Positions 1 to 64,000 are shown, numbered from the stretch's first letter. The stretch is DNA of 64,000 bases from Chloroflexota bacterium (GCA_965262895.1 OZ253568.1:3086479-3150478), one strand, 5' to 3'. Notes: generated by a model not told the origin, from the letters alone. Numbers and translations: made by a program.

Positions 1-595
1 AGCTCTGGGCTTTCTTCAGCATGTCGGTGCCAATGAAGGTCGCTAATCGGTTGGCAAGATCGGTAGCCAAGATGGCAGTGCCTTCCAGTCCGGCCGCTTT
101 TGTCATCAACAATGCATCGCCGGGTTTGCATCCGCCGGCACCCATGACTTTGTGACGGCCCAATCTACCAATTGCAGTTGTGACAATGATTGGCTGTTCG
201 ATCCCGAGGGTGATTTCGCTGTGTCCGCCTAGGATTTCTATGTCCAGCGATTCAGCGGCCCGGTGCAAGTCCTGGCAGATCGTCGCCAGCCGGTTCTCGG
301 TCGATCCAACGGGGAGCAAGATGGTCGTTAATATGCCTACCGGTTCACTGGAGCACGCCGCTAGATCGTTACACGCGATGTGAACTGCCAGCCATCCGGC
401 GTTCGCGCCGGCAGCCGTGATTGGGTCGCTGGTCAGAGCGATAGTATCCTGGCCGAGTCCCAACACCGCGCAATCCAGCCCAATCCCCGGCCGCAAGAGA
501 GTCTCGGGGCGTCGCCTTCCAAGCCGGCCAAAGACGACCCTTTCGAGAATCTCGTTCGGCACCTTGCCGGGCGCTAGAGCCACATCTTTAGCCAC
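1..595 (-). CDS. AIR synthase-related (PurM/HypE/ThiL-fold) protein, N-terminal part; gene runs off the window edge
   Basis: Absent from the ORF track because no stop lies in the window. A minus-strand GTG at 595-593 opens VAKDVALAPGKVPNEILERVVFGRLG..GIGLDCAVL..LGGHSEITLG..KPGDALLMTKAAGLEGTAIL. This is the typical N-terminus and motif set of HypE-like AIR synthase family proteins. Confidence 0.6.
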   Translation of the reverse strand, partial: MAKDVALAPGKVPNEILERVVFGRLGRRRPETLLRPGIGLDCAVLGLGQDTIALTSDPITAAGANAGWLAVHIACNDLAACSSEPVGILTTILLPVGSTENRLATICQDLHRAAESLDIEILGGHSEITLGIEQPIIVTTAIGRLGRHKVMGAGGCKPGDALLMTKAAGLEGTAILATDLANRLATFIGTDMLKKAQS

Positions 596-619
596 GAGTC
601 TACCTTTACTGGAGACCTT

Positions 620-1010
620 TTTCCGCCGGTGACAAATCGCTACTTGGTACGAAAGCATGTCCCGGACTCCGAACCGGGACAGATTTCGGTAGGGGCGCGC
701 GACACCAACGACTAACTGCCCAACGTGAACAGCCGATAGTAGACACAGAAAAATGTAGGGCTGGTGCCTGTCCCCAGCCGAGGCACTCGGCTAGCCGGCC
801 GGCGAATCCCGCCATGCACACTCTCGTAATTCCCCATTATTCCCCGATCTCGTCATTGCGGCGGTCACAGGCATGCCCTGTACCCCGTTGCGGGGCCGGA
901 ATCCAGAGGAGACATGGGGCCACCGATGCTAATCGAACACCTCAGCCAACCAACCAATCCAACTTTCATACCTTGGTGTGCCGGCGCAGGACGCGATTGA
1001 ATAGCCCAAC
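620..1010. repeat. Mosaic cluster of REP-like hairpin units (A, D, E, B)
   Basis: Unit definitions used throughout. A=GAAAGCATGTCCCGGACTCCGATCCGGGA. B=TTTTCATACCnnGGTGTGCCGGCGCCAGCCGGCATGAGCGATTGC. C=GTCATTCCGGCGAAGGCCGGAATCCAGAGGGGAGG. D=AATGTAGCGCTGGGGCTTGTCCCCAGC. E=GCATGCCCCGTACCCCGATACGGGGC. F=GGGCGAyTCnnGAATCGCCC. G=GATGGTTCCCGTCACGCCCGC. Each contains a short GC-rich palindrome. Copies of A, D, E and B occur here and recur at least 8 more times in the window. Confidence 0.7.
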
Positions 1011-1116
1011 TGCCTGGGTAATTCCTTGCACGGTTTGTATGGTGTTCGTATCGGAGTTGAGTGTGGCTAACCGCCAAAGCTACGGGCGTTTCAAGACGCT
1101 GCGCAGTGCTAACTTC

Positions 1117-1398
1117 CTATTTTCCACGAACTGTGGCGGTCAGATTTGAGCCGGCGCTGAAGCTGACGCGGCGGCTCTCTGATACTTGGATAGGCTCGCC
1201 GGTGCTAGGGTTCCGGCCGGTGCGCGCTTTGGTCTCTTTGACTCTGAAGCTGCCAAATCCGGTGAGACGTACGTTTTCGCCATCAGCCAGACTACTCTCT
1301 AGAGTTGACAAGATGGAACTTATGACCTGAGTTGCCTTGGATATAGTTAGGCCGTTATCCTTTGCAACTGCGTGTGCGAGCGCGCTCTTTGTCAACAT
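1117..1398 (-). CDS. hup: HU/IHF-family DNA-binding protein
   Basis: 93 aa. The sequence ...GFGSFRVKETKARTGRNPSTGEPIQV... is the canonical HU beta-arm signature. Confidence 0.9.
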   Translation of the reverse strand: MLTKSALAHAVAKDNGLTISKATQVISSILSTLESSLADGENVRLTGFGSFRVKETKARTGRNPSTGEPIQVSESRRVSFSAGSNLTATVRGK

Positions 1399-1532
1399 GC
1401 GAGCCTGCCTCCCTTTGTGTCTCTGAGTGCTGCGTAATTGAAATGGGGTAGCCTGACCATCTGCAAAACGCCGTATTTGAGATGATTGGCAGCGAACATA
1501 TTATACGTATCGCGGGAATTTGCCAAATTAAA

Positions 1533-2129
1533 TCATGGCGTGCGATCTTGTCGTACTTGCCGCCGGCCCGCTGCCGTTAGCTCTGCCAGAGTCTCATCAG
1601 TCAGCCAGACTCGATAAGCCATCAGCCGCCGTCCACTATCCAACATCCTCTGGCGGATCGGGCCCTGAAGCTGCTTTAGCGACACCCTTCGCACTTCACT
1701 GATCTCCACCGTGTCGCTGGCATATAGGTCACCGGCGGTCGATCGCGCGCTGAAGACATGTGTTGTCCAATCGACCGTTTTCTCACCGGCGAAGAATTGC
1801 ACCTGAGCCCGCACAAGGTAGCGCTCCAGAGAGACATCCAAACCGGTCTCCTCTTTAGCTTCGCGCCCCGCGCCGGCCTCCAGCGACTCACCGGGCGACA
1901 GCCCACCACCGGGCGCGCGGTAGACACCAGTTGGATAGTTGTGCTTGGCTATCACCACTACCTGCTCGCCCTCGATGATGAAGAATGTGACGTCATGAGC
2001 GCGTCGGTTCTTTTGACTGGCGATAATCATATCGATCTCGCCGGTCGACACCTCGTGGCTGAACCGGAAACTTCGCGGTGTCCCGTATGAGGCTTCCCAA
2101 GATCTAACTGTGTCAGGGTCTATGAACAT
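1533..2129 (-). CDS. NUDIX hydrolase
   Basis: Nudix box GGGLSPGESLEAGAGREAKEETGL (Gx5Ex7REx2EExG). Confidence 0.85.
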   Translation of the reverse strand: MFIDPDTVRSWEASYGTPRSFRFSHEVSTGEIDMIIASQKNRRAHDVTFFIIEGEQVVVIAKHNYPTGVYRAPGGGLSPGESLEAGAGREAKEETGLDVSLERYLVRAQVQFFAGEKTVDWTTHVFSARSTAGDLYASDTVEISEVRRVSLKQLQGPIRQRMLDSGRRLMAYRVWLTDETLAELTAAGRRQVRQDRTP

Positions 2130-2267
2130 GTGTCTGGTATCCTCGCATGGCCAACTGGCCCGTCACGACCTTAGCTTCGCGATTAGGGTCGGCCGGCTCA
2201 GCCTTAGGCCGGCGAGTTGCTATTATAATCTCGTCCTGCGCCCGATTCCCCTTGTATGATGAACGTC

Positions 2268-2760
2268 GTAACTGTTCAGATTTAGGGGTATCTGCTCCGT
2301 ACGGGCGTATTATCGCACCAACGAGTGTCTACCAACGCCGAGGGCGCCCGATCGGCGCATTCCAAGAAAGGGTTGCAAGGGCGAAGCCCTTGCCGGGGGT
2401 GGGGGGTGTCCCCCACAACAAAGATTCCCCCTTCTCGTGGCCAGAGGCTGTCTCACAAGTCCAAAGGGCAGCGATAAGCGCAATTCCGACCTTCGTATTT
2501 GGTCGATTTCATCAATAATGAACCGTTAACTAGGTCATGATGAGAAGGTCCCGCCGTATTTCGTACCTCACACAGAGTTATGAGACGAACTCTGGCCAGG
2601 AGAAGGGGGTCAGGGAGATGAGGTCCACCACCTGGTGGGTTTGACATGGATAGGGTCGGAAATCACCCCTTGACCGCTGACTGAGGTCCTGAATGGCAAC
2701 GCAGCCGATCCAGTTCAGGGACACCGAGGAGAGAAAATACACCCAAATCTGAACTGTTGC
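2268..2760. mobile_element. MITE copy 1 (IS66-like ends, carries nested insertion)
   Basis: Left end GTAACTGTTCAGATTTAGGGG; right end is the reverse complement GCAACAGTTCAGATTTGGGTG. 8-bp target duplication TGAACGTC (2260-2267) / TGAACGCC (2761-2768). Homologous to 12086-12569 and 30302-30583. Confidence 0.75.
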
Positions 2761-2821
2761 TGAACGCCCCTTTCCAGGATGTTCCGAGGCTCCAATTTAT
2801 TTGTGTCGAGGAGGTTGAGAA

Positions 2822-3802
2822 ATGAGAACCAGAATCGTTATTCCTGACGACTTTCCACCGGTCTACAAGGGACATCCTGAGCTCGAACGACTGAAAGAGC
2901 TCGGCGACGTTGCGGTATACGATACCAAGGCCATCGATACCGAGGAGTTGGCCGGCCGGCTCGCAAATGCTGAGGTCGTGGTGAATGTGCGTGCGTTCAG
3001 TCGCTTCGACCGGCACTTGCTTGCCCGCCTACCCGAGCTGAAGTTGATCTCGATTCTTGGCACCGGCACCGACAATGTCGATCTGGACGCGGCCACAGAT
3101 CTCGGCGTCGTGGTCGCCAACGCGCCCGGCGCGTCCACCACCTCAGTTGCTGAATTGAACTTCGCTTTGATACTCGCAGTCGCTCGTGCCGTGGCACTGT
3201 CTGATCGCAAGGTGCGCGAAGGCGTCTGGCATCACCAACATGGGATGGAGCTGGACGGCAAGACCATCGGCATAGTCGGATTGGGTCTGATCGGCTCCGA
3301 GGTAGCTAGGTTTGCCCAGGCATTTGGAATGAACGCAGTAGCCTGGTCCTTCAGTCACGACCCTGTACGCGCCGACCGGCTTGGCATCCGTCTGGTCGAT
3401 CTGGACGACCTGTTTCGTATATCCGACGTTGTCTCACTCCATGTACGCAACTCCCCCGAAGCAGCCGGTCTTGTCGGCCCCAGGCAGATCGGCCTGATGA
3501 AACGCGGCTCCATACTGATAAACACGGCGCGGGCCGCGGTTGTCGACGAAGATTCGTTGCTCGCCGCCCTCCGGGAGGGTCGGCTCGCCGGAGCCGGCTT
3601 GGATGTGTTCGCTCAGGAGCCATTGCCGGCTGACAACCCGTGGGTCCAGCTTGACAATGTTGTCTTGACCCCCCACGTCGGATGGGTCACGCACGATTCA
3701 TCCGAACGGCTGATGAAAATGCCAGGCGACAACATAGTCGCCTTCCTGGAAGGAAAGCCGGCTAATGTTGTGAACCCAGAGGCTCTTAATCGCCGGCGCT
3801 GA
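2822..3802 (+). CDS. D-isomer-specific 2-hydroxyacid dehydrogenase
   Basis: 326 aa. NAD-binding GIVGLGLIGSEVA, with catalytic R..E..H context (..NTARAAVVDE.. ..LTPHVG). Confidence 0.9.
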   Translation: MRTRIVIPDDFPPVYKGHPELERLKELGDVAVYDTKAIDTEELAGRLANAEVVVNVRAFSRFDRHLLARLPELKLISILGTGTDNVDLDAATDLGVVVANAPGASTTSVAELNFALILAVARAVALSDRKVREGVWHHQHGMELDGKTIGIVGLGLIGSEVARFAQAFGMNAVAWSFSHDPVRADRLGIRLVDLDDLFRISDVVSLHVRNSPEAAGLVGPRQIGLMKRGSILINTARAAVVDEDSLLAALREGRLAGAGLDVFAQEPLPADNPWVQLDNVVLTPHVGWVTHDSSERLMKMPGDNIVAFLEGKPANVVNPEALNRRR

Positions 3803-3807
3803 TCGCG

Positions 3808-4128
3808 TTACTCTTCCCCTGCTCGCTGTTGGCAACTGCTCAGGTGTGGGCGACGGCGGATCAACAACCAGCGCTTCGCCTCGGCATGCATGTCGGCAAG
3901 GTCCGGCTGGTCAACTATCATCATCCGCATCCGGATCGCGACGAAGTCGTCGTTCGCCTGAACCAAGTTGAGCAACGGCCGATTGGCCATAATCTTGCCC
4001 CACTTCGCCGCAAACTGCCGGAGCGCGCTGACATCCAGCCTACGCAAGGTGGTTGAGAGCTCTTGGTTGAAGACCCTCGTGTCGTATCGCTCGACCAAGA
4101 CTGCCTCCTCGCGTGTCCCGCAAGCCAT
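3808..4128 (-). CDS. hypothetical protein
   Basis: 106-aa ORF with protein-like helical composition that fills the gap between flanking genes. No recognisable motif. Confidence 0.4.
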   Translation of the reverse strand: MACGTREEAVLVERYDTRVFNQELSTTLRRLDVSALRQFAAKWGKIMANRPLLNLVQANDDFVAIRMRMMIVDQPDLADMHAEAKRWLLIRRRPHLSSCQQRAGEE

Positions 4129-4306
4129 TCACTTGACGTAAGCACGTTCACGATTCAGACCCAGGACTTTTCGACCCACTCGGGTAGCGCCTTGAACCGC
4201 AGTGTCCCCTCTAGTGAACCGATATAGCACGGCCGGACATGTACAATGGTGGGCTGGCGCGATGTCGATCTGGCCTGACTACCCACACCCATGGCGAGGT
4301 ACAGTG

Positions 4307-5083
4307 ATGTTGATTGGTGCGATGAATCACCCTATGCGCGATCTGGTACAGGAGATACGGGACTTTGCCGAAGCTGACTTCGACTTCGTAGATATCACCC
4401 TGGAGCCCACCGGAGCCCGGCCGGACCAGGTCGACGTCAAGTCTATTCGCCGGGTATTGGACAGCACTAGATTGCAGGCAGTGGGACACACCGCTTGGTA
4501 TATGCCGATCGCTTCGCAGTTTCCCGAGCTGCGTCAAGCGGGATTAGAAATTCTCGAACGGTGCATCCAGACTTTCAGCGAGCTTCAGATCCCACTCATG
4601 AACGTCCACCCCGACATACGGAGAGAGCAACGCGGCCCCGACGCCTTGGCGAGCGCGAATGCAGAATCTATCGCTCACCTCGCCGAGGTTGGCCAAAGCC
4701 TCGGAGTTCGCTTGATGGTCGAAAATCAGGCCGGACCGTTCAGCCAGGTGAAATACATGAGTCGCATTTTGGACGCTGCGCCAACGGCTGGATTTCATCT
4801 CGACGCCGCCCACTCGAACCTCTACGGCGATTACAATCGGGTCGATGAGTTGCTGGAGGCGTTTGCCGACCGGCTAGTCCATGTCCATCTGAGTGATAAC
4901 AAAGGTGGTGATTGGGACCTCCATCTCCCGCTTGGGGCTGGAAATATCGATTGGCAGCGAGTAATTCGCTCCTTGAAGAGCGTCGGATACGACAGTACCG
5001 TAACGCTAGAAGTATTCGCGGATAGAGAGTTGCTTAGGCTGAGCCGCCAGTTACTTCGACAGTGGTGGGACCAAGCTGGTTGA
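4307..5083 (+). CDS. sugar phosphate isomerase/epimerase (xylose isomerase-like TIM barrel)
   Basis: Motifs ..MNVHP.., ..LMVEN.., ..FHLDAAHSNL.., ..HVHLSDN.. are typical of AP_endonuc_2/TIM-barrel family proteins. The ATG at 4307 is preferred over the upstream GTG at 4202. Confidence 0.8.
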   Translation: MLIGAMNHPMRDLVQEIRDFAEADFDFVDITLEPTGARPDQVDVKSIRRVLDSTRLQAVGHTAWYMPIASQFPELRQAGLEILERCIQTFSELQIPLMNVHPDIRREQRGPDALASANAESIAHLAEVGQSLGVRLMVENQAGPFSQVKYMSRILDAAPTAGFHLDAAHSNLYGDYNRVDELLEAFADRLVHVHLSDNKGGDWDLHLPLGAGNIDWQRVIRSLKSVGYDSTVTLEVFADRELLRLSRQLLRQWWDQAG

Positions 5084-5155
5084 GCAAGTCGAAGTCGCCA
5101 ATCCACGGTCAAGCGGGCGAGGCCGCTATTGGAAATGAACGAGAGGTGAATAGCT

Positions 5156-6181
5156 TTGGCTGACCAGATCAGAATTGTTGTTACCGGTCCCCAGATTACC
5201 CCGAGCCACGACGAATGGACCCAGATGGAAGCGGCAGGCCTCGATCTTACGCATCTGCCGACGACGTCGGAGGATGAGATCATCGCCGGCTCCCGTGACG
5301 CACACGGAATGATCGGCACGTTCGGCCCGTATCTCACTCGAAAAACGTTCGCATCGTTGCCTAATCTGCAGTTGTTGGTCTTTTGTAGCGTCGGTTTCGA
5401 CCGGGTAGACGTCGATGCCGCAACCGAGTTTGGCGTTGCGGTGGCCAATAGCCCGACATTTTGTATCGAAGAAGTCGCTGACACCGCTTCTATGCTTCTC
5501 CTGAACTGCGCCCGCCGGGTGCCTCAGCAGCTTTCATCCTTCCGCCAACATGGATGGGATATTCGCAAAGCGCTTGACAGCATGGGACGCGTCAACAGGC
5601 TAAGCCGGCAGACGCTAGGCTTTGTCGGCTTTGGGAGGATTGGTCAGGGAGTAGCCGAGAACCTCGCCGGCTTTGGTATGCGTTACCTCGTCTACGATCC
5701 GTATATTGCGCCGGAACTCGCGGACGCTTGGAACGTTGAACAGGTGTCCCTAGAGGAGTTGTGCCGTCTCAGTGACCTGATATCGGTACACGCGCCCCAC
5801 AGCGCCGATACTCATCACCTACTAACGACTCGGCATTTCAAAATGATGAAGCCGACGGCTCATGTCGTTAATACATCGCGTGGGCCGGTCATCGACGAAG
5901 CCGCACTGATCGCAGCGCTCGAGAATGGCTGGATCGGCGGCGCGGCGTTGGACGTGATGGAGCAGGAACCACCTGTTGTCGACAATCCGTTGCTTGATAT
6001 GCACAACGTTCTGTTGACTGCGCACACCGCCAGCTTCTCGGTGGAGTCACTGGTTGACAACCGCCGAAACGCCGTCGCCGAAATGACCAGAGTCTTCATA
6101 GATCGACGCTGGCCGGTGGCTCTGGTTAACCCGACGGTCAAGGGTACGGCTCGCCTGCGGTCCGTTGTCACAGAGGATTGA
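5156..6181 (+). CDS. D-2-hydroxyacid dehydrogenase family protein (CtBP-like)
   Basis: 341 aa. GFVGFGRIGQGVA NAD motif; ..NTSRGPVIDE.. and ..LTAHTAS.. motifs. Confidence 0.85.
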   Translation: MADQIRIVVTGPQITPSHDEWTQMEAAGLDLTHLPTTSEDEIIAGSRDAHGMIGTFGPYLTRKTFASLPNLQLLVFCSVGFDRVDVDAATEFGVAVANSPTFCIEEVADTASMLLLNCARRVPQQLSSFRQHGWDIRKALDSMGRVNRLSRQTLGFVGFGRIGQGVAENLAGFGMRYLVYDPYIAPELADAWNVEQVSLEELCRLSDLISVHAPHSADTHHLLTTRHFKMMKPTAHVVNTSRGPVIDEAALIAALENGWIGGAALDVMEQEPPVVDNPLLDMHNVLLTAHTASFSVESLVDNRRNAVAEMTRVFIDRRWPVALVNPTVKGTARLRSVVTED

Positions 6182-6189
6182 TGCCTATA

Positions 6190-6910
6190 ACGTAGCCCGT
6201 ATAGATTCAGATTGGTACGAAAGCATGTCCCGGACTCCGATCCGGGATGAATTCCGGCGCCGGCCGGCGACACCAACCACCGTCACCTGAACAACGACTG
6301 CCCAGGGTCGCAAGAGAAATGTAGCGCTGGGGCTTGTCCCCAGCTGGGGAGGGGCCGCACGCGGCAATGATGCCCGAACTCTACTGCCTACCAGCACCCG
6401 CAATTTTCATACCTCAGTGTGCCGGCGCCAGCCGGCGTGAGCGATTGGTACGAAAATGATGCTACGCAGCCTCGAAAGTGCCTGAATGCCACCGCCCCCG
6501 CACTCGTCAGTCCGGTCCTGTCCCCCGATCGTCAGTCCGGTCCCCCAAACGTCATTCCGGCGGAAGCCGGAATCCAGAGGGGAGGGGTGGCACCAACCAC
6601 ACCCAAACAGTTCCAACGACCAGGTCTCATTTTCATACCCTGGTGTGCCGGCACCAGCCGGCATGAACGATTGCGATGAAAGCATGTCCCGGACTCCGAT
6701 CCGGGATAGGCGCTCCAATCAGCCTCGAGGGCGCCTCCCTACACCCTAAACTTGTCGAACCGTGAATTTACAGCCCATTGTGGAGGGAGAAAATGTAGCG
6801 CTGGGGATTGTCCCCTGCCAAGGACGCTCGGCCAGCCGGAAAGGTCTCTTTCCTAGCCCTTGACGGCAGAGGATAGAAGCCTGCCCCGTACCCCGATACG
6901 GGGGTGAGGG
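6190..6910. repeat. Mosaic cluster of REP-like hairpin units (A, D, B, C, B+A, D, E)
   Basis: Unit A near 6215. Unit D near 6313 and 6793. Unit B near 6397 and 6623. Unit C near 6543. Unit A near 6672. Unit E near 6882. The small ORFs on both strands here are translations of these repeats. Confidence 0.75.
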
Positions 6911-7002
6911 CGAACTGCTTCCGGCACCGGATCGCGACGCCAGTGACAGGACGCCGGCGAATGTGTTACAGTTTGGCCCATTGAAAACAGAATACTCGAT
7001 CC

Positions 7003-7163
7003 GGTCAGGTGCCCCGCAACGGGAGAATAGGGAAGGCGGTGTAAGTCCGCCGTGGTTGCGCCACTGTGATCGGGGGTTTTGCCAGTATCCACCCAGCGCT
7101 TGGGCGATAGGGCGGGGACGGCAAGTACTCTAGACCCCCGTAAGCCAGGAGACCTGCCTGACC
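7003..7163 (+). promoter_or_regulatory. cobalamin (B12) riboswitch
   Basis: P1 stem GGTCAGGT...GCCTGACC. Conserved core AATAGGGAAGGCGGTGTAAGTCCGCC...GCGCCACTGT. B12-box AAGCCAGGAGACCTGCC. Lies about 110 nt upstream of the btuC-like gene. Confidence 0.9.
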
Positions 7164-7271
7164 CGGTTGGTAGATCGCTCTTCGCACCAAAGTGGTCGAC
7201 TACCCGGTAAGGCTTGACGATGGCTTACCGACCTCGGACCTCCAGCGAAGATAAGCGGGAGGTCCTTTAGT

Positions 7272-8348
7272 TTGCGCGTCGCGCCACTCCAATCAATATG
7301 GCGGCTCAGGGAAGCTGGCGTCACTACCTCCTTGGCAATCGGCGCGAGCCTGCTGGCCATGTTGCTGATATTGGCTTCACTGGTCTCCGTGACTCTGGGA
7401 CCGGTCAACATTCCAGCCGTCCAAGTTGCCGCAGTCGTGCTTGCGCCGCTGGGGTTGGAGGTCGCTCCCTATAGCCGCACCGAAGAGTTGGTCGTCGAAC
7501 AGTTGCGCTTACCGCGAATCATCGTCGCCGCATTGGTGGGAATGGCTCTCGGCATAGCCGGCGCGACAATGCAAGGTCTGTTCCGCAATCCGATGGCCGA
7601 TCCTGGAATCATCGGGGTATCGGCCGGCGGCGCGGCTGGCGCAGTATTGTCCATAGCCTTGGGACTTAGCCGGCTGTTCTTTCTGGCGTTGCCTCTCTTC
7701 GCATTCCTGGGTGCAATGGGAGCGGCATTTCTCGTTTATGGCATCGCCATCGCCGGCGGGCGAGTTTCTATGGCGACATTGCTTCTCGCGGGGGTTGCCG
7801 TCAGCGCATTTCTTGGCGCGGTCATCTCCGCCGTTCTTGTGCTGGTTCCAAGCAATGAGGCGCTGCGAGAGATCCTGTTCTGGCTGGCAGGGGGACTGGA
7901 CTCCCGAAGCTGGGACCACGTTCACCTGTCCGCACCGCTGATCCTCGCCGGCTCTGCTCTGATAGTCATTCTCGCTCGCGACATCAATCTGCTTATGCTT
8001 GGCGATGACGATGCTAAGTCGATGGGCGTGCGCGTTGGAGTCATCCGGCCGATTCTAATTGCGGCCGCGTCACTAGTAACCGGTGTGGCAGTAGCCGTCA
8101 GCGGGACGATTGCCTTCGTTGGCCTCGTGGTGCCCCACATGTTGAGGCTCGTATTTGGCCCCGACCATCGGGTCCTGATCCCGGTCAGCGCCCTAGGAGG
8201 CGCGTCGTTCTTGGTCATCGCCGACACGCTGGCCCGCGTTGTAGTCCAGCCGGCCGAGTTCCGAGTAGGCATAATCACGGCGTTCGTTGGAGCGCCATTC
8301 TTCATCTTTCTGCTGGTGCACAACAGACGCCGCGCGGAAGCCCTTTGA
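7272..8348 (+). CDS. btuC: FecCD-family ABC permease (corrinoid importer, BtuC-like)
   Basis: 358 aa, polytopic, with FecCD signatures (..RNPMADPGIIGVS.., ..GTIAFVGLVVPH..). Sits downstream of the B12 riboswitch. Confidence 0.9.
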   Translation: MRVAPLQSIWRLREAGVTTSLAIGASLLAMLLILASLVSVTLGPVNIPAVQVAAVVLAPLGLEVAPYSRTEELVVEQLRLPRIIVAALVGMALGIAGATMQGLFRNPMADPGIIGVSAGGAAGAVLSIALGLSRLFFLALPLFAFLGAMGAAFLVYGIAIAGGRVSMATLLLAGVAVSAFLGAVISAVLVLVPSNEALREILFWLAGGLDSRSWDHVHLSAPLILAGSALIVILARDINLLMLGDDDAKSMGVRVGVIRPILIAAASLVTGVAVAVSGTIAFVGLVVPHMLRLVFGPDHRVLIPVSALGGASFLVIADTLARVVVQPAEFRVGIITAFVGAPFFIFLLVHNRRRAEAL

Positions 8349-9628
8349 AACCACCACTTCGAAACCAAGTTGGGAGGCACATTTTGTCGCAAGACTCTTC
8401 ACGTCGCAAGTTCACCCGCCGGCGTTTTATAGCTGGCTTAGGAACGGCAGTAATCCTGCCCGTCTTGTCCGCGTGCCAACCTCAGATCATCGAAACCGAG
8501 AGGGTTCACGTTGTCGAGAAGGACGTGCCGGTCGATCGGATCGTGACACAGATCGTCAGGGAAGAGGTTGAGAGGGTAGTAACCGTCGAGATCGAGAAGC
8601 CAGTCCAAGTCGAAAAAGTCGTGACGGTCCAGGTAGAGAAGCAGGTAGTCGTCGAGAGACCAGTCGAGACGGTAATAACTCAGGTCGTGATTAGGGAATT
8701 GGTCATCCTTGAAGGGATTCCCGGCATCGTCGACCCTACGAATACCGGCTGGCCCCGGGATGTGGAAGGACTCAACGGGAGAGTGACGATCCAAGCCAAA
8801 CCGGGGCGAATCCATACCGTCTCCCTCGGACATGACGAAGTGACGTACGCACTGGTTCCGGCCGATAGAGTCGTGGCTGTAGGCAAATACACGCAGTCGC
8901 CGGAATATTCCAACGTAGCCGATCTGGCGCAAAAAGTGGACGGAATTGGCCGCGACCCTGAGCAGATCGTAGCCCAGAGGCCCGACATCGTCATCGCCAG
9001 CCCATTCACCAAGAAAGACCTTATCGAAGCGCTCGAAAACGCCGGAATCGTCGTTGTCCAAACACAGCTCCACAATGATCCGGCCGGCCGAATCCAGGAC
9101 ATACTATTGATGGGATACGTTCTTGGCGAAGAGGAGCGTGCGCTGACCTTGGCGGCCGAAGTTCGAAGCCGGCACCATGCCTTGACCGACGTCGTGCGAG
9201 CGAAGCCGGCAGATACCTGGCCTCGGGTGCTGGCGCTCACGTCCTACTCCGATGCGCTATATGTCGCTGGCATTGGCTCCACGGAGGGAAACATCATCGA
9301 AACAGCCGGCGGCGTCAACGTAGCGGCGGAAGCCGGCATCGAACGCAATACGACCACCAGCCTCGAGGGTGTCATCGCGATGAGTCCAGAAGTCATAATC
9401 ATCGCTCAGCCCGCCGACGGTGCTGAGAAATTCAGGGAGCAACTTCTCGACAATAAGGCCCTGGCGGAAGTCCCGGCCATCAAAGGCGGAAGAGTGTACC
9501 CGGTTGATCCCAAGCTATTCACCACCCTCTCATTCTGGAACATCCGTGGGGCCGAGGAGCTTGCCAAGATGTTGTGGCCAGACGATTTCGGAGACCTGGA
9601 ATATGGACCCTTTAGTCTGCCGGAGTAG
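8345..9628 (+). CDS. btuF: periplasmic-binding-protein-type substrate-binding lipoprotein (BtuF-like) with Tat/lipobox signal and V/E-rich linker
   Basis: SRRKFTRRRFIAGLGTAVILPVLSAC signal, then a repetitive V/E-rich stretch, then a class-8 SBP domain. The start overlaps the btuC stop; the exact start is uncertain. Confidence 0.85.
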   Translation: MKPPLRNQVGRHILSQDSSRRKFTRRRFIAGLGTAVILPVLSACQPQIIETERVHVVEKDVPVDRIVTQIVREEVERVVTVEIEKPVQVEKVVTVQVEKQVVVERPVETVITQVVIRELVILEGIPGIVDPTNTGWPRDVEGLNGRVTIQAKPGRIHTVSLGHDEVTYALVPADRVVAVGKYTQSPEYSNVADLAQKVDGIGRDPEQIVAQRPDIVIASPFTKKDLIEALENAGIVVVQTQLHNDPAGRIQDILLMGYVLGEEERALTLAAEVRSRHHALTDVVRAKPADTWPRVLALTSYSDALYVAGIGSTEGNIIETAGGVNVAAEAGIERNTTTSLEGVIAMSPEVIIIAQPADGAEKFREQLLDNKALAEVPAIKGGRVYPVDPKLFTTLSFWNIRGAEELAKMLWPDDFGDLEYGPFSLPE

Positions 9629-9657
9629 CCACAGGACGGACAGGAGCGGCCCATAGA

Positions 9658-10926
9658 GTGGACAACGGACGCAACCCGATGCTGGAGGCGCACGACCTCG
9701 TTTATCGGGTTGAGGCGACCCGCCTGCTTGACCAAGTGAGCCTGAGCGCCGGCCGGGGAGACTTTGTCGGATTGATAGGCGCAAATGGCGCCGGCAAGAC
9801 CACCCTTCTGCGGACGCTATCGGGTCTTCTGCGCGCCCAAGAGGGATCGGTGGTCGTGGAAGGACGCGATCTCGCGCATATGTCGGCCGCTGAAATCGCC
9901 CGTATTCAGGCTCATATGCCCCAGACGACCTCCAACACCTACGGATTCAACGGCTTGGAGATCGTGATGATGGGTCGCTACCCTCATATGAATCGCTTTC
10001 AGGTGGAGGGTTCAGAGGACCGGCGCATCGCATTGGACTCCATGCGTCTGACCGAGACCGAAGCGTTTGTCGACCGTGAGATAAATACCCTCTCCGGCGG
10101 AGAACGCCAACGCGTTTTCCTTGCCAGGGCGTTGGCCCAACAGCCTCGAATCTTGCTGCTCGATGAGCCGACCTCCAACCTGGATATCCAGCACCAACTC
10201 AAAGTTCTTGGCACGATTCGAGCGCTGGTTGCCAAGGGACTGACAGCTATCGCCGCCATTCATGATCTATCGCTAGCGGCGCGCTTCTGTCACCGCCTCA
10301 TCCTGCTGAACGGCGGAAGAATACTGGCTCAAGGAACACCGGAGGAGGTGCTGACACCGGCGAACATCGAGACCGCTTTCAGGGTGCGGGCAGTGGTATT
10401 TCAGGACCCATTTTCAGGTACTCCGACCATCAGCCTATTGGACGAGACTCAACCACTCCCTCCTTCCGAAAGCGACCCGCGAGTCCACGTTGTTTGCGGT
10501 GGCGGAACAGGCGCGCGTTTAATGTATGAGCTCCGGCAGGCAGGTTTCTCGGTAACTGTTGGGCCTCTTGGTGCCGGCGACGCCGACCGAACCGCCGCCG
10601 ATATTTTGGGCATCGATTATGTGTCAGTGCCGGCCTTCAGCGCGATAGACGAGGACGCCCATGCCCAACACCTAGAGATGGTTAACGCGTCCGAGTTCGC
10701 GGTCCTGTGCAACCTGCCAATAGGCTTCAACAACCTATCCAATCTGGAGGCAGTCAGACGTACTAGGCAACTGATATGCCTTGAGACGACCCCGCTCTCT
10801 GAGCGAGACTTCACCGGCGGAGTGGCGCACAGGCTGTATCAGGATCTGTCTCCCGCGGCTCGTTGCCGAACGCCGAAGGAGGTTGTGTCGGCCATTCGGG
10901 AACGGATCGGAGAAGTCAGCAATTAG
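9658..10926 (+). CDS. btuD: ABC transporter ATPase (BtuD/FepC-like) fused to an extra ~150-aa C-terminal domain
   Basis: Walker A GANGAGKTT, signature LSGGERQR, Walker B LLLDEPT. Residues from about 270 (..VHVVCGGGTGARLMYELRQAGF..) form an additional domain I cannot assign. Confidence 0.9.
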   Translation: MDNGRNPMLEAHDLVYRVEATRLLDQVSLSAGRGDFVGLIGANGAGKTTLLRTLSGLLRAQEGSVVVEGRDLAHMSAAEIARIQAHMPQTTSNTYGFNGLEIVMMGRYPHMNRFQVEGSEDRRIALDSMRLTETEAFVDREINTLSGGERQRVFLARALAQQPRILLLDEPTSNLDIQHQLKVLGTIRALVAKGLTAIAAIHDLSLAARFCHRLILLNGGRILAQGTPEEVLTPANIETAFRVRAVVFQDPFSGTPTISLLDETQPLPPSESDPRVHVVCGGGTGARLMYELRQAGFSVTVGPLGAGDADRTAADILGIDYVSVPAFSAIDEDAHAQHLEMVNASEFAVLCNLPIGFNNLSNLEAVRRTRQLICLETTPLSERDFTGGVAHRLYQDLSPAARCRTPKEVVSAIRERIGEVSN

Positions 10927-11054
10927 TCCCTAGGAGCCTGGGAACGACGATGAGCGAAACAAACGATTACCCCAGCCGAATGATCGAAATGCGCGCAATC
11001 TAGCATCCTTCCCGTGATTAGGGCATCAAGACCCAAACCGGCATCGAATTCCAC

Positions 11055-11558
11055 CTACAGAAACCTAGTAGAGGTCATGGCGCCTAATGCAATGAGGGGT
11101 AAGACCGCCGCAACGACAATCATTATCGTCAATCCGCTGCTTGAGCTCTGAGCTTGGCCGCTCAGAACCGGAGTATGGTGAGTTCCCTCTATCGATGATC
11201 CCAACATGACAGTGCGGTTAGAGGCGATCCAAGTGATCAGCCAAGCGATAATGCCGGCGATCGACGCAACAAACCCGATCAAGATGGTCAAACCCCAACT
11301 GGTGCCCACGAATACACTCAGAGTGCCACCAGTCATTCGGAAGGCCATTGTCAGTCCTACTAGTATTGTAATGACAGCACTGATTCCAACCATTGAGCCC
11401 AACGCCCGGGTGACGGCTCGCACGATGGGGTGTTGGTATTCCCTGCCCGAACCCCTGAGTCGCGGCGCCAGTACAAGAGCTCCTAACATCGCCAATCCAA
11501 CCCAAGCTAAACCAAATCCGATATGCAATGTTCGCATTACTAGTATTTCATTGTTCAT
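11055..11558 (-). CDS. small integral membrane protein (4-5 TM), paralog of 12657-13160
   Basis: 167 aa and hydrophobic, with the N-terminal motif MRTLHIGFGLAWVG shared with its paralog. Confidence 0.65.
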   Translation of the reverse strand: MNNEILVMRTLHIGFGLAWVGLAMLGALVLAPRLRGSGREYQHPIVRAVTRALGSMVGISAVITILVGLTMAFRMTGGTLSVFVGTSWGLTILIGFVASIAGIIAWLITWIASNRTVMLGSSIEGTHHTPVLSGQAQSSSSGLTIMIVVAAVLPLIALGAMTSTRFL

Positions 11559-11849
11559 GGACTCTCATCCCTTTCATTCTTATGCGATCACAAGCTCTTG
11601 CTCCCTACACGTTTGAGTGAGAGCAAAGACGGTCTGGTGAAGAAATTAGAACATCAACTTCTTCATCCGCAAAAAAAGTGTACACCCGTTGCGGCCGGAA
11701 AACAGGAGATTAGCTGAGTGTTCACAGTCAGCGATTAAGATTCTATTGACAGGCTGGTGTACGCCATCCCGCCGCTCACGTAAGGGACGACGGTCGCCGA
11801 TTCTCAGCCCGCGCAATCGACCCACATCTGAGGCGTACTCCAATGATGG

Positions 11850-12650
11850 TCCGCGAATCCAAGTTGTTTGGGGCGGCGGAATTCGCTCACGTTTAATGCC
11901 AGAACTGAAGCCAGCCTGATGTTCCTTGATTGCTGGTTCCATCTGCGGTGACCACTTGGATCGAGTTGACCGGTCGGCAGCCGATAATTCGGGCATCTAT
12001 CGCATGTGGGTGCCTGCCTCGAGTGCGATGGACTACGATTACCACGCCCATCACCTGGAGATCGTGAGTTTGCCCGCGCTCCTGGGTAAGTGTTCAGATC
12101 TAGGGATACCTGCTCCGTATGGGCGTAATATCGCACCAAAGAGCATCTACCACAGGCGAGGATGTCTGATCGGCGAAAGCCAGGGAAAGGATTGCAAGGC
12201 CGAAGCCCTTGACGGGGGATGTGGGGGTGTCCCCCACAACAAATGTCCCCCTCCTCCTGGCCAGAGGCTGTCTCATAACTCTGTGTGAGGTACGAAATAC
12301 GGCGGGACCTTCTCATCATGACCTAGTTAACGGTTCATTATTGATGAAATCGACCAAATACGAAGGTCGGAATTGCGCTTATCGCTGCCCTTTGGACTTG
12401 TGAGACAGCCTCGGCCAGGAGAAGGGGGACGAGGTCGACCAACTCGTGGAACTGACATCGATTCGTTGGAAATCACCGCTTGAGCGCCGACCGAGGTCCC
12501 AAATGGCGACTCGGCCTTTCCAGTTCACGGGCATCGAGGAGAGAAATACACCCAAATCTGAACCGTTGCGCTCTTGGTGTTATGTTACCCGAATGTCGCA
12601 ATAGGGCAGGTGCCGGCAATCGGGGAATTCAGCGCCAGCGCGTCATCGCG
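11850..12650 (+). pseudogene. Decayed stand-alone copy of the BtuD C-terminal extra domain, split by MITE copy 2
   Basis: GPRIQVVWGGGIRSRLMPELKPA*CSLIAGSICGDHLDRVDRSAADNSGIYRMWVPASSAMDYDYHAHHLEIV aligns to DPRVHVVCGGGTGARLMYELRQAGFSVTVGPLGAGDADRTAADILGIDYVSVPAFSAIDEDAHAQHLEMV. It has an in-frame TGA at 11917-11919. The reading frame resumes after the MITE (LLVLCYPNVAIG ~ FAVLCNLPIGF). Confidence 0.55.
12086..12569. mobile_element. MITE copy 2 (IS66-like ends, carries nested insertion in opposite core orientation)
   Basis: Ends GTAAGTGTTCAGATCT... and ...AAATCTGAACCGTTGC. 8-bp target duplication GCTCCTGG (12078-12085) / GCTCTTGG (12570-12577). Confidence 0.75.
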
Positions 12651-12656
12651 TTTTAG

Positions 12657-13160
12657 CTACACGAACCTTGCAACAGCCATTGAGAATACGCCGATGAACA
12701 CTAGGACCGCTGTAACGTGGCCCAAACTCGCCGTCCGGTTGCTGAAGGTCTGCAATTGCATAATGTCTTCCTGCGTCGACGGGCTCTCCTCGATAGATGC
12801 GCCCAATGCCGCGGCTCGATTTGCCGCGTTACTCAACGCCAGACCGGAGATGAACCCGGCAACAGATACCACGAACCCAACTAAGATAGCCCAACCCCAG
12901 CCGGTGTTCACGAATAGGTTCAGGTTGCCCCCACTGTGTCGGATGGCCATAGCCAGGCCGACCAGGATCGTGACGACCGCGCTGATGCCAAGCAACCGTC
13001 CTATCACGCGCGCGATTACATGCATCACCGGGCGCTGATAGTCGGGGCCCAACTCACGCAGACGCCGTCCTAGCATTAGAATGACAGACAGTGCGGCACC
13101 GGCCCATAATACGCCAAAGCCTATGTGGAGAATCCGCATCACTACCATCTCAAAATTCAT
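12657..13160 (-). CDS. small integral membrane protein, paralog of 11055-11558
   Basis: 167 aa, same length and topology as the paralog, with MRILHIGFGVLWAG at the N-terminus. Confidence 0.65.
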   Translation of the reverse strand: MNFEMVVMRILHIGFGVLWAGAALSVILMLGRRLRELGPDYQRPVMHVIARVIGRLLGISAVVTILVGLAMAIRHSGGNLNLFVNTGWGWAILVGFVVSVAGFISGLALSNAANRAAALGASIEESPSTQEDIMQLQTFSNRTASLGHVTAVLVFIGVFSMAVARFV

Positions 13161-13322
13161 CGACTCTCATTCCTCCCACCTATATTCGGTCAAGGACCCT
13201 TGGTCTCAATCCGCTCCCTGATGCGGCGGAAACCGCGTTGGTGACGGATTGTTTCGCTTCACTCACAACAATTATCCTATACCATATTTCGAGGTAAAAG
13301 GTGAGGATTGTCCAGAGGAGCT

Positions 13323-14396
13323 ATGAACGGCGAACAAGAGTTTCTGAACGATTTGGTGACCTCTATCCGGCCGCTGGATCGAGCGGCGATGGCCGCCGCA
13401 AGACAGCGCCAAAATAATCTCACCAAGCCGGCTGGCAGCCTCGGCCGGCTGGAGGAGTTGGCGATCTGGATGGCCGGAGTTACCGGCGAGTTGACCCCGG
13501 CGACCGAGCCGCGCACCGTAATCGTGATGGCCGGCGATCACGGCGTCACGAGTGAGGGCGTCAGCGCCTACCCGTCGGAGGTCACACCCCAGATGGTGAT
13601 GAACTTTCTTGGCGGAGGTGCTGCTATCAATGTGCTGGCAGACCAGGCCCGGGCCAGAGTCTTGGTCGTAGACCTCGGCGTGGCGACCGAAATGGGTGAG
13701 GTGTCTGGGCTGGTGGCTCGCAAAGTCGGTCCCGGCACCGCGAACATCGCCGTCGGACCGGCTATGAGCCGGCCGCAGGCTCTGAAGGCGCTCAGGATTG
13801 GCGCCGAGTTGGCCGAATCGGAGATTGCAGCCGGCGCGCGGTTGCTGGCAACCGGCGAGATGGGCATAGGCAATACTACTCCCGCAAGCGCGTTGATCTG
13901 TGCGCTAACCGACACCGTGCCAGAGGTTATTGTGGGGCGCGGCACCGGCTTGGATGATGCCGGTCTAGCGCACAAGCGGAAGGTCGTCGGTAGAGCATTA
14001 GCCTCAAACCGGTCCGCGTTGACCGATCCGGTCGATGCGTTGGCGGCTATCGGCGGCTACGAGATCGCCGGAATGGTTGGGTCGATTCTGGCCGGCGCTG
14101 CCAGACGCCGGCCGGTCGTGTTGGACGGTTTCATCGCAGGCGCCGCCGCGTTAGTTGCCGCGAGGATAGCTCCGACAGCCCGCAACTATATGGTGGCCGG
14201 TCATCTATCGGCAGAGCCGGGCCACCTCGTCGCGTTGAATGCACTGGAGTTGCAACCTCTACTTAACCTCAGCTTGCGGCTAGGTGAAGGAACCGGCGCC
14301 GTTCTCGCCTTCCATCTTATCGACGCTGCAACGCGTATTATGGCCGAAATGGCCACCTTTTCAGAGGCAAGTATCAGTAGAGCAGTCGAGCGCTGA
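13323..14396 (+). CDS. cobT: nicotinate-nucleotide--dimethylbenzimidazole phosphoribosyltransferase
   Basis: ..VMAGDHGV.., ..GEMGIGNTT.., ..LRLGEGTGA.. motifs. The ATG at 13323, with a GAGGAG RBS, is preferred over the TTG at 13308. Confidence 0.9.
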   Translation: MNGEQEFLNDLVTSIRPLDRAAMAAARQRQNNLTKPAGSLGRLEELAIWMAGVTGELTPATEPRTVIVMAGDHGVTSEGVSAYPSEVTPQMVMNFLGGGAAINVLADQARARVLVVDLGVATEMGEVSGLVARKVGPGTANIAVGPAMSRPQALKALRIGAELAESEIAAGARLLATGEMGIGNTTPASALICALTDTVPEVIVGRGTGLDDAGLAHKRKVVGRALASNRSALTDPVDALAAIGGYEIAGMVGSILAGAARRRPVVLDGFIAGAAALVAARIAPTARNYMVAGHLSAEPGHLVALNALELQPLLNLSLRLGEGTGAVLAFHLIDAATRIMAEMATFSEASISRAVER

Positions 14397-14402
14397 AGTC
14401 AG

Positions 14403-15203
14403 ATGCGACCACCGAGAACTGGATTTATCGGTTCTTTCAACCTATTTCGCTCGTTGGTGGTCGCACTGCAATTCCTCACCTTGTTTCCAGTCCGAGCTCG
14501 TGGGCCGTTGGCACCAGGAGAGCTGGGACGATCTCTCATCTTTTTTCCCGTGATCGGCGCTGTGATTGGTGGGATTATGGCGCTGGTCGGCTCTACGTTA
14601 ACGACGATCGCACCTCCCTTATTGACGGCCGCCATTATCGTTGCGCTAGGTTTGGCCCTTACCGGCGTATTGCACTTCGATGGGCTTCTCGACACGGTAG
14701 ATGGACTCTTCGGAGGCGTTCATTTAGAGGATCGACTGGCGATCATGCGCGACAGTCGCGTCGGCAGCTTTGCTCTGGCGGCCGGCATTTGCGATGTGCT
14801 GTTTAGGTTAGTCACAGTTAACATCTTGGTCGACTCCGGCGCATTGGGAGGCCTTTTAATGGCCGCAACGGGCTCTAGATGCGCGATGGTCTATGCGGTT
14901 GTTGCGTTTAAGCCGGCCCGCGACTCTGGCTTCAGCTCCGACTTCAGGGTCGGCACGAACGCCTTGACGGTCGTCCTGGCGGCCCTGATAGCGTTGGTCG
15001 TGGGATACGCGGCTGTTGGGCCGGCAAGTTTGGTCCTGATGGCCTGCGCTTTCACATTGACTCACTTTGCCGGCATGCTCGCCGTCAGCAAGGTCGGTGG
15101 CCTTACTGGGGATGTATATGGCGCTGTCAACGAGATCGTCGAGGTTGTAATCCTCATAGCGCTTGCGCTCTGGTGGCCGTCAGTTTCAGGTCTTCTAGGC
15201 TAA
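14403..15203 (+). CDS. cobS: adenosylcobinamide-GDP ribazoletransferase (cobalamin synthase)
   Basis: 266-aa polytopic protein with LQFLTLFPV near the N-terminus and ..HFDGLLDTVDGL.. Confidence 0.9.
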   Translation: MRPPRTGFIGSFNLFRSLVVALQFLTLFPVRARGPLAPGELGRSLIFFPVIGAVIGGIMALVGSTLTTIAPPLLTAAIIVALGLALTGVLHFDGLLDTVDGLFGGVHLEDRLAIMRDSRVGSFALAAGICDVLFRLVTVNILVDSGALGGLLMAATGSRCAMVYAVVAFKPARDSGFSSDFRVGTNALTVVLAALIALVVGYAAVGPASLVLMACAFTLTHFAGMLAVSKVGGLTGDVYGAVNEIVEVVILIALALWWPSVSGLLG

Positions 15204-15229
15204 TGTCTTCAGAATGGAGATGACCCGGT

Positions 15230-16252
15230 TTGAAAGAGGCTTCGTCTTACCCGGATCGTTCGATGGTGCTGCTGCTTGCGCTGGCGTTCGATTGGATATG
15301 GCGCGAGCCACCTGCCTGGGCGCATCCGGTCGTTTGGCTCGGAAAGCTAGTCGACCTTCTGGTGCCGGCCGAGAGCTCAACATCGGTGACTGACCGGGAC
15401 CACATCGCCCAGCTCGTCCAAGGCGCCTTCATTTGGGCACTGACCGTGCTCACCGCCTATCTCATTGCACGAGTCGTCGAACTGGCAATCCGGCGGCTGC
15501 CGGGGCCATTGGGACTGCTGGCCGGCGCGATTGTGTTGAAGCCGTCCTTCGCCGTACAGGGCCTCATCGAGGCATCAACGATCGTCGAGAGTCGTCTCCG
15601 CGCGGGCGATATGGCCGGCGCACGTGCCTCGCTAACCACTTTGGTCAGTCGCGATGTTGCCGCGCTGGACCAGCCCCTGGTAGCCGCCGGCGCTATAGAA
15701 TCACTCGCCGAAAACCTGAACGACTCGTTCGTAGCGCCGGCCAGCTACTTTCTAATGTTCGGCCTACCCGGCGCATTTGCCTATCGAGCCGCCAACACGC
15801 TCGACTCGATGATCGGCTATCGGGGACGGTACGAGTATCTGGGTAAAATCTCCGCTCGAGCAGATGATCTCGCCAATCTGGTTACATCCCGAATGACCGC
15901 CGTTCTGATCGTCGGAGCGGCGGCGCTCAATCGCTTGGACTGGCCCAAATCTCTGCTAATCTCCCTACGCGACCATCGACTGACGGCAAGCCCTAATGCC
16001 GGCTGGCCGATGGCCGCGATGGCGGGCGCTTTAAATGTGCAGCTAGAGAAGCCGGACGACTACCGGCTTGGTGCTGAGTTCGGTCGACCGGAGCCGGCCG
16101 ACATCAACCGAGCCGCCCGGGTCGCCCGATCGGCCGTCTGGCTTTGTTGGGCGTTGGCCGCCGTAGCTGCCCTCGCTTTCAAGCTGCGCAAGTTCTTTCG
16201 CGTGAATTCTTCGCTTAGTACTAAGGCCGCGGGAGTGGTAAGGCGTGGGTGA
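15230..16252 (+). CDS. cbiB: adenosylcobinamide-phosphate synthase
   Basis: ..DWIWREPPAWAHPVVWLGK.. and ..DSMIGYR.. motifs. The start could instead be the ATG at 15263. Confidence 0.9.
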   Translation: MKEASSYPDRSMVLLLALAFDWIWREPPAWAHPVVWLGKLVDLLVPAESSTSVTDRDHIAQLVQGAFIWALTVLTAYLIARVVELAIRRLPGPLGLLAGAIVLKPSFAVQGLIEASTIVESRLRAGDMAGARASLTTLVSRDVAALDQPLVAAGAIESLAENLNDSFVAPASYFLMFGLPGAFAYRAANTLDSMIGYRGRYEYLGKISARADDLANLVTSRMTAVLIVGAAALNRLDWPKSLLISLRDHRLTASPNAGWPMAAMAGALNVQLEKPDDYRLGAEFGRPEPADINRAARVARSAVWLCWALAAVAALAFKLRKFFRVNSSLSTKAAGVVRRG

Positions 16253-17324
16253 GGACGGCGGCGGTCCCGGCCCGGTCCCTCATGGCAGCATCAGCGAGGC
16301 TGAGCTGACAACTTACGGGCTGACTATCGACCAGGTTATCGATTTCAGCGTAAACACTCACCCGCTTGGCCCCTCGGAAAACGTGCGTGCCGCTCTCGCT
16401 GGTCTATCCATAGATCGCTATCCGGAAGACGGAACACCCAGGCTCCGCCAGGTACTTGCCGATCGGCAAGAGAGACCGCCCGATTGGATCGCTGCCGGCA
16501 ACGGCTCTATCGACCTGATTTGGCAGTTGGCGCTCGCATCACTGGCGCCGGGAAAAAAGGCTCTCGTTGTAGGACCCACTTTCGGCGAATATCAGCGGGC
16601 GATCCGGGCGGCCGGCGGACAGCCGGTGATTTATTGCGCTGATAGATCCTGCGATTTCTCTCCCGATCTGGCGGATGTGATCCGGATTGCCGATGAAGAA
16701 CGGCCTTCGCTTATATTTATCTGCAATCCGAATAACCCGACCGGCCATCTGCTCTCCAGCGCCCAGCTTGCAAGAATTGTTGAAGCGGCGCCGACGGCCC
16801 GATTGGTCGTCGATGAGGCATACATGTCTTTCGTCGATTCAGAAATCTCAGCGTCGGCCGACATTGCTCTGTTAGTAGAGGCCGGCCGAGCGATAATTCT
16901 GCGCTCGCTTACTAAGGATTGCGCGATCGCCGGCCTGCGCTTGGGTTACGCCGTCGCACGACCGGAGATCATCAGTGCGCTGGACGCTGTGCGACCGCCT
17001 TGGAACGTGAACGCGGCCGCAGTTGCCGCCGGTCTGGCCGCGCTGTCCGATGGCGATCACCTGGCCCAAGGTAGGGCAGTCGTAGAAGAGGCTCGGTCAT
17101 ACTTGACCAGCGAATTGAGCCGGCTTGGATACAAGGTCTGGCCGTCCGTAGCCAATTTCTTAATGGTCGAGGTCGGCGATGGTTCCGGCCTGCGCCACCG
17201 GCTTATAGGGCGCGGACTGGTCGTCCGCGACTGCGCTTCCTTTGGCCTGCCCGAATGCATCCGCATAGGTATGAAGCCGCTGCGAGATTGTCGACGACTG
17301 ATCGAGGCCCTGGTCGATGCCTGA
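16245..17324 (+). CDS. cobD: threonine-phosphate decarboxylase (class I/II aminotransferase fold)
   Basis: ..ICNPNNPTG.. and ..SLTKDCAIAGLRLGY.. (PLP lysine context). Positioned between cbiB and cobQ. Confidence 0.8.
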   Translation: MGEDGGGPGPVPHGSISEAELTTYGLTIDQVIDFSVNTHPLGPSENVRAALAGLSIDRYPEDGTPRLRQVLADRQERPPDWIAAGNGSIDLIWQLALASLAPGKKALVVGPTFGEYQRAIRAAGGQPVIYCADRSCDFSPDLADVIRIADEERPSLIFICNPNNPTGHLLSSAQLARIVEAAPTARLVVDEAYMSFVDSEISASADIALLVEAGRAIILRSLTKDCAIAGLRLGYAVARPEIISALDAVRPPWNVNAAAVAAGLAALSDGDHLAQGRAVVEEARSYLTSELSRLGYKVWPSVANFLMVEVGDGSGLRHRLIGRGLVVRDCASFGLPECIRIGMKPLRDCRRLIEALVDA

Positions 17325-18852
17325 AACACCCGTCCTGATGGTCCAAGGTACTGCCTCCGGCGTCGGCAAGAGCCTGATAGTGACCGGCCTCTGTCGTCTT
17401 CTCCACCAAATGGGTCACAGGGTCGCGCCGTTCAAGGCGCAGAACATGTCGAACAATTCCTTCGTCACCGCCGACGGGTACGAAATCGCGCGATCGACCG
17501 CAGTGCAGGCTGAGGCAGCCTGCATAGAGCCGACTCAGTACATGAATCCCCTGCTGCTCAAGCCGGAGGCCGATAGCAGCTCGCAGGTGGTTGTCTTGGG
17601 AAGACCGATCGGATCTCTCTCCGCTCGCGGCTACTACCGACGCAAAATAGACCTTTGGCCAAAGGTTACCGAGGCATTGGCCCGACTCCGGGGCGAGTTC
17701 GACGTAATAGTCGCCGAAGGCGCCGGCAGTCCAGCCGAGATCAATCTCCGCGAACACGACGTGGTGAACATGCATCTCGCCCTTCATGCCGGGGCGTCGG
17801 TATTGTTGGTCGGAGATATTGACCGGGGAGGCATCTTCGCGCAGCTTCTGGGAACACTGGACCTGCTGAGCAGTGAAGAGCGGGGGCTCGTTCAAGGGCT
17901 TGTAGTCAACCGGTTCCGCGGAGACCCATCGCTTTTCGACGAAGGTGTGGACATCCTCGAGCGTCGATCCGGCAAGCCAGTAATCGGTGTAGTGCCCTAT
18001 GTGCCCGATCTCGCAATAGCCCAGGAGGACTCGGTCGGCCTCGAGGACCGACGCTCTCGCGCCGGCCCTACTCGTCCGGATGCCAATGAACTCGACATCA
18101 TCGTCATTCGACTACCGCGCATCTCCAACTTCGACGACTTCGATCCATTGGATCGCGAGCCCGGCGTCCAAGTGCGTTACGTCGATTCTCCTCGGTCGTT
18201 TGGCCGCCCCGACCTGGTCATCTTGCCCGGCACCAAGACGACGGTGAGCGATCTGAACGCCATCCGAGCCAATGGACTGGCCGGCGCAATAGTCGCTGCC
18301 GCCTCGGCCGGAGTTCCAGTAATAGGCATTTGTGGCGGTTACCAAATGCTCGGCCGGCTTATCCGCGATCCGCTGACAGTGGAATCATCGGAGTCGATGG
18401 TCGAAGGACTGGCCCTATTACCTGTTGAGACCGTCTTTTCCCATGAGAAGCGAACCACCAGGGCTCAGGCCCGCGTCGTTGCCCGGAAAGGCCCCCTGGC
18501 CGGTGCCCACGGCAAACCAATCGCCGGCTACGAAATACACATGGGACGTTCGACTGGTGCCGGTGAGGCGCCCTTTCAGATCACTCGCCGGCTGGACCGC
18601 CCGGTCGATGAGCCGGATGGCGCGTCTGCAAGCGACGGGCTCGTCACGGGTACCTACCTGCATGGCCTGTTCGCGAACGAGCCGATTCGGCGCAGCATAC
18701 TGGACTGGCTCCGGTCATCCAGACCAATGCCGGCGCCGACCATACTGGCGCCGGCCGTCGATCCCTACGATCGCTGGGCCGACGTGCTGCGCCGAACGTT
18801 GGACTTGGAGCAGATCAATCAGTTCATTGAGGAACTGGGTGTGAACCCTTGA
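17317..18852 (+). CDS. cobQ: cobyric acid synthase
   Basis: 511 aa. N-terminal GTASGVGKS P-loop and a C-terminal GATase (..GICGGYQMLG..). Confidence 0.9.
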   Translation: MPETPVLMVQGTASGVGKSLIVTGLCRLLHQMGHRVAPFKAQNMSNNSFVTADGYEIARSTAVQAEAACIEPTQYMNPLLLKPEADSSSQVVVLGRPIGSLSARGYYRRKIDLWPKVTEALARLRGEFDVIVAEGAGSPAEINLREHDVVNMHLALHAGASVLLVGDIDRGGIFAQLLGTLDLLSSEERGLVQGLVVNRFRGDPSLFDEGVDILERRSGKPVIGVVPYVPDLAIAQEDSVGLEDRRSRAGPTRPDANELDIIVIRLPRISNFDDFDPLDREPGVQVRYVDSPRSFGRPDLVILPGTKTTVSDLNAIRANGLAGAIVAAASAGVPVIGICGGYQMLGRLIRDPLTVESSESMVEGLALLPVETVFSHEKRTTRAQARVVARKGPLAGAHGKPIAGYEIHMGRSTGAGEAPFQITRRLDRPVDEPDGASASDGLVTGTYLHGLFANEPIRRSILDWLRSSRPMPAPTILAPAVDPYDRWADVLRRTLDLEQINQFIEELGVNP

Positions 18853-18899
18853 GATCACAGTGATGGCAGGTAAACGCACTCGTCGTCAGATTGCCACGA

Positions 18900-19130
18900 A
18901 AATAGATGGTTCCCGTCACGCCCGCAGGCCCCGGCCAAAACTGTAGCGCGTTAGCTTTTCCCACGCTTGATCCCCGTCACGCCCGTGGGTCGCGGCCAAT
19001 CCAGCGAGCCCGGTCATTCCGGCGAAGGCCGGAATCCAGGGGAGGTATGGGTGTCGCCGGTTTTCATACCGTGGTGTGCCGGAGGCAACCGGCATGGGCG
19101 ATTGCAACGGAACTGACAAGAGCGGTGAGG
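18900..19130. repeat. REP-like hairpin cluster (G, G, C, B)
   Basis: Contains GATGGTTCCCGTCACGCCCGC, GATCCCCGTCACGCCCGT, GTCATTCCGGCGAAGGCCGGAATCCAGGGGAGG and TTTTCATACCGTGGTGTGCCGGAGGCAACCGGCATGGGCGATTGC. Confidence 0.7.
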
Positions 19131-19327
19131 CATCAGAGTAAGATTGATCCCGGCAGGACATTGGGCCAGTGTCAGATCCCCAAGGCCACGAGTGAACTGC
19201 AATTCGTCCGGATAAATTCCTGATTCGTTCTGCGCCGCGTCGTTGGCGTCGCTTGACAACGTGCAGTGCTGTCTCGACAATGGCGCCCGTTGGCGGCATG
19301 TCCTTCTGTTGCTCTTGGCAGAAAGGA

Positions 19328-19603
19328 ATGGCTTTGCGGTCGCTGTTGGCGCTACTGTCCGGACTGCTGATTCTATCGACTGCTTGCCGTGCGCCGGCTT
19401 CCGCGCCTGGTCCAACCGAAGTGCCTCCGACTCCCATTTCCGCACCGGCTCCAACGGACGCACCTGCATTGAATGCGACAGTGACACCCTCTCCTGCCAA
19501 CGAATACCAAGATTCCGATTGCCCATGCGAAGGCGACAACGGCTTTCACAGACACCCCAGCACCGTGTACCAACACGCCGATGCCGTTGTCTACGCCGGA
19601 TGA
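19328..19603 (+). CDS. small Pro/Thr/Ala-rich putative lipoprotein
   Basis: MALRSLLALLSGLLILSTAC signal/lipobox-like N-terminus followed by a low-complexity linker. No homology recognised. Confidence 0.35.
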   Translation: MALRSLLALLSGLLILSTACRAPASAPGPTEVPPTPISAPAPTDAPALNATVTPSPANEYQDSDCPCEGDNGFHRHPSTVYQHADAVVYAG

Positions 19604-19707
19604 ATCGGCTAAATGAACCGGAGGAAATGCGCTATCCTAGAGCGCCCAAATCGAGGACGTACTGGGGATTTCTTTCTCAAACGCCAACTTAAACTAGGAG
19701 CAACGTT

Positions 19708-20505
19708 GTGTTATCCAGGGAACAGCTAGCTTTCTTCGAAACGTTCGGGTTTCTTGTAGTGCCACAATCATTTGTACAGAAGGAGACGGACGCAATCAGT
19801 CAGGAGTTCGATGGAATACTTGAGCGAGACCGGCGGGGAGAACCCTTTTCTGAGACGAAGCGACAGGTGATTTACGGGTTCTACGAGAAAAGCCCTTTGC
19901 TGATGGCCTTGCTTGACGATGACCGTATCTACGAAGCGGCCGGGCAGTTGTTGGGGCCGGGATTCTCTTGGTTGGTCTCGGAGGGAAACCTGTTTGTCGG
20001 GGATACACGGTGGCACCCGGACGGCACGAGGCTGGATTTTGCTCCGCTCAAGATAACGATGTACCTTGACCATCTCACCTCCGACACAGGGTGTCTTCGG
20101 GTGATTCCAGGTTCGCACTGCCTGCCCTTTCACGAAGACCTCAAGCCGTCGCCTACGCACGACCGACCGAGGAGCTACGACAAATTCGGAGTGAGTGGGA
20201 CCGAAGTGCCTTCCTTTCCGCTTGAGACGCAACCCGGCGACCTTATATTCCTGAACATGAACCTCTGGCATGCAGCCTTTGGTGGCCGTCCCGGCCGCCG
20301 TCAGCTATCGGTGATCTTCACCCCAGAGCCCAGCACCGAACAACATGTTGAGATTATGCGGCGGAACTATGAGCACAACATCGCGGAAATCGGCAGGTAT
20401 CAATGGTCTCCGCCTGGCTCAATCATTGATGACGCGCTCTTGACCAGTGAAAGTCCTCGGGTGCGCGGACTCGTGTCAAAGTGGATCGAGCTTGGTCTGA
20501 AGTAG
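19708..20505 (+). CDS. phytanoyl-CoA dioxygenase (PhyH) family Fe(II)/2OG oxygenase
   Basis: 265 aa with ..WHPDG.. and ..LWHAA.. motifs typical of the PhyH family. Confidence 0.85.
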   Translation: MLSREQLAFFETFGFLVVPQSFVQKETDAISQEFDGILERDRRGEPFSETKRQVIYGFYEKSPLLMALLDDDRIYEAAGQLLGPGFSWLVSEGNLFVGDTRWHPDGTRLDFAPLKITMYLDHLTSDTGCLRVIPGSHCLPFHEDLKPSPTHDRPRSYDKFGVSGTEVPSFPLETQPGDLIFLNMNLWHAAFGGRPGRRQLSVIFTPEPSTEQHVEIMRRNYEHNIAEIGRYQWSPPGSIIDDALLTSESPRVRGLVSKWIELGLK

Positions 20506-20619
20506 ATAATAGGCCTATCCCACAGACTAACAGAATTAGGCGCCGCTGCCGGGTCAGAGCACCGAATCGTCGGACCTTACTATTGGAGAGCCAGTTGATC
20601 GTCCTACTGGAGGAGCCCT

Positions 20620-20640
20620 GTAACTGTTCAGACTTAGGGG
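20620..20640. repeat. solo MITE terminus
   Basis: GTAACTGTTCAGACTTAGGGG matches the left end of the MITE family. The sequence diverges after it. Confidence 0.4.
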
Positions 20641-20664
20641 GACTGGTCTTGCGAGCCTCATTGC

Positions 20665-20830
20665 AGTGAAAATGGACGGTTCCCGTCGCGCCCGCGAGTC
20701 CTGTCGTTGCTACTTAGAATAGGTCCCCGCCATTCGCTGCGTCATACCTTCCTCCCACGCGGTCTTTCCGGCGAAAGCATGCCCCGTACGCCGATACGGG
20801 GCCGGAATCCAGAAGGAGAGGGGAGAGGCA
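20665..20830. repeat. REP-like hairpin cluster (G, E+C)
   Basis: Contains ATGGACGGTTCCCGTCGCGCCCGC and GAAAGCATGCCCCGTACGCCGATACGGGGCCGGAATCCAGAAGGAGAGGGG. Confidence 0.6.
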
Positions 20831-21092
20831 GGACCGCCATACGACAGCAAGAGACCCGGCGTCCCAGCATACTCATCCTCTTATGTGGCCTTCGCGAGGC
20901 CGTGGTGAACGCCGGCAAAAATCCGGACACGACGTCGAGTGACTGATGAGGACCAATTACACGCGAGCTTAAAGCCCGTGACGGATTTGTTCGTACACTG
21001 ACACACGTGCGCTATTATGGCTGATATTTGCCGCAAGACCGATACTGGTGGACCAGGATGGCGAAGAGGCTGGATCCTGGACGTGAGATACG

Positions 21093-22010
21093 ATGCAAGA
21101 TTTCGTTGCTTACTTCAACGGTGAATGGCTTCCTCACAGCGAGTGCAAGCTGCACATAGACGATCGTGGCGTCCGTTTGGGCGACGCAGTCTACGATGTA
21201 GAACGCACCTTTGATGGCAAGATCTTCGACCTCGCAGGCCACATTGACCGATTCTATCGGTCACTTGGATACGTGCGGATCGATCCCGGCCTGACCAAAG
21301 ACGAGATGGCGGAGATCACTCTCGAAGTCGTGAGACGTAACGATCATCTGCGCACCGCCGGCAACGACTTCATGATCCGCCAAATAGTTACCGGAGGATC
21401 AGCTTGGTCTGTAGCGGATCGTAACCGACCCAACGTGTACGTTGGGGCCGGCTATCTGAACTTCAAGCGCTTCGCTCACCTGTACGAACAAGGGTGTCAC
21501 GTCGTCTTCGCTCGAACCCGCGCCTATCATCCCACCTCAGTTGACCCCAAAGTGAAGCACTACAGCCGTCTGAATTTCGTTCTAGCAGAGCTGGAGACCA
21601 TTGACGTAGATCCTGGGGCGTGGCCTGTTCTCCTTGATCATGATGGGAACATCTCGGAAGGCACTACTTTCAACTTCGGTCTGGTAAAGGATGGCATCAT
21701 ATATACCGCCGGCGACCGCAATGCTCTTCAAGGGATATCTCAGAACGTGATAAGGAGGCTGGCCCAAGATCTGGGAATACAAGCAATCGAAGGTGAGCTG
21801 CAGCCTTACGATGCTTATTCTGCCGACGAAGCGTTCGTGTTGGCCTCGAGCTATTGCCTGCTACCCGTGTCCAAAGTGGACAATCGGCCGTTGAAGGCCG
21901 AGACTCCAGGCCCTGTCGTAAGACGCTTGCTCCAAGCGTGGAGCGAACTGGTAGGTGTCGATATCGTCGAACAGGCGCGACAACAGGCCGGGATCAGTGC
22001 CCCGGCTTAG
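21093..22010 (+). CDS. class IV aminotransferase (branched-chain / D-amino-acid aminotransferase family)
   Basis: 305 aa. FDG..FDL..H..R.. N-terminal pattern, ..KHYSRLN.. and ..EGTTFNF.. motifs. Confidence 0.85.
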   Translation: MQDFVAYFNGEWLPHSECKLHIDDRGVRLGDAVYDVERTFDGKIFDLAGHIDRFYRSLGYVRIDPGLTKDEMAEITLEVVRRNDHLRTAGNDFMIRQIVTGGSAWSVADRNRPNVYVGAGYLNFKRFAHLYEQGCHVVFARTRAYHPTSVDPKVKHYSRLNFVLAELETIDVDPGAWPVLLDHDGNISEGTTFNFGLVKDGIIYTAGDRNALQGISQNVIRRLAQDLGIQAIEGELQPYDAYSADEAFVLASSYCLLPVSKVDNRPLKAETPGPVVRRLLQAWSELVGVDIVEQARQQAGISAPA

Positions 22011-22873
22011 CGTCCGGCGAATGCCCGCTCCTTGACCTGCGAGTGGAGCTCGAAGATGGTGCCAGTCCTCGCCGGTTTCGGCAGCGGCAGCCTGACCTTC
22101 GTCATACTAGTCATGCGGTACTCGTGAGTTGGCTCGCCGCGCACGATAGTCCGGTCATACTCGTCGAGATCTCCAACGCCCGCAAGCGGCCACGCATCTA
22201 CCGCGGTGTACTGGTAGAACAGCAGCCGGCGCGCATTCGATGAGCGGTTGGGCGCTGATGCGTGAAGTGTACCGCAATGATGGATCGTTAACCCACCTGC
22301 CTTCACTTGCACTGGCACCGCCTTGCTTAGGTCCACGTTCTCACGGCTCGGGGAGATAGCGCCCACGAAGACGCCGTCCTGATGCTCGTCGTAGATCGTC
22401 CCCTTGTGAGAGCCGGGAATGACCAGCAAGCAGCCATTTTCCAAGGTGCAATCGTCTAGCGCGACACCCACCGCCACGAGATCGTCATTGGTGTGCGGGT
22501 AGTGGGCGAAGTCTTGATGCCATTCGATTGGGCTGCCCACTTCGGCCACCTTCATGTTCAGTTTGTCTCCTTGGAAACGGATGTCGGGGCCAATCAACGG
22601 ACTTATGAGATCCAAGATCGCATCGGAACGCATCAAGCCGTCGAAGAACGGATGCCACTTGCTTGGCGTCTTTAGACGCCTCAATAGCGGTCGTTCGGGA
22701 GTATGCTCTGGTTCCAGGTCAAAAATCTCGGAATGCTCGGAGACTTCCCGCGATTTTTCGACGAACTCATCGACGACGCGACGAGCCTCCTCTAGTTCCG
22801 AAGGTGTGAGGACATTCTCCACTCCCAGGTAGCCGTGGGTCCGATAGTACTCAATTTGGTCGAGCGTAAGCAT
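22007..22873 (-). CDS. phytanoyl-CoA dioxygenase (PhyH) family oxygenase
   Basis: 288 aa with ..WHQDFAHYPH.. and ..HHCGTLHAS.. motifs. Convergent with the aminotransferase and overlaps it by 4 nt. Confidence 0.85.
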   Translation of the reverse strand: MLTLDQIEYYRTHGYLGVENVLTPSELEEARRVVDEFVEKSREVSEHSEIFDLEPEHTPERPLLRRLKTPSKWHPFFDGLMRSDAILDLISPLIGPDIRFQGDKLNMKVAEVGSPIEWHQDFAHYPHTNDDLVAVGVALDDCTLENGCLLVIPGSHKGTIYDEHQDGVFVGAISPSRENVDLSKAVPVQVKAGGLTIHHCGTLHASAPNRSSNARRLLFYQYTAVDAWPLAGVGDLDEYDRTIVRGEPTHEYRMTSMTKVRLPLPKPARTGTIFELHSQVKERAFAGR

Positions 22874-23092
22874 GAACGAAACTCCACACTGGTTGGATCG
22901 CGTTTACACCGCAATCACACTAATTCTTTGATGACACGTCTCGCGCCACGGCAGCGTCTTTGCATGCCGTGGAAGACTCCGAGTAACCATAATACCATAA
23001 CGCTCCAATAAATCCGCCTTGTGCCACTTACATTCAAATGACCCCACGTCTGGCCTTGCTATTCCCTGTGCCCGGTTGGGTCCAGACGGCCA

Positions 23093-23101
23093 TGGTAAGA
23101 T
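23093..23101 (+). promoter_or_regulatory. candidate extended -10 (TGgTAAGAT) for the stand-alone Clp N-domain gene
   Basis: The same TGnTAAGAT element recurs exactly 516 bp downstream, before clpC. Assignment is by sequence pattern only. Confidence 0.3.
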
Positions 23102-23160
23102 GAGTTGCGAACTGCGACCGGCTGCGAGCGGCGCACTTCTTGTAACCCGGGGGAAGCTCA

Positions 23161-23595
23161 TTGGCGGATAGATTCGACAAATTCACCGAGCCTGCGGTAA
23201 AAGTTCTCACCTTAGCGCAGGAAGAGGCGCAGCACTGCAACCGCAACTACATAGGCACTGAGCACCTACTGCTAGGCCTCGTCCGCGAACGCGAGGGCGT
23301 CGCGGCTAGGGTGCTGGCAGATATGGGGGTAGAGTTGTCGAAAATGCGCTTGGCGATCGAATTCATCATCGGTCGCGGCGACCGAATGGTGATGGGCGAA
23401 ACTGGACTAACCCCGCCTGCCAAGAAGGTCATAGAGCTTGCGGTTGATGAGGCCCGCCGGCTGAACCACCGCTATATCGGTACCGAGCATATTCTGCTCG
23501 GTTTGGTCCGAGAGGGTGAAGGAATCGCCGCCGGCGTCTTGGAGGCTTTGGGAGTTAGCCTCGACAAGGTGCGCGCGCAGGTAATGCTCGTTTGA
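23161..23595 (+). CDS. stand-alone Clp N-terminal (double Clp_N repeat) domain protein, ClpC2-like
   Basis: 144 aa. About 15 substitutions over the first 141 residues compared with the ClpC N-domain encoded 516 bp downstream. TTG start and the same 5' leader as clpC. Confidence 0.85.
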   Translation: MADRFDKFTEPAVKVLTLAQEEAQHCNRNYIGTEHLLLGLVREREGVAARVLADMGVELSKMRLAIEFIIGRGDRMVMGETGLTPPAKKVIELAVDEARRLNHRYIGTEHILLGLVREGEGIAAGVLEALGVSLDKVRAQVMLV

Positions 23596-23608
23596 CTGTT
23601 GCCGGCCG

Positions 23609-23617
23609 TGTTAAGAT
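23609..23617 (+). promoter_or_regulatory. candidate extended -10 (TGtTAAGAT) for clpC
   Basis: Duplicate of the element at 23093-23101. A TTGACT hexamer lies upstream. Confidence 0.3.
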
Positions 23618-23676
23618 TAACTGCGAATCGCGACCGGCTGCGAGCGGCGCACTTTTTGTAACCCGGGGGAAGCTCA

Positions 23677-26133
23677 TTGGCGGATAGATTCGATAAATTC
23701 ACCGAGCGAGCCAGAAAAGTTCTCACCTTAGCGCAAGAAGAGGCGCAGCGCTTCAACCACAACTACATAGGTACGGAGCACCTACTCCTGGGCCTTGTCC
23801 GCGAAGGCGAAGGTGTCGCGGCTAAAGTGCTGGCAAATATGGGAGTAGAGCTATCGAAAGTGCGCTCGGCGGTCGAATTTATCATCGGTCGCGGCGACCG
23901 GATGGTAATGGGCGAGATTGGACTAACTCCCCGTGCCAAGAAGGTCATAGAACTTGCCGTTGACGAAGCCCGCCGGCTGAACCATCACTACATCGGCACC
24001 GAGCATATTCTGCTCGGCTTGGTCCGAGAGGGTGAAGGAATTGCCGCCGGCGTCTTGGAGAGTCTCGGAGTCAGCCTCGATAAGGTTCGCGCACAGGTCA
24101 TCCACCTTCTCAGCCAAAGTTCTACATACACGCAGCATGAGTCCCGCCAGCCGACCAGAACTCCGACAATCGACCAGATGGGAATTGACCTGACTGCGGC
24201 TGCTAGGTCCGGCAAGCTCGACCCCGTCATCGGTAGGTTGACCGAAATCGAGCGCGTGGTTCAGATTCTTTCGCGTCGTACCAAGAACAATCCTGCCTTG
24301 ATTGGCGAGCCCGGCGTTGGGAAGACAGCCATCGTCGAAGGACTGGCCCAGCGCATAGTGGCCGGCGACGTCCCCGAGACTTTGACAGGAAAGAGGCTGC
24401 TCACTCTCGACATCGGGTCGTTGGTTGCCGGTACCAAGTATCGGGGAGAGTTCGAAGAACGGCTAAAGAAGATCGTTGAAGAAATCCGGACCGCCGGCAA
24501 CTGCGTCATGTTCATCGATGAGCTTCACACACTAGTGGGAGCCGGCGCTGCCGAGGGCGCGGTCGATGCCGCCAACATACTCAAGCCGTCGCTTGCGCGT
24601 GGTGATCTCCAGTGCATAGGCGCGACTACTCTTGATGAGTACCGAAAGTACATTGAGCGCGACGCCGCTTTGGAGCGCCGTTTTCAGCCGGTCACCGTTG
24701 AAGAACCCACAATCGAAGAGACGATCGCTATTCTGAAGGGTATCAAGGAGCGGTACGAGGCGCACCACCGGCTCGAGATATCCGAGGAAGCTATCCAAGC
24801 TGCCGCCGACTTGGCAGCCCGCTACATCGCCGACCGATTCCTTCCGGATAAGGCGATCGATTTGGTTGATGAGGCATCTTCTCGTGTCCGACTCAAGAAG
24901 TCGAAAGCGCCACCCTCTCTGAAAGATGCGTTAAAAGGACTCGAGGCGGTCCAGCGCGAAAAAGAGGCGGCTATCAGTGCCCAGCAGTATGAGTTGGCAG
25001 CCGATCTGCGCGACCGCGAGGTCAAGTTGCGGGAAAAGATCGACGCACTGGAGGCAGGCTGGCAAGAGACGCAAGCGGCCGGTAAAACGGTCGTCACCGG
25101 AGAGCATATCGCCGAAGTTGTCTCTATGTGGACTGGTGTCCCAGTTACCAGGATTGCTATGGAGGAGTCCGAGCGCCTGCTTCAAATGGAAGATGCGTTG
25201 CACAAACGTGTCGTCGGTCAACAGGAAGCCATCGTGACGATCTCCCGCGCCGTGCGGCGGGCCCGCGCCGGCCTTAAAGATCCTAAACGTCCAATCGGTT
25301 CGTTCATCTTTCTTGGCCCTACCGGAGTTGGCAAGACGGAGCTGGCACGCGCCTTGGCCGAGTTTTTGTTCGGCAGCGAAGAAAACATGATCAAGATCGA
25401 CATGTCGGAGTTCATGGAGCGCCATTCGGTAGCCCGCTTGGTTGGCGCGCCCCCCGGTTACGTCGGGTACGATGAGGGCGGACAGCTTACCGAGGCCGTT
25501 CGACGCAAGGGATATTCGGTCGTACTGCTGGATGAGATCGAGAAGGCACATCCCGAAGTCTTCAACATGCTCCTTCAGGTAATGGAAGATGGCCGCCTGA
25601 CCGATGCCAAAGGCCGCAAGGTTGACTTCCGCAACACGATTATCGTGATGACGTCGAACGTCGGCGCCGATTTAATCAAGAGGGACACGACGCTTGGGTT
25701 CACGGCGCGCGGCTCAGAAGCGAGTAATTCAGAAAGCGCCTACGTGAAAATGAAAGAGAAGGTATTGGGCGAGCTGAAGAAGACGTTTAGGCCCGAGTTC
25801 ATGAATAGGATTGATTCGGTGGTGGTATTCCGCGCGCTGAACAAGGAAGAAATCCGGGCAATCGTCGATATATTGATGGGCCGGGTGCGTGCCCAGCTCA
25901 TTGAACAGAAAATAACCCTCGAAGTCGACGATGAAGCGAAGGATCTGTTGGCCGAGAAGGGGTGGGATCCGCAATTCGGCGCCCGGCCTCTGCGGCGGAC
26001 TATCCAAAATATGATCGAAGATGAGCTTGCGGAACAGCTGTTGCAGGGGAAAATCAAGCAAGGATCATCCGTCAAGGTCACGGTCAAGGACGACAAGCTT
26101 GAGATGAAGGAGGTCGAGCTCGTAGGAGTTTGA
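23677..26133 (+). CDS. clpC: ATP-dependent Clp protease ATPase subunit ClpC
   Basis: 818 aa. Clp_N repeats, two AAA+ modules ([16 protein letters not shown]) and a UVR-like middle domain. Confidence 0.95.
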
Positions 26134-26159
26134 TCAGGGCGATTCACGACCTTCTTGAA

Positions 26160-26187
26160 GGGAGACGCTGCGAGTCTCCCTTTTTTT
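26160..26187 (+). terminator. Rho-independent terminator after clpC
   Basis: GGGAGAC-GCTGCGA-GTCTCCC hairpin followed by TTTTTTT. Confidence 0.7.
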
Positions 26188-26208
26188 CTGTCCATAAGGC
26201 GCAAATTG

Positions 26209-27591
26209 ATGGCTAGTGGTCGACCCAAGCGACGTGTCATCTACGTCTGCCAGCAGTGCGAAGCGCAGGCTCCCCAATGGCTCGGGCGATGCCCCGAGTG
26301 CGGCGAATGGAACACACTGTTGGAGACCCCCGAGCCGCGGCCGCCGGCTCCCGGCCCGTTAGCGACGAATAGCTCGGGCTCCACTCCTGTTGCTCTGGAC
26401 GACGTTATCTTGCAGGACACGCCCCGCATCAGCACGTCTATTGCCGAACTCGACCGAGTGCTAGGGGGCGGTATCGTACATGGATCGGTCATACTGCTAG
26501 GCGGTGATCCCGGGATTGGCAAGTCCACGCTCGCTTTGCAGGTAGCAGCGGGAATGGCAGGTCGAGATCAACCGATTCTTTACGTTTCCGGGGAAGAATC
26601 GACTGGTCAGATCGTGATGCGCGCCAAGAGAGTCGCTGCCACCAACACCAACATTCTTGCCCTCTCCGAAACCTCCCTGGACCAATTGGTCCCACAGATA
26701 AGGCAGATCCGGCCCGCGCTCTTGATAATAGATTCGATCCAAGCGGTGTACTTGGAAAGCCTGTCCGCAGCAGCTGGGAGTACAAGCCAGGTGCGAGAGT
26801 GTGCAATGGCGTTGCTTCGCTTAGCCAAGGAGTCGGTCATACCGACGATCATCATCGGGCACGTAACCAAAGAGGGAGCCATAGCCGGGCCTCGCGCGTT
26901 AGAGCACATAGTAGACGTCGTGCTTTATCTGGAGGGCGAACGATTTCATAGCTATAGGCTATTGCGTGGTGTGAAAAACCGCTTCGGTTCGACGAACGAG
27001 GTTGGCGTTTTCGAAATGCTAGGTGATGGTCTCAAAGAAGTTAAGAATCCCTCACATGTTTTCCTTGCGGAACGCCCTGCAGGCGCGGCCGGATCTACGG
27101 TTGCCGTGACTGTCGAGGGTACTCGTCCAATGCTGGTTGAGGTTCAGGCACTGGCGACCTACAGCCCCCTCGCGGTTCCTCGTCGCACCGTCAACGGTGC
27201 CGACATGAATCGATTGCAGCTCATCATTGCGGTGTTGACGAAACGAGTGGGGCTTGGCCTGGTCAATCAGGATATCTACGTGAACGTAGTCGGTGGACTG
27301 CATGTTGAGGAGCCGGCTGCCGATCTTGCGGTAGCGCTGGCAATCGCTTCGAGCTTCCGCGACCGACCGGTCGCCGGCGATTTGGTCGCGATTGGAGAAG
27401 TCGGTCTCGCCGGCGAGTTGAGAAGGGTCTCCCACTTGGAGCGGCGGCTCACCGAGGCGTCGAAACTTGGCTTCACTCGATGCATCCTTCCAAGTGGGGC
27501 CGCGGGTGGATTGCCGGCACCGGCGAATTTGAACCTCCTGAGGTGCGCAACGTTGGCCGAGGCGTTGGAGGCGGCATGGCAGATGGTATGA
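26209..27591 (+). CDS. radA: DNA repair protein RadA
   Basis: C4 zinc finger CQQCEAQAPQWLGRCPECGEW, Walker A GGDPGIGKST, KNRFG motif and a Lon-like C-terminal domain. The ATG at 26209 lies downstream of the clpC terminator. Confidence 0.95.
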   Translation: MASGRPKRRVIYVCQQCEAQAPQWLGRCPECGEWNTLLETPEPRPPAPGPLATNSSGSTPVALDDVILQDTPRISTSIAELDRVLGGGIVHGSVILLGGDPGIGKSTLALQVAAGMAGRDQPILYVSGEESTGQIVMRAKRVAATNTNILALSETSLDQLVPQIRQIRPALLIIDSIQAVYLESLSAAAGSTSQVRECAMALLRLAKESVIPTIIIGHVTKEGAIAGPRALEHIVDVVLYLEGERFHSYRLLRGVKNRFGSTNEVGVFEMLGDGLKEVKNPSHVFLAERPAGAAGSTVAVTVEGTRPMLVEVQALATYSPLAVPRRTVNGADMNRLQLIIAVLTKRVGLGLVNQDIYVNVVGGLHVEEPAADLAVALAIASSFRDRPVAGDLVAIGEVGLAGELRRVSHLERRLTEASKLGFTRCILPSGAAGGLPAPANLNLLRCATLAEALEAAWQMV

Positions 27592-28265
27592 CCGCGGACC
27601 TTACTGCGGTCATTCTCGCGGCCGGCCAAAGTCGGCGATTGGGCTGCGACAAGTTGCTCTTGCCCATAGCGAAACGCCCTGTCATAGCTTGGACTCTCGA
27701 CGCTTTCTCACGCAGCCACCTGGTGAGCCGGATTGTACTGGTCATATCCGAACGTAATCGCCGATTCTGCTCGGACCTGTTAGAACAAATGGGAATTGTT
27801 GACCGGACACACCTAGTTGTTGGTGGGAATCGCCGGCAAGATTCCGCTCGGACCGGCCTTCTGGCTGCCAGAACCGAATGGATAGCGGTACACGATGGTG
27901 CCCGCCCCTTCACCAGTGGAGATCTGATTGAGCGAGGATTCCAGGCTGCTCAGTCTACCGGCGCTGCCGTACCCTGCCTGCCAGTAACCGACACTGTCAA
28001 ACGGGTAGATAGCCAGGGCAGAGTCGTCGAGACTCTCAAGCGGTCCGAATTGGTGTCGGTCCAGACGCCGCAGTTCTTTCGTCGGGATCTCTTGCTCGCC
28101 GCAGTTATGTCCGCCGGCGACGACGTGACCGACGATAGCTCATTGGTCGAAGCGATGGGTTCGCGAGTCCAAACGTTCAGTGGCGAGCCGTCGAACATCA
28201 AGATCACCAAGACAGAAGATATTAAACTGGCCGAAATGATCGCCGCTAAAGTGTTGGTCCGATGA
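27588..28265 (+). CDS. ispD: 2-C-methyl-D-erythritol 4-phosphate cytidylyltransferase
   Basis: ..AVILAAGQSRRLG.. and ..VHDGARP.. motifs. The ATG overlaps the radA stop (ATGA). Confidence 0.9.
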   Translation: MTADLTAVILAAGQSRRLGCDKLLLPIAKRPVIAWTLDAFSRSHLVSRIVLVISERNRRFCSDLLEQMGIVDRTHLVVGGNRRQDSARTGLLAARTEWIAVHDGARPFTSGDLIERGFQAAQSTGAAVPCLPVTDTVKRVDSQGRVVETLKRSELVSVQTPQFFRRDLLLAAVMSAGDDVTDDSSLVEAMGSRVQTFSGEPSNIKITKTEDIKLAEMIAAKVLVR

Positions 28266-28765
28266 TGAGGGCGGGCATAGGCAATGACATTCACCGATTG
28301 ATCGCCGGCTCCAAACTCATCCTGGGCGGTGTCGACGTGCCATTCGACAAGGGACCCGACGCTCACTCCGATGGCGACGTTGCCATTCACGCCCTGATAG
28401 ATGCACTCCTGGGAGCCGCCGGCCTCGGAGATATCGGCACGCACTTCCCGGATAGCGAACCGCGTTATCGCGGGGCTTCGAGCATCGACCTGCTGCGACG
28501 CTGCATCGAACTGTTGAGTGAGGCTGGATTCCGGCCCCACAATGTTGACATTTCGATATTGATTGAACGGCCCCGGCTGGCGCCCTACCTGGGCCTGATG
28601 GTCGAGCGAATCGCCGCCGTGCTGGAGTTGCCGGCAAATCGAGTCAATATCAAGGCGGGGACAAACGAAGGCATGGACGCGATAGGTCGCGGAGAAGCAG
28701 TTGCCGCCCTGGCTGTCGTCACCGTAATCGGAGGACATACCCAATTCGAAGATTCATCTACCTGA
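28262..28765 (+). CDS. ispF: 2-C-methyl-D-erythritol 2,4-cyclodiphosphate synthase
   Basis: ..GIGNDIHRL.., ..HSDGDV..HAL.DA.LGA.. and ..DIG..FP.. motifs. Confidence 0.95.
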   Translation: MMRAGIGNDIHRLIAGSKLILGGVDVPFDKGPDAHSDGDVAIHALIDALLGAAGLGDIGTHFPDSEPRYRGASSIDLLRRCIELLSEAGFRPHNVDISILIERPRLAPYLGLMVERIAAVLELPANRVNIKAGTNEGMDAIGRGEAVAALAVVTVIGGHTQFEDSST

Positions 28766-28836
28766 TCTATTCGTCGCCGATTTATGCGACTTGCCTCCCG
28801 TCCGAAAACCACCTCCGAGGTTGAGGAACCTTCCGG

Positions 28837-29817
28837 CTAGCTGGGACCTCGCGACAGTATGCCGGCGCGAGCCATTGATTCTTCTACCCCGGACCCAGGG
28901 CGTCCGTCGTCCAATTGGTCGACGATTGGCCGTATGCGCCCATCACCTACTCTGAGCCATTGCATCAACGTTGCAAAGTCTACGCGTCGTTGGAGATCAT
29001 CTCGCATAGAGGCAATTGCTTCGATCAATGCTTGCCGAGTCCCGTAACGCCATTTGTCCAGGGTCTCGTTTGAGTAGGCGCCGGCTGATATCGCCGGAGC
29101 GGCGTGGCGCGACAACCCGTACTGCTCGGCGATCGGTCCGGCCGCGCTCCTGAGCGCGCTGGACGACAGTCGAGTGAAATCGCTGCCTAGGGGCAGCCAT
29201 CCAACCATTGCGGAAAATGACTGATTGGGTGGTGAACTTAGTAGAAGATCTAATTCGGAACGGTCGTTGTCGCCTCGAGGCGCGACCATGAACCTCGCCA
29301 ACCGAAAAAGTTGGCCCAGTTCCCGGTCGCGGTCTTGGTAATATCGCGGATCCAAGATCTGCACGATCTTGTCGAAGCCTACCAGGAAAGTGAGCCCGCC
29401 AAGCTTGGGAAACGCTTTTCGGTAGGCGATTGCTTGATCGAGATACAGGCCAAGATTTGTTACAGCTACCGAGACTCTTTGATGGGCACGCGCAAGGTTG
29501 GTTAGTGACACCAACCGGTCTACAAGACTGGCGCCTTGTTGCTCTGTTTTGTCTATGGTGTGGACGGCAATCGAGACTACTGCCTCGTCACACTGGTCGG
29601 TGCCTAGCGCCTGCTCAATAACTGCTTCGTGGGCAATCGTCAAGGGATTGAACGAGCCGGCGAAAACTGCCATCCGGCGGCCCGGCGCAGCAACACCGGG
29701 CGTCGCGTACATTACCTTGACGATTGGGGCGGCGCTCTGCCTCAGTTGGGCCACGCTGTGCCGAATGGAAAGCGCCAAACCGAGATCGTCGAACGCCGCG
29801 AATCCAGGTGAATTCAA
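28837..29817 (-). CDS. NadD-like nucleotidyltransferase domain protein with ~110-aa C-terminal extension
   Basis: GSFNPLTIAH (the GxFxPxHxGH-type motif) and LSSSALR (ISSTxIR-type motif) of NMN/NaMN adenylyltransferases. The C-terminal third is unassigned. Confidence 0.65.
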   Translation of the reverse strand: MNSPGFAAFDDLGLALSIRHSVAQLRQSAAPIVKVMYATPGVAAPGRRMAVFAGSFNPLTIAHEAVIEQALGTDQCDEAVVSIAVHTIDKTEQQGASLVDRLVSLTNLARAHQRVSVAVTNLGLYLDQAIAYRKAFPKLGGLTFLVGFDKIVQILDPRYYQDRDRELGQLFRLARFMVAPRGDNDRSELDLLLSSPPNQSFSAMVGWLPLGSDFTRLSSSALRSAAGPIAEQYGLSRHAAPAISAGAYSNETLDKWRYGTRQALIEAIASMRDDLQRRVDFATLMQWLRVGDGRIRPIVDQLDDGRPGSGVEESMARAGILSRGPS

Positions 29818-29864
29818 GCCAAATCCGCTTGCCGGATCAGGTGAAAATCCTCAGACTGGTGACC

Positions 29865-30122
29865 TCAGACCGCCGCCTGGACCTTTTCTTCCACTTGGTC
29901 GGTTATCTCTTTGAGGTCCGGGAATCTCCCAGTGTCCCACTTCGAGTGTATTTGCTCGCCGTCCACTGAGACCTCGAAGGCTCCGTTGAGACCGCCAATC
30001 AGCTTAACTGAGCCCACTTGACCCTTGAACTTAGTCATGATCTCGGCCGCCGTCCAGGCGGCCCGCAGCTGATAGTTTCAAGGTACGCAGTAGATTATTT
30101 CCATGTGGAACGTATTATCCAT
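29865..30122 (-). CDS. SelW/SelT/SelH (Rdx) family selenoprotein, CxxU with in-frame UGA at 30080-30078
   Basis: Not in the ORF track. GGAGGAG RBS 5 nt before the ATG. Translation: MDNTFHMEIIYCVPUNYQLRAAWTAAEIMTKFKGQVGSVKLIGGLNGAFEVSVDGEQIHSKWDTGRFPDLKEITDQVEEKVQAAV. It fits the Rdx pattern IEYCxxC/U..RA.W...E.......v.L.....G.FEV.VDG..i.SK...GRFP. Confidence 0.8.
30045..30063 (-). promoter_or_regulatory. putative bacterial SECIS hairpin
   Basis: In the mRNA, 14 nt after the UGA: GGCCGCC-UGGAC-GGCGGCC (7 GC pairs, 5-nt loop). Confidence 0.5.
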
Positions 30123-30301
30123 GTCACTCCTCCATTTGGCTTTGTGGGCTGAATCGGCACGCGTCCCTCCGCCCGCCAATCCATGCCCTACTTCTCTCTG
30201 TGGCTATTGTAGCTGATTCCATAGCGCGCGGCAGCACACTTCGCCGGCAAGGCGCGGCATCGAAGCGAATCCGCGGGTTGTGACCACCGACCGTCACCTA
30301 C

Positions 30302-30583
30302 GTAAGTATTGAGATTTAGGGGTACCTACTCCGTATGGGCGTAATATCGCACCAATGAGGCTCTATCACAGGCGAAGACGTCTGATCAAGGAAAGCCAGG
30401 ACAGGGTTGCACGGGCGAAGTCCTTGCCGGGGGATGTGAGGGATGAGGTCGACCAGCTCGTGGATTTCGCATCGATAGGTTGGAAGTCACCACTTAATCG
30501 CCGACTGAGGTCCCGAATCGCGACTCGGCTTTTCCGGTGCACGGGCATGGAGGAGACAAATACACCCAAATCTGAACTGTTAC
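30302..30583. mobile_element. MITE copy 3 (basal 282-bp form, no nested insertion)
   Basis: Ends GTAAGTATTGAGATTTAGGGG and ...CACCCAAATCTGAACTGTTAC. Perfect 8-bp target duplication TCACCTAC (30294-30301 and 30584-30591). Confidence 0.8.
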
Positions 30584-30704
30584 TCACCTACCGTCTTCAA
30601 ATCCGTGTGCGCGGAAGCGCCCTATAATATATTTGTGGCTCGCACTATTCGATTGTATTACGAGCATTGCAGCGACGGGCGAATCCACCAAAAAGGAGTG
30701 AGAC

Positions 30705-31106
30705 GTGCATTCGATACCGATTGGTACGCGAGGCGAAGCCAGTGAGATGGTGAGCGAGCAAGAGACCGCGAGCGCCGTCGCCAGCGGTGCGGTTCCAACA
30801 TTCGCCACGCCGGCGATGATTGCTCTGATGGAGCGGGCATCGGTGAACGCCATTCGGCGTTTCTTGGACGAAGGGCAAGACAGCGTGGGAACGCTAGTCA
30901 ACGTGACGCATCTGGCCCCTACGCCGGTAGGATGTAGGGTGCAAGCGGAGGCCGAGGTCACCGCAGTAGATGGCAGAAAAATCATGTTCAAGGTTTGTGC
31001 ATCTGACCCAATCGAGTTGATCGGAGAGGGCACACACGAGAGAGTGCTTGTGGATCGAGCAAAGTTTATTTCGAAGGCAGCGACCAAAGGCCGCGGCCTC
31101 GGTTAG
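30705..31106 (+). CDS. hotdog-fold thioesterase family protein
   Basis: 133 aa. ..VPTFATPAMIALMERAS.. and ..GTHERVLVD.. resemble FlK-type/4HBT-like thioesterases. Confidence 0.7.
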   Translation: MHSIPIGTRGEASEMVSEQETASAVASGAVPTFATPAMIALMERASVNAIRRFLDEGQDSVGTLVNVTHLAPTPVGCRVQAEAEVTAVDGRKIMFKVCASDPIELIGEGTHERVLVDRAKFISKAATKGRGLG

Positions 31107-31114
31107 ATTCTCGT

Positions 31115-32410
31115 ATGCCTAGTTCAACCGAGCTGATTACCCTGGCGCGGCAGCGCTTGAACGCGGGTGATGTCGAGTACGTTGCCCAATGCTGTCGCAT
31201 CATTCTGAATCATTTGCCGGCCCATATACCCGCGCACCTGTTGCTCGCGGAGTGTCTGTCAAGTATCAACGAATATGGGCAGGCCAAGGACCTGTCGCAG
31301 AGGGTACTCAGCTCTGTACCGGACAACCTCCGGGCTCTTCGTACGCTAGGGTCCGCGATTGTTGAAACCGACGGACTTGGTGCCGCCGAATATGTGTATC
31401 AGATCGCGTACGATAATCACTCGTTCCATCCCGAGCTACCCGGCGAAATCGAAGATGTCTTGGGAAAGCGACTCACCCTATCGAATATAGGATTGGCTCG
31501 ACTTAGCCTGAACTCAGGCCAATTCTTGGACGCCGCCGGGGCGCTCAATCGGGCACTCGCGGTCGATCCGCGGCGCTTGGATGCCCGGGCGCTTCTGGCA
31601 CTTGCCTATCATCGCGTCGGTGATCGCTCATCTTCCGAAGCCGTGTGCAAGGATTTGCTTAATGACGCTCCGGATTGTCTGCCCGCCTTGGCAATGCTTT
31701 TGCACCATCTTATTCTCGACGGTTCCGGCTCGAATGAGGCGGAGCAGATAGTCTCGCATATTGCGGCCCGTGATCCATCCTACCTGTACGTCAGGGAAAT
31801 CTTGCCGGCGGAGATCCTGTCTCAGCTGCCCAGATCGGACATCGAGATCGACCTCGCTTCGGACGACTCGACCGATCCTCATCCATCTCCGCAACTCAAG
31901 AACGACGTCCCCAGAGGCTCCGATGGCGGGGAAACCGATGCCTGGATGTCCAAGATGATCCGCCCGTCGAACGCCGGCGAAACCGCTGCCGGCGTTCCTC
32001 CGGCCAATGCTCGATCAGACGAACCCAATCCGGCTCCGCATACGTCCCCGGCGAGTTCCGAGCGTCCGGGCATCCCGGGGATGTATCTGAAGGTGGCCGC
32101 GAAAGCTGATGAACAAGTGACCGGCTTGACGACGGAAGCAATGCGGCAACATATGGACAAGGCGTTGCGATTCCAGCAGAGCGACAAGTTTGACGAGGCC
32201 GTTTCGGAGTACGCCGCGATCTTGCGCTCGGACCCATCGCTGGCAGGTGAGATAGTAGATAACCTGCGATGGATCGTGTACGCTAAGCCCAATCACATCG
32301 CCGCTTTGAAGACGTTGGGAGACGCCTACATGAGAGTTGGTGATGTCGAAAAGGCGGTCGAGCAATACGATCGCGTGATGAGTCTCCGCGGATCAGGCAG
32401 CCGCAATTGA
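31115..32410 (+). CDS. TPR-repeat protein
   Basis: 431 aa. Multiple A/L-rich 34-residue repeats at both ends flank a low-complexity Pro/Ser-rich linker. Confidence 0.75.
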   Translation: MPSSTELITLARQRLNAGDVEYVAQCCRIILNHLPAHIPAHLLLAECLSSINEYGQAKDLSQRVLSSVPDNLRALRTLGSAIVETDGLGAAEYVYQIAYDNHSFHPELPGEIEDVLGKRLTLSNIGLARLSLNSGQFLDAAGALNRALAVDPRRLDARALLALAYHRVGDRSSSEAVCKDLLNDAPDCLPALAMLLHHLILDGSGSNEAEQIVSHIAARDPSYLYVREILPAEILSQLPRSDIEIDLASDDSTDPHPSPQLKNDVPRGSDGGETDAWMSKMIRPSNAGETAAGVPPANARSDEPNPAPHTSPASSERPGIPGMYLKVAAKADEQVTGLTTEAMRQHMDKALRFQQSDKFDEAVSEYAAILRSDPSLAGEIVDNLRWIVYAKPNHIAALKTLGDAYMRVGDVEKAVEQYDRVMSLRGSGSRN

Positions 32411-32441
32411 TCGGAGGACCCTTGTTGGGTAGCAGGTTCAG

Positions 32442-32897
32442 ATGGAAAAAACTTTAATCATCATAAAACCCGATGGCGTAGAGCGAGGCATGGTGGGCGA
32501 GATTATCTCCCGCTTCGAGCGGCGCGGATTCAGGATCGGCGCCCTCAAGATGGTGAAGGTCGATCGCGCGTTGGCGGAACAGCATTATGCAGTCCACAAG
32601 GGCAAGTTCTTCTACGATGACCTCGTCAAATATATTTCCTCGTCGCCTGTGATTGTGGCCGTATTGGAAGGTCCAGATGTTATCAAAGCGACTCGCCTGA
32701 TGGTCGGCGCGACCCGGCCGGCCGAGGCGGCGCCTGGTACCATTCGCGGCGACCTCGCCGTCTCTACTCTGCGTAATCTGATCCATGCATCCGACGGGAT
32801 TGAAACAGCAAAGCAAGAGATCGCTCTGTGGTTCACCAAGGGTGGTGTTCTCGACTACCAGCGCGACATCGATTCCTGGATTTATGAGGCCGACTGA
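32442..32897 (+). CDS. ndk: nucleoside diphosphate kinase
   Basis: ..TLIIIKPDGV.. and ..NLIHASD.. (active-site His) motifs. Confidence 0.95.
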   Translation: MEKTLIIIKPDGVERGMVGEIISRFERRGFRIGALKMVKVDRALAEQHYAVHKGKFFYDDLVKYISSSPVIVAVLEGPDVIKATRLMVGATRPAEAAPGTIRGDLAVSTLRNLIHASDGIETAKQEIALWFTKGGVLDYQRDIDSWIYEAD

Positions 32898-32918
32898 GCC
32901 AGATTGCCGGCCCAATCG

Positions 32919-34127
32919 TCACGCCCCAAACTTCTTCAACCTGAGGGCGTGAGCCAACACCAACGCCATAATCGTTCTCGCAGGAAAGACGCCGAGGCCG
33001 CCGCCGGCGCAGGCCCGCTCACCGAACCTCGTAGTCTCATCTGGCATCGCCACCGGCGACGATAGCAAGAACGGCGTCGGATGCCACGAGTGACTCCCAA
33101 GATTCGCCGGCGTGCTGTGGTCGCCGGTCACCACCAGAACTTGCGGCTTCAACTCGGTAATACGCGGCATTAGCCGGTCCACCTCCTCGATTACCGCAAC
33201 TTTGCCATCGAAGTCGCCGTCTTCGCCCCTCGAGTCAGTCGGTTTGACGTGCACGAAGAAGAATTCGTATTCGCCGTAGGCGCTCGTCAGCGTGTCGAAC
33301 TCTTCGCCGATCGACTTCCCGGTTGCAAGAGCGTCCATGCCCACCAGCCGGCCGAGTCCACGGTACATGGGATATGCGGCGATGGCCGCGCATCTTATGC
33401 CGTGCGCTTCCGACAACGTTGTGAGCGAAGGAAGCTTGGCAAATCCTCGCAGCAGGATCATATTTGCCGGATGTTCATCTGACAACTCGCGCCGAGCCTC
33501 TCCAATGAACCGGCTGACGATTGAGGCGGTTGCCTCGGCACTTGGACTATCCGCTCTGGGTTCCAGCGGCGAGACACCAACATGCTGAGGATCGGTATCG
33601 GACAATGCCCCGGACAGGTTCTCGCCCCGGAAAACGACGACCGCCCGATGCTCGCTCTCGGTCTCCAGAAAAATCTGTACTCCCGGCACTCTGATCGCCC
33701 TCAACTTGTCGCACAGCCGGCGGTTCAGCTCACTTGAGATACGGCCGGCACGTCGGTCGATGACTACGCCTTGACGATCGATAGTCGCGAAATTGATTCG
33801 GGCAGCCAGATCGTCTTTACCTAGCTCGAAGTCGACGCCGAGAGCCGACAACACGCCTCGTCCCACGTTTTCCGCGATAGGATCGTATCCGAAGAGCGCG
33901 AGGTGAGAAGGTCCGCTGCCCGGTGTGATACCCGGCCCCACGGTCTGGCTCAAACCGCATATTCCACCCGCCGCCAACTCGTCCAGGTTTGGCGTATTGG
34001 CTATTTCCAGCTCCGTCAATCCCTTATCTTTATGGGGAAGCCCGCCCAACCCATCCAGGACCAGCATCACGATTTTCGAATCTGCCGGCTGTTTCAATGC
34101 CGGCAAAAGTTCAATAGAATCTTGCAA
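32919..34127 (-). CDS. apgM: cofactor-independent phosphoglycerate mutase, archaeal type
   Basis: 402 aa with ..LVLDGLGG.. and ..VTGDHSTP.. motifs. Confidence 0.9.
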   Translation of the reverse strand: MQDSIELLPALKQPADSKIVMLVLDGLGGLPHKDKGLTELEIANTPNLDELAAGGICGLSQTVGPGITPGSGPSHLALFGYDPIAENVGRGVLSALGVDFELGKDDLAARINFATIDRQGVVIDRRAGRISSELNRRLCDKLRAIRVPGVQIFLETESEHRAVVVFRGENLSGALSDTDPQHVGVSPLEPRADSPSAEATASIVSRFIGEARRELSDEHPANMILLRGFAKLPSLTTLSEAHGIRCAAIAAYPMYRGLGRLVGMDALATGKSIGEEFDTLTSAYGEYEFFFVHVKPTDSRGEDGDFDGKVAVIEEVDRLMPRITELKPQVLVVTGDHSTPANLGSHSWHPTPFLLSSPVAMPDETTRFGERACAGGGLGVFPARTIMALVLAHALRLKKFGA

Positions 34128-34686
34128 GAGACCGCCTTGGTTGCTTCAATTCGTTCGATAGATGGGCGTCTATGTCGCTCAGAGTTTGGGCCAGACGTGG
34201 GAAAAACACCCAGACCGTGGAAGCTCCGAACAACCCACCGGTCGTCACGCGCAGCAGCCAATCGCTCTCTCGCACCCCGAACATCTGCGATAGGCCATCG
34301 ATCATCATTGGTGCTATTGCTAGCATATACAGCTTTATCGGCATCGGTCCTACTAGCCTAGAGACGCGATGATAGATGATACTTGATACAAACAACCCGA
34401 AATAGATCCCTATCTCGCGTTGACAAACTGCCACCTGATGGCCAAGTACGAAGAAGCTCCGTTCCCGTTCTTGGTGGCATGCCACGCTGAAGCCCACGAA
34501 TATTGTATGGGCCAATTCATCGTAGCCGATCGCCGCAAGCACCGGAGTCAGTAACGGCATCAGCGCGAAGATTCCAAAGACGACCGTCAGCGAACCCAAG
34601 AAAAGACCGAGCCCACGTCGCGTGATAATCGCCGCCAAGGTCAACATTGCCGTCCCGCAAACATTTGCCGCCCCGGCCGGCAGCAA
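34111..34686 (-). CDS. DUF2085-family membrane protein
   Basis: The CHQERERSF....VCQREIGIY pattern is typical of DUF2085; multiple TM segments. Confidence 0.7.
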   Translation of the reverse strand: MLPAGAANVCGTAMLTLAAIITRRGLGLFLGSLTVVFGIFALMPLLTPVLAAIGYDELAHTIFVGFSVACHQERERSFFVLGHQVAVCQREIGIYFGLFVSSIIYHRVSRLVGPMPIKLYMLAIAPMMIDGLSQMFGVRESDWLLRVTTGGLFGASTVWVFFPRLAQTLSDIDAHLSNELKQPRRSLARFY

Positions 34687-34700
34687 CCTATAATCTTGGC

Positions 34701-34772
34701 GGGCCGCTAGCTCAATGGTAGAGCAACGGACTTTTAATCCGCAGGTTCAGGGTTCGATTCCCTGGCGGCCTA
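34701..34772 (+). tRNA. tRNA-Lys (anticodon TTT)
   Basis: Cloverleaf folded by hand: acceptor GGGCCGC/GCGGCCT, D arm GCTC-AATGGTA-GAGC, anticodon loop CTTTTAA, T arm CAGGG-TTCGATT-CCCTG. Confidence 0.9.
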
Positions 34773-34839
34773 CCGCCATCGACCATTTCCATTATGCACG
34801 CCCCGCGCCTATGGTAGCAACGCCGGCCGGCCCAAAGAG

Positions 34840-34935
34840 GAACCTGTAGCGCTGGGGCTTGTCCCCAGCCAAAGCCCAGCGTCCCCGTAGGGGCGATTCA
34901 CGAATCGCCCTTGGGTGCGGTAATGGCCACGCCCG
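34840..34935. repeat. REP-like units D and F
   Basis: Contains TGTAGCGCTGGGGCTTGTCCCCAGC and GGGGCGATTCACGAATCGCCC. Confidence 0.6.
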
Positions 34936-35069
34936 CCGGCCGGCCCCATCCTTGCCCCCAATACCGGCATTACCACTTCACACCCCGTGGGTTACACTGC
35001 AAAAAACAAACAACCACCGCGAATCCGCACTGCAGTCACGCGGAGAATCCAACTTGGCCACCGCACGAA

Positions 35070-35225
35070 CAACCGAACCCGGCGACACCGTCACCGGCTA
35101 CGAGTCCCAGCTTCGGCGGATGGCCGACGCCTTGCGCGGCAGCCGGCCGAAGCCCGCCGGCTGGATGCGGCCATTGACGCTAATCTGGACAGCTTGGGCT
35201 TCATCTCCAATCAGGAGGACGCCGA

Positions 35226-35229
<4 letters not shown>
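35070..35229 (+). pseudogene. possible type I R-M methylase (hsdM) remnant
   Basis: ..GYESQLRRMADALRGS.. resembles HsdM N-termini (LE..LW..AD.LRG). A shifted frame ends ..EARRLDAAIDANLDSLGF, resembling the C-terminus. The ~450 aa in between are missing. Confidence 0.3.
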
Positions 35230-35866
<637 letters not shown>

Positions 35867-35875
35867 GGACGCGTC

Positions 35876-36229
35876 ATGCGGGTAAAGCTCGACGATAACC
35901 TGCCACTCCAGCTCAGCCGCCTTTTCACTGAATCCGGCCACGACGCCGTCACAGTCCTCGACGAGGGGATTGGCGGCGCAACAGATGCAGAAATCGCGTC
36001 GGTCTGCCTCGCTGAGGAACGCGTGCTGGTGACGCAAGACGTGGACTTCGCCGATATCAGGATGTATCCACCGGGCGACTATCCCGGCATCGTCGTATTC
36101 CGGCTCGCCAGCCAAACGCGGGACCTTATCTTAGAGGTCGGTGCCCGGTTGATTGAAACGCTGGCCGGCTCATCCCCTAAAGGCCAACCCTGGATAGTGG
36201 AAGATGCACGAGTGCGCATCAGGGAGTGA
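35876..36229 (+). CDS. DUF5615 (PIN-like) toxin-like protein
   Basis: MRVKLDDNLPLQL...GHDAVTV.....GATDAEI......E.RVLVTQDVDF is typical of DUF5615 partners of DUF433. Confidence 0.75.
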   Translation: MRVKLDDNLPLQLSRLFTESGHDAVTVLDEGIGGATDAEIASVCLAEERVLVTQDVDFADIRMYPPGDYPGIVVFRLASQTRDLILEVGARLIETLAGSSPKGQPWIVEDARVRIRE

Positions 36230-36232
36230 TCT

Positions 36233-36385
36233 ATGACCACCATCACCAAAGCCGGCATAGAGCAGGCCGGCCTAGCCTGGCTCCCCGGCGCCGGCTGGCG
36301 AATTGCCCACGGGCCGGACATCGCGCCCGGCACTTCCGGCTGGGTAGCGACAGGTCCGGCAGGTAATCCTGAGATACCGGCTTGA
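36233..36385 (+). pseudogene. type I restriction enzyme HsdR N-terminal remnant (50 codons)
   Basis: ..IEQAGLAWLPGAGWRIAHGPDIAPG.. matches the conserved HsdR N-terminus (E.AAL.WL..LGW....GPDIAP). The rest of the ~1000-aa protein is absent. Confidence 0.45.
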
Positions 36386-36397
36386 AGGGGAAGATCA

Positions 36398-36610
36398 ATG
36401 CACAAGTACGAGATCATCATCTATTGGAGCAATGAAGACGGCGTATATGTCGCCGAAGCGCCCGAGCTTCAGGGATGCGCGGCCCACGGCGACACGCAAG
36501 AAGCTGCACTTGAGAGCATCGGCCAAGCCGTGGACTTGTGGCTTGAAACAGCGCGAGAGTTCGGCGACCCAATCCCGGAACCCAAGGGCGGGCGCCTCAT
36601 GCTGACATAG
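36398..36610 (+). CDS. hicB: HicB-family antitoxin (UPF0150)
   Basis: ..YEIIIYWSNEDGVYVAEAPELQGCAAHGDTQEAAL... No hicA is detectable next to it. Confidence 0.8.
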   Translation: MHKYEIIIYWSNEDGVYVAEAPELQGCAAHGDTQEAALESIGQAVDLWLETAREFGDPIPEPKGGRLMLT

Positions 36611-37079
36611 GAAACACCACGGCCACCATCGCCGAAGCCGGCCTCTCCTAGCCCACCCGGCTACACCACCAGCGTCGACCCCCTCGGCCGGCTCTTGCCC
36701 CCATGCACCGACGGCTCCGCGCACCACTTCGCCGCCAGCCGGCGCACCCCGACGTAGGTGTCCTCGTCGAACTCCAGCAGGTCGCAGACCACCCGGCGGT
36801 CCAGCAGCGCCCGATTCGGATCCGCGTCCGCTAGGTAGGCCGGCTTCAGCTCCTTGCCTCGGAAATACTCGATGGGTCGCCGGCTGCCGGCCGGACAGCA
36901 TACCCTGTAGCAGGCTGCCCATCGCGTTGTTGGCGCTAGGTTCGGTCTGGTGTGGCATATTGCTATTCAGCGGCTCTCCCGCCGGCGGGTCCAGTCGACG
37001 CGTGCCGCATTCTGTCTTGAGGGCGGACGGATTTGCGTTAGCGCCGGAGCATTGTCTCACCCGGCCCTACGCTCCTACA

Positions 37080-37475
37080 TCATTCTAAGCGCTCGACTCC
37101 AGGACACGTGTCGTAGTCGCGATCGAAGCTTAGGATACGATTTGTCCCGGCCCTGCGCATCATGACCACGTGCAAGGCATCTCGTGCGGAAAGGCCGTCC
37201 ACTGAACCGATGAACGCTCTGGCGGCACGGACCTCAGACATGCCAAATGTCAGGATTTCGTCGACAATGGCATCCAAGCTCTTGAAAGCAGGGTCGATGG
37301 CATCGAGCCGCCGAATCGCCGTGTATCTATGAAATATCTCCTGGTAGACCTCCGCGTCGGTGACGAATTGTTCTCCGTCGCGCACAAACTGGGTCAATAT
37401 AGCTAGGGCGCGGTCCTTGTTTGGAGGGGCAGCCCCTACCAGGTACATCGGTACGTTGGAGTCGATGAAGATCAC
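37080..37475 (-). CDS. vapC: PIN-domain toxin VapC
   Basis: The GTG start overlaps the vapB stop (GTGA). VIFIDSNVPMY...D.....E.......D..H......G...ILSFDRDYD shows the PIN acidic residues. Confidence 0.85.
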   Translation of the reverse strand: MIFIDSNVPMYLVGAAPPNKDRALAILTQFVRDGEQFVTDAEVYQEIFHRYTAIRRLDAIDPAFKSLDAIVDEILTFGMSEVRAARAFIGSVDGLSARDALHVVMMRRAGTNRILSFDRDYDTCPGVERLE

Positions 37476-37717
37476 GTCAGACGTCGCCCTGATTCGATCT
37501 CCCGTAGCATGATTTCTATATCGGCTGTTGGAAACTCGTGCCGCGACGCATCGGCGATGGCGCGCAGCTTCGTTTCGACCGTTGCGGGGTCGTCCGCCTT
37601 TGCCTTGCGCAGCGCTTGCCGGACCCACTCGGCGAGCGTCATTCGCTGCCGGCGGGCGACAGCCTGAATCTCTGAGTATTCCTCCTCATCCAGGAGGACT
37701 TGCAGTCGTTTAGCCAT
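37472..37717 (-). CDS. vapB: ribbon-helix-helix antitoxin VapB
   Basis: 81 aa. MAKRLQVLLDEEEYSEIQAVARRQRMTLAEWVRQAL is an RHH/CopG-type N-terminus. Confidence 0.75.
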   Translation of the reverse strand: MAKRLQVLLDEEEYSEIQAVARRQRMTLAEWVRQALRKAKADDPATVETKLRAIADASRHEFPTADIEIMLREIESGRRLT

Positions 37718-37839
37718 GCGGACAGTCTAATTAACTCATATTCAATTAATCCACTACAGTCCTGATTGGTAGCTGCTCGAACGTCGGCGGGCCAGTTTTG
37801 TTAGCGACCGCTACGAAACCATCACCCGGACTGCGATCC

Positions 37840-38075
37840 GGGATTGATGGATCCCGTCACTCCCGCCAGTCCCGGTCACCCCGGCGAGTGCCGTAACTCC
37901 GGCCCCCTCCCAACTCGTCATTCCGGCGCCGGCATGCACCGTTCCCTGATACGGAGGATAGGGCGAACAGGTAACGTCCGGGAATCCGGCCTCCCAACAA
38001 CAACCAACATCCCTGTTGGGGCGACTCGCGAATCGCCCTGGGTTGGGGGTACTGGCAAAATCCCCGCCGCCGGCG
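37840..38075. repeat. REP-like hairpin cluster (G-like, C-like, F)
   Basis: Contains GATGGATCCCGTCACTCCCGC, CGTCATTCCGGCGCCGGCATG and GGGCGACTCGCGAATCGCCCTGGGTTGGGGGTACTGGCAAAATCCC. Confidence 0.6.
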
Positions 38076-38304
38076 TCCGACGCGGCCGAACCGACCGGTG
38101 CTGCTAACGTCTACGCGCCGGCTGGCGACACGCGGACGGGGATCGTTCGCCACTCAGCTCCCCTATGTAGAATTGGACACAAGCATCGTCGCGCCAGTCC
38201 AATATGCACTGGAGCATCGTCCTCACCTGTTTTTGCGCGGGTGCATCGGCATTCGCAATTGCGCCGGCCGTGAGTAACCTTGCCGCCACGAGGAGCCGAA
38301 TCCA

Positions 38305-38800
38305 TTGTTCCACCGCTACGACCCAGATCTCCATCATCGTCGATCGGTCAGGCTGAAGCGATATGACTATACCCTGCAAGGTGCGTACTTCGTGACCATA
38401 GTCGCGCGCGACCACGGATGAGCAACACAGGACAACTGGTGGCAGACGTCTGGGAATGGCTGCCAACGCGATATCGCTACTTAGAGTTGGACAGATACGT
38501 CGTCACGCCGAATCATCTACGCGGCATCATCATTATCTCCAACGGCCCTAAGGATCAGTCTCGAACCGCCCAGATCCCCGCGCGAAAACCCTTGGGACGC
38601 CTCATAGGCGCATTCAAGAGCGTAGCGACCAAGAAGGTCAACCTAGCTGCAACGAACGCCCAATCAACGGTCGTGGCAGCGCAACTACTACGAGCATGTC
38701 ATACGAAGTGAGTCCGAGTTGAATCGGGTTCGAGAGTACATACTCGACAATCCGCAGCGATGGGAAACGGATAGCGAAACCCGAAAGCCAAGCGCAATCA
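38305..38800 (+). pseudogene. REP-associated tyrosine transposase (RAYT, IS200/IS605 Y1 family), inactivated
   Basis: ..HHRRSVRLKRYDYTLQGAYFVTIVARDHG* (stop), then ..YVVTPNHLRGIII.., then a frameshift before ..WQRNYYEHVIRSESELNRVREYILDNPQRWETD. These match the RAYT motifs RSIRL.gYDY..GAYFVT, MPNHvHgii and WQr.yyehvIR....l..ir.YI..NP..W. Confidence 0.7.
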
Positions 38801-38907
38801 TCAATTCCTGTAGGGAATCTTCCGATCCTCCCCCTCGATGCGACAGGATTCACGTCATCGTGACCAAATCACGGCCGGAATTCCGGCCTTTCAATAACGA
38901 CTAACGG

Positions 38908-38960
38908 TCCCTGTACGGGCGATTCGAGAATCGCCCTGGGGTGGGCCTAATGGCAAAATC
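38908..38960. repeat. REP unit F downstream of the RAYT pseudogene
   Basis: GGGCGATTCGAGAATCGCCCTGGGGTGGGCCTAATGGCAAAATCCC, in the same orientation as the copy at 38029. Confidence 0.6.
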
Positions 38961-39100
38961 CCGTTGGCCTCCCATCAGGCCGGCCGGCAATGTCTTGTTC
39001 ACCTACCAATCCCTCGTTGTAGAATACCGGCCTGAAGCCCAAACAGCCCCGTCGACAACCGGCCCCCGCCGCGGCCGGCGCCGGGCACCAGAGGAAACAC

Positions 39101-39922
39101 GTGCGCGAAAACAAGGCAAAGACCCTGCTCGCAGCCGGCGAGGTAGTCTGCGGCGCCGGCCTAACCATAATGTCCCCCGCACTTATCGAGCTCATAGGCT
39201 TGGCCGGCTTCGACTACGTCATCCTCGACGAGCAGCACGGCTGGATGAATCCCGAGACCGTCGCCGACATGATTCGCGCGTCGGAAAACGCAGGCCTGAC
39301 GCCAATGGTGCGAGTCCCAGAGATCCACTCTCCCACCGTGGGAAAGTTCCTCGACTTGGGAGCCCAGGGGATCGTATTTCCCAACGTCAACAACGCCGAT
39401 GACGCGAAACGCGCCGTCGCCTCCGTACGCTACGAGCCATTCGGCACAAGAGGCTCCTGCCCCACCGTGCGCGCGGCCGACTACTCGATGACCGATTGGC
39501 TCGAACACTACGAAGCCTCCAACCGGGACATCTTCACGCTTTTGCTCATCGAGACCCGCGCTGGCTTTGATAACCTCGAGACTATTCTCGGGGTTGATGG
39601 CATCGACTCGATGCTCCTGGGCCCGTTCGACCTTTCGTCCTCGCTCGGCATTCCCGGACAGGTGGACCATCCAGAGGTCGTCAGCCGGCTCCGGCGCGCC
39701 CAGGATCTCCTCCGGGGGAGCGGCGTCACCATCTGCTCCTGGAGCCTGGAGTTGGATTCGGTGATTCGAGCCGCCGAAGAAGGAGCCAGGATGTTCTGGC
39801 TGTCCGGTACAAAGATGCTAGCCGACGCACTCCGGCAAAATGTCGACACCGTCCGGCGAGCAACCGGCCAGGTGGCCGGCACCAATCGGCCTGGCCGTCC
39901 CGGCGACGCACCGTCTCGCTGA
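39101..39922 (+). CDS. HpcH/HpaI-family aldolase
   Basis: 273 aa with ..GFDYVILDEQHG.., ..MVRVPE.. and ..LIETRAG.. motifs. Confidence 0.85.
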   Translation: MRENKAKTLLAAGEVVCGAGLTIMSPALIELIGLAGFDYVILDEQHGWMNPETVADMIRASENAGLTPMVRVPEIHSPTVGKFLDLGAQGIVFPNVNNADDAKRAVASVRYEPFGTRGSCPTVRAADYSMTDWLEHYEASNRDIFTLLLIETRAGFDNLETILGVDGIDSMLLGPFDLSSSLGIPGQVDHPEVVSRLRRAQDLLRGSGVTICSWSLELDSVIRAAEEGARMFWLSGTKMLADALRQNVDTVRRATGQVAGTNRPGRPGDAPSR

Positions 39923-40314
39923 GTTCCTCCACGTTGGCTCCCAGGGTGGTATAATGTAAAACAAATGTTCGCAACTACCGCAACGGCTCTGAGTTCGGCA
40001 TACTTACTGAATGCCGGCCTGCGCCGACTCCCACAGGGCCGGCGACGAAAAATTGGAAAATGCAAGACAAAATGATGGGTCACGCCTCCGCCGGCCTCTT
40101 TCGGCGGGAACGCAGCAATTGCAAAAAAGTCGAAATTGCAAAACAAATTGGTCGAGCAATCCAACTGCCGGCCTCTATGAGTTCACACAGGCACGCTGCA
40201 AAAAACCTAAAAATGCAAAACAACAATCCAATCAAGCCAGACACCGAACGAACCGAGGACGGCGTCAATACCAACGAATGAGACCGCATTAGGACTTACC
40301 GGGAGGACAGGAAA

Positions 40315-41346
40315 ATGCGTGCGATGCGACTATTGGGAGAGGGCCAAGCCATAGTAACCGACCGGCCGGAGCCCAGGCCGGGACCGGGGCAGGTGCTCTT
40401 GAAGATGAAAGCGGCTGCCATCTGCGGCAGCGATCTTCATCGCTACAAGCTCAAGCTGTCCGACGACGATCCGACCAAGCGGTTTGTGCCAGGCCACGAA
40501 CCTTGCGGTGATGTCGTTGAAATTGGACCAGGAGTCGATGGTTGGTCCGTCGGCGAGCGTGCCGTTGTTTACCACCGCGTTACCTGCATGCAGTGCCTCT
40601 ACTGCATTGGTGGCGAGCGAAACCTGTGCGTCAATAGGATTGGAGCCTACGGATTCGACCCCGACGGCGCCAATCAAGACTACATGATCGCCGCGCCCCA
40701 GCACCTGATAAGGTTGGCGGACGATTTCGACCACGTCGATGGAGCTCTCTTCGCTTGCCAGGTCGGAACCGCCTATCACCCGTTGAAGGCGATGAACGTC
40801 AGCGGGCGAGACCGGCTGGTCGTGTCCGGACTGGGGCCGGTCGGTCTCTTCACCCTCCTGCTCGCCAAGGCCATGGGCGCTGCGGTCGCCGGCGTCGATC
40901 CGTCACCAGAACGCCGACAACTCGCCGAGCAATTGGGCGCCGACGCGGTCCTTGATCCAACGGCTAAGCTCATCGGCGAAGCGGTGGACTCCGTATTTCC
41001 TGGCGGCGCCGATAAATTGGCCGAAACCTCCGGCGCTTCGTCCGCCCACCGCGCTATCTCCAGTCAGCTTCGTACCAATGGCCAGGCCGCGATCATCGGC
41101 TTGGCTCGTCCCGGCGCTCCATTGGATCTCGGAGACCTCAGCGAAATCCTCTTCCAGCAGATCCGTGTCTTCGGCTCGAACCTCTACCCCAATAAAGACT
41201 TTGACGAGATCGTTGACTTTGTCCGGCGCAAGAAAGTGCCGATCAAGAAAGTCATCACTCACGAAATGCCGCTCGAAGATGGCCCCGCGGCATTTCAGCT
41301 TGCCGCCGGCGCCACCGCCGGCAAGATCGTGTTCAGATTCGACTAG
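40315..41346 (+). CDS. zinc-dependent alcohol dehydrogenase (MDR family)
   Basis: GHEPCGDVVEIG zinc motif, structural-zinc Cys cluster C..C..C.......C, and GLGPVG NAD motif. Confidence 0.9.
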   Translation: MRAMRLLGEGQAIVTDRPEPRPGPGQVLLKMKAAAICGSDLHRYKLKLSDDDPTKRFVPGHEPCGDVVEIGPGVDGWSVGERAVVYHRVTCMQCLYCIGGERNLCVNRIGAYGFDPDGANQDYMIAAPQHLIRLADDFDHVDGALFACQVGTAYHPLKAMNVSGRDRLVVSGLGPVGLFTLLLAKAMGAAVAGVDPSPERRQLAEQLGADAVLDPTAKLIGEAVDSVFPGGADKLAETSGASSAHRAISSQLRTNGQAAIIGLARPGAPLDLGDLSEILFQQIRVFGSNLYPNKDFDEIVDFVRRKKVPIKKVITHEMPLEDGPAAFQLAAGATAGKIVFRFD

Positions 41347-41460
41347 GCGAGTCGCGTCTGAACGGCAACTCGGCAACTGCCGGATTTCGCATGGGCTTAT
41401 TCCACGTTCGTGACGGTTTGGCCCTCTAAATGGCCCTAGCGTAGGGGCGCGACTTGAAGA

Positions 41461-42905
41461 CCATCTGCTCCAACTAATTGGTTTTCAGGGTGCTTGCGGT
41501 GCGTCTGGAGCATTTGCGGTTGGCATATCGAGGCTTGCGAGTGAGCGCCAGTCCGGGTGGTGCGGGCAGGATTGACTCGACAGGTATGCGCGGGGCCTGG
41601 ATGCGCGTTCTACGTGAAGGTCGTATGAAGCCCAGTTCGCGACCTCGCTCGACGAAGACCTTCACAGGGTCTCTGCCCTCATAGGCATATTGAGGCGCAT
41701 ACTCCACCAGCAGACCGATGGACACCTCGAAAGGGTCCACCCCGGCCTTGTGGGCTATCTCAAGCCTCATCGACTGGAGGACCTGCGATATTATCAACGT
41801 CGCCCATATCTGTTGCTGAATCACCACCTGCTTGGCAGACCACAGAAGACGCAGCTTGAGGTGTTGCTTGGCCAATGCGAGTGCCATCTCAATGTCCCAC
41901 CTGCGAGCATAGACCTCGGCAATGGATGGAATCGGGAATTTGTGAGGCTCTAGAACGTTGGTGATGTAACGGCGCAGTGTTTTGCCCTGTCTGAAGGTCA
42001 CCAGCCGAACGGCGTGTTTGGTCCGGTCAGCGCGGTGGACTCCCAGCCACACGATGCCATCGAAGACATCGCCGCGCTGATAGAAAGTATGTATCACTTT
42101 GTAGCTGGTCTTTGCTCTCAGCCTGCTCAGCCAATGGCAACCCCTGTCTGTCAGCCAGTCAAACCAGGCGAAACCGAAGTATCCCAAGTCTGCCACCACC
42201 AGTGTTCCCACGGGCAGCTCTGCCGCCAGATCTCGGGCCAATACCTTCTCGTTCTGATTGGGATTCGGCTGGAACTTGACCCTACGCCACTGCTGGCGTC
42301 TCAGGTCGAACACGCCGGCCAGCTTGCCGGCGAGCAGACGAGTGTCCCCTTCAGGGATTTCCCTCAGAGTCGGCAGCGTTCTCGAGATGGCCTCCAGTGT
42401 ACTCTCGTCTATGCACACCACCTCTTCGGCAAACGATGCCAGCCTATCGGAGACCAAACCCTCAAATCGCTCTGCCAACACGCTGCTGATCTGCTCGAAC
42501 AGCCTCTCCAGCGGCTCGATCCCCGCGCTATGTAGCCGATTGTAAACAGCCTGGTCTGTTACCTCAAATCGGGGGAAGAACCACAGCCCCCGTTCCGAGA
42601 TAAGACGCCACAAGGCCAGTTGGCTGCCAAAGCCTCTCAGTACGCACACCAGCAGTCCAGCCCACAGAGCCATCGCCGGCAGAATACGCGGCCTGCCAGG
42701 CCCCTTGACCCTGCGGTCTGGCTCCATCCCCTCCAAACACTGTTGGAGGAACTCCTCTATGTTCCCTAAGGTGTTTGTATCGTCACCGAGTTTCTTGGGC
42801 ATTTCGCGCTGTTCCTCCCGCAGAGTAGTCTTGTCCCTTACTACCGTGCAGGAGTTCTTTCCCAAGGGAAGGATGGTTCTTATAACAATTAGTTGGAGCT
42901 GATGG
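41461..42905 (-). mobile_element. IS4-family insertion sequence, apparently intact (1445 bp)
   Basis: 20-bp terminal inverted repeats CCATCTGCTCCAACTAATTG (41461-41480) and CAATTAGTTGGAGCTGATGG (42886-42905), matching 19/20. 9-bp direct target duplication ACTTGAAGA at 41452-41460 and 42906-42914. Confidence 0.85.
41474..42802 (-). CDS. IS4-family DDE transposase
   Basis: YARRWDIEMALALAK fits the IS4 Y-(2)-R-(3)-E-(6)-K signature; ..VADLGYF.. and ..CIDEST.. are DDE contexts. The ATG at 42802, with a GGGAGGA RBS, is preferred over the TTG at 42865. Confidence 0.9.
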   Translation of the reverse strand: MPKKLGDDTNTLGNIEEFLQQCLEGMEPDRRVKGPGRPRILPAMALWAGLLVCVLRGFGSQLALWRLISERGLWFFPRFEVTDQAVYNRLHSAGIEPLERLFEQISSVLAERFEGLVSDRLASFAEEVVCIDESTLEAISRTLPTLREIPEGDTRLLAGKLAGVFDLRRQQWRRVKFQPNPNQNEKVLARDLAAELPVGTLVVADLGYFGFAWFDWLTDRGCHWLSRLRAKTSYKVIHTFYQRGDVFDGIVWLGVHRADRTKHAVRLVTFRQGKTLRRYITNVLEPHKFPIPSIAEVYARRWDIEMALALAKQHLKLRLLWSAKQVVIQQQIWATLIISQVLQSMRLEIAHKAGVDPFEVSIGLLVEYAPQYAYEGRDPVKVFVERGRELGFIRPSRRTRIQAPRIPVESILPAPPGLALTRKPRYANRKCSRRTASTLKTN

Positions 42906-43324
42906 ACTTGAAGACGCTGACCTACGTAACTTGGATCATCTCCGTTTCCCTAGTCGTGTGGCTACTGCTTTGGGTTGTAACAGGACATTGGCTCACGGCG
43001 GCTGTGGGGGTAGGTGCCGGATACGCGGTCCTGCTCTTATCGAAGCGCCTGCTGATGTCGCTCTTCCGGCGGCGGTTCCGGCGAGTCTATGGCTGGTTTA
43101 GTCGCCAAGGCTCGCGGTATCCACCGAATTGGGATCGACTCCGCCGGCGCGTGTATCGCCGGGATAGCTATACCTGTCAAAACTGTGGCGCGACCGGTGT
43201 GCGAATCGAGGCGCATCATATCGTCCCCATCAGATTCGGCGGGACTCATCACCTAAGTAACCTCATAAGCTTGTGCAGCGACTGCCACGGCAAGGCCGAC
43301 CGCAAGCGGCTTCGATCCGGATAA
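42902..43324 (+). CDS. HNH endonuclease with two N-terminal transmembrane segments
   Basis: CQNCGATGVRIEAHHIVPIRFGGTHHLSNLISLCSDCH is the HNH motif; the N-terminal ~45 aa are hydrophobic. The ATG at 42902 lies inside the IS end. The native start is probably the TTG at 42908. Confidence 0.7.
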   Translation: MDLKTLTYVTWIISVSLVVWLLLWVVTGHWLTAAVGVGAGYAVLLLSKRLLMSLFRRRFRRVYGWFSRQGSRYPPNWDRLRRRVYRRDSYTCQNCGATGVRIEAHHIVPIRFGGTHHLSNLISLCSDCHGKADRKRLRSG

Positions 43325-43733
43325 GTCGATCTCTGAATCAGTCTTCGTACAGACAGGAGCCGGCGGCAAATCTAAATTGTGCCGTTGAGGGTCTCGTTAG
43401 TCCGACCCTAGTGGCTCCCCTTACCATCATGTTTCAGTAGAAACAGCCTAGAAACGCCAATGGCTCGATGGAGTCCGTCGTCGTTCGAAGGCGCTCAAAA
43501 CAGCACGCGAGCGGCATTGTTGATCGACGTTGACCGTGTAGCACGGGAATTCTAGCTTCGAGGGTCTATCCACTAGCCCAAATGCTCCGATAGTCCGAGC
43601 CGGCCTGTATAGTCATAGACTGTATAATGCAACTGACCTAGGTCCGTTCCGGCTTTGATGCTGCGAACTCCTGTCCTGGGGATTACTCCTAAGATACCTT
43701 GTCCATATCGCAAAACGCGGAGGGGATTTCTTG

Positions 43734-44318
43734 ATGACCCTGCACCTTCCTATGATCAAGCAGACCGAGATAAAGGTCCTCAGCGATATCAATGCGATCA
43801 AACACGGCGATTATGTCCTAAAAAATGGGGCGAAGTCGGACATACTAATTGACCTGCACGGTCTAGCATCACATCCCTCTATTTTTCGCTATCTCGCGGA
43901 GAAGGTGTCCAACATAGTTTGGGACTTGGGGATAGACCGAGTCGTCGGGGTCCCTTACGCAGGAATCCCGCTCGCGACGGCACTATCCCTTATGACAGAC
44001 ATTCCGATGCTATGGGTGCGCAAAATGGCGGATTCACCCAACGAGCCGTCCGGAGTTGAAGGGGACTTTGCCCGCGCGAGCGTGGCATGCGTAGTCGAAG
44101 ACTTGGTGACCACTGCCGCGAGTGCCATCGAGACTGCCCATCAGTTGCGCGACGCTGGTTTAATCGTCCACGATGTGGTGACTGTCGCTGATATGGAACA
44201 GGGTGCAAGAGAGAATCTGGCTGCAAATGACTTGAAGTTGCATTCTCTAGTTACCTTAAGCGAGGTTAGGAGATACGGCCAGCCACGCCCGGTCGGGCCG
44301 ATCAGTCGAGAGGAATAA
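43734..44318 (+). CDS. pyrE: orotate phosphoribosyltransferase-like type I PRTase
   Basis: PRPP-binding loop VVEDLVTTAAS, ..SDILIDL.. and ..VGVPYAGIPLA.. patterns as in PyrE. Confidence 0.75.
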   Translation: MTLHLPMIKQTEIKVLSDINAIKHGDYVLKNGAKSDILIDLHGLASHPSIFRYLAEKVSNIVWDLGIDRVVGVPYAGIPLATALSLMTDIPMLWVRKMADSPNEPSGVEGDFARASVACVVEDLVTTAASAIETAHQLRDAGLIVHDVVTVADMEQGARENLAANDLKLHSLVTLSEVRRYGQPRPVGPISREE

Positions 44319-44725
44319 GACTCGGCTGAGGGTCACACGCCTGATCCGACGCTGCTAGCGAATCCAAAATGATACGGGGCTTCGCGGTTGTCTGTTATGC
44401 TAGACCGGTCAAGGACAGTCGGCCTAGCCTGGAGGGTGGGGAGACATAGTCCCCGCAACGGCAGACGCGAGATTGGCCTCTGGGCCGTGCTCTCTTTGTG
44501 TAATTCCACTTTCCGGCAACGGAGATTTGCTGCGAATGTCGGCCACGTTTGACTTCGTGTACTGTGAGAGGCTTGTCAACAACACCAGGCAACTAACACC
44601 GACTGGAACTGCTCTGCGATACGAGTTTGGTCCATCTAAGGCATGACCGCGAATTACGAGTCCGGATCTCCAGTTTGCGAAGGGCTGTTGGTTATAGTTC
44701 GGTCAAACATACAGGAGGATTTCAA

Positions 44726-45967
44726 TTGCCTTACGAGGTAAAGCTTCTTCAGCTTTCGCCGTCTATGGAGGACGGTACCGTGACCGCCTGGCTAAAGAAA
44801 GTAGGAGATGAGGTCGAGGAAGGTGAAGAGTTATACGAGGTCGAAAGTGACAAGGTATCGGCGCCAGTAAAGTCGCCCGCTACCGGGACCGTTCACCAAT
44901 TATCCGTAAATGAAGGCGACAACGTCCAGGTTGGTGCGCTGCTGGCGATAATAGCGCTGTCTGGTGAAAAGCTGGAGGCCCCCGCTGCCGTTGGCCAAGT
45001 AGACTCCGCGGCCATGGTTTCTCCGTCGCCGGCGGTTTCTGCGCCCGTCCCAACGCCTCCACCGCCACAAAGGGCAACGTCTAAAACAGGACGCATATTC
45101 GTTTCTCCCAGAGCTCGCCGAGTCGCGAAAGAGCTTGGTCTAGACCCTACGATGTTAACCGGAACCGGCCCTGGTGGCCGCGTCTTGGAAAGAGATGTCA
45201 TAGCTGCGTCCAAAGCGGCCCCAACCGCTCCTGTCGCTCCGATACTGCCGGCTCCGGCTGCCGCTCCGGTGTCTGGTGTGTTTGACGTAGTGAGATTGAC
45301 GGGCATGCGCAAGACCATCGCCGAACGCATGCACCTCAGCAAAGACACCACGGCATCCGTGACTTTGACCTCCGAGGTCGACATGAGTGAGGTTGCGAAG
45401 CTGCGTTCTCAGATCAATACGGAATGGGAGAGCAAATTCAACTTTCGCGTCTCTTACACCGATGTCATAGTCAGAGCAGTCACCAAGGCGCTGGGCGAGC
45501 ATCCGGCTGTCAACGCCAGTCTGGTGGATCAAGAGATTCGAAGGCATAAGGATATAAACGTTGGTGTTGCAGTCGCGCTGGATGATGGGCTAATAGTGCC
45601 GAACATTCCCAACGCCGACCAAAAGTCGTTGCTTGAAATCTCGACCACACTCCGCGAACTAGCCGGCAAGGCCCGGGATGGTAGTTTGTCACACACTGAG
45701 GTCACTGGAGGCACGTTTACCATCACAAATCTGGGCACACATGGTGTTGAGGCATTTACTCCCATCATTAACCATCCTGAGTGCGCAATTCTCGGCGTCG
45801 GCAGGATCGCCGATCGGGCCGTAGTACGTGACGGGGAAATAGTCATACGTCCAACCATGTGGCTAAGCCTCACCTTCGATCACCGTATCGTCGATGGTGC
45901 CCCGGCCGCTCAATTCCTGGCTCGCGTCCAGAACCTACTCGAATCTCCTTACCTCCTGTTTGTTTAA
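44726..45967 (+). CDS. dihydrolipoamide acyltransferase (E2 of a 2-oxoacid dehydrogenase complex)
   Basis: Lipoyl domain ..EVESDKVSAPV.., E3-binding domain ..SPRARRVAKELGLD.., catalytic ..LTFDHRIVDGA... TTG start at 44726 after an AGGAGGA RBS. Confidence 0.9.
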   Translation: MPYEVKLLQLSPSMEDGTVTAWLKKVGDEVEEGEELYEVESDKVSAPVKSPATGTVHQLSVNEGDNVQVGALLAIIALSGEKLEAPAAVGQVDSAAMVSPSPAVSAPVPTPPPPQRATSKTGRIFVSPRARRVAKELGLDPTMLTGTGPGGRVLERDVIAASKAAPTAPVAPILPAPAAAPVSGVFDVVRLTGMRKTIAERMHLSKDTTASVTLTSEVDMSEVAKLRSQINTEWESKFNFRVSYTDVIVRAVTKALGEHPAVNASLVDQEIRRHKDINVGVAVALDDGLIVPNIPNADQKSLLEISTTLRELAGKARDGSLSHTEVTGGTFTITNLGTHGVEAFTPIINHPECAILGVGRIADRAVVRDGEIVIRPTMWLSLTFDHRIVDGAPAAQFLARVQNLLESPYLLFV

Positions 45968-45994
45968 GCACTAACTCGTACGGGTGAGATTATT

Positions 45995-47407
45995 TTGACG
46001 ATCGAAACTGACATTGCGATAGTCGGAGCCGGTCCGGCCGGCTACGTTGGGGCTATTCGGGCTGCCCAAATGGGGGCGCGAGTTACCCTGGTCGAAAAGT
46101 CCGAGCTTGGCGGCACGTGCCTGAATCGTGGTTGCATACCTAGCAAAGCGCTGCTCGAAGCTGCATCGAGATACACTGATTTGAAGGAGGCCGAGCAATT
46201 TGGTCTACGCGCAAATGACGTTGGATTTGACTACCGAAAAATCGGCGACCGTAAGAATAAGGTAGTTCGGCAATTACGTAATGGCGTTGAAAGCTTGGTG
46301 CGAGGCAACGGCATCAATTGGGTGCGAGGCAAGGGCACTATATCCGCCGGAGGCGTCCGGGTAGAGAAAACGGACGGGACTATTGAGCGGATCCGCGCCG
46401 GCCGAGGCGTTCTGATTGCCACAGGCTCTAAGGAGGGAAGACCTCCTATTCCTGGGGTCAATCTGCCGGGCGTAGTAGGAAGTGACCAGGCGCTCGAACT
46501 GGATGAGGTGCCGAACTCCATTGTAATCGTGGGTGGTGGGCCTGTCGGAGTCGAGTTTGCAACCATCTTCAGCAGCTTTGGCAGTCATGTCACTATCGTA
46601 GAGATGTTGCAAACGCTATTGCCATTGGAAGATGCCGAGATGGGTCGTATGTTGGCGCGCAGCTTCGCCCGAAAGGGAATCTCGATCAAGACTGGCACTG
46701 CTGTCAGCCGGATCGAGTCGGACGCAGGGAGCTTAGCGGTAGTTGTCGGTGACCCAGATGGGCAGACCGAGGAACGGTTATCGGCTGAGCGTGTATTGAT
46801 AGCGGTAGGTCGTCAACCAAACACGGATGGTCTTGGCTTGGCCGAATCTCGAATCAAGATGGATGGTCGGCACATTCACGTGGACGAGAGCATGAGGACC
46901 TCGGCATCAAACGTCTATGCGGCTGGTGATGTCGTCGGAGGCTATATGCTAGCCCACGTGGGTTCAGCGGAGGGCGAGGTGGCGGTAGAGCATATGTTGG
47001 GGCAGCAGGTCAGAGTCGACTACCGCGCGGTGCCAAGCTGCACCTATTCGTCTCCAGAGGTCGCAGGTGTTGGCCTCACGGAAGTAGAGGCGCGAGAGGC
47101 CGGCCACAAGGTCAAGATTGGTCACTTTCCCTTTGCCGCGGCCTCAAAGGGGATCGTCTCTGGTGAAGCGGACGGCGTTGTGAAGATCATTGCCGAGGCG
47201 CAGTACGACCAGGTGCTTGGTGTACACATCATAGCCTCTCATGCTACTGATATGATCGCTGAGGCCGCATTAGCTATAAACCTCGAGGCCACGCTGGAGG
47301 ATTTCGCCAACACGATCCATCCTCATCCCACGATGACCGAGGCGGTTCGTGAGGCTTCGTTGGACGCGGACAGTCGTGTGATACATCTGCTCAAGCGTAG
47401 AGGCTAG
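45995..47407 (+). CDS. lpdA: dihydrolipoyl dehydrogenase (E3)
   Basis: GAGPAGY FAD motif, redox-active GGTCLNRGCIPSK, and the C-terminal HPHPT interface motif. Confidence 0.95.
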   Translation: MTIETDIAIVGAGPAGYVGAIRAAQMGARVTLVEKSELGGTCLNRGCIPSKALLEAASRYTDLKEAEQFGLRANDVGFDYRKIGDRKNKVVRQLRNGVESLVRGNGINWVRGKGTISAGGVRVEKTDGTIERIRAGRGVLIATGSKEGRPPIPGVNLPGVVGSDQALELDEVPNSIVIVGGGPVGVEFATIFSSFGSHVTIVEMLQTLLPLEDAEMGRMLARSFARKGISIKTGTAVSRIESDAGSLAVVVGDPDGQTEERLSAERVLIAVGRQPNTDGLGLAESRIKMDGRHIHVDESMRTSASNVYAAGDVVGGYMLAHVGSAEGEVAVEHMLGQQVRVDYRAVPSCTYSSPEVAGVGLTEVEAREAGHKVKIGHFPFAAASKGIVSGEADGVVKIIAEAQYDQVLGVHIIASHATDMIAEAALAINLEATLEDFANTIHPHPTMTEAVREASLDADSRVIHLLKRRG

Positions 47408-47505
47408 CCAAGCCGGGCATTGACGTACCCATGACCGGCTACTTAGAATGTCTGCGCCGGCACCGCCGGATTCCCACAATACCATTATTTTGAGGAGTGT
47501 TTCAG

Positions 47506-48492
47506 ATGTCCAAGGTATTCGTTTCGCGACTCATACCCGAGCGTGGGCTGAAGAAAGTGAAGGCCGCGACGGACGCCGAGGTCTGGAATAGTGATTTGCC
47601 GCCACCGGCCGACGTGCTGCTGGATAAGGCTAAGGAGTGCGATGGCCTTCTGTCGCTCTTGACCGACAAGATAGATGGCGACTTCATGGACGCTTGTCCT
47701 AGGCTGAAAGTAATCGCAAATTTGGCAGTCGGCTTCGACAATATCGACATTCCTGCGGCTACGAAACGTGGCGTCATCGTCGGAAACACTCCCGGCGTAC
47801 TTACGGACACGACCGCGGATTTTGCTTGGACTCTACTAATGGCAGCGGCCCGCCGGCTAACTGAAGGTGAGCGCTATGTCCGGGACGGCAAGTGGACAAC
47901 CTGGGGGCCGTTACTGCTGCGCGGGCAGGATATTCATCACGCCACGTTGGGGCTCGTTGGCTTGGGCAGGATCGGCTCCGAAATGGCGCGCCGCGCCCAG
48001 GGTTTTTCGATGCAAGTGCTGTACCACGACGTGGTCAGGCGCGAAGATCTTGAGCAGTCGATGGGCATTCGCCACGTAGATATGGACACGCTGCTAAACG
48101 AGTCTGATTTCGTCTCTGTGCATGTTCCTTTGTTTAAAGAGACTTACCACCTCATAAACGATTCTGCCTTCGCCAAGATGAAGAATAGCGCGGTGTTAGT
48201 GAACTCCGCTCGTGGGCCGATAGTGGACCCGAAGGCGCTGTACGATGCCTTGTCAACTGGGCAGATTTTCGCGGCGGGGTTGGACGTGACGGAGCCCGAA
48301 CCTATCACGATGGACGATCCGCTCCTGACTTTGGAAAACTGTGTGATCGCACCACATATTGCGAGCGGTAGCGTGGAGACTCGCGAGCAGATGTCGGACG
48401 TGGCAGCCGAAAACATCTTGGCCGGTCTGGCCGGCAAACAAGGACCGGCGATCGTGAACCCAGACGTATTCGCGAAGGGTCTGCGTCAATAA
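47506..48492 (+). CDS. glyoxylate/hydroxypyruvate reductase-type D-2-hydroxyacid dehydrogenase
   Basis: GLVGLGRIGSEMA, ..NSARGPIVD.. and ..APHIASGS.. motifs. Confidence 0.9.
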   Translation: MSKVFVSRLIPERGLKKVKAATDAEVWNSDLPPPADVLLDKAKECDGLLSLLTDKIDGDFMDACPRLKVIANLAVGFDNIDIPAATKRGVIVGNTPGVLTDTTADFAWTLLMAAARRLTEGERYVRDGKWTTWGPLLLRGQDIHHATLGLVGLGRIGSEMARRAQGFSMQVLYHDVVRREDLEQSMGIRHVDMDTLLNESDFVSVHVPLFKETYHLINDSAFAKMKNSAVLVNSARGPIVDPKALYDALSTGQIFAAGLDVTEPEPITMDDPLLTLENCVIAPHIASGSVETREQMSDVAAENILAGLAGKQGPAIVNPDVFAKGLRQ

Positions 48493-48588
48493 CAGAAGCC
48501 TCCGCCCGACTTCATATTAACTTCGCGCGTTCCCTTGTCTTCGGTCGGACGCTATTGTCCTAGGCTGCGAGTCCTTCCATCCCTCCAA

Positions 48589-50337
48589 CTAGTACCCGAT
48601 CGCCATCCCAGCAACCCTCGGATCAGTCCCTCCGAGGAGAATCTTGCGGTGGTGATCGAAGGCTATTAACTGAACTCCGCCGCCCGCGCCCCAACGATCC
48701 AGTCGTTCCACCCGGTGGCCCCGCTCAGTCAGTCCGGCTAGTGCGTCGTCTGAAATACCCTGTTCCGCTCTTACAACGAACCTATGTTCGATGGTTTCCG
48801 GATCGGTGCTGGGAAAGCTGTACCATCTAGGTGCTTCGGCAGCCTCCTGTACGTTCAGGTCGAAATCCACAAGGTTCACGATCGTCTGCATATTCCACTG
48901 GGGTTGCTGATCTCCGCCCGGCGTTCCGCCGACGATCACCGGTTTGCCCTCGTTGGTGATGAGATAGCAATTCAGTGTATGCATAGTCCGCTTGCCGCCA
49001 GCCAAGCGGTTAGGATGGCCCGCTTCGAGTGTGAATCCGCGTCCGGCCCGGTTATTCAGCACGATGCCGGTATCGCCAGCTACTACTCCGCTGCCAAAGG
49101 CGTTAGACAAACTGTGGATGATTGAGACTGCGTTACCCCAACGGTCAGCTACTGCGAAATAGGTCGTGTCACCTCCTAGCAACTCCGGCGGGGCACCGGC
49201 CAACACGCCGAGCGCCCGGCTGTGGTCGATGTCCCGACGGCGCAAGGCCGCGAACTCTTTGCTTATCAACGAGTTGATTGAGAAATCAACAGTGCGGGGG
49301 TCGCCACAATAACGCAGGCGATCGGCGAAAGCCAGCTTCTTGGTTTCAATCATGATGTGCAGTGTTTGCGTCGTATTCCGTCCCAACATCCGCAGATCGA
49401 ATCCTTCAAGAAGGTTCAACTCTTCGAGAACTATTAGACCTTGCGATACTGGTCTGGTCTGGTGAACCTGGTAACCTCGATAGTCGGTCGAAATTGGAGC
49501 GTAGACTTCGGTCTCGTGATCCGCGAATTCAGCTTCTGTGAGTCCACTATCCGAGTTACCACTTGCACGGTAGAAGTCGGCGATTCGTCTCGAGATATCG
49601 CCTTCATAGAATGCCTTAGAGCCACCAGACGCAATGAGGCGCAAGGACTCTGCCAGATCCGGATTTCGGAGCCGGTCGCCAGCCTGTAGTGATCTACCGC
49701 CCGGCATGAATATTAACGCGGAAGTCGGGAATTGACCCAGGACGTGGGCCGTCCCAGCGATAACGCCGGCCGTTGTCTCCGGCAGGATGAACCCCTGTCC
49801 GGCTATCTCGATGGCCGGCTGCAAGAGGTCGCCCAACGGGCGAGTAGCGAAGAGGTTCGCTATTGTCTCGTATGCATGAACTGCTCCCGGCACTGCTGCT
49901 GAGTACAGGCCGGAGATTGGCATCTTGCGAAATCCCCGCTCCAGGAAATACTCCGGTGTTGCCCTGTAGGCGCACACTCCACTTCCGTTGATCGCCGTGC
50001 ACCTGCCAGTACTTGCTTCGTAAACGATGGCGAAGAGGTCGCCGCCCAATCCGCACATGGCCGGCAACGTGACATTCTCGACAGATGCGACTGCGATGGC
50101 CGCATCGACCGCATTGCCCCCGGATTCCAATACGTCGATGCCTACGCGTGTCGCGATCGGGTCTGCGGCAGATATCATTCCCTCAGAGCCATACGCAATT
50201 GGGCTCTGCTGGCCGGCTCGAGGAACGCTGCTAGTCGTTCTTAGTCCAATCCCTCCGGATGCCAAGCTCATATTGTCTCCCCCAACGGGCCTGTCGAATC
50301 CCGATTTTGGTCTGCCATCTCGATTCGAAATTCCCAC
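48589..50337 (-). CDS. ggt: gamma-glutamyltransferase
   Basis: 582 aa. The autoprocessing site ..GGDTTYFAV.. and ..GGTPGG.. are typical of GGT. Confidence 0.9.
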   Translation of the reverse strand: MGISNRDGRPKSGFDRPVGGDNMSLASGGIGLRTTSSVPRAGQQSPIAYGSEGMISAADPIATRVGIDVLESGGNAVDAAIAVASVENVTLPAMCGLGGDLFAIVYEASTGRCTAINGSGVCAYRATPEYFLERGFRKMPISGLYSAAVPGAVHAYETIANLFATRPLGDLLQPAIEIAGQGFILPETTAGVIAGTAHVLGQFPTSALIFMPGGRSLQAGDRLRNPDLAESLRLIASGGSKAFYEGDISRRIADFYRASGNSDSGLTEAEFADHETEVYAPISTDYRGYQVHQTRPVSQGLIVLEELNLLEGFDLRMLGRNTTQTLHIMIETKKLAFADRLRYCGDPRTVDFSINSLISKEFAALRRRDIDHSRALGVLAGAPPELLGGDTTYFAVADRWGNAVSIIHSLSNAFGSGVVAGDTGIVLNNRAGRGFTLEAGHPNRLAGGKRTMHTLNCYLITNEGKPVIVGGTPGGDQQPQWNMQTIVNLVDFDLNVQEAAEAPRWYSFPSTDPETIEHRFVVRAEQGISDDALAGLTERGHRVERLDRWGAGGGVQLIAFDHHRKILLGGTDPRVAGMAIGY

Positions 50338-50443
50338 TTAGGCGGGAACATGCAGATGGCAATTGTATCTCAGTATGTAGCTCGCGAAGGGTGTTACAAT
50401 GAAGGTCCTGTTGAAGACGGGACTATAGGTTGGAGGTGACTTT

Positions 50444-51226
50444 GTGGCGCAGGCCGCTCTCAACTACAGCCGGGCCGAACTAATGGCTGTCTGCTCGGCC
50501 CGTGAAATCAAGAACGGTGAACGAGTCTTCGTCGGAACTGGCCTGCCCATGCTAGGAGCAATGCTGGCCAAGAGGACACACGCACCGGACTCTGTGCAGA
50601 TCTATGAGTCCGGGGTGATCGACTCTAGGCCGACGCGAACCCCGATTAGCATAGGCGATTGTTGCCTAGTACCAAATAGCGCAATGCTCTGTGGTTTGAC
50701 CGAAGTCTTTGGTTCGATCCTGCAGCCCGGTTACGTAGACGTCGGGTTTATCGGCGCCGCTCAGATTGATCACTACGGCAACATCAATACGAGCGTAATA
50801 GGTGATTACTTCCACCCAAAGGTCCGGCTCCCAGGCAGCGGTGGCGCGAACGAGATAGGCAGCCTCGCCAATCGTGTGTGCGTGATGATGGTTCAAGATC
50901 GTCGTAAGTTCAGCGAAAAAGTAGATTACGTGACAACGCCGGGCTACCTTTCCGGTCCTGGGGCTCGGCAAGCGGCCGGCTTGCCGCGTGGCGGTCCATC
51001 GGTGGTGATCACTCAGATGGCCATATATAGGTTCGACCAAGAGTGCGAAATGCGCCTGGTTTCGGTTCACCCTGGCGTGACGGTTGATGATGTGCGTGAA
51101 CAGGTGGCCTGGGATCTGCGAGTCGCACCCGAAGTCGAAGAGACGGCACCGCCTATCGAAAACGAGCTTCGCCTATTGCGTGAAGAGCTGGACCCGAAAG
51201 GCATCTTTCTGGGAAGCCGCGACTAG
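50444..51226 (+). CDS. CoA-transferase beta-subunit-like protein (glutaconate/3-oxoacid CoA-transferase B family)
   Basis: 260 aa. ..VFVGTGLP.., ..ESG.. and ..GAAQIDHYGNIN.. patterns. No alpha subunit is adjacent. Confidence 0.7.
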   Translation: MAQAALNYSRAELMAVCSAREIKNGERVFVGTGLPMLGAMLAKRTHAPDSVQIYESGVIDSRPTRTPISIGDCCLVPNSAMLCGLTEVFGSILQPGYVDVGFIGAAQIDHYGNINTSVIGDYFHPKVRLPGSGGANEIGSLANRVCVMMVQDRRKFSEKVDYVTTPGYLSGPGARQAAGLPRGGPSVVITQMAIYRFDQECEMRLVSVHPGVTVDDVREQVAWDLRVAPEVEETAPPIENELRLLREELDPKGIFLGSRD

Positions 51227-51291
51227 GGAGACGTCAATCATCGTCGCGGGACTGTGTTGCCGGCGGTTGAAATTACTTTCTTCAGGCTTGA

Positions 51292-51714
51292 CTAGATATC
51301 GGTAGGTTCCAGAGTTATGCCCGGCCACCTCTCGTCAACCTCGCTGACGTCGACAGTAATGCCGTCGGGGTCTTCTACCTTGAATGCTCGATCCTCAAGA
51401 TTATCGGGATCCACGGGGCGTTTTCCATTCAGTCCGTCCGAAAAGATTTCATATCCCATTTCGCGGAGGCGCCGGGCAGCCGCTGGGACATTAGTAACGC
51501 CAACCCCCACGTGCAGGTAATCCAACATACCCCCGACATGGTCAGGTCGCGGGTCGCCGGTGTGCTGGAAGACGGCGAAATTATGGTAGCCGTCTGAAAG
51601 GTCGTAGCGTATACCCTTGTGCTTAACTACTTTCATACCGAGACCATCGCGCCAGAACCGTACCGACTCATCCAGATTGGACGCACGCACGCCAACATGC
51701 ACCAAGACACTCAT
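51292..51714 (-). CDS. VOC/glyoxalase-family protein
   Basis: ..VHVGVRASNLDESVRFWRDGLGM.. and ..HVGVGV.. motifs. Start taken at an internal ATG. Confidence 0.8.
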   Translation of the reverse strand: MSVLVHVGVRASNLDESVRFWRDGLGMKVVKHKGIRYDLSDGYHNFAVFQHTGDPRPDHVGGMLDYLHVGVGVTNVPAAARRLREMGYEIFSDGLNGKRPVDPDNLEDRAFKVEDPDGITVDVSEVDERWPGITLEPTDI

Positions 51715-51893
51715 CGTAACAGGCCTCCTAATTCGCAAAGATCCGTCTAACGTCCAACTCGGGCCGGCTCGGCAGTATCGATTCTAGCATGGCGCCGGCC
51801 CCTGCCCATTGGAGTGCACCGAGTTCCGGTTGAGACCGGATCGCATCCGCTTGAGTGTTGGGATCGATGAGATCTGGGAGTTCGCATCCTTTC

Positions 51894-52148
51894 CTATTGC
51901 TCCTGTAGCCGCATGTGGATTCGGTGTCGCAGGTCATAGGGACTCGATTCGTCCTGTGCGACTTGGGCGATCAATCGCCGCAATCTGTCGGAGAATCTGA
52001 AACGTGCGCGGCAGTTCGGGCACGCGTCGAGGTGCCGCCGGACGATTGCCGCTTCCTGGTCGGACAGTTCGCGGTCGAGGTACACGTGTAACTTTTCTTC
52101 TGCTTCCTGGCACTCTATATGATCAGGTTCGCTATGAAAGTTCGTCAC
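51894..52148 (-). CDS. zinc-finger (zf-HC2) anti-sigma factor, RsrA-like
   Basis: 84 aa. C..AEEKLHVYLDRELSDQEAAIVRRHLDACPNCRARF carries the H-x3-C-x2-C motif. Overlaps the sigma gene by 17 nt. Confidence 0.8.
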   Translation of the reverse strand: MTNFHSEPDHIECQEAEEKLHVYLDRELSDQEAAIVRRHLDACPNCRARFRFSDRLRRLIAQVAQDESSPYDLRHRIHMRLQEQ

Positions 52149-52758
52149 GACTACCCGCCTGTACTTGGATTCCGGCCGCCGAACTCGAATATTGCCATAA
52201 TTTCTTCTGCATAAGCCTGCGACCGCGCGAAAGTCGGCTCATCACGGTACCCATTGGAACGTCGGTCACGTCTGCGATTTCTCGGTAGCTAAGACCCTCG
52301 ACGTCGGACAATAGCACCGCAATGCGAAATTGCGCCGGGAGTTCCTCGATTGCGGCTTTGATGTCCAAGTCGACTAGCTCGCGGAACACTTCATCTTCGG
52401 CACTCTTGGGAAGGGGAGTCTCTGACCGGTTCGTCCGATTGTAGAGATAGAACTCCTCCAAATCTTCGATTGAAGACTCGCTTGTGGACCACTTTGCCCT
52501 GTTCATGTTGACGTGGGTATTGTGTAGGATCCGAAACAACCATGCCCGCATATTTGTTCCCAATTGAAATGTATGGGCCGAACGAAAAGCGCGAAGGTAG
52601 GTTTCTTGGACGAGATCTTCGGCGTCCTGCGCGTTGCGCGTCATACGGCGGGCGGTACGATACAGAGAGTCGACATGATTCATAGCCAGCCGTTCGAATT
52701 CGGAACTCTCTGAGGCGGACATTGCTGCTTTGTTGTCGCTAGGGTTTTTCTGGATCAT
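52132..52758 (-). CDS. ECF-type RNA polymerase sigma-70 factor
   Basis: Region 2 (..DAEDLVQETYLRAF..) and region 4 (..LSYREIADVTDVPMGTVMSRLSRGR..). Confidence 0.9.
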   Translation of the reverse strand: MIQKNPSDNKAAMSASESSEFERLAMNHVDSLYRTARRMTRNAQDAEDLVQETYLRAFRSAHTFQLGTNMRAWLFRILHNTHVNMNRAKWSTSESSIEDLEEFYLYNRTNRSETPLPKSAEDEVFRELVDLDIKAAIEELPAQFRIAVLLSDVEGLSYREIADVTDVPMGTVMSRLSRGRRLMQKKLWQYSSSAAGIQVQAGSRDELS

Positions 52759-52994
52759 GGTCTTGCCCTTTGCCTTGCGTCGAGTTGAGTCTACGCTCGC
52801 CTCTCAGGAAACTCAATCCCACATCGTATGAGGCACCACGCGCCGCACGTTCTCGGAAATGCAATTCTCATTTGGAATTGAGGTCCAACTAAGATTGTAC
52901 TATCAGTACTGAACACTCAAGGTCGATACAAGACTCTCCGTCGATTGGACAAAGTCTGTCGATTCTCCGTCCGAGGCGGCCAAACGCTGCCCCT

Positions 52995-53590
52995 ACGCCT
53001 AGCGGCGCGCTTCATTGGGCGCTTTGTTTTGCAAAAAGTACCTCTTAGAGGTGGGTCCCTCCGATCTGATAGAGGCCGGTGGTCTGAGACGATGCCAAAT
53101 CCGGCCGGCTTGCGCTCGTCAAGACAATTTGTTTTGCAAAAAGTACCTCTTAGAGGTGGGCCCCTCCGATCTGATGGAGGCCGGCGGTCTGAGACGATGC
53201 CAAATCCGGCCGGCTTGCGCTCGTCAAGACAATTTGTTTTGCAAAAAGTACCTCTTAGAGGTGGGCCCCTCCGATCTGATAGAGGCCGGTGGTCTGAGAC
53301 GATGCCAAATCCGGCCGGCTTGCGCTCGTCAGGACAATTTGTTTTGCAAAAAGTACCTCTTAGAGGTGGGTCCCTCCGATCTGATGGAGGCCGGTGGTCT
53401 GAGACGATGGCACATCTGGCCGGCTTGCGCTCGTCAAGACAATTTGTTTTGCATTCTTGCCATCGGGAAAGCGGTTCTGCGCAAGTTGATAGAGGCCGGC
53501 GGCCTGAAATGACGTCACCAATTGGCCGGCGTGCGCTTGTCTAGGCGTTTGTTTTGTGTTTTTTCGTATTGGGCCGGCCATCTTCCACGG
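52995..53590. repeat. 105-bp tandem repeat array (4 near-identical units plus about 1.5 degenerate units)
   Basis: The TTTTGCAAAA palindrome recurs with its G at 53031, 53136, 53241, 53346 and 53451 (degenerate), and at 53556 (degenerate), an exact 105-bp period. Units also contain ACCTCTTAGAGGT and CCGGCCGG palindromes. Confidence 0.9.
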
Positions 53591-53712
53591 ACCGATATCA
53601 AGCTGCGCGCCGTAGGTGTGCTGTCGTCAGAGTTGGCACGAATAAGCGAACATACGTACCATCATTATACCGCAGTAAGAGCGATATTGCGCGAACTGTT
53701 GACGGCGGCAGG

Positions 53713-54975
53713 GGTTTTTGATTCTCTAACATCCGTTGTCACCCAAAGGTTGGCGGTGGTCTTGCCTTCCCCCTCCCCTCTGGATTCCTGCCCCCGTATC
53801 GGAGTACGGGGCATGCTTTAGATCGCGGGAATCACCATGGCCTTGCGAAGGCCACAAAAGAGGATGAAAATGGGACGGCGCCGGGTGGTGCAACGCGGGC
53901 GAACTAGCGGCGCGCCCTAGGCGGGGGACAATCCCCCGCGCTACAATCCCCTCTCCCCACCCCTCTGGATTCCGGCCCCGTGTCGGGGTACGGGGCATGC
54001 TTTTGATCGCCGGAATGACGAATCGAGGGTCCGGAGTGACGAAGGGATGCCGCGAATGACCAATGAGAGGCTGCTGGAGCGGTCTATCCCGGATCGGAGT
54101 CCGGGACATGCTTTCATAGCAATCGCTCATGCCGGCTGGCGCCGGCACACCAAGGTATGAAAAGCGGGAGTTGTGGTTTGGTACAGCGAATTGGCACGGT
54201 GGATTCTGCCACGCCCCACCCCAACCCCAGCGGGGGACAAGCCCCCGCGCTACATTTTCTCATTCCGCCATCGGCCATCGGCCATCGGTCTACAATTCGG
54301 CAAGTTTCGCCGGTGGAGAGCCGGCATCGAGGTTGATTGGAGGGCACATCCCGGATCGGAGTCCGGGACATGCTTTCATAGCAATCGCTCATGCCGGCTG
54401 GCGCCGGCACACCAAGGTATGAAAAGCGGGAGTTGTGGTTTGGTACAGCGAATTGGCACGGCGGATTCTGCCACGCCCCACCCCGACTCCAGCGGGGGAC
54501 AAGCCCCCGCGCTACATTTTCTCATTCCGCCATCGGCTATCGGTCTACGATTCGGCACGTTTCGCCCATGGAGAGCCGGCATCGAGGTTGATTGGAGGGC
54601 ACATCCCGGATCGGAGTCCGGGACATGCTTTCGTGCCAATCGCTCATGCCGGCTGGCGCCGGCACACCAAGGTGTGAAAATTGGGTGCATTGGTTGGTGG
54701 GAGAGTTCTAGCGTCATTGCCACAACCCGCACCTCCCCTCTGGATTCCCGCCTTCGCGGGAATGACGAATTGAGGGGCCGGAATGACGAGATCGCGGAAT
54801 GGAGGGGTTCAACGGCGCGCTCGAAAGCGGCGTAGGCGCATTTACGTACGAATGACGACATGCGGTTTGCGGACTATCGAAATGGCCTTGGCGGGTTGAT
54901 TGTTTCGACCAACTGCTTGTCGGCCTAGGAAAATACTCTAGAAGTCCTAAACATTAAAGAATAGAAAAGCCCTGG
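53713..54975. repeat. Composite long repeat A (1263 bp; mosaic of REP units with an internal 262-bp tandem duplication)
   Basis: Collinear with 57480-58415 and in the same orientation. The internal unit starting TCCCGGATCGGAGTCCGGGACATGC recurs at 54087, 54349 and (variant) 54604. Confidence 0.85.
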
Positions 54976-55122
54976 ACGGCGGGCGAGGGTCTTCCGGTTC
55001 TCCACCCAAGTCGGTCACACGAGCCGCAATTCCGGACGGACGTGCGTTGCCAAGTGGTTAGCCATCGGCCCGGAGAATCAGATGGCCGCACAGACAAGAC
55101 GCTACGATTTGTGCTTGGCGTG

Positions 55123-57450
55123 CTAAGTCGGCTCGGTTACCGTTATCGTCCGATCGGCAGAGATGTTGCTTATCGACTGCACAACTCCACTGGGCCAGCG
55201 GATTTCGAGCTCGTCAACTTTGCCAACTTGGCCTAGACCAAAGTGGGCGATCAAACTGTTTTGGGACAAGAAGCTTGTTCCGCTCTGGATCTCCCGAATT
55301 TGACGCTTATTTCCAGCAGTCAGAATAAGCCGAGCTCCGATACCGTCCCGGTTGCTCTGGGTTCCGGCGAGTTGGACGTTTAACCACCGATTGCCGTTGC
55401 CCCTATTTCTAAAAAGCACTGGCCGTTGGTCGTAGTTGGCGACGAGCATGTCCAAGAATCCATCGCCATCTATGTCACCAACGGCTAGTCCGCGGGCGCA
55501 TCCGGTGTGTGCGGTGGAAGTGATCCTCGATACGTCACGGAATGTCCCGTCGCCCATGTTGTGGAAAAGGGCATTGGGTTGGTCCGGAGGGTAGTTTCCG
55601 TCAGCTTTTTGCTCTGGGTATAACCTGCCGGCTACAAAGTAGAGATCGAGTACGCCATCGTTGTCGAAGTCTAGGAAAGCGGTACCCCATCCGCTTGAGT
55701 CCTCGCCGCGAACGACCGCGCGGCCGACGCCAGCTCGATTCGTCATTTCTTCAAATGTCGCGTCGCCTCGGTTGCGATAAAGGACGTTGCTGCCCAAGTT
55801 AGTCGCGAACATGTCCAGACGCCCGTCGCCATCGTAATCGCCCACCGCGACTCCCATTCCGTGAAATGCCGCATCGACGCCGGCGCGCGCGCCGACCTCT
55901 CGAAACGCCCAGCCATCGTCTCTTGGACCAAGGTTGCGAAACAGCGTGTTTGGGCGAATGTGGTGGCCGAAGTCGTTTACTACGTATAAGTCCGGCCTGC
56001 CGTCGTCGTCATAGTCAAATGAGCCTACAGCCAGTCCTGCACCATGGATCTCGCCCGCATCCAGATATTTCGTCACGTCAGTGAACGTGCCGTTGCCCTT
56101 GTTTTGGAACAGACGGTGGCTGCGAGATGCCGCAGTATACGCCCTACGAGTGAAATCTGGCGACATCTCCAACCGGAACTCTGGAACCTCGTCAAGCCAG
56201 TACGTAACGTAGAGGTCCAAATGTCCGTCGCCATTGAAATCAACCCAGGCTGCCGAGGCGGGGTGACCTTCACCGCGGGCAAGCAGTGCGTCGAACGTAA
56301 CGTCCGAGAATCTTCCATCGCCCTTGTTTCGGAACAGCTTTAATCCGCTCAGAGTCGTAAGCAGAATGTCACAGTGACCGTCGTTGTCGTAATCGGCGGC
56401 GGCGACTCCAATAGCAACCCCGTCAGGATCGGCTATCCCCGCCTCGTCTGCGATTTCGGTGAACGTGCGGTCTCCATTGTTGATATAGAGCGCGTTCGGT
56501 CCATTCGCATTGGTCAAGAATATGTCCGGCATGCCATTTCCATTGACGTCAATAAAGGCCGCGCCGGCTTGAATGGTGTCGGCACGCCGGTTAGCCTGAT
56601 GCCTGAAGTTAATTCCTGCCTGCAGCGTAATGTCCTCGTAGATTGGTAGCGTTGCCTCGGGATCGGGTCGACGCAGTGCCGCGGCAACTCTCGCTCCGCC
56701 AATCGCAAAAACGAGTCCCGCCATACCCACGAGCAGAGCCCTGCGAGACAGCCCAGGTGAGCTCTTGACTCCGGTTGAGCTTGCCGGCTGATTGGCGACT
56801 TGGTTCCAACCCGCGATCAGATCGGCCGCTAGGTGTCGATAGAATCCCCCTATCCAGTAGGCGACGATCACCGGCAGATAGGCGGCGGTGTTAAGGGCGA
56901 GATGGAGCCACATTAGATGCAACGCATTACCCAAGATACCTGGCGTTCCGTCTCGCCCGAACTCAACAAACTGCCAGATCTTGAATATGTGCTCGATGGC
57001 GTGATATCCCTGGATAAGGATGCCTACTGTGAGAAGCCACCACGCTGCGGTCCCGCGGGACCAAAGCTGTGGTCGGTGCGCACCACTCAGGGCATAGACT
57101 GAGATAAGGAGAAGAAAAAAGAGAATGTTATAGGCGAATTGAAGTGGCTCTTGGTCGAAATATTGACCGAGCAGGCCTTTCGCATTCTGTATTTCGAGGA
57201 CGAATCGCTGAAATACTTGAACGACCTGCTCGGCCTCATGGAACCCCTGAATTATCAAGAGTCCGAGGAACGCGACGGCAAGTGCTGGGTTGGGTAAGTG
57301 TCCGGTAGCTTCTAGTTGGCTCAGCCGGTTTCTAAGCTCGAGGATCCGTTCACGTATGGCTGCCGACTCACCGCTGACCAATAGCGACCCTTCTGCCTCG
57401 TCCTGTGATTTTACCCTTCGGTAGAACATCGTAAGTATACACGCGGCCAA
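55123..57450 (-). CDS. FG-GAP/VCBS-repeat protein with ASPIC/UnbV C-terminal domain (CRTAC1 family), fused to an N-terminal ~230-aa membrane domain
   Basis: Repeated ..D.DGDG..D.. FG-GAP units; C-terminal ..ELEIRWPSGVVQS.. UnbV_ASPIC motif. The N-terminal hydrophobic domain has HEAEQ/HAIEH motifs. An internal Tat-like motif SRRALLVGMAGLVFAIGGARVAAA lies at about residue 235. Confidence 0.85.
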   Translation of the reverse strand: MAACILTMFYRRVKSQDEAEGSLLVSGESAAIRERILELRNRLSQLEATGHLPNPALAVAFLGLLIIQGFHEAEQVVQVFQRFVLEIQNAKGLLGQYFDQEPLQFAYNILFFLLLISVYALSGAHRPQLWSRGTAAWWLLTVGILIQGYHAIEHIFKIWQFVEFGRDGTPGILGNALHLMWLHLALNTAAYLPVIVAYWIGGFYRHLAADLIAGWNQVANQPASSTGVKSSPGLSRRALLVGMAGLVFAIGGARVAAALRRPDPEATLPIYEDITLQAGINFRHQANRRADTIQAGAAFIDVNGNGMPDIFLTNANGPNALYINNGDRTFTEIADEAGIADPDGVAIGVAAADYDNDGHCDILLTTLSGLKLFRNKGDGRFSDVTFDALLARGEGHPASAAWVDFNGDGHLDLYVTYWLDEVPEFRLEMSPDFTRRAYTAASRSHRLFQNKGNGTFTDVTKYLDAGEIHGAGLAVGSFDYDDDGRPDLYVVNDFGHHIRPNTLFRNLGPRDDGWAFREVGARAGVDAAFHGMGVAVGDYDGDGRLDMFATNLGSNVLYRNRGDATFEEMTNRAGVGRAVVRGEDSSGWGTAFLDFDNDGVLDLYFVAGRLYPEQKADGNYPPDQPNALFHNMGDGTFRDVSRITSTAHTGCARGLAVGDIDGDGFLDMLVANYDQRPVLFRNRGNGNRWLNVQLAGTQSNRDGIGARLILTAGNKRQIREIQSGTSFLSQNSLIAHFGLGQVGKVDELEIRWPSGVVQSISNISADRTITVTEPT

Positions 57451-57479
57451 TCGAATGGCTTGGGAGAGTGCACACCAGT

Positions 57480-58415
57480 GGTTTTTGATTCTCTAGCATC
57501 CGTTATCACCCAAAGGTTGGCGGTGGTCTTGCCTTCCCCCTCCCCTCTCGATTCCGGCCCCGTATCGGGGTACGGGGCATGCTTTTGATCGCCGGAATCA
57601 CCATGGACCTGAGAGGTCCGCATAAGAGGATGAAAATGGGGCGACGGGTGAGTTTTTTCCATCGTCTGGTGACCTTACCCCTCCCCACCCCTTCTGGATT
57701 CCGGCCTTCGCCGGAATGACGATTGGGGGGCCGGATTGACGAGGGGATGCCGCGAATGACCAATGAGAGGCTACTGGAGCGGTCTATCCCGGATCCTAGT
57801 CCAGGACATGCTTTCATAGCAATCGCTCATCCCGGCTGGCGCCGGCACACCAAGGTATGAAAAGCGGGAGTTGTGGTTTGGTACAGCGAATGAGCACGGC
57901 GGATTGTGCCACGCCCCACCCCGACCCCAGCGGGGGACAAGCCCCCGCGCTACATTTTCTCATTCCGCCATCGACCATCGGTCTACAATTCGGCACGTTT
58001 CGCCGGTGGAGAGCCGGCATCGAGGTTGATTGGAGGGCACATCCCGGATCGTAGTCCGGGACATGCTCTCATAGCAATCGCTCATGCCGGCTGGTGCCGG
58101 CACGCCAAGGTGTGAAAATCGGGTGCATTGGTTGGTGGGAGAGTTCTAGCGTGATTGCCACAACCCGCACCTCCCCTCTGGATTCCCGCCTTCGCGGGAA
58201 TGACGAAAGGGGGGGTGCGGGAATGACGAGATCGCGGAATGGAGGGGTTCGGCGGCGCGCTCGAAAGCGGCGTGGGCGCATTTTCGTACGAATGACGACA
58301 TGCGGTTTGCGGACTATCGAAATGGGCTTTGTAGGTTGACTTTTTCGACCAACTGCTTGTCGGCCTAGGAAAATACTCTAGAAGTCCTAAACATCAAAGA
58401 ATAGAAAAGCCCTGG
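57480..58415. repeat. Composite long repeat B (936 bp), direct repeat of 53713-54975
   Basis: Same unit order and orientation as repeat A, without the 262-bp duplication. The last ~200 bp are near-identical, ending ...CGACCAACTGCTTGTCGGCCTAGGAAAATACTCTAGAAGTCCTAAACAT.AAAGAATAGAAAAGCCCTGG. Confidence 0.85.
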
Positions 58416-58462
58416 GGTGCACACAGGGTCCGCGGACGGATATCCGGGACGCGGGATGGGAG

Positions 58463-59110
58463 CTAGTTTGGGTTAGCCTGCTGGGAAGTGGATGGGTCAA
58501 CCGAGTTACGAGCTCGCTCTCTCCGTCTGATCACTCGCGCCGAGACGTTTATCAAAAGAAAGCCAGCAACAAATAAGACTGCGAAGAGTGTGACCGCCAA
58601 CTCGAAATATTGCGAAAGGTAGTACTGTATAGTCTCGCCGAACGCGAATATCAATCCGCCCACCAGGAAAAACCTGGCTCCACGGCCGATCGCTGAGGCG
58701 ATCACGAAGCGTCTAAAATCCAATTCGAAGACACCGGCGCTTATGGAAAACACTTTATACGGGATGGGTGTAAATGCCGCGATCAGGATCGCCCACACGT
58801 CGTAGCGCTGATAAAGTCTTTGGACGAGCATAATCTTTTCTTCGCCGAATAGCTTGATCGCTATCGGCCGGCCTCCTCTCGTGCCCATCTGGTGCCCAAG
58901 CATACCGCCCAGGACCGACCCAATCATACATACGAGTGCGAACACCAAGGCCGTCGGTGGATTTGCGATGCTCAGAGCGATAAGCAAAATATCCGGAGGA
59001 ACCGGAAAGAAACTAGATTCTGCGAATGATATGACGAAGAGTGCGGCCGGACCGTATGGTGATTCCGCCCACGCGACTACCCACTCCACGAGATGTCGAA
59101 GAATTTCCAC
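58463..59110 (-). CDS. DedA/YqaA-family (VTT domain) membrane protein
   Basis: ..FVISFAESSFFPVPPDILLIAL.. is typical of the YqaA/DedA family. Confidence 0.8.
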   Translation of the reverse strand: MEILRHLVEWVVAWAESPYGPAALFVISFAESSFFPVPPDILLIALSIANPPTALVFALVCMIGSVLGGMLGHQMGTRGGRPIAIKLFGEEKIMLVQRLYQRYDVWAILIAAFTPIPYKVFSISAGVFELDFRRFVIASAIGRGARFFLVGGLIFAFGETIQYYLSQYFELAVTLFAVLFVAGFLLINVSARVIRRRERARNSVDPSTSQQANPN

Positions 59111-59307
59111 TCAGAAATCCCTCCTACGGTTCTAGTTGTATTCCGCCTCGCACGCCGACGTGACGTGGAGAGCCAATGCCGGAACTACTCAATCCGGCCA
59201 CTAAATCTTGCGCATGAAGCCCACGGACTCAGCTATTCTCGAAGGTCGTCTGCCGCAAGACCTTGGAACGGTTTGGACAGCTAGGAAAGTCAGTATCCTA
59301 AAATGCG

Positions 59308-59766
59308 CTACTTCCAGCCGCGCAGGACTTTCTCGGTTTCCTCTTTGTGGGTGGTTTCATCCTTGATAAAGTCTTCAAGGACCAGTCTCAGAGCGTGCTC
59401 GCCAAGCTGTCCGGCGAATTCTGCATGCTCGACGTACCGATTGATGGCGTCTTCTTCAGCCGAAAGTACATTATTTAGCATTTCTACTGGCTCGGTGGCT
59501 TCGGGAACAGCTTTTGGCTCGGTTATCGGAACGCCACCTAGCGCCGCCACCTTTTGCGCCAAGTACTGGGAATGGCTCAACTCACTGCTAACTTCGCTGG
59601 AGAAGAACTCCGAGAGCCAGGACCTATGAGGGCCCGTTACTACAGATGAATACTGGATGTACATGATGACGGCCTGATACTCGTACGCCAAGTCCTCGTT
59701 GATGGCGCTGATCAGCCGGTCCTTGGCGTTGCTGGTTATTTCGGTGACAGAAGATACGGTAGCCAT
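59308..59766 (-). CDS. ferritin-like domain protein
   Basis: 152 aa. E..A...Y and E..H..E motifs (..NEDLAYEYQAV.., ..EEDAINRY.., ..DETTHKEE..) form a di-iron four-helix bundle pattern. Confidence 0.75.
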   Translation of the reverse strand: MATVSSVTEITSNAKDRLISAINEDLAYEYQAVIMYIQYSSVVTGPHRSWLSEFFSSEVSSELSHSQYLAQKVAALGGVPITEPKAVPEATEPVEMLNNVLSAEEDAINRYVEHAEFAGQLGEHALRLVLEDFIKDETTHKEETEKVLRGWK

Positions 59767-60054
59767 GAGATCTCCTTCGAGTGTCTGCTTGAAGTGCTAG
59801 TTTGTTAGTGCGATAAGAGTATAGTTTGTTTTCCGTTTGGTTGAAAACTTGTGCCAATTCGTGAAAATCATATTACCTAATGTAGGAATAGTGACGAGAT
59901 GACGTCTCCCGGATGAGAATGGCGACTCTTGACTTCTATGCATCATGGGCGCTCAATCGAATTGAAACAGGTAAGTTCCGGCGGCGTTTCTGTCTTGACC
60001 CCTAGGACGTAGGAACGCCATACTTCGCGCGGAAAATCGAGGCGGGTAAACATT

Positions 60055-60130
60055 GGGTGGTTAGCTCAGCCGGCTAGAGCGCCAAGTTCACATCGTGGAG
60101 GTCACTGGTTCGAGTCCAGTATCGCCCACC
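60055..60130 (+). tRNA. tRNA-Val (anticodon CAC)
   Basis: Hand-folded cloverleaf. Anticodon loop TTCACAT. T arm ACTGG-TTCGAGT-CCAGT. One A-G mismatch in the anticodon stem. Confidence 0.85.
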
Positions 60131-60392
60131 TGGGCGGGTTCCCCGCCCGTCTCCGGTTCCCCCTCTGCGTGGTTGACAACGGGCGGAGCTTCCGCGAGGA
60201 CGTCAAGGCCCCCGCCAGCCACTCCAACTCATGCAACTATATATCTCTCGCCCGTGTCCGCCATCTGTCTGACCCTAACCATTCACGAGGCTTGCCGGTA
60301 TTCTGGGCGTTCCAACTCTCTCCAACCCTGGTTGCCCACGTAGTTCGTCAATCTCACCCTGATCTGGAACGGCGGCCCTCGCCTGCGCGCAC

Positions 60393-60704
60393 TTGCCAAT
60401 CATGACTATCTGTTACTTTATCGGCGTGTACATACTACCGCTACCGGGCTGCAGCGAAAACCTGCTCGTTCGCGACGGGAACGGAACGTTCTACGGGGCC
60501 TCAAGTTGTGAATTCAGAGGGAATATCCGTGACAGCAAGGTCCCGTATGAAATAAGCTCGGGTGAAGCAAGCATGGGCATAGCCTTGGAGTACGAATTGC
60601 CGGAAAGCGCCAGCGACTTCGAACTGCTAGCGGCATTTGAACTGGACGAAGAGGCCGGCCGTGCGGAGGGCTTCATTATCAGACTGTCTGACATAAAGCC
60701 GTAA
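60393..60704 (+). CDS. hypothetical small protein (possible lipoprotein)
   Basis: 103-aa ORF with a hydrophobic N-terminus ending LPLPGCS. No other support. Confidence 0.3.
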   Translation: MPIMTICYFIGVYILPLPGCSENLLVRDGNGTFYGASSCEFRGNIRDSKVPYEISSGEASMGIALEYELPESASDFELLAAFELDEEAGRAEGFIIRLSDIKP

Positions 60705-60778
60705 TCGGTCGGGACAACTCGTCAGACCCCAGCAGCCCAACGGGGAAAGGAGAACGGCGAGTGAAAGGAGAACAGCGA

Positions 60779-61342
60779 GTGAATGGAACTATATTGGATT
60801 ACTCTGTTCAAACCAACTCGGGGTTAATCACGGGGGATAACGGCAACCGATATAACTTCGTCGGGGCCGAATGGAAGGACCAGGCGATTCCCAACCGGGG
60901 AATGCGGGTGGATTTCGAGGCGCAGGGCGGCGATGCCTTAGCCATCTACAGTGCTATGCCGTACCCCGGCGCTGGCGGGATAGGCGGCGCTCTTGACGGC
61001 CTGTTGGGATCCGAGAGGACCAAGGTGGTTGCCGGGGTGCTGGGGATACTCCTTGGCTGGGCCGGCGCCCACAAGTTCTACCTGGGCATCAAGCAGCCCG
61101 CGATGATACAGTTGGCAGTTGGCGGCGGCGGCTTGGTGTTGGCTTCAGTTGTGGCCAATGTATTTATCGCTTTAGGGATTTTCGGCGTTGGCATCATCAT
61201 TGGCTTATTGCTGTCCGGGGTTGGCTATATTGCTCTGATGGCTGCTGGCATACTTGGGCTAGTGGAAGGCATTATCTACCTGACCAAGTCCGATGAAGAC
61301 TTCCAGACCATCTACGTAACCGGCCGGAAACAGTGGCTCTAG
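60779..61342 (+). CDS. TM2-domain membrane protein with N-terminal soluble beta-rich domain
   Basis: ..GILLGWAGAHKFYLG.. is the TM2 motif. GTG at 60779 follows an AAGGAGAA RBS. Confidence 0.7.
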   Translation: MNGTILDYSVQTNSGLITGDNGNRYNFVGAEWKDQAIPNRGMRVDFEAQGGDALAIYSAMPYPGAGGIGGALDGLLGSERTKVVAGVLGILLGWAGAHKFYLGIKQPAMIQLAVGGGGLVLASVVANVFIALGIFGVGIIIGLLLSGVGYIALMAAGILGLVEGIIYLTKSDEDFQTIYVTGRKQWL

Positions 61343-61569
61343 TCGAAGGCGAGCGGGGAATTTGACGGTATTGGGCGCGAGGCCCCGCTCCCGGTGTTTC
61401 TCTGCGCGCCGAACACGCGGCAATGGGGTGTGCTCAAGCGCCTGAGTTCACTCCTGGCCTTCTGGTTGGTTGTGAATCTCTCTCCCCGGCCTGCTCCGAG
61501 CCTAAAGCTACGTCTACTCCTCCCCCCATATCCACTTCAGTCCCCATGTCCGCATCTTCTTCGGGGGCG

Positions 61570-61650
61570 CGATTGCCAATGATAACGACACAGTAGAAGT
61601 CCACTACCGAGGCACCTTGGACTACGGCGAGGTCTTCGATTCGACCTCGT
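61570..61650 (+). pseudogene. FKBP-type peptidyl-prolyl isomerase fragment
   Basis: ..DTVEVHYRGTLDYGEVFDSTS.. is the FKBP signature (V.VHY.GtL.dG..FDSS). It has no start codon, and the downstream FKBP motifs are missing. Confidence 0.35.
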
Positions 61651-61813
61651 CGTTGCCTTGTCACATCCCTTGTGCGCCCACCGCCGCTACAACCCGACCT
61701 CCCAGCGAAAAGTTTGCAGTACAGTACGCTTAGGCCCACCAAAATCGACAACCTTCGTTTTGCAGTTCAGCATGGCGCTCTAGACTTGTGCCAGACTAAC
61801 CTAATATATCTGA

Positions 61814-62424
61814 ATGAAGAGTGGTAGCTTTCCAACCAATTGTCGTGGGCTTGAAGCAATACGCAGCTCCCCTGGCACCAGCGTAGCAAACAGCGGGAAC
61901 CGCCTCCTACCCAATCGCTTCCAGGTCACTCGTCCCGGCTTCGCGGCGGGAGAGTATCCTGGCGCGAAGGGCCCTATCGAGGCTGCAAGAAAGCTGAGAA
62001 TATTGCTAAGAGCGGGATCGACCACTTCATCGACCCGGCGGAGCCGGGAGAATTGATCCCCTATGCTGAGATTGCGGAGAAGGGAGCCCGTTGCCTTGGC
62101 CCGGCCGTTGGATATGAACGGTGTCCAATTGTTCACCAGTGCGTTCCAAGCAGTCCAGAGCAGATGGGCGGGATCCTCGACGCCATCGACACCGCTATGC
62201 GTGACGGCAAGACCGTGTACCTCCATTGTTGGGGCGGAGTTGGCCGGACCGGTAACGTGGTTGGGTGCTCGTTGGTCAGGCATGGACACACGAGAGACGC
62301 AGCCCATCGCCAGATTGCCGAGTGGTGGCAGGGAGTTGAAAAGGTCTACCGGCAGCCCATCTCGCCCGAAACGAGCGAACAACATGAGCACGTCCGCAAC
62401 TGGACTGTGCCGTCGTTAGAATAG
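61814..62424 (+). pseudogene. dual-specificity/tyrosine phosphatase (HCxxGxxR), frameshifted
   Basis: N-part frame: ..RPGFAAGEYPGAKGPIEAARKLRILLRAG. C-part frame: IDHFIDPAEPGELIPYAEI...VYLHCWGGVGRTG... The two frames join only by a 1-nt shift near 62015, in a GGG run. Confidence 0.6.
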
Positions 62425-62432
62425 GTAACCGC

Positions 62433-63404
62433 TTGAGTGAGCTAACCACACGGGACCGGTTTCGCGGTTGCCTGCTGGGGCTGGCGGCGGGTGACGCGCT
62501 GGGCACCACGCTGGAGTTCGAGCGGCCCGGTAGTTTCCAGCGAATCGACGACATGATCGGCGGCGGGCAGTTTAACTTGGAACCCGGCCAGTGGACCGAT
62601 GACACGTCCATGGCCCTGTGCTTGGCCGCCAGCCTGATCGAGAGGGGCGAGTTTGACTCGATGGACCAGATGCGACGCTACGTGCGTTGGCGGGATGAGG
62701 GTTACCTCTCCTCCACAGGGACATGCTTCGACATTGGGAACACCATCGCAGGTGCGTTGTCGCGCTTTATGGATACAGGCGAACCTTATGCCGGCTCTTC
62801 CGACCCTTATTCCGCCGGGAACGGTTCGCTGATGCGGCTTGCGCCGGTGCCGATGTACTTTGCAGGCGATGCTGCCGAAGCAATCAGCAGGAGCGCCGAT
62901 AGTTCCCGAACCACCCACGGGGCCGAAGAAGCGGTTGACGCTTGCCGCTACTTCGCCGGCCTGCTCGTTGGCGCTTTGAATTGCGTCGACAGAGAGACGC
63001 TCCTCTCCGCACGCTATTGCCCGGCGGAAGGCCTTTGGGAAAGAAGCCCGCTGGCGGCAAAGGTCGCCACTGTGGCAGGCGGGTCGTTCAAGGATCGAAA
63101 ACCTCCTGAGATCAAGGGATCGGGCTACGTTGTAAAGTCGCTGGAGGCGGCGCTATGGGCCTTCCACAACTCTCAGGACTTTCGTGACGGAGCCCTTCTG
63201 GCCGCCAACCTCGGGGACGACGCCGACACCACCACCGCAATCTACGGGCAGATCGCCGGGGCTCACTATGGGGTTGGGGCTATCCCGTCTGAATGGCGGG
63301 ACCGCCTGACGATGGTGGCTGAGATTACGTCGATGGCCGACAGTCTCCATGACCACGCCAGGCAGTCCTTGCCCGCAAGGCCGCACAATAGGAAGGCACC
63401 ATGA
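62433..63404 (+). CDS. ADP-ribosylglycohydrolase (DraG/ARH family)
   Basis: ..RFRGCLLGLAAGDALGTTLEF.., ..GQWTDDTSMAL.. and ..GDDADTTTAIYGQIAGAHYG.. motifs. Confidence 0.9.
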   Translation: MSELTTRDRFRGCLLGLAAGDALGTTLEFERPGSFQRIDDMIGGGQFNLEPGQWTDDTSMALCLAASLIERGEFDSMDQMRRYVRWRDEGYLSSTGTCFDIGNTIAGALSRFMDTGEPYAGSSDPYSAGNGSLMRLAPVPMYFAGDAAEAISRSADSSRTTHGAEEAVDACRYFAGLLVGALNCVDRETLLSARYCPAEGLWERSPLAAKVATVAGGSFKDRKPPEIKGSGYVVKSLEAALWAFHNSQDFRDGALLAANLGDDADTTTAIYGQIAGAHYGVGAIPSEWRDRLTMVAEITSMADSLHDHARQSLPARPHNRKAP

Positions 63405-63574
63405 CGGCGGAAGGAACTGAACGAACGGGTGACATTCGGGGCGTGAATGTGCACTGGGTCAGTCATCAAAGCCGTGGCCGACGAGGCATTGGAGTGTCCG
63501 TCGCCGGAGTTCGAGGCCTAGCGTTCACAATGAGAGCGCCCATCGAAGCCTTAGCTGTACAAAGGGAGTCCTGA
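63401..63574 (+). CDS. possible 57-aa ORF translationally coupled to both neighbours
   Basis: Its ATG overlaps the ARH stop (ATGA) and its TGA overlaps the next ATG (TGATG). It falls below the ORF-track size cutoff, and its composition is not convincing. Confidence 0.3.
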   Translation: MTAEGTERTGDIRGVNVHWVSHQSRGRRGIGVSVAGVRGLAFTMRAPIEALAVQRES

Positions 63575-63870
63575 TGAACAACATCGACACAGCATTCGCC
63601 AAAATGTTCGAAAGTTGGAACATCCATCTTTCTCTTAATGCCACTACTCTGAAGCAACCCGGCAAGATCGTGCAAGCCGGATGGGCCATACGGTATGTGT
63701 TCGGCGAGGACTATCTCGACTATTATGCCGAACACCGTATGACTAACCCGCACCACGAGAGAATCCACTCCGATGGGCGGTGTGAGTCATTGGAGGCCCC
63801 GAGCAACAATGTTGAGGCAATTCGATCTTTTGACCACCAGGACGTAGGGAGGCTATACTTCGTGTGGTAA
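63574..63870 (+). CDS. hypothetical protein
   Basis: 98 aa with an AGGGAG RBS and protein-like composition. No recognised motif. Confidence 0.5.
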   Translation: MNNIDTAFAKMFESWNIHLSLNATTLKQPGKIVQAGWAIRYVFGEDYLDYYAEHRMTNPHHERIHSDGRCESLEAPSNNVEAIRSFDHQDVGRLYFVW

Positions 63871-63889
63871 AACGAGTCGGGTAGTGATA

Positions 63890-63966
63890 GGGCGGTTAGC
63901 TCAGCTGGCTAGAGCGCCACGTTGACATCGTGGAGGTCACTGGTTCGAGTCCAGTATCGCCCACCA
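63890..63966 (+). tRNA. tRNA-Val (anticodon GAC), CCA encoded
   Basis: Hand-folded cloverleaf with anticodon loop TTGACAT. The 3' half is identical to the tRNA-Val at 60055. Confidence 0.9.
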
Positions 63967-63975
63967 TTTGCCTCA

Positions 63976-64000
63976 GGGCGCATTCGTCTAGCGGCCTAGG
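63976..64000 (+). tRNA. 5' part of another tRNA (Glu-like D arm), truncated by the window end
   Basis: GGGCGCATTCGTCTAGCGGCCTAGG resembles the acceptor and D arm (TTCGTCTAG.GGCCTAGGAC) of tRNA-Glu. Confidence 0.45.

What the first reader, a model, noticed from the sequence alone, without database searches (positions are those of the whole stretch)
53713..58415. ~1-kb composite direct repeats bracket the CRTAC1-like gene, and the same block also sits upstream of the ECF sigma operon
Repeat A (53713-54975) and repeat B (57480-58415) are collinear and in the same orientation, 3767 bp apart. They enclose the FG-GAP/UnbV gene closely: 148 bp from its stop and 30 bp from its start. Read on the minus (coding) strand, the order is B - CRTAC1-like gene - A - 105-bp array - sigma/anti-sigma. 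The same ~1-kb hairpin mosaic, including a near-identical AT-richer ~80-bp terminal segment (..CGACCAACTGCTTGTCGGCCTAGGAAAATACTCTAGAAGTCCTAAACAT..), therefore lies upstream of both transcription units. Repeat A also carries a 262-bp internal tandem duplication. Such direct repeats allow RecA-mediated excision or tandem amplification of the enclosed gene, and might provide shared regulation.
Basis: seen in the sequence. Interest (0 to 1): 0.6.

Follow-up and report, generated by a model that had tools for sequence, protein, structure and literature searches.

The report
Two modular MITE copies flank a gene
The two ~1-kb direct repeats around the FG-GAP/ASPIC gene are separate insertions of one small non-coding transposon (a MITE) stuffed with hairpin repeats that occur all over this sponge-associated Chloroflexota genome, so the pattern is real but is ordinary mobile-DNA litter rather than a device built around this gene.

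Summary
Repeat A (53709-54974, 1266 bp) and repeat B (57476-58414/16, ~940 bp) are collinear direct repeats, 90-94% identical, and A carries an extra 262-bp tandem unit. They are not specific to this locus. Each has imperfect 22-bp terminal inverted repeats (CAGGGGTTTTTGATTCTCTAAC / ..AAAGAATAGAAAAGCCCTG) and its own target-site duplication (A: GACGGCGG; B: GTGCACAC).

The same shell occurs about 14 times in the genome. It ranges from an 'empty' 215-bp form to 1.27 kb, always with different 8-10-bp duplications. Precise empty sites exist in a sister species, and for B itself in related natural populations. A more distant congener has the same gene order with neither A nor B.

The interior is a mosaic of REP/BIME-like hairpin modules found at about 250 places (1.5% of the genome). 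These include GTAG-tagged REPs that also flank the genome's single RAYT gene.

I found no autonomous transposase; only decayed ISAs1-like remnants remain. I found no support for a shared promoter in the terminal segment. I also found no sign of deletion or amplification of the gene, though only assembled contigs were available to test that. Closest analogues are modular MITEs such as pneumococcal BOX elements. Interest is low to moderate.

The parts
53709..54974 (+). MITE copy A (1266 bp), 'loaded' form: left end, hairpin-module mosaic, right end
   Evidence: TIRs and 8-bp TSD. Collinear with B. It is the largest of 251 module clusters in the genome. The orthologous copy in the sister species is 1635 bp with the same TSD. 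The site is empty in G001.
53701..53708 (.). Target-site duplication of A, left copy (GACGGCGG)
   Evidence: Repeated at 54975-54982.
54975..54982 (.). Target-site duplication of A, right copy (GACGGCGG)
53709..53730 (+). Left terminal inverted repeat of A (CAGGGGTTTTTGATTCTCTAAC)
   Evidence: 17 of 22 positions match the reverse complement of 54953-54974.
54953..54974 (+). Right terminal inverted repeat of A (ATTAAAGAATAGAAAAGCCCTG)
54086..54680 (+). Tandem 262/255-bp module units in A (54086-54347, 54348-54602, partial 54603-54680). B has one full unit plus a partial one (57786-58040, 58041-58123).
   Evidence: The units are 94.7% identical. Unit number differs in the sister species.
53921..53945 (-). 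GTAG-tagged REP hairpin (GTAGCGCGGGGG-loop-CCCCCGC on the minus strand). Further copies lie at 54230-54254, 54492-54516 and 57930-57954.
   Evidence: family D11. The same REP flanks the single RAYT gene at genome 2239014-2239523. About 190 copies genome-wide.
55123..57450 (-). FG-GAP / UnbV_ASPIC (CRTAC1-like) gene, 775 codons. It is resident, not cargo.
   Evidence: Pfam FG-GAP_3 5.7e-59 and UnbV_ASPIC 6e-22. The ortholog sits at the same locus in G002 (96% aa) and in G001 without any MITE.
57476..58416 (+). MITE copy B (939-941 bp), 'loaded' form
   Evidence: TIRs and TSD. A precise empty-site allele (joint 57467->58417 with 8 shared letters) is seen in runs X6, X7 and probably X15; the site is filled in X9 and X12. 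The ortholog in G002 is 819 bp.
57468..57475 (.). Target-site duplication of B, left copy (GTGCACAC)
   Evidence: Repeated at 58417-58424. It equals the 8 letters shared at the empty-site joint.
58417..58424 (.). Target-site duplication of B, right copy (GTGCACAC)
52918..53547 (+). 105-bp tandem array between A and the ECF sigma gene. It is context, not part of the MITE.
   Evidence: D1. The unit occurs nowhere else in the genome. The array is shorter in G002 and absent in G001.
51894..52758 (-). ECF sigma factor (52132-52758) and zf-HC2 anti-sigma (51894-52148)
   Evidence: Pfam Sigma70_r2/r4_2 and zf-HC2.
58463..59766 (-). VTT/DedA-type membrane protein gene (58463-59110) and ferritin/Dps-like gene (59308-59766), upstream of B on the coding strand
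   Evidence: Pfam VTT_dom and Ferritin. In G001 the VTT stop lies only 45 bp from the FG-GAP gene start.

Best explanation
A and B are two copies of a non-autonomous, non-coding transposon: a modular MITE confined to this genus of sponge-associated Chloroflexota.

The basic element is 215 bp. It has a 61-bp left end, one GGATTCC-GCC-TTC-GC-GGAATGAC hairpin and a 117-bp AT-richer right end. It is bounded by imperfect 22-bp inverted repeats that begin CAGGG.

Shown:
- A transposase supplied in trans pasted copies into intergenic DNA and made 8-10-bp target duplications.
- A and B went separately into the two short spacers on either side of a gene that was already there.
- The interior of the element is a mosaic of REP/BIME-like hairpin modules. 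These include GTAG-tagged REPs cognate to the genome's single RAYT, and 255-262-bp composite units.
- The ~0.9-kb 'loaded' form has itself been copied to several sites.
- After insertion, the interior changes length by gain and loss of whole modules.

Inferred:
- The transposase was of the ISAs1 family, judged from the CAGGG ends and the duplication length.
- The modules entered or multiplied through RAYT activity and through slippage or recombination.
- The copies are now co-transcribed passengers in the spacers. Their only likely effects are generic ones: hairpins in the mRNA, separation of the FG-GAP gene from its upstream operon partners, and a substrate for homologous recombination.
For: - TIRs and a different TSD at every one of 12 complete copies, including A and B.
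- The element is 215-216 bp (two copies) and 245 bp (one copy) in its shortest forms, and 318-1267 bp in nine others. Every complete copy shares the right end and the terminal inverted repeats; three (e618k, e775k, e3444k) carry a variant left subterminal segment.
- A precise empty site in this genome (3509573-3509580) where the sister species has a copy with TSD CGCCGATT.
- A precise empty allele of B in contigs of related populations, with 8 shared letters at the joint.
- Both sites are empty in congener G001, which has the same gene order and spacers of 190 bp and 45 bp.
- The family is found only in the three genomes of the genus among 41 relatives. The 21-mer of its left end is found in only one other GTDB species, OZ244845.1.
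- Modules like those in A and B lie at 251 clusters, 56.7 kb in total. Each hairpin type has 98-190 copies.
- One RAYT (NF047646, 109.9 bits against a cut-off of 80) is flanked by the same GTAG REP.
- Long copies with different TSDs share collinear interiors at 81-85% over about 890 nt.
- Orthologous copies differ in length between species: A 1266 against 1635 bp, B 940 against 819 bp.
- ORFs inside A and B have no Pfam domain, and there is no Rfam match.
- An ISAs1 member with CAGGG ends and a 10-bp duplication: ISArsp11 (PMC6305408).
Against: - No autonomous element with matching ends was found. The ISAs1 model hits only decayed fragments. None of the three other DDE_Tnp_1 loci of this genome that I examined, nor the IS4 element in the window (a second copy of which was not examined separately), has similar inverted repeats. 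A CAGGG inverted-repeat scan found no transposase. The family assignment of the transposase is therefore inference.
- How modules get into the shell was not observed. Most module types (H1, H2a, H2b, H4) have no GTAG tag, so RAYT involvement for them is a guess.
- B is present in the sister species (96.5% flank identity) but absent in some populations of similar divergence (~97%). That needs precise loss, allele exchange, or a branching order I could not resolve.
Confidence: 0.9

Rival explanations
1. The two blocks are a selected regulatory module, such as a shared promoter, operator or RNA element, placed upstream of both the FG-GAP gene and the ECF sigma operon.
For: A copy lies upstream of each unit. 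Metatranscriptome contigs run from the FG-GAP gene 72 nt into B and from the VTT/Dps genes 72 nt into the other end of B, so the element is probably transcribed. Terminator-like hairpins are enriched in the region, 16 against 6.0 expected.
Against: There is no sigma-70-like promoter match inside either block and no Rfam family. The conserved terminal segment is at the distal end of each copy. Among 12 copies that end faces gene stops six times and gene starts six times. B is missing in natural alleles, and both blocks are missing in G001. RNA contigs have no direction and may include DNA.
Confidence: 0.08
2. A and B act as recombination substrates that give a standing population of deletion or tandem-amplification variants of the FG-GAP gene. 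This would be RecA-mediated copy-number or phase variation.
For: They are direct repeats with 630 nt at 94% identity, 3767 bp apart. Module number inside the elements clearly changes over time, so these sequences are recombination- or slippage-prone.
Against: The gene is retained between both copies in the sister species. Contig depth in the same-strain run X1 is flat across left flank, gene and right flank, 5.86/5.70/5.83. No joint specific to an A/B hybrid could be recognised, but contigs cannot show one.
Confidence: 0.1
3. A and B form a composite transposon, or MITE-flanked mobilisation unit, that brought the FG-GAP gene to this place.
For: Two copies of one MITE in the same orientation flank a single gene. 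MITE pairs around class 1 integrons are documented in Acinetobacter (PMC10969869).
Against: Each copy has its own matching duplication (A: GACGGCGG on both sides; B: GTGCACAC on both sides), and the outer flanks do not match each other. The gene sits at the same place between the sigma operon and the VTT gene in G001, which has no MITE there. Alleles with A but without B exist.
Confidence: 0.02
4. The second copy is an assembly artefact or a recent local segmental duplication of an intergenic region.
For: High identity between A and B, and a repeat-rich genome that is hard to assemble.
Against: Contigs cross the unique junctions. The sister-species complete genome has the same two sites with the same duplications. 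A and B differ at 6% of positions and in module content.
Confidence: 0.01

Closest known systems
Modular MITEs of the BOX type in Streptococcus pneumoniae (boxA - boxB(n) - boxC; Croucher et al. 2011, PMC3049150)
   Same: Conserved, unlike left and right end modules with terminal inverted repeats and target duplications. A variable number of internal modules. A wide size range (BOX 67-637 bp; here 215-1267 bp, and up to 1796 bp in the sister species). Length differs between strains at the same site. The elements are intergenic and co-transcribed. Long stop-free frames occur inside large copies (for BOX).
   Different: There is no sequence relationship, and the phylum is different (Chloroflexota). 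The interior is not one repeated module. It is a mosaic of several hairpin families that also live outside the shell at about 250 places, some of them GTAG REPs tied to a RAYT. The element is GC-rich rather than AT-rich.
REP / BIME / REPIN elements with their RAYT transposase (Nunvar et al. 2010, PMC2817692; Di Nocera et al. 2013, PMC3733652)
   Same: GTAG-tagged GC-rich palindromes in more than 100 copies, clustered in mosaics. A single RAYT gene is flanked by the same REPs.
   Different: A and B as wholes are bounded by CAGGG inverted repeats and 8-10-bp target duplications, which single-strand HUH transposition does not make. Most modules in the mosaic lack the GTAG tag. To my knowledge, REP systems are described mainly in Proteobacteria.
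ISAs1-family insertion sequences as the likely source of the shell (for example ISArsp11: IR CAGGGCTGATGC.., 10-bp duplication; PMC6305408)
   Same: Ends begin CAGGG and target duplications are 8-10 bp. Decayed ISAs1-like transposase fragments exist in the genus.
   Different: No intact ISAs1 transposase and no element with matching ends was found. The link rests on end sequence and duplication length only.
MITE pairs flanking cargo (Acinetobacter MITEs around class 1 integrons; review PMC10969869)
   Same: Two copies of one MITE bracket a gene.
   Different: Here each copy has its own duplication and the gene is ancestral at the locus, so the pair did not move as a unit.

Membership tests
MITE (miniature inverted-repeat transposable element) | Terminal inverted repeats | tested here: met
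   22-bp imperfect TIRs, 17-18 of 22 matching, at all complete copies.
MITE (miniature inverted-repeat transposable element) | Target-site duplication that differs from copy to copy | tested here: met
   8-10-bp duplications, different at each of 12 copies.
MITE (miniature inverted-repeat transposable element) | Small, with no transposase gene | tested here: met
   The basic form is 215 bp. ORFs in A and B have no Pfam domain. The long copies examined in G002 are 99-100% module sequence. A and B, at 0.94-1.27 kb, are large for a MITE.
MITE (miniature inverted-repeat transposable element) | Multiple dispersed copies and presence/absence polymorphism with precise empty sites | tested here: met
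   12-14 ends in the genome. Empty sites are shown.
MITE (miniature inverted-repeat transposable element) | A cognate autonomous IS with the same ends | tested here: not met
   None in the three genomes of the genus, and none in JGI metagenome contigs by two exact-word scans. Many accepted MITE families also lack a known partner.
ISAs1-derived element | CAGGG termini and 8-10-bp duplication | tested here: met
   The comparison is ISArsp11 in PMC6305408.
ISAs1-derived element | Mobilised by an ISAs1 DDE transposase | tested here: inconclusive
   Only fragments below the cut-off were found (66, 37 and 32 bits against a cut-off of 70), with stop codons in two.
REP/RAYT system (the modules inside A and B) | GTAG-tagged palindrome in high copy | tested here: met
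   GTAGCGCGGGGGCTTGTCCCCCGC has 190 matches at up to 3 mismatches: three in A and one in B.
REP/RAYT system (the modules inside A and B) | RAYT gene flanked by its REPs | tested here: met
   NF047646 scores 109.9 bits. REPs lie on both sides at genome 2238806, 2238974, 2239556 and 2239715.
REP/RAYT system (the modules inside A and B) | RAYT cleaves and moves these REPs | not testable with these tools
   Needs biochemistry or genetics.
Composite transposon / MITE-flanked mobilisation unit | One target duplication at the outer ends of the pair, and cargo absent from the ancestral locus | tested here: not met
   The outer flanks differ and each copy has its own duplication. The gene is present in G001 without MITEs.

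The most novel reading that the evidence does not exclude
A cut-and-paste (DDE-type) MITE shell serves as a vehicle for REP/BIME-type hairpin arrays. The central hairpin of the 215-bp shell is a landing or nucleation site where RAYT-type and other hairpin modules accumulate. The loaded shell is then spread by the DDE transposase. Two unrelated mobilisation systems would thus be nested in one element, and REP mosaics would gain a second route of dispersal.
Probability: 0.3. Interest if true: 0.5.

Novelty: new member of a known kind. Interest (0 to 1): 0.3.

Why it matters
For annotation, the result turns two puzzling 1-kb 'orphan' intergenic blocks, and about 250 related clusters (1.5% of the genome), into a defined repeat family with clear boundaries. 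This prevents false gene calls inside them; stop-free frames of up to 432 codons occur.

It documents MITE activity and a REP/RAYT system in an uncultured sponge-associated Chloroflexota genus. Such elements have hardly been described in this group.

It gives ready-made insertion polymorphisms (B present or absent; module number at A and B) for strain typing in sponge metagenomes.

It does not point to new biology of the FG-GAP gene or the ECF sigma operon.

Tried and rejected
- Rfam scan of 52000-59500 at E<=1 found nothing.
- The sigma-70 promoter scan found no site inside A or B.
- Search for the autonomous partner failed on every route. The ISAs1 model found only fragments. ORFs next to lone TIR-like hits were not transposases, apart from an unrelated IS30-like gene 1.8 kb away. 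A genome-wide CAGGG inverted-repeat scan found no transposase. DDE_Tnp_1 loci and the IS4 element in the window (41461-42905) have unrelated ends. Two exact-word scans of JGI metagenome contigs gave 0 hits.
- The test for deletion or amplification was limited, because only Logan contigs were served. These break inside the repeats and cannot show an A/B hybrid. The many 'joints' with short sides or extra letters are other genomic copies of the modules, not rearrangements of this locus.
- My first regex for the hairpin geometry was wrong and gave noise. It was replaced.
- The composite-transposon and segmental-duplication readings were rejected on the target duplications and on the G001 locus.


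Full report
**1. Observation**

Collinear direct repeats lie at 53709-53794/57476-57561 (94%, spacing 3767), 54348-54647/57786-58085 (94%) and 54774-54975/58214-58415 (94%). BLAST of A against B gives 93.8% over the last 630 nt and 90.4% over the first 166 nt.

A carries an extra tandem unit. Segments 54086-54347 and 54348-54602 are 94.7% identical, whereas B has one full unit.

The enclosed ORF 55123-57450 (minus strand, 775 codons) is an FG-GAP/UnbV_ASPIC protein. Downstream on the coding strand lie an ECF sigma gene (52132-52758) and a zf-HC2 anti-sigma gene (51894-52148). Upstream lie a VTT/DedA-type gene (58463-59110) and a ferritin/Dps-like gene (59308-59766).

**2. The block is not local**

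The window is G000:C1:3086479-3150478 of a 3.71-Mb single-contig genome. B matches 106 places in it, giving 636 BLAST HSPs.

The coverage profile shows a modular make-up. The first 61 nt have 9-12 copies and the last 117 nt have 14. Internal segments, such as B positions 62-126, 311-388 and 566-643, have 100-177 matches with sharp shared boundaries.

Sequence like A or B covers 56.7 kb, or 1.5% of the genome, in 251 clusters. A is the largest cluster.

**3. A and B are MITE copies**

The left-end and right-end segments pair up, in the same relative orientation, at nine sites by BLAST of the end segments. Three more sites (e618k, e775k, e3444k) were completed from the TIR scan. The twelve pairs lie 215 to 1267 bp apart.

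Every pair is bounded by imperfect inverted repeats: CAGGGGTTTTTGATTCTCTAAC on the left and ..TTAAAGAAT(T/A)GAAAA(C/G)CCCTG on the right, matching at 17-18 of 22 positions. Every pair is also flanked by a direct duplication of 8-10 bp that differs from site to site:
- CCGGCGCGA
- AGAGAGAGA
- GGGTCTTGG
- TCTTGACCTG
- GTTGCATGAA
- CGACGTGCT
- CTTTAACATA
- for A, GACGGCGG (53701-53708 and 54975-54982)
- for B, GTGCACAC (57468-57475 and 58417-58424)

Two copies of 215-216 bp (genome 318491-318705 and 1835380-1835594) consist only of the left end, one hairpin (GGATTCCTGCC-TTC-GCAGGAATGAC) and the right end. A 245-bp copy has a 31-nt hairpin inserted in that loop. The longer copies have progressively more modules at the same place.

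ORFs inside A and B hit no Pfam family. There is no Rfam match.

**4. Proof of insertion**

- *Sister species.* In G002 (OZ244845.1, 'MAG: Chloroflexota bacterium'; flanks ~96.5% identical) a 215-bp copy with duplication CGCCGATT sits where G000 has the uninterrupted sequence ..gccgccgattgcataattgacc... A second G002 copy likewise has no counterpart in G000, whose flanks lie about 15 bp apart there.
- *Site B.* Contigs of related populations (~97-98% identical) in runs X6 and X7 join 57467 directly to 58417 with 8 shared letters. That is the exact empty site. In X15 a contig stops at 57467 with 55 further letters unplaced, as expected for the same allele. X9 and X12 have contigs running into both ends of B.
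- *Congener G001.* In G001 (~77% identical) the gene order is conserved: sigma/anti-sigma, FG-GAP gene, VTT, Dps. The two spacers are only 190 bp and 45 bp, with no A, no B and no 105-bp array.
- *G002 at this locus.* Both copies sit at the same sites with the same duplications. A is 1635 bp and B is 819 bp there.

From this I conclude three things. The gene is ancestral at the locus. A and B inserted separately after the split from G001. Their interiors have since gained and lost whole modules.

**5. The interior**

Four hairpin families dominate:
- H1: GGATTCC(S)GCC-TTC-GC(S)GGAATGAC
- H2a: TCCCGGA-TCGGAG-TCCGGGA followed by CATGCTTT
- H2b: CCCCGTA-TCGGGG-TACGGGG followed by CATGCTTT
- H3: GTAGCGCGGGGG-CTTGT-CCCCCGC
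- a fifth, less prominent family, H4: CATGCCGGCTGGCGCCGGCA

Each has 98-190 copies. H2a and H2b share loop and tail but have compensating stems. H2b lies inside the loop of H1 in 72 of 98 cases, and H2a never does.

H3 is a classic GTAG-tagged REP (features as defined in PMC3733652). The genome's only Y1-transposase gene (genome 2239014-2239523, outside the window) is a RAYT: NF047646 scores 109.9 bits against a cut-off of 80. H3 copies flank it on both sides, as described for RAYTs (PMC2817692). A holds three H3 copies and B holds one.

**6. The loaded form has moved**

A, B and the copies at 775694-776686, 3444700-3445684 and 2840380-2841479 have different target duplications. They nevertheless share collinear interiors, at 81-85% identity in single alignments of about 890 nt for two of them. 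The mosaic was therefore already inside the shell when these copies were made.

In G002, copies range from 215 to 1796 bp. The three long copies I examined (1270-1796 bp) are 99-100% module sequence.

**7. Who moved it**

Staggered 8-10-bp duplications point to a DDE transposase. Ends beginning CAGGG with duplications of that length fit the ISAs1 family; for example, ISArsp11 has IR CAGGGCTGATGC.. and a 10-bp duplication (PMC6305408).

The ISAs1 model finds only decayed fragments in the genus. No other transposase locus has similar ends. Metagenome scans were empty. The partner is thus unknown, and the family may now be immobile. This step is inference.

**8.

*Regulation.*
- No sigma-70-like site falls in either block.
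- The conserved AT-richer end lies next to the stop of the preceding gene, far from the downstream start.
- Across 12 copies that end faces stops and starts about equally often.
- Alleles without B, and a congener without either block, exist.

Metatranscriptome contigs cross from the FG-GAP gene 72 nt into B (57035-57547). Others cross from the VTT/Dps genes 72 nt into the other end of B (58344-59759). This fits passive co-transcription through B, but the contigs have no direction and may contain DNA.

*Recombination.* Direct repeats of 94% identity could recombine, but I saw no sign of it. The gene is kept in G002. Depth in the same-strain run X1 is 5.86/5.70/5.83 for left flank, gene and right flank. 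Contigs cannot reveal a hybrid A/B copy, so this remains open.

**9. Comparison and verdict**

The element meets the MITE criteria except for a known autonomous partner. Its end-module / variable-interior / end-module design, and its length variation between strains, most resemble pneumococcal BOX elements (PMC3049150). Its interior resembles BIMEs with a RAYT.

It is not a composite transposon, because each copy has its own duplication and the gene is ancestral. The finding is a real, well-defined but ordinary class of mobile DNA.

The mildly unusual feature is that a DDE-type shell carries REP-type mosaics. Earlier notes of this scan on the 105-bp array and on the IS4 element were consulted. 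I checked that the array unit is unique to this locus and that the IS4 ends are unrelated to the MITE ends.

Noticed in passing
window 52918-53547: The 105-bp tandem array between A and the ECF sigma gene has no other copy of its unit in the genome. It is about two units shorter in the sister species and absent in congener G001, so it arose and varies locally, next to the MITE insertion.
   Followed up: partly
L036 8435-10751 (G001:C24): The ortholog of the FG-GAP/ASPIC gene in congener G001 is broken into several frames (longest pieces 292, 206 and 158 codons, with stop codons in the protein match). It may be a pseudogene there, or the assembly may have errors.
   Followed up: partly
window 53730 -> 54953 (runs X6, X7): A contig from related populations appears to join the first 22 nt of A to its last 22 nt, which would leave only a ~45-bp TIR-TIR remnant at site A (5-bp microhomology AACAT). 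The matching side is only 22 nt, so this is tentative.
   Followed up: partly
genome 2239014-2239523 (outside the window; locus L011): A single REP-associated tyrosine transposase gene is flanked by GTAG-tagged REPs. To my knowledge, a REP/RAYT system in Chloroflexota is rarely if ever described.
   Followed up: partly
genome-wide; in the window e.g. 54088-54115 and 53793-53820: Two hairpin subfamilies share loop (TCGGAG/TCGGGG) and 3' tail (CATGCTTT) but have fully compensating 7-bp stems (TCCCGGA/TCCGGGA against CCCCGTA/TACGGGG). One is nested in the loop of the GGAATGAC hairpin in 72 of 98 copies, and the other never is.
   Followed up: partly
window 6210-6815: Another 606-bp cluster of the same hairpin modules lies elsewhere in this window.
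   Followed up: no
genome 869709-870035 (L024); G002 2542166-2542357 (L023) and 3202837-3203172 (L025): Decayed ISAs1-like transposase fragments are the only trace of a possible parent of the MITE family.
   Followed up: partly
L035 1558-3353 and L033 4219-5596 (G002): Large loaded MITE copies contain stop-free frames of 402-432 codons made purely of repeat modules. Gene finders are likely to call false proteins there.
   Followed up: no
G001, G002: The FG-GAP/UnbV_ASPIC protein belongs to a paralog family with about 8 matching places in G002 and about 13 in G001 (some of the latter are fragments), at roughly 60-66% identity.
   Followed up: no
window 54975 -> 56536 (runs X6, X7): A contig joint on opposite strands links the right edge of A to the middle of the FG-GAP gene in related populations. 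This may be a rearranged or paralogous copy.
   Followed up: no
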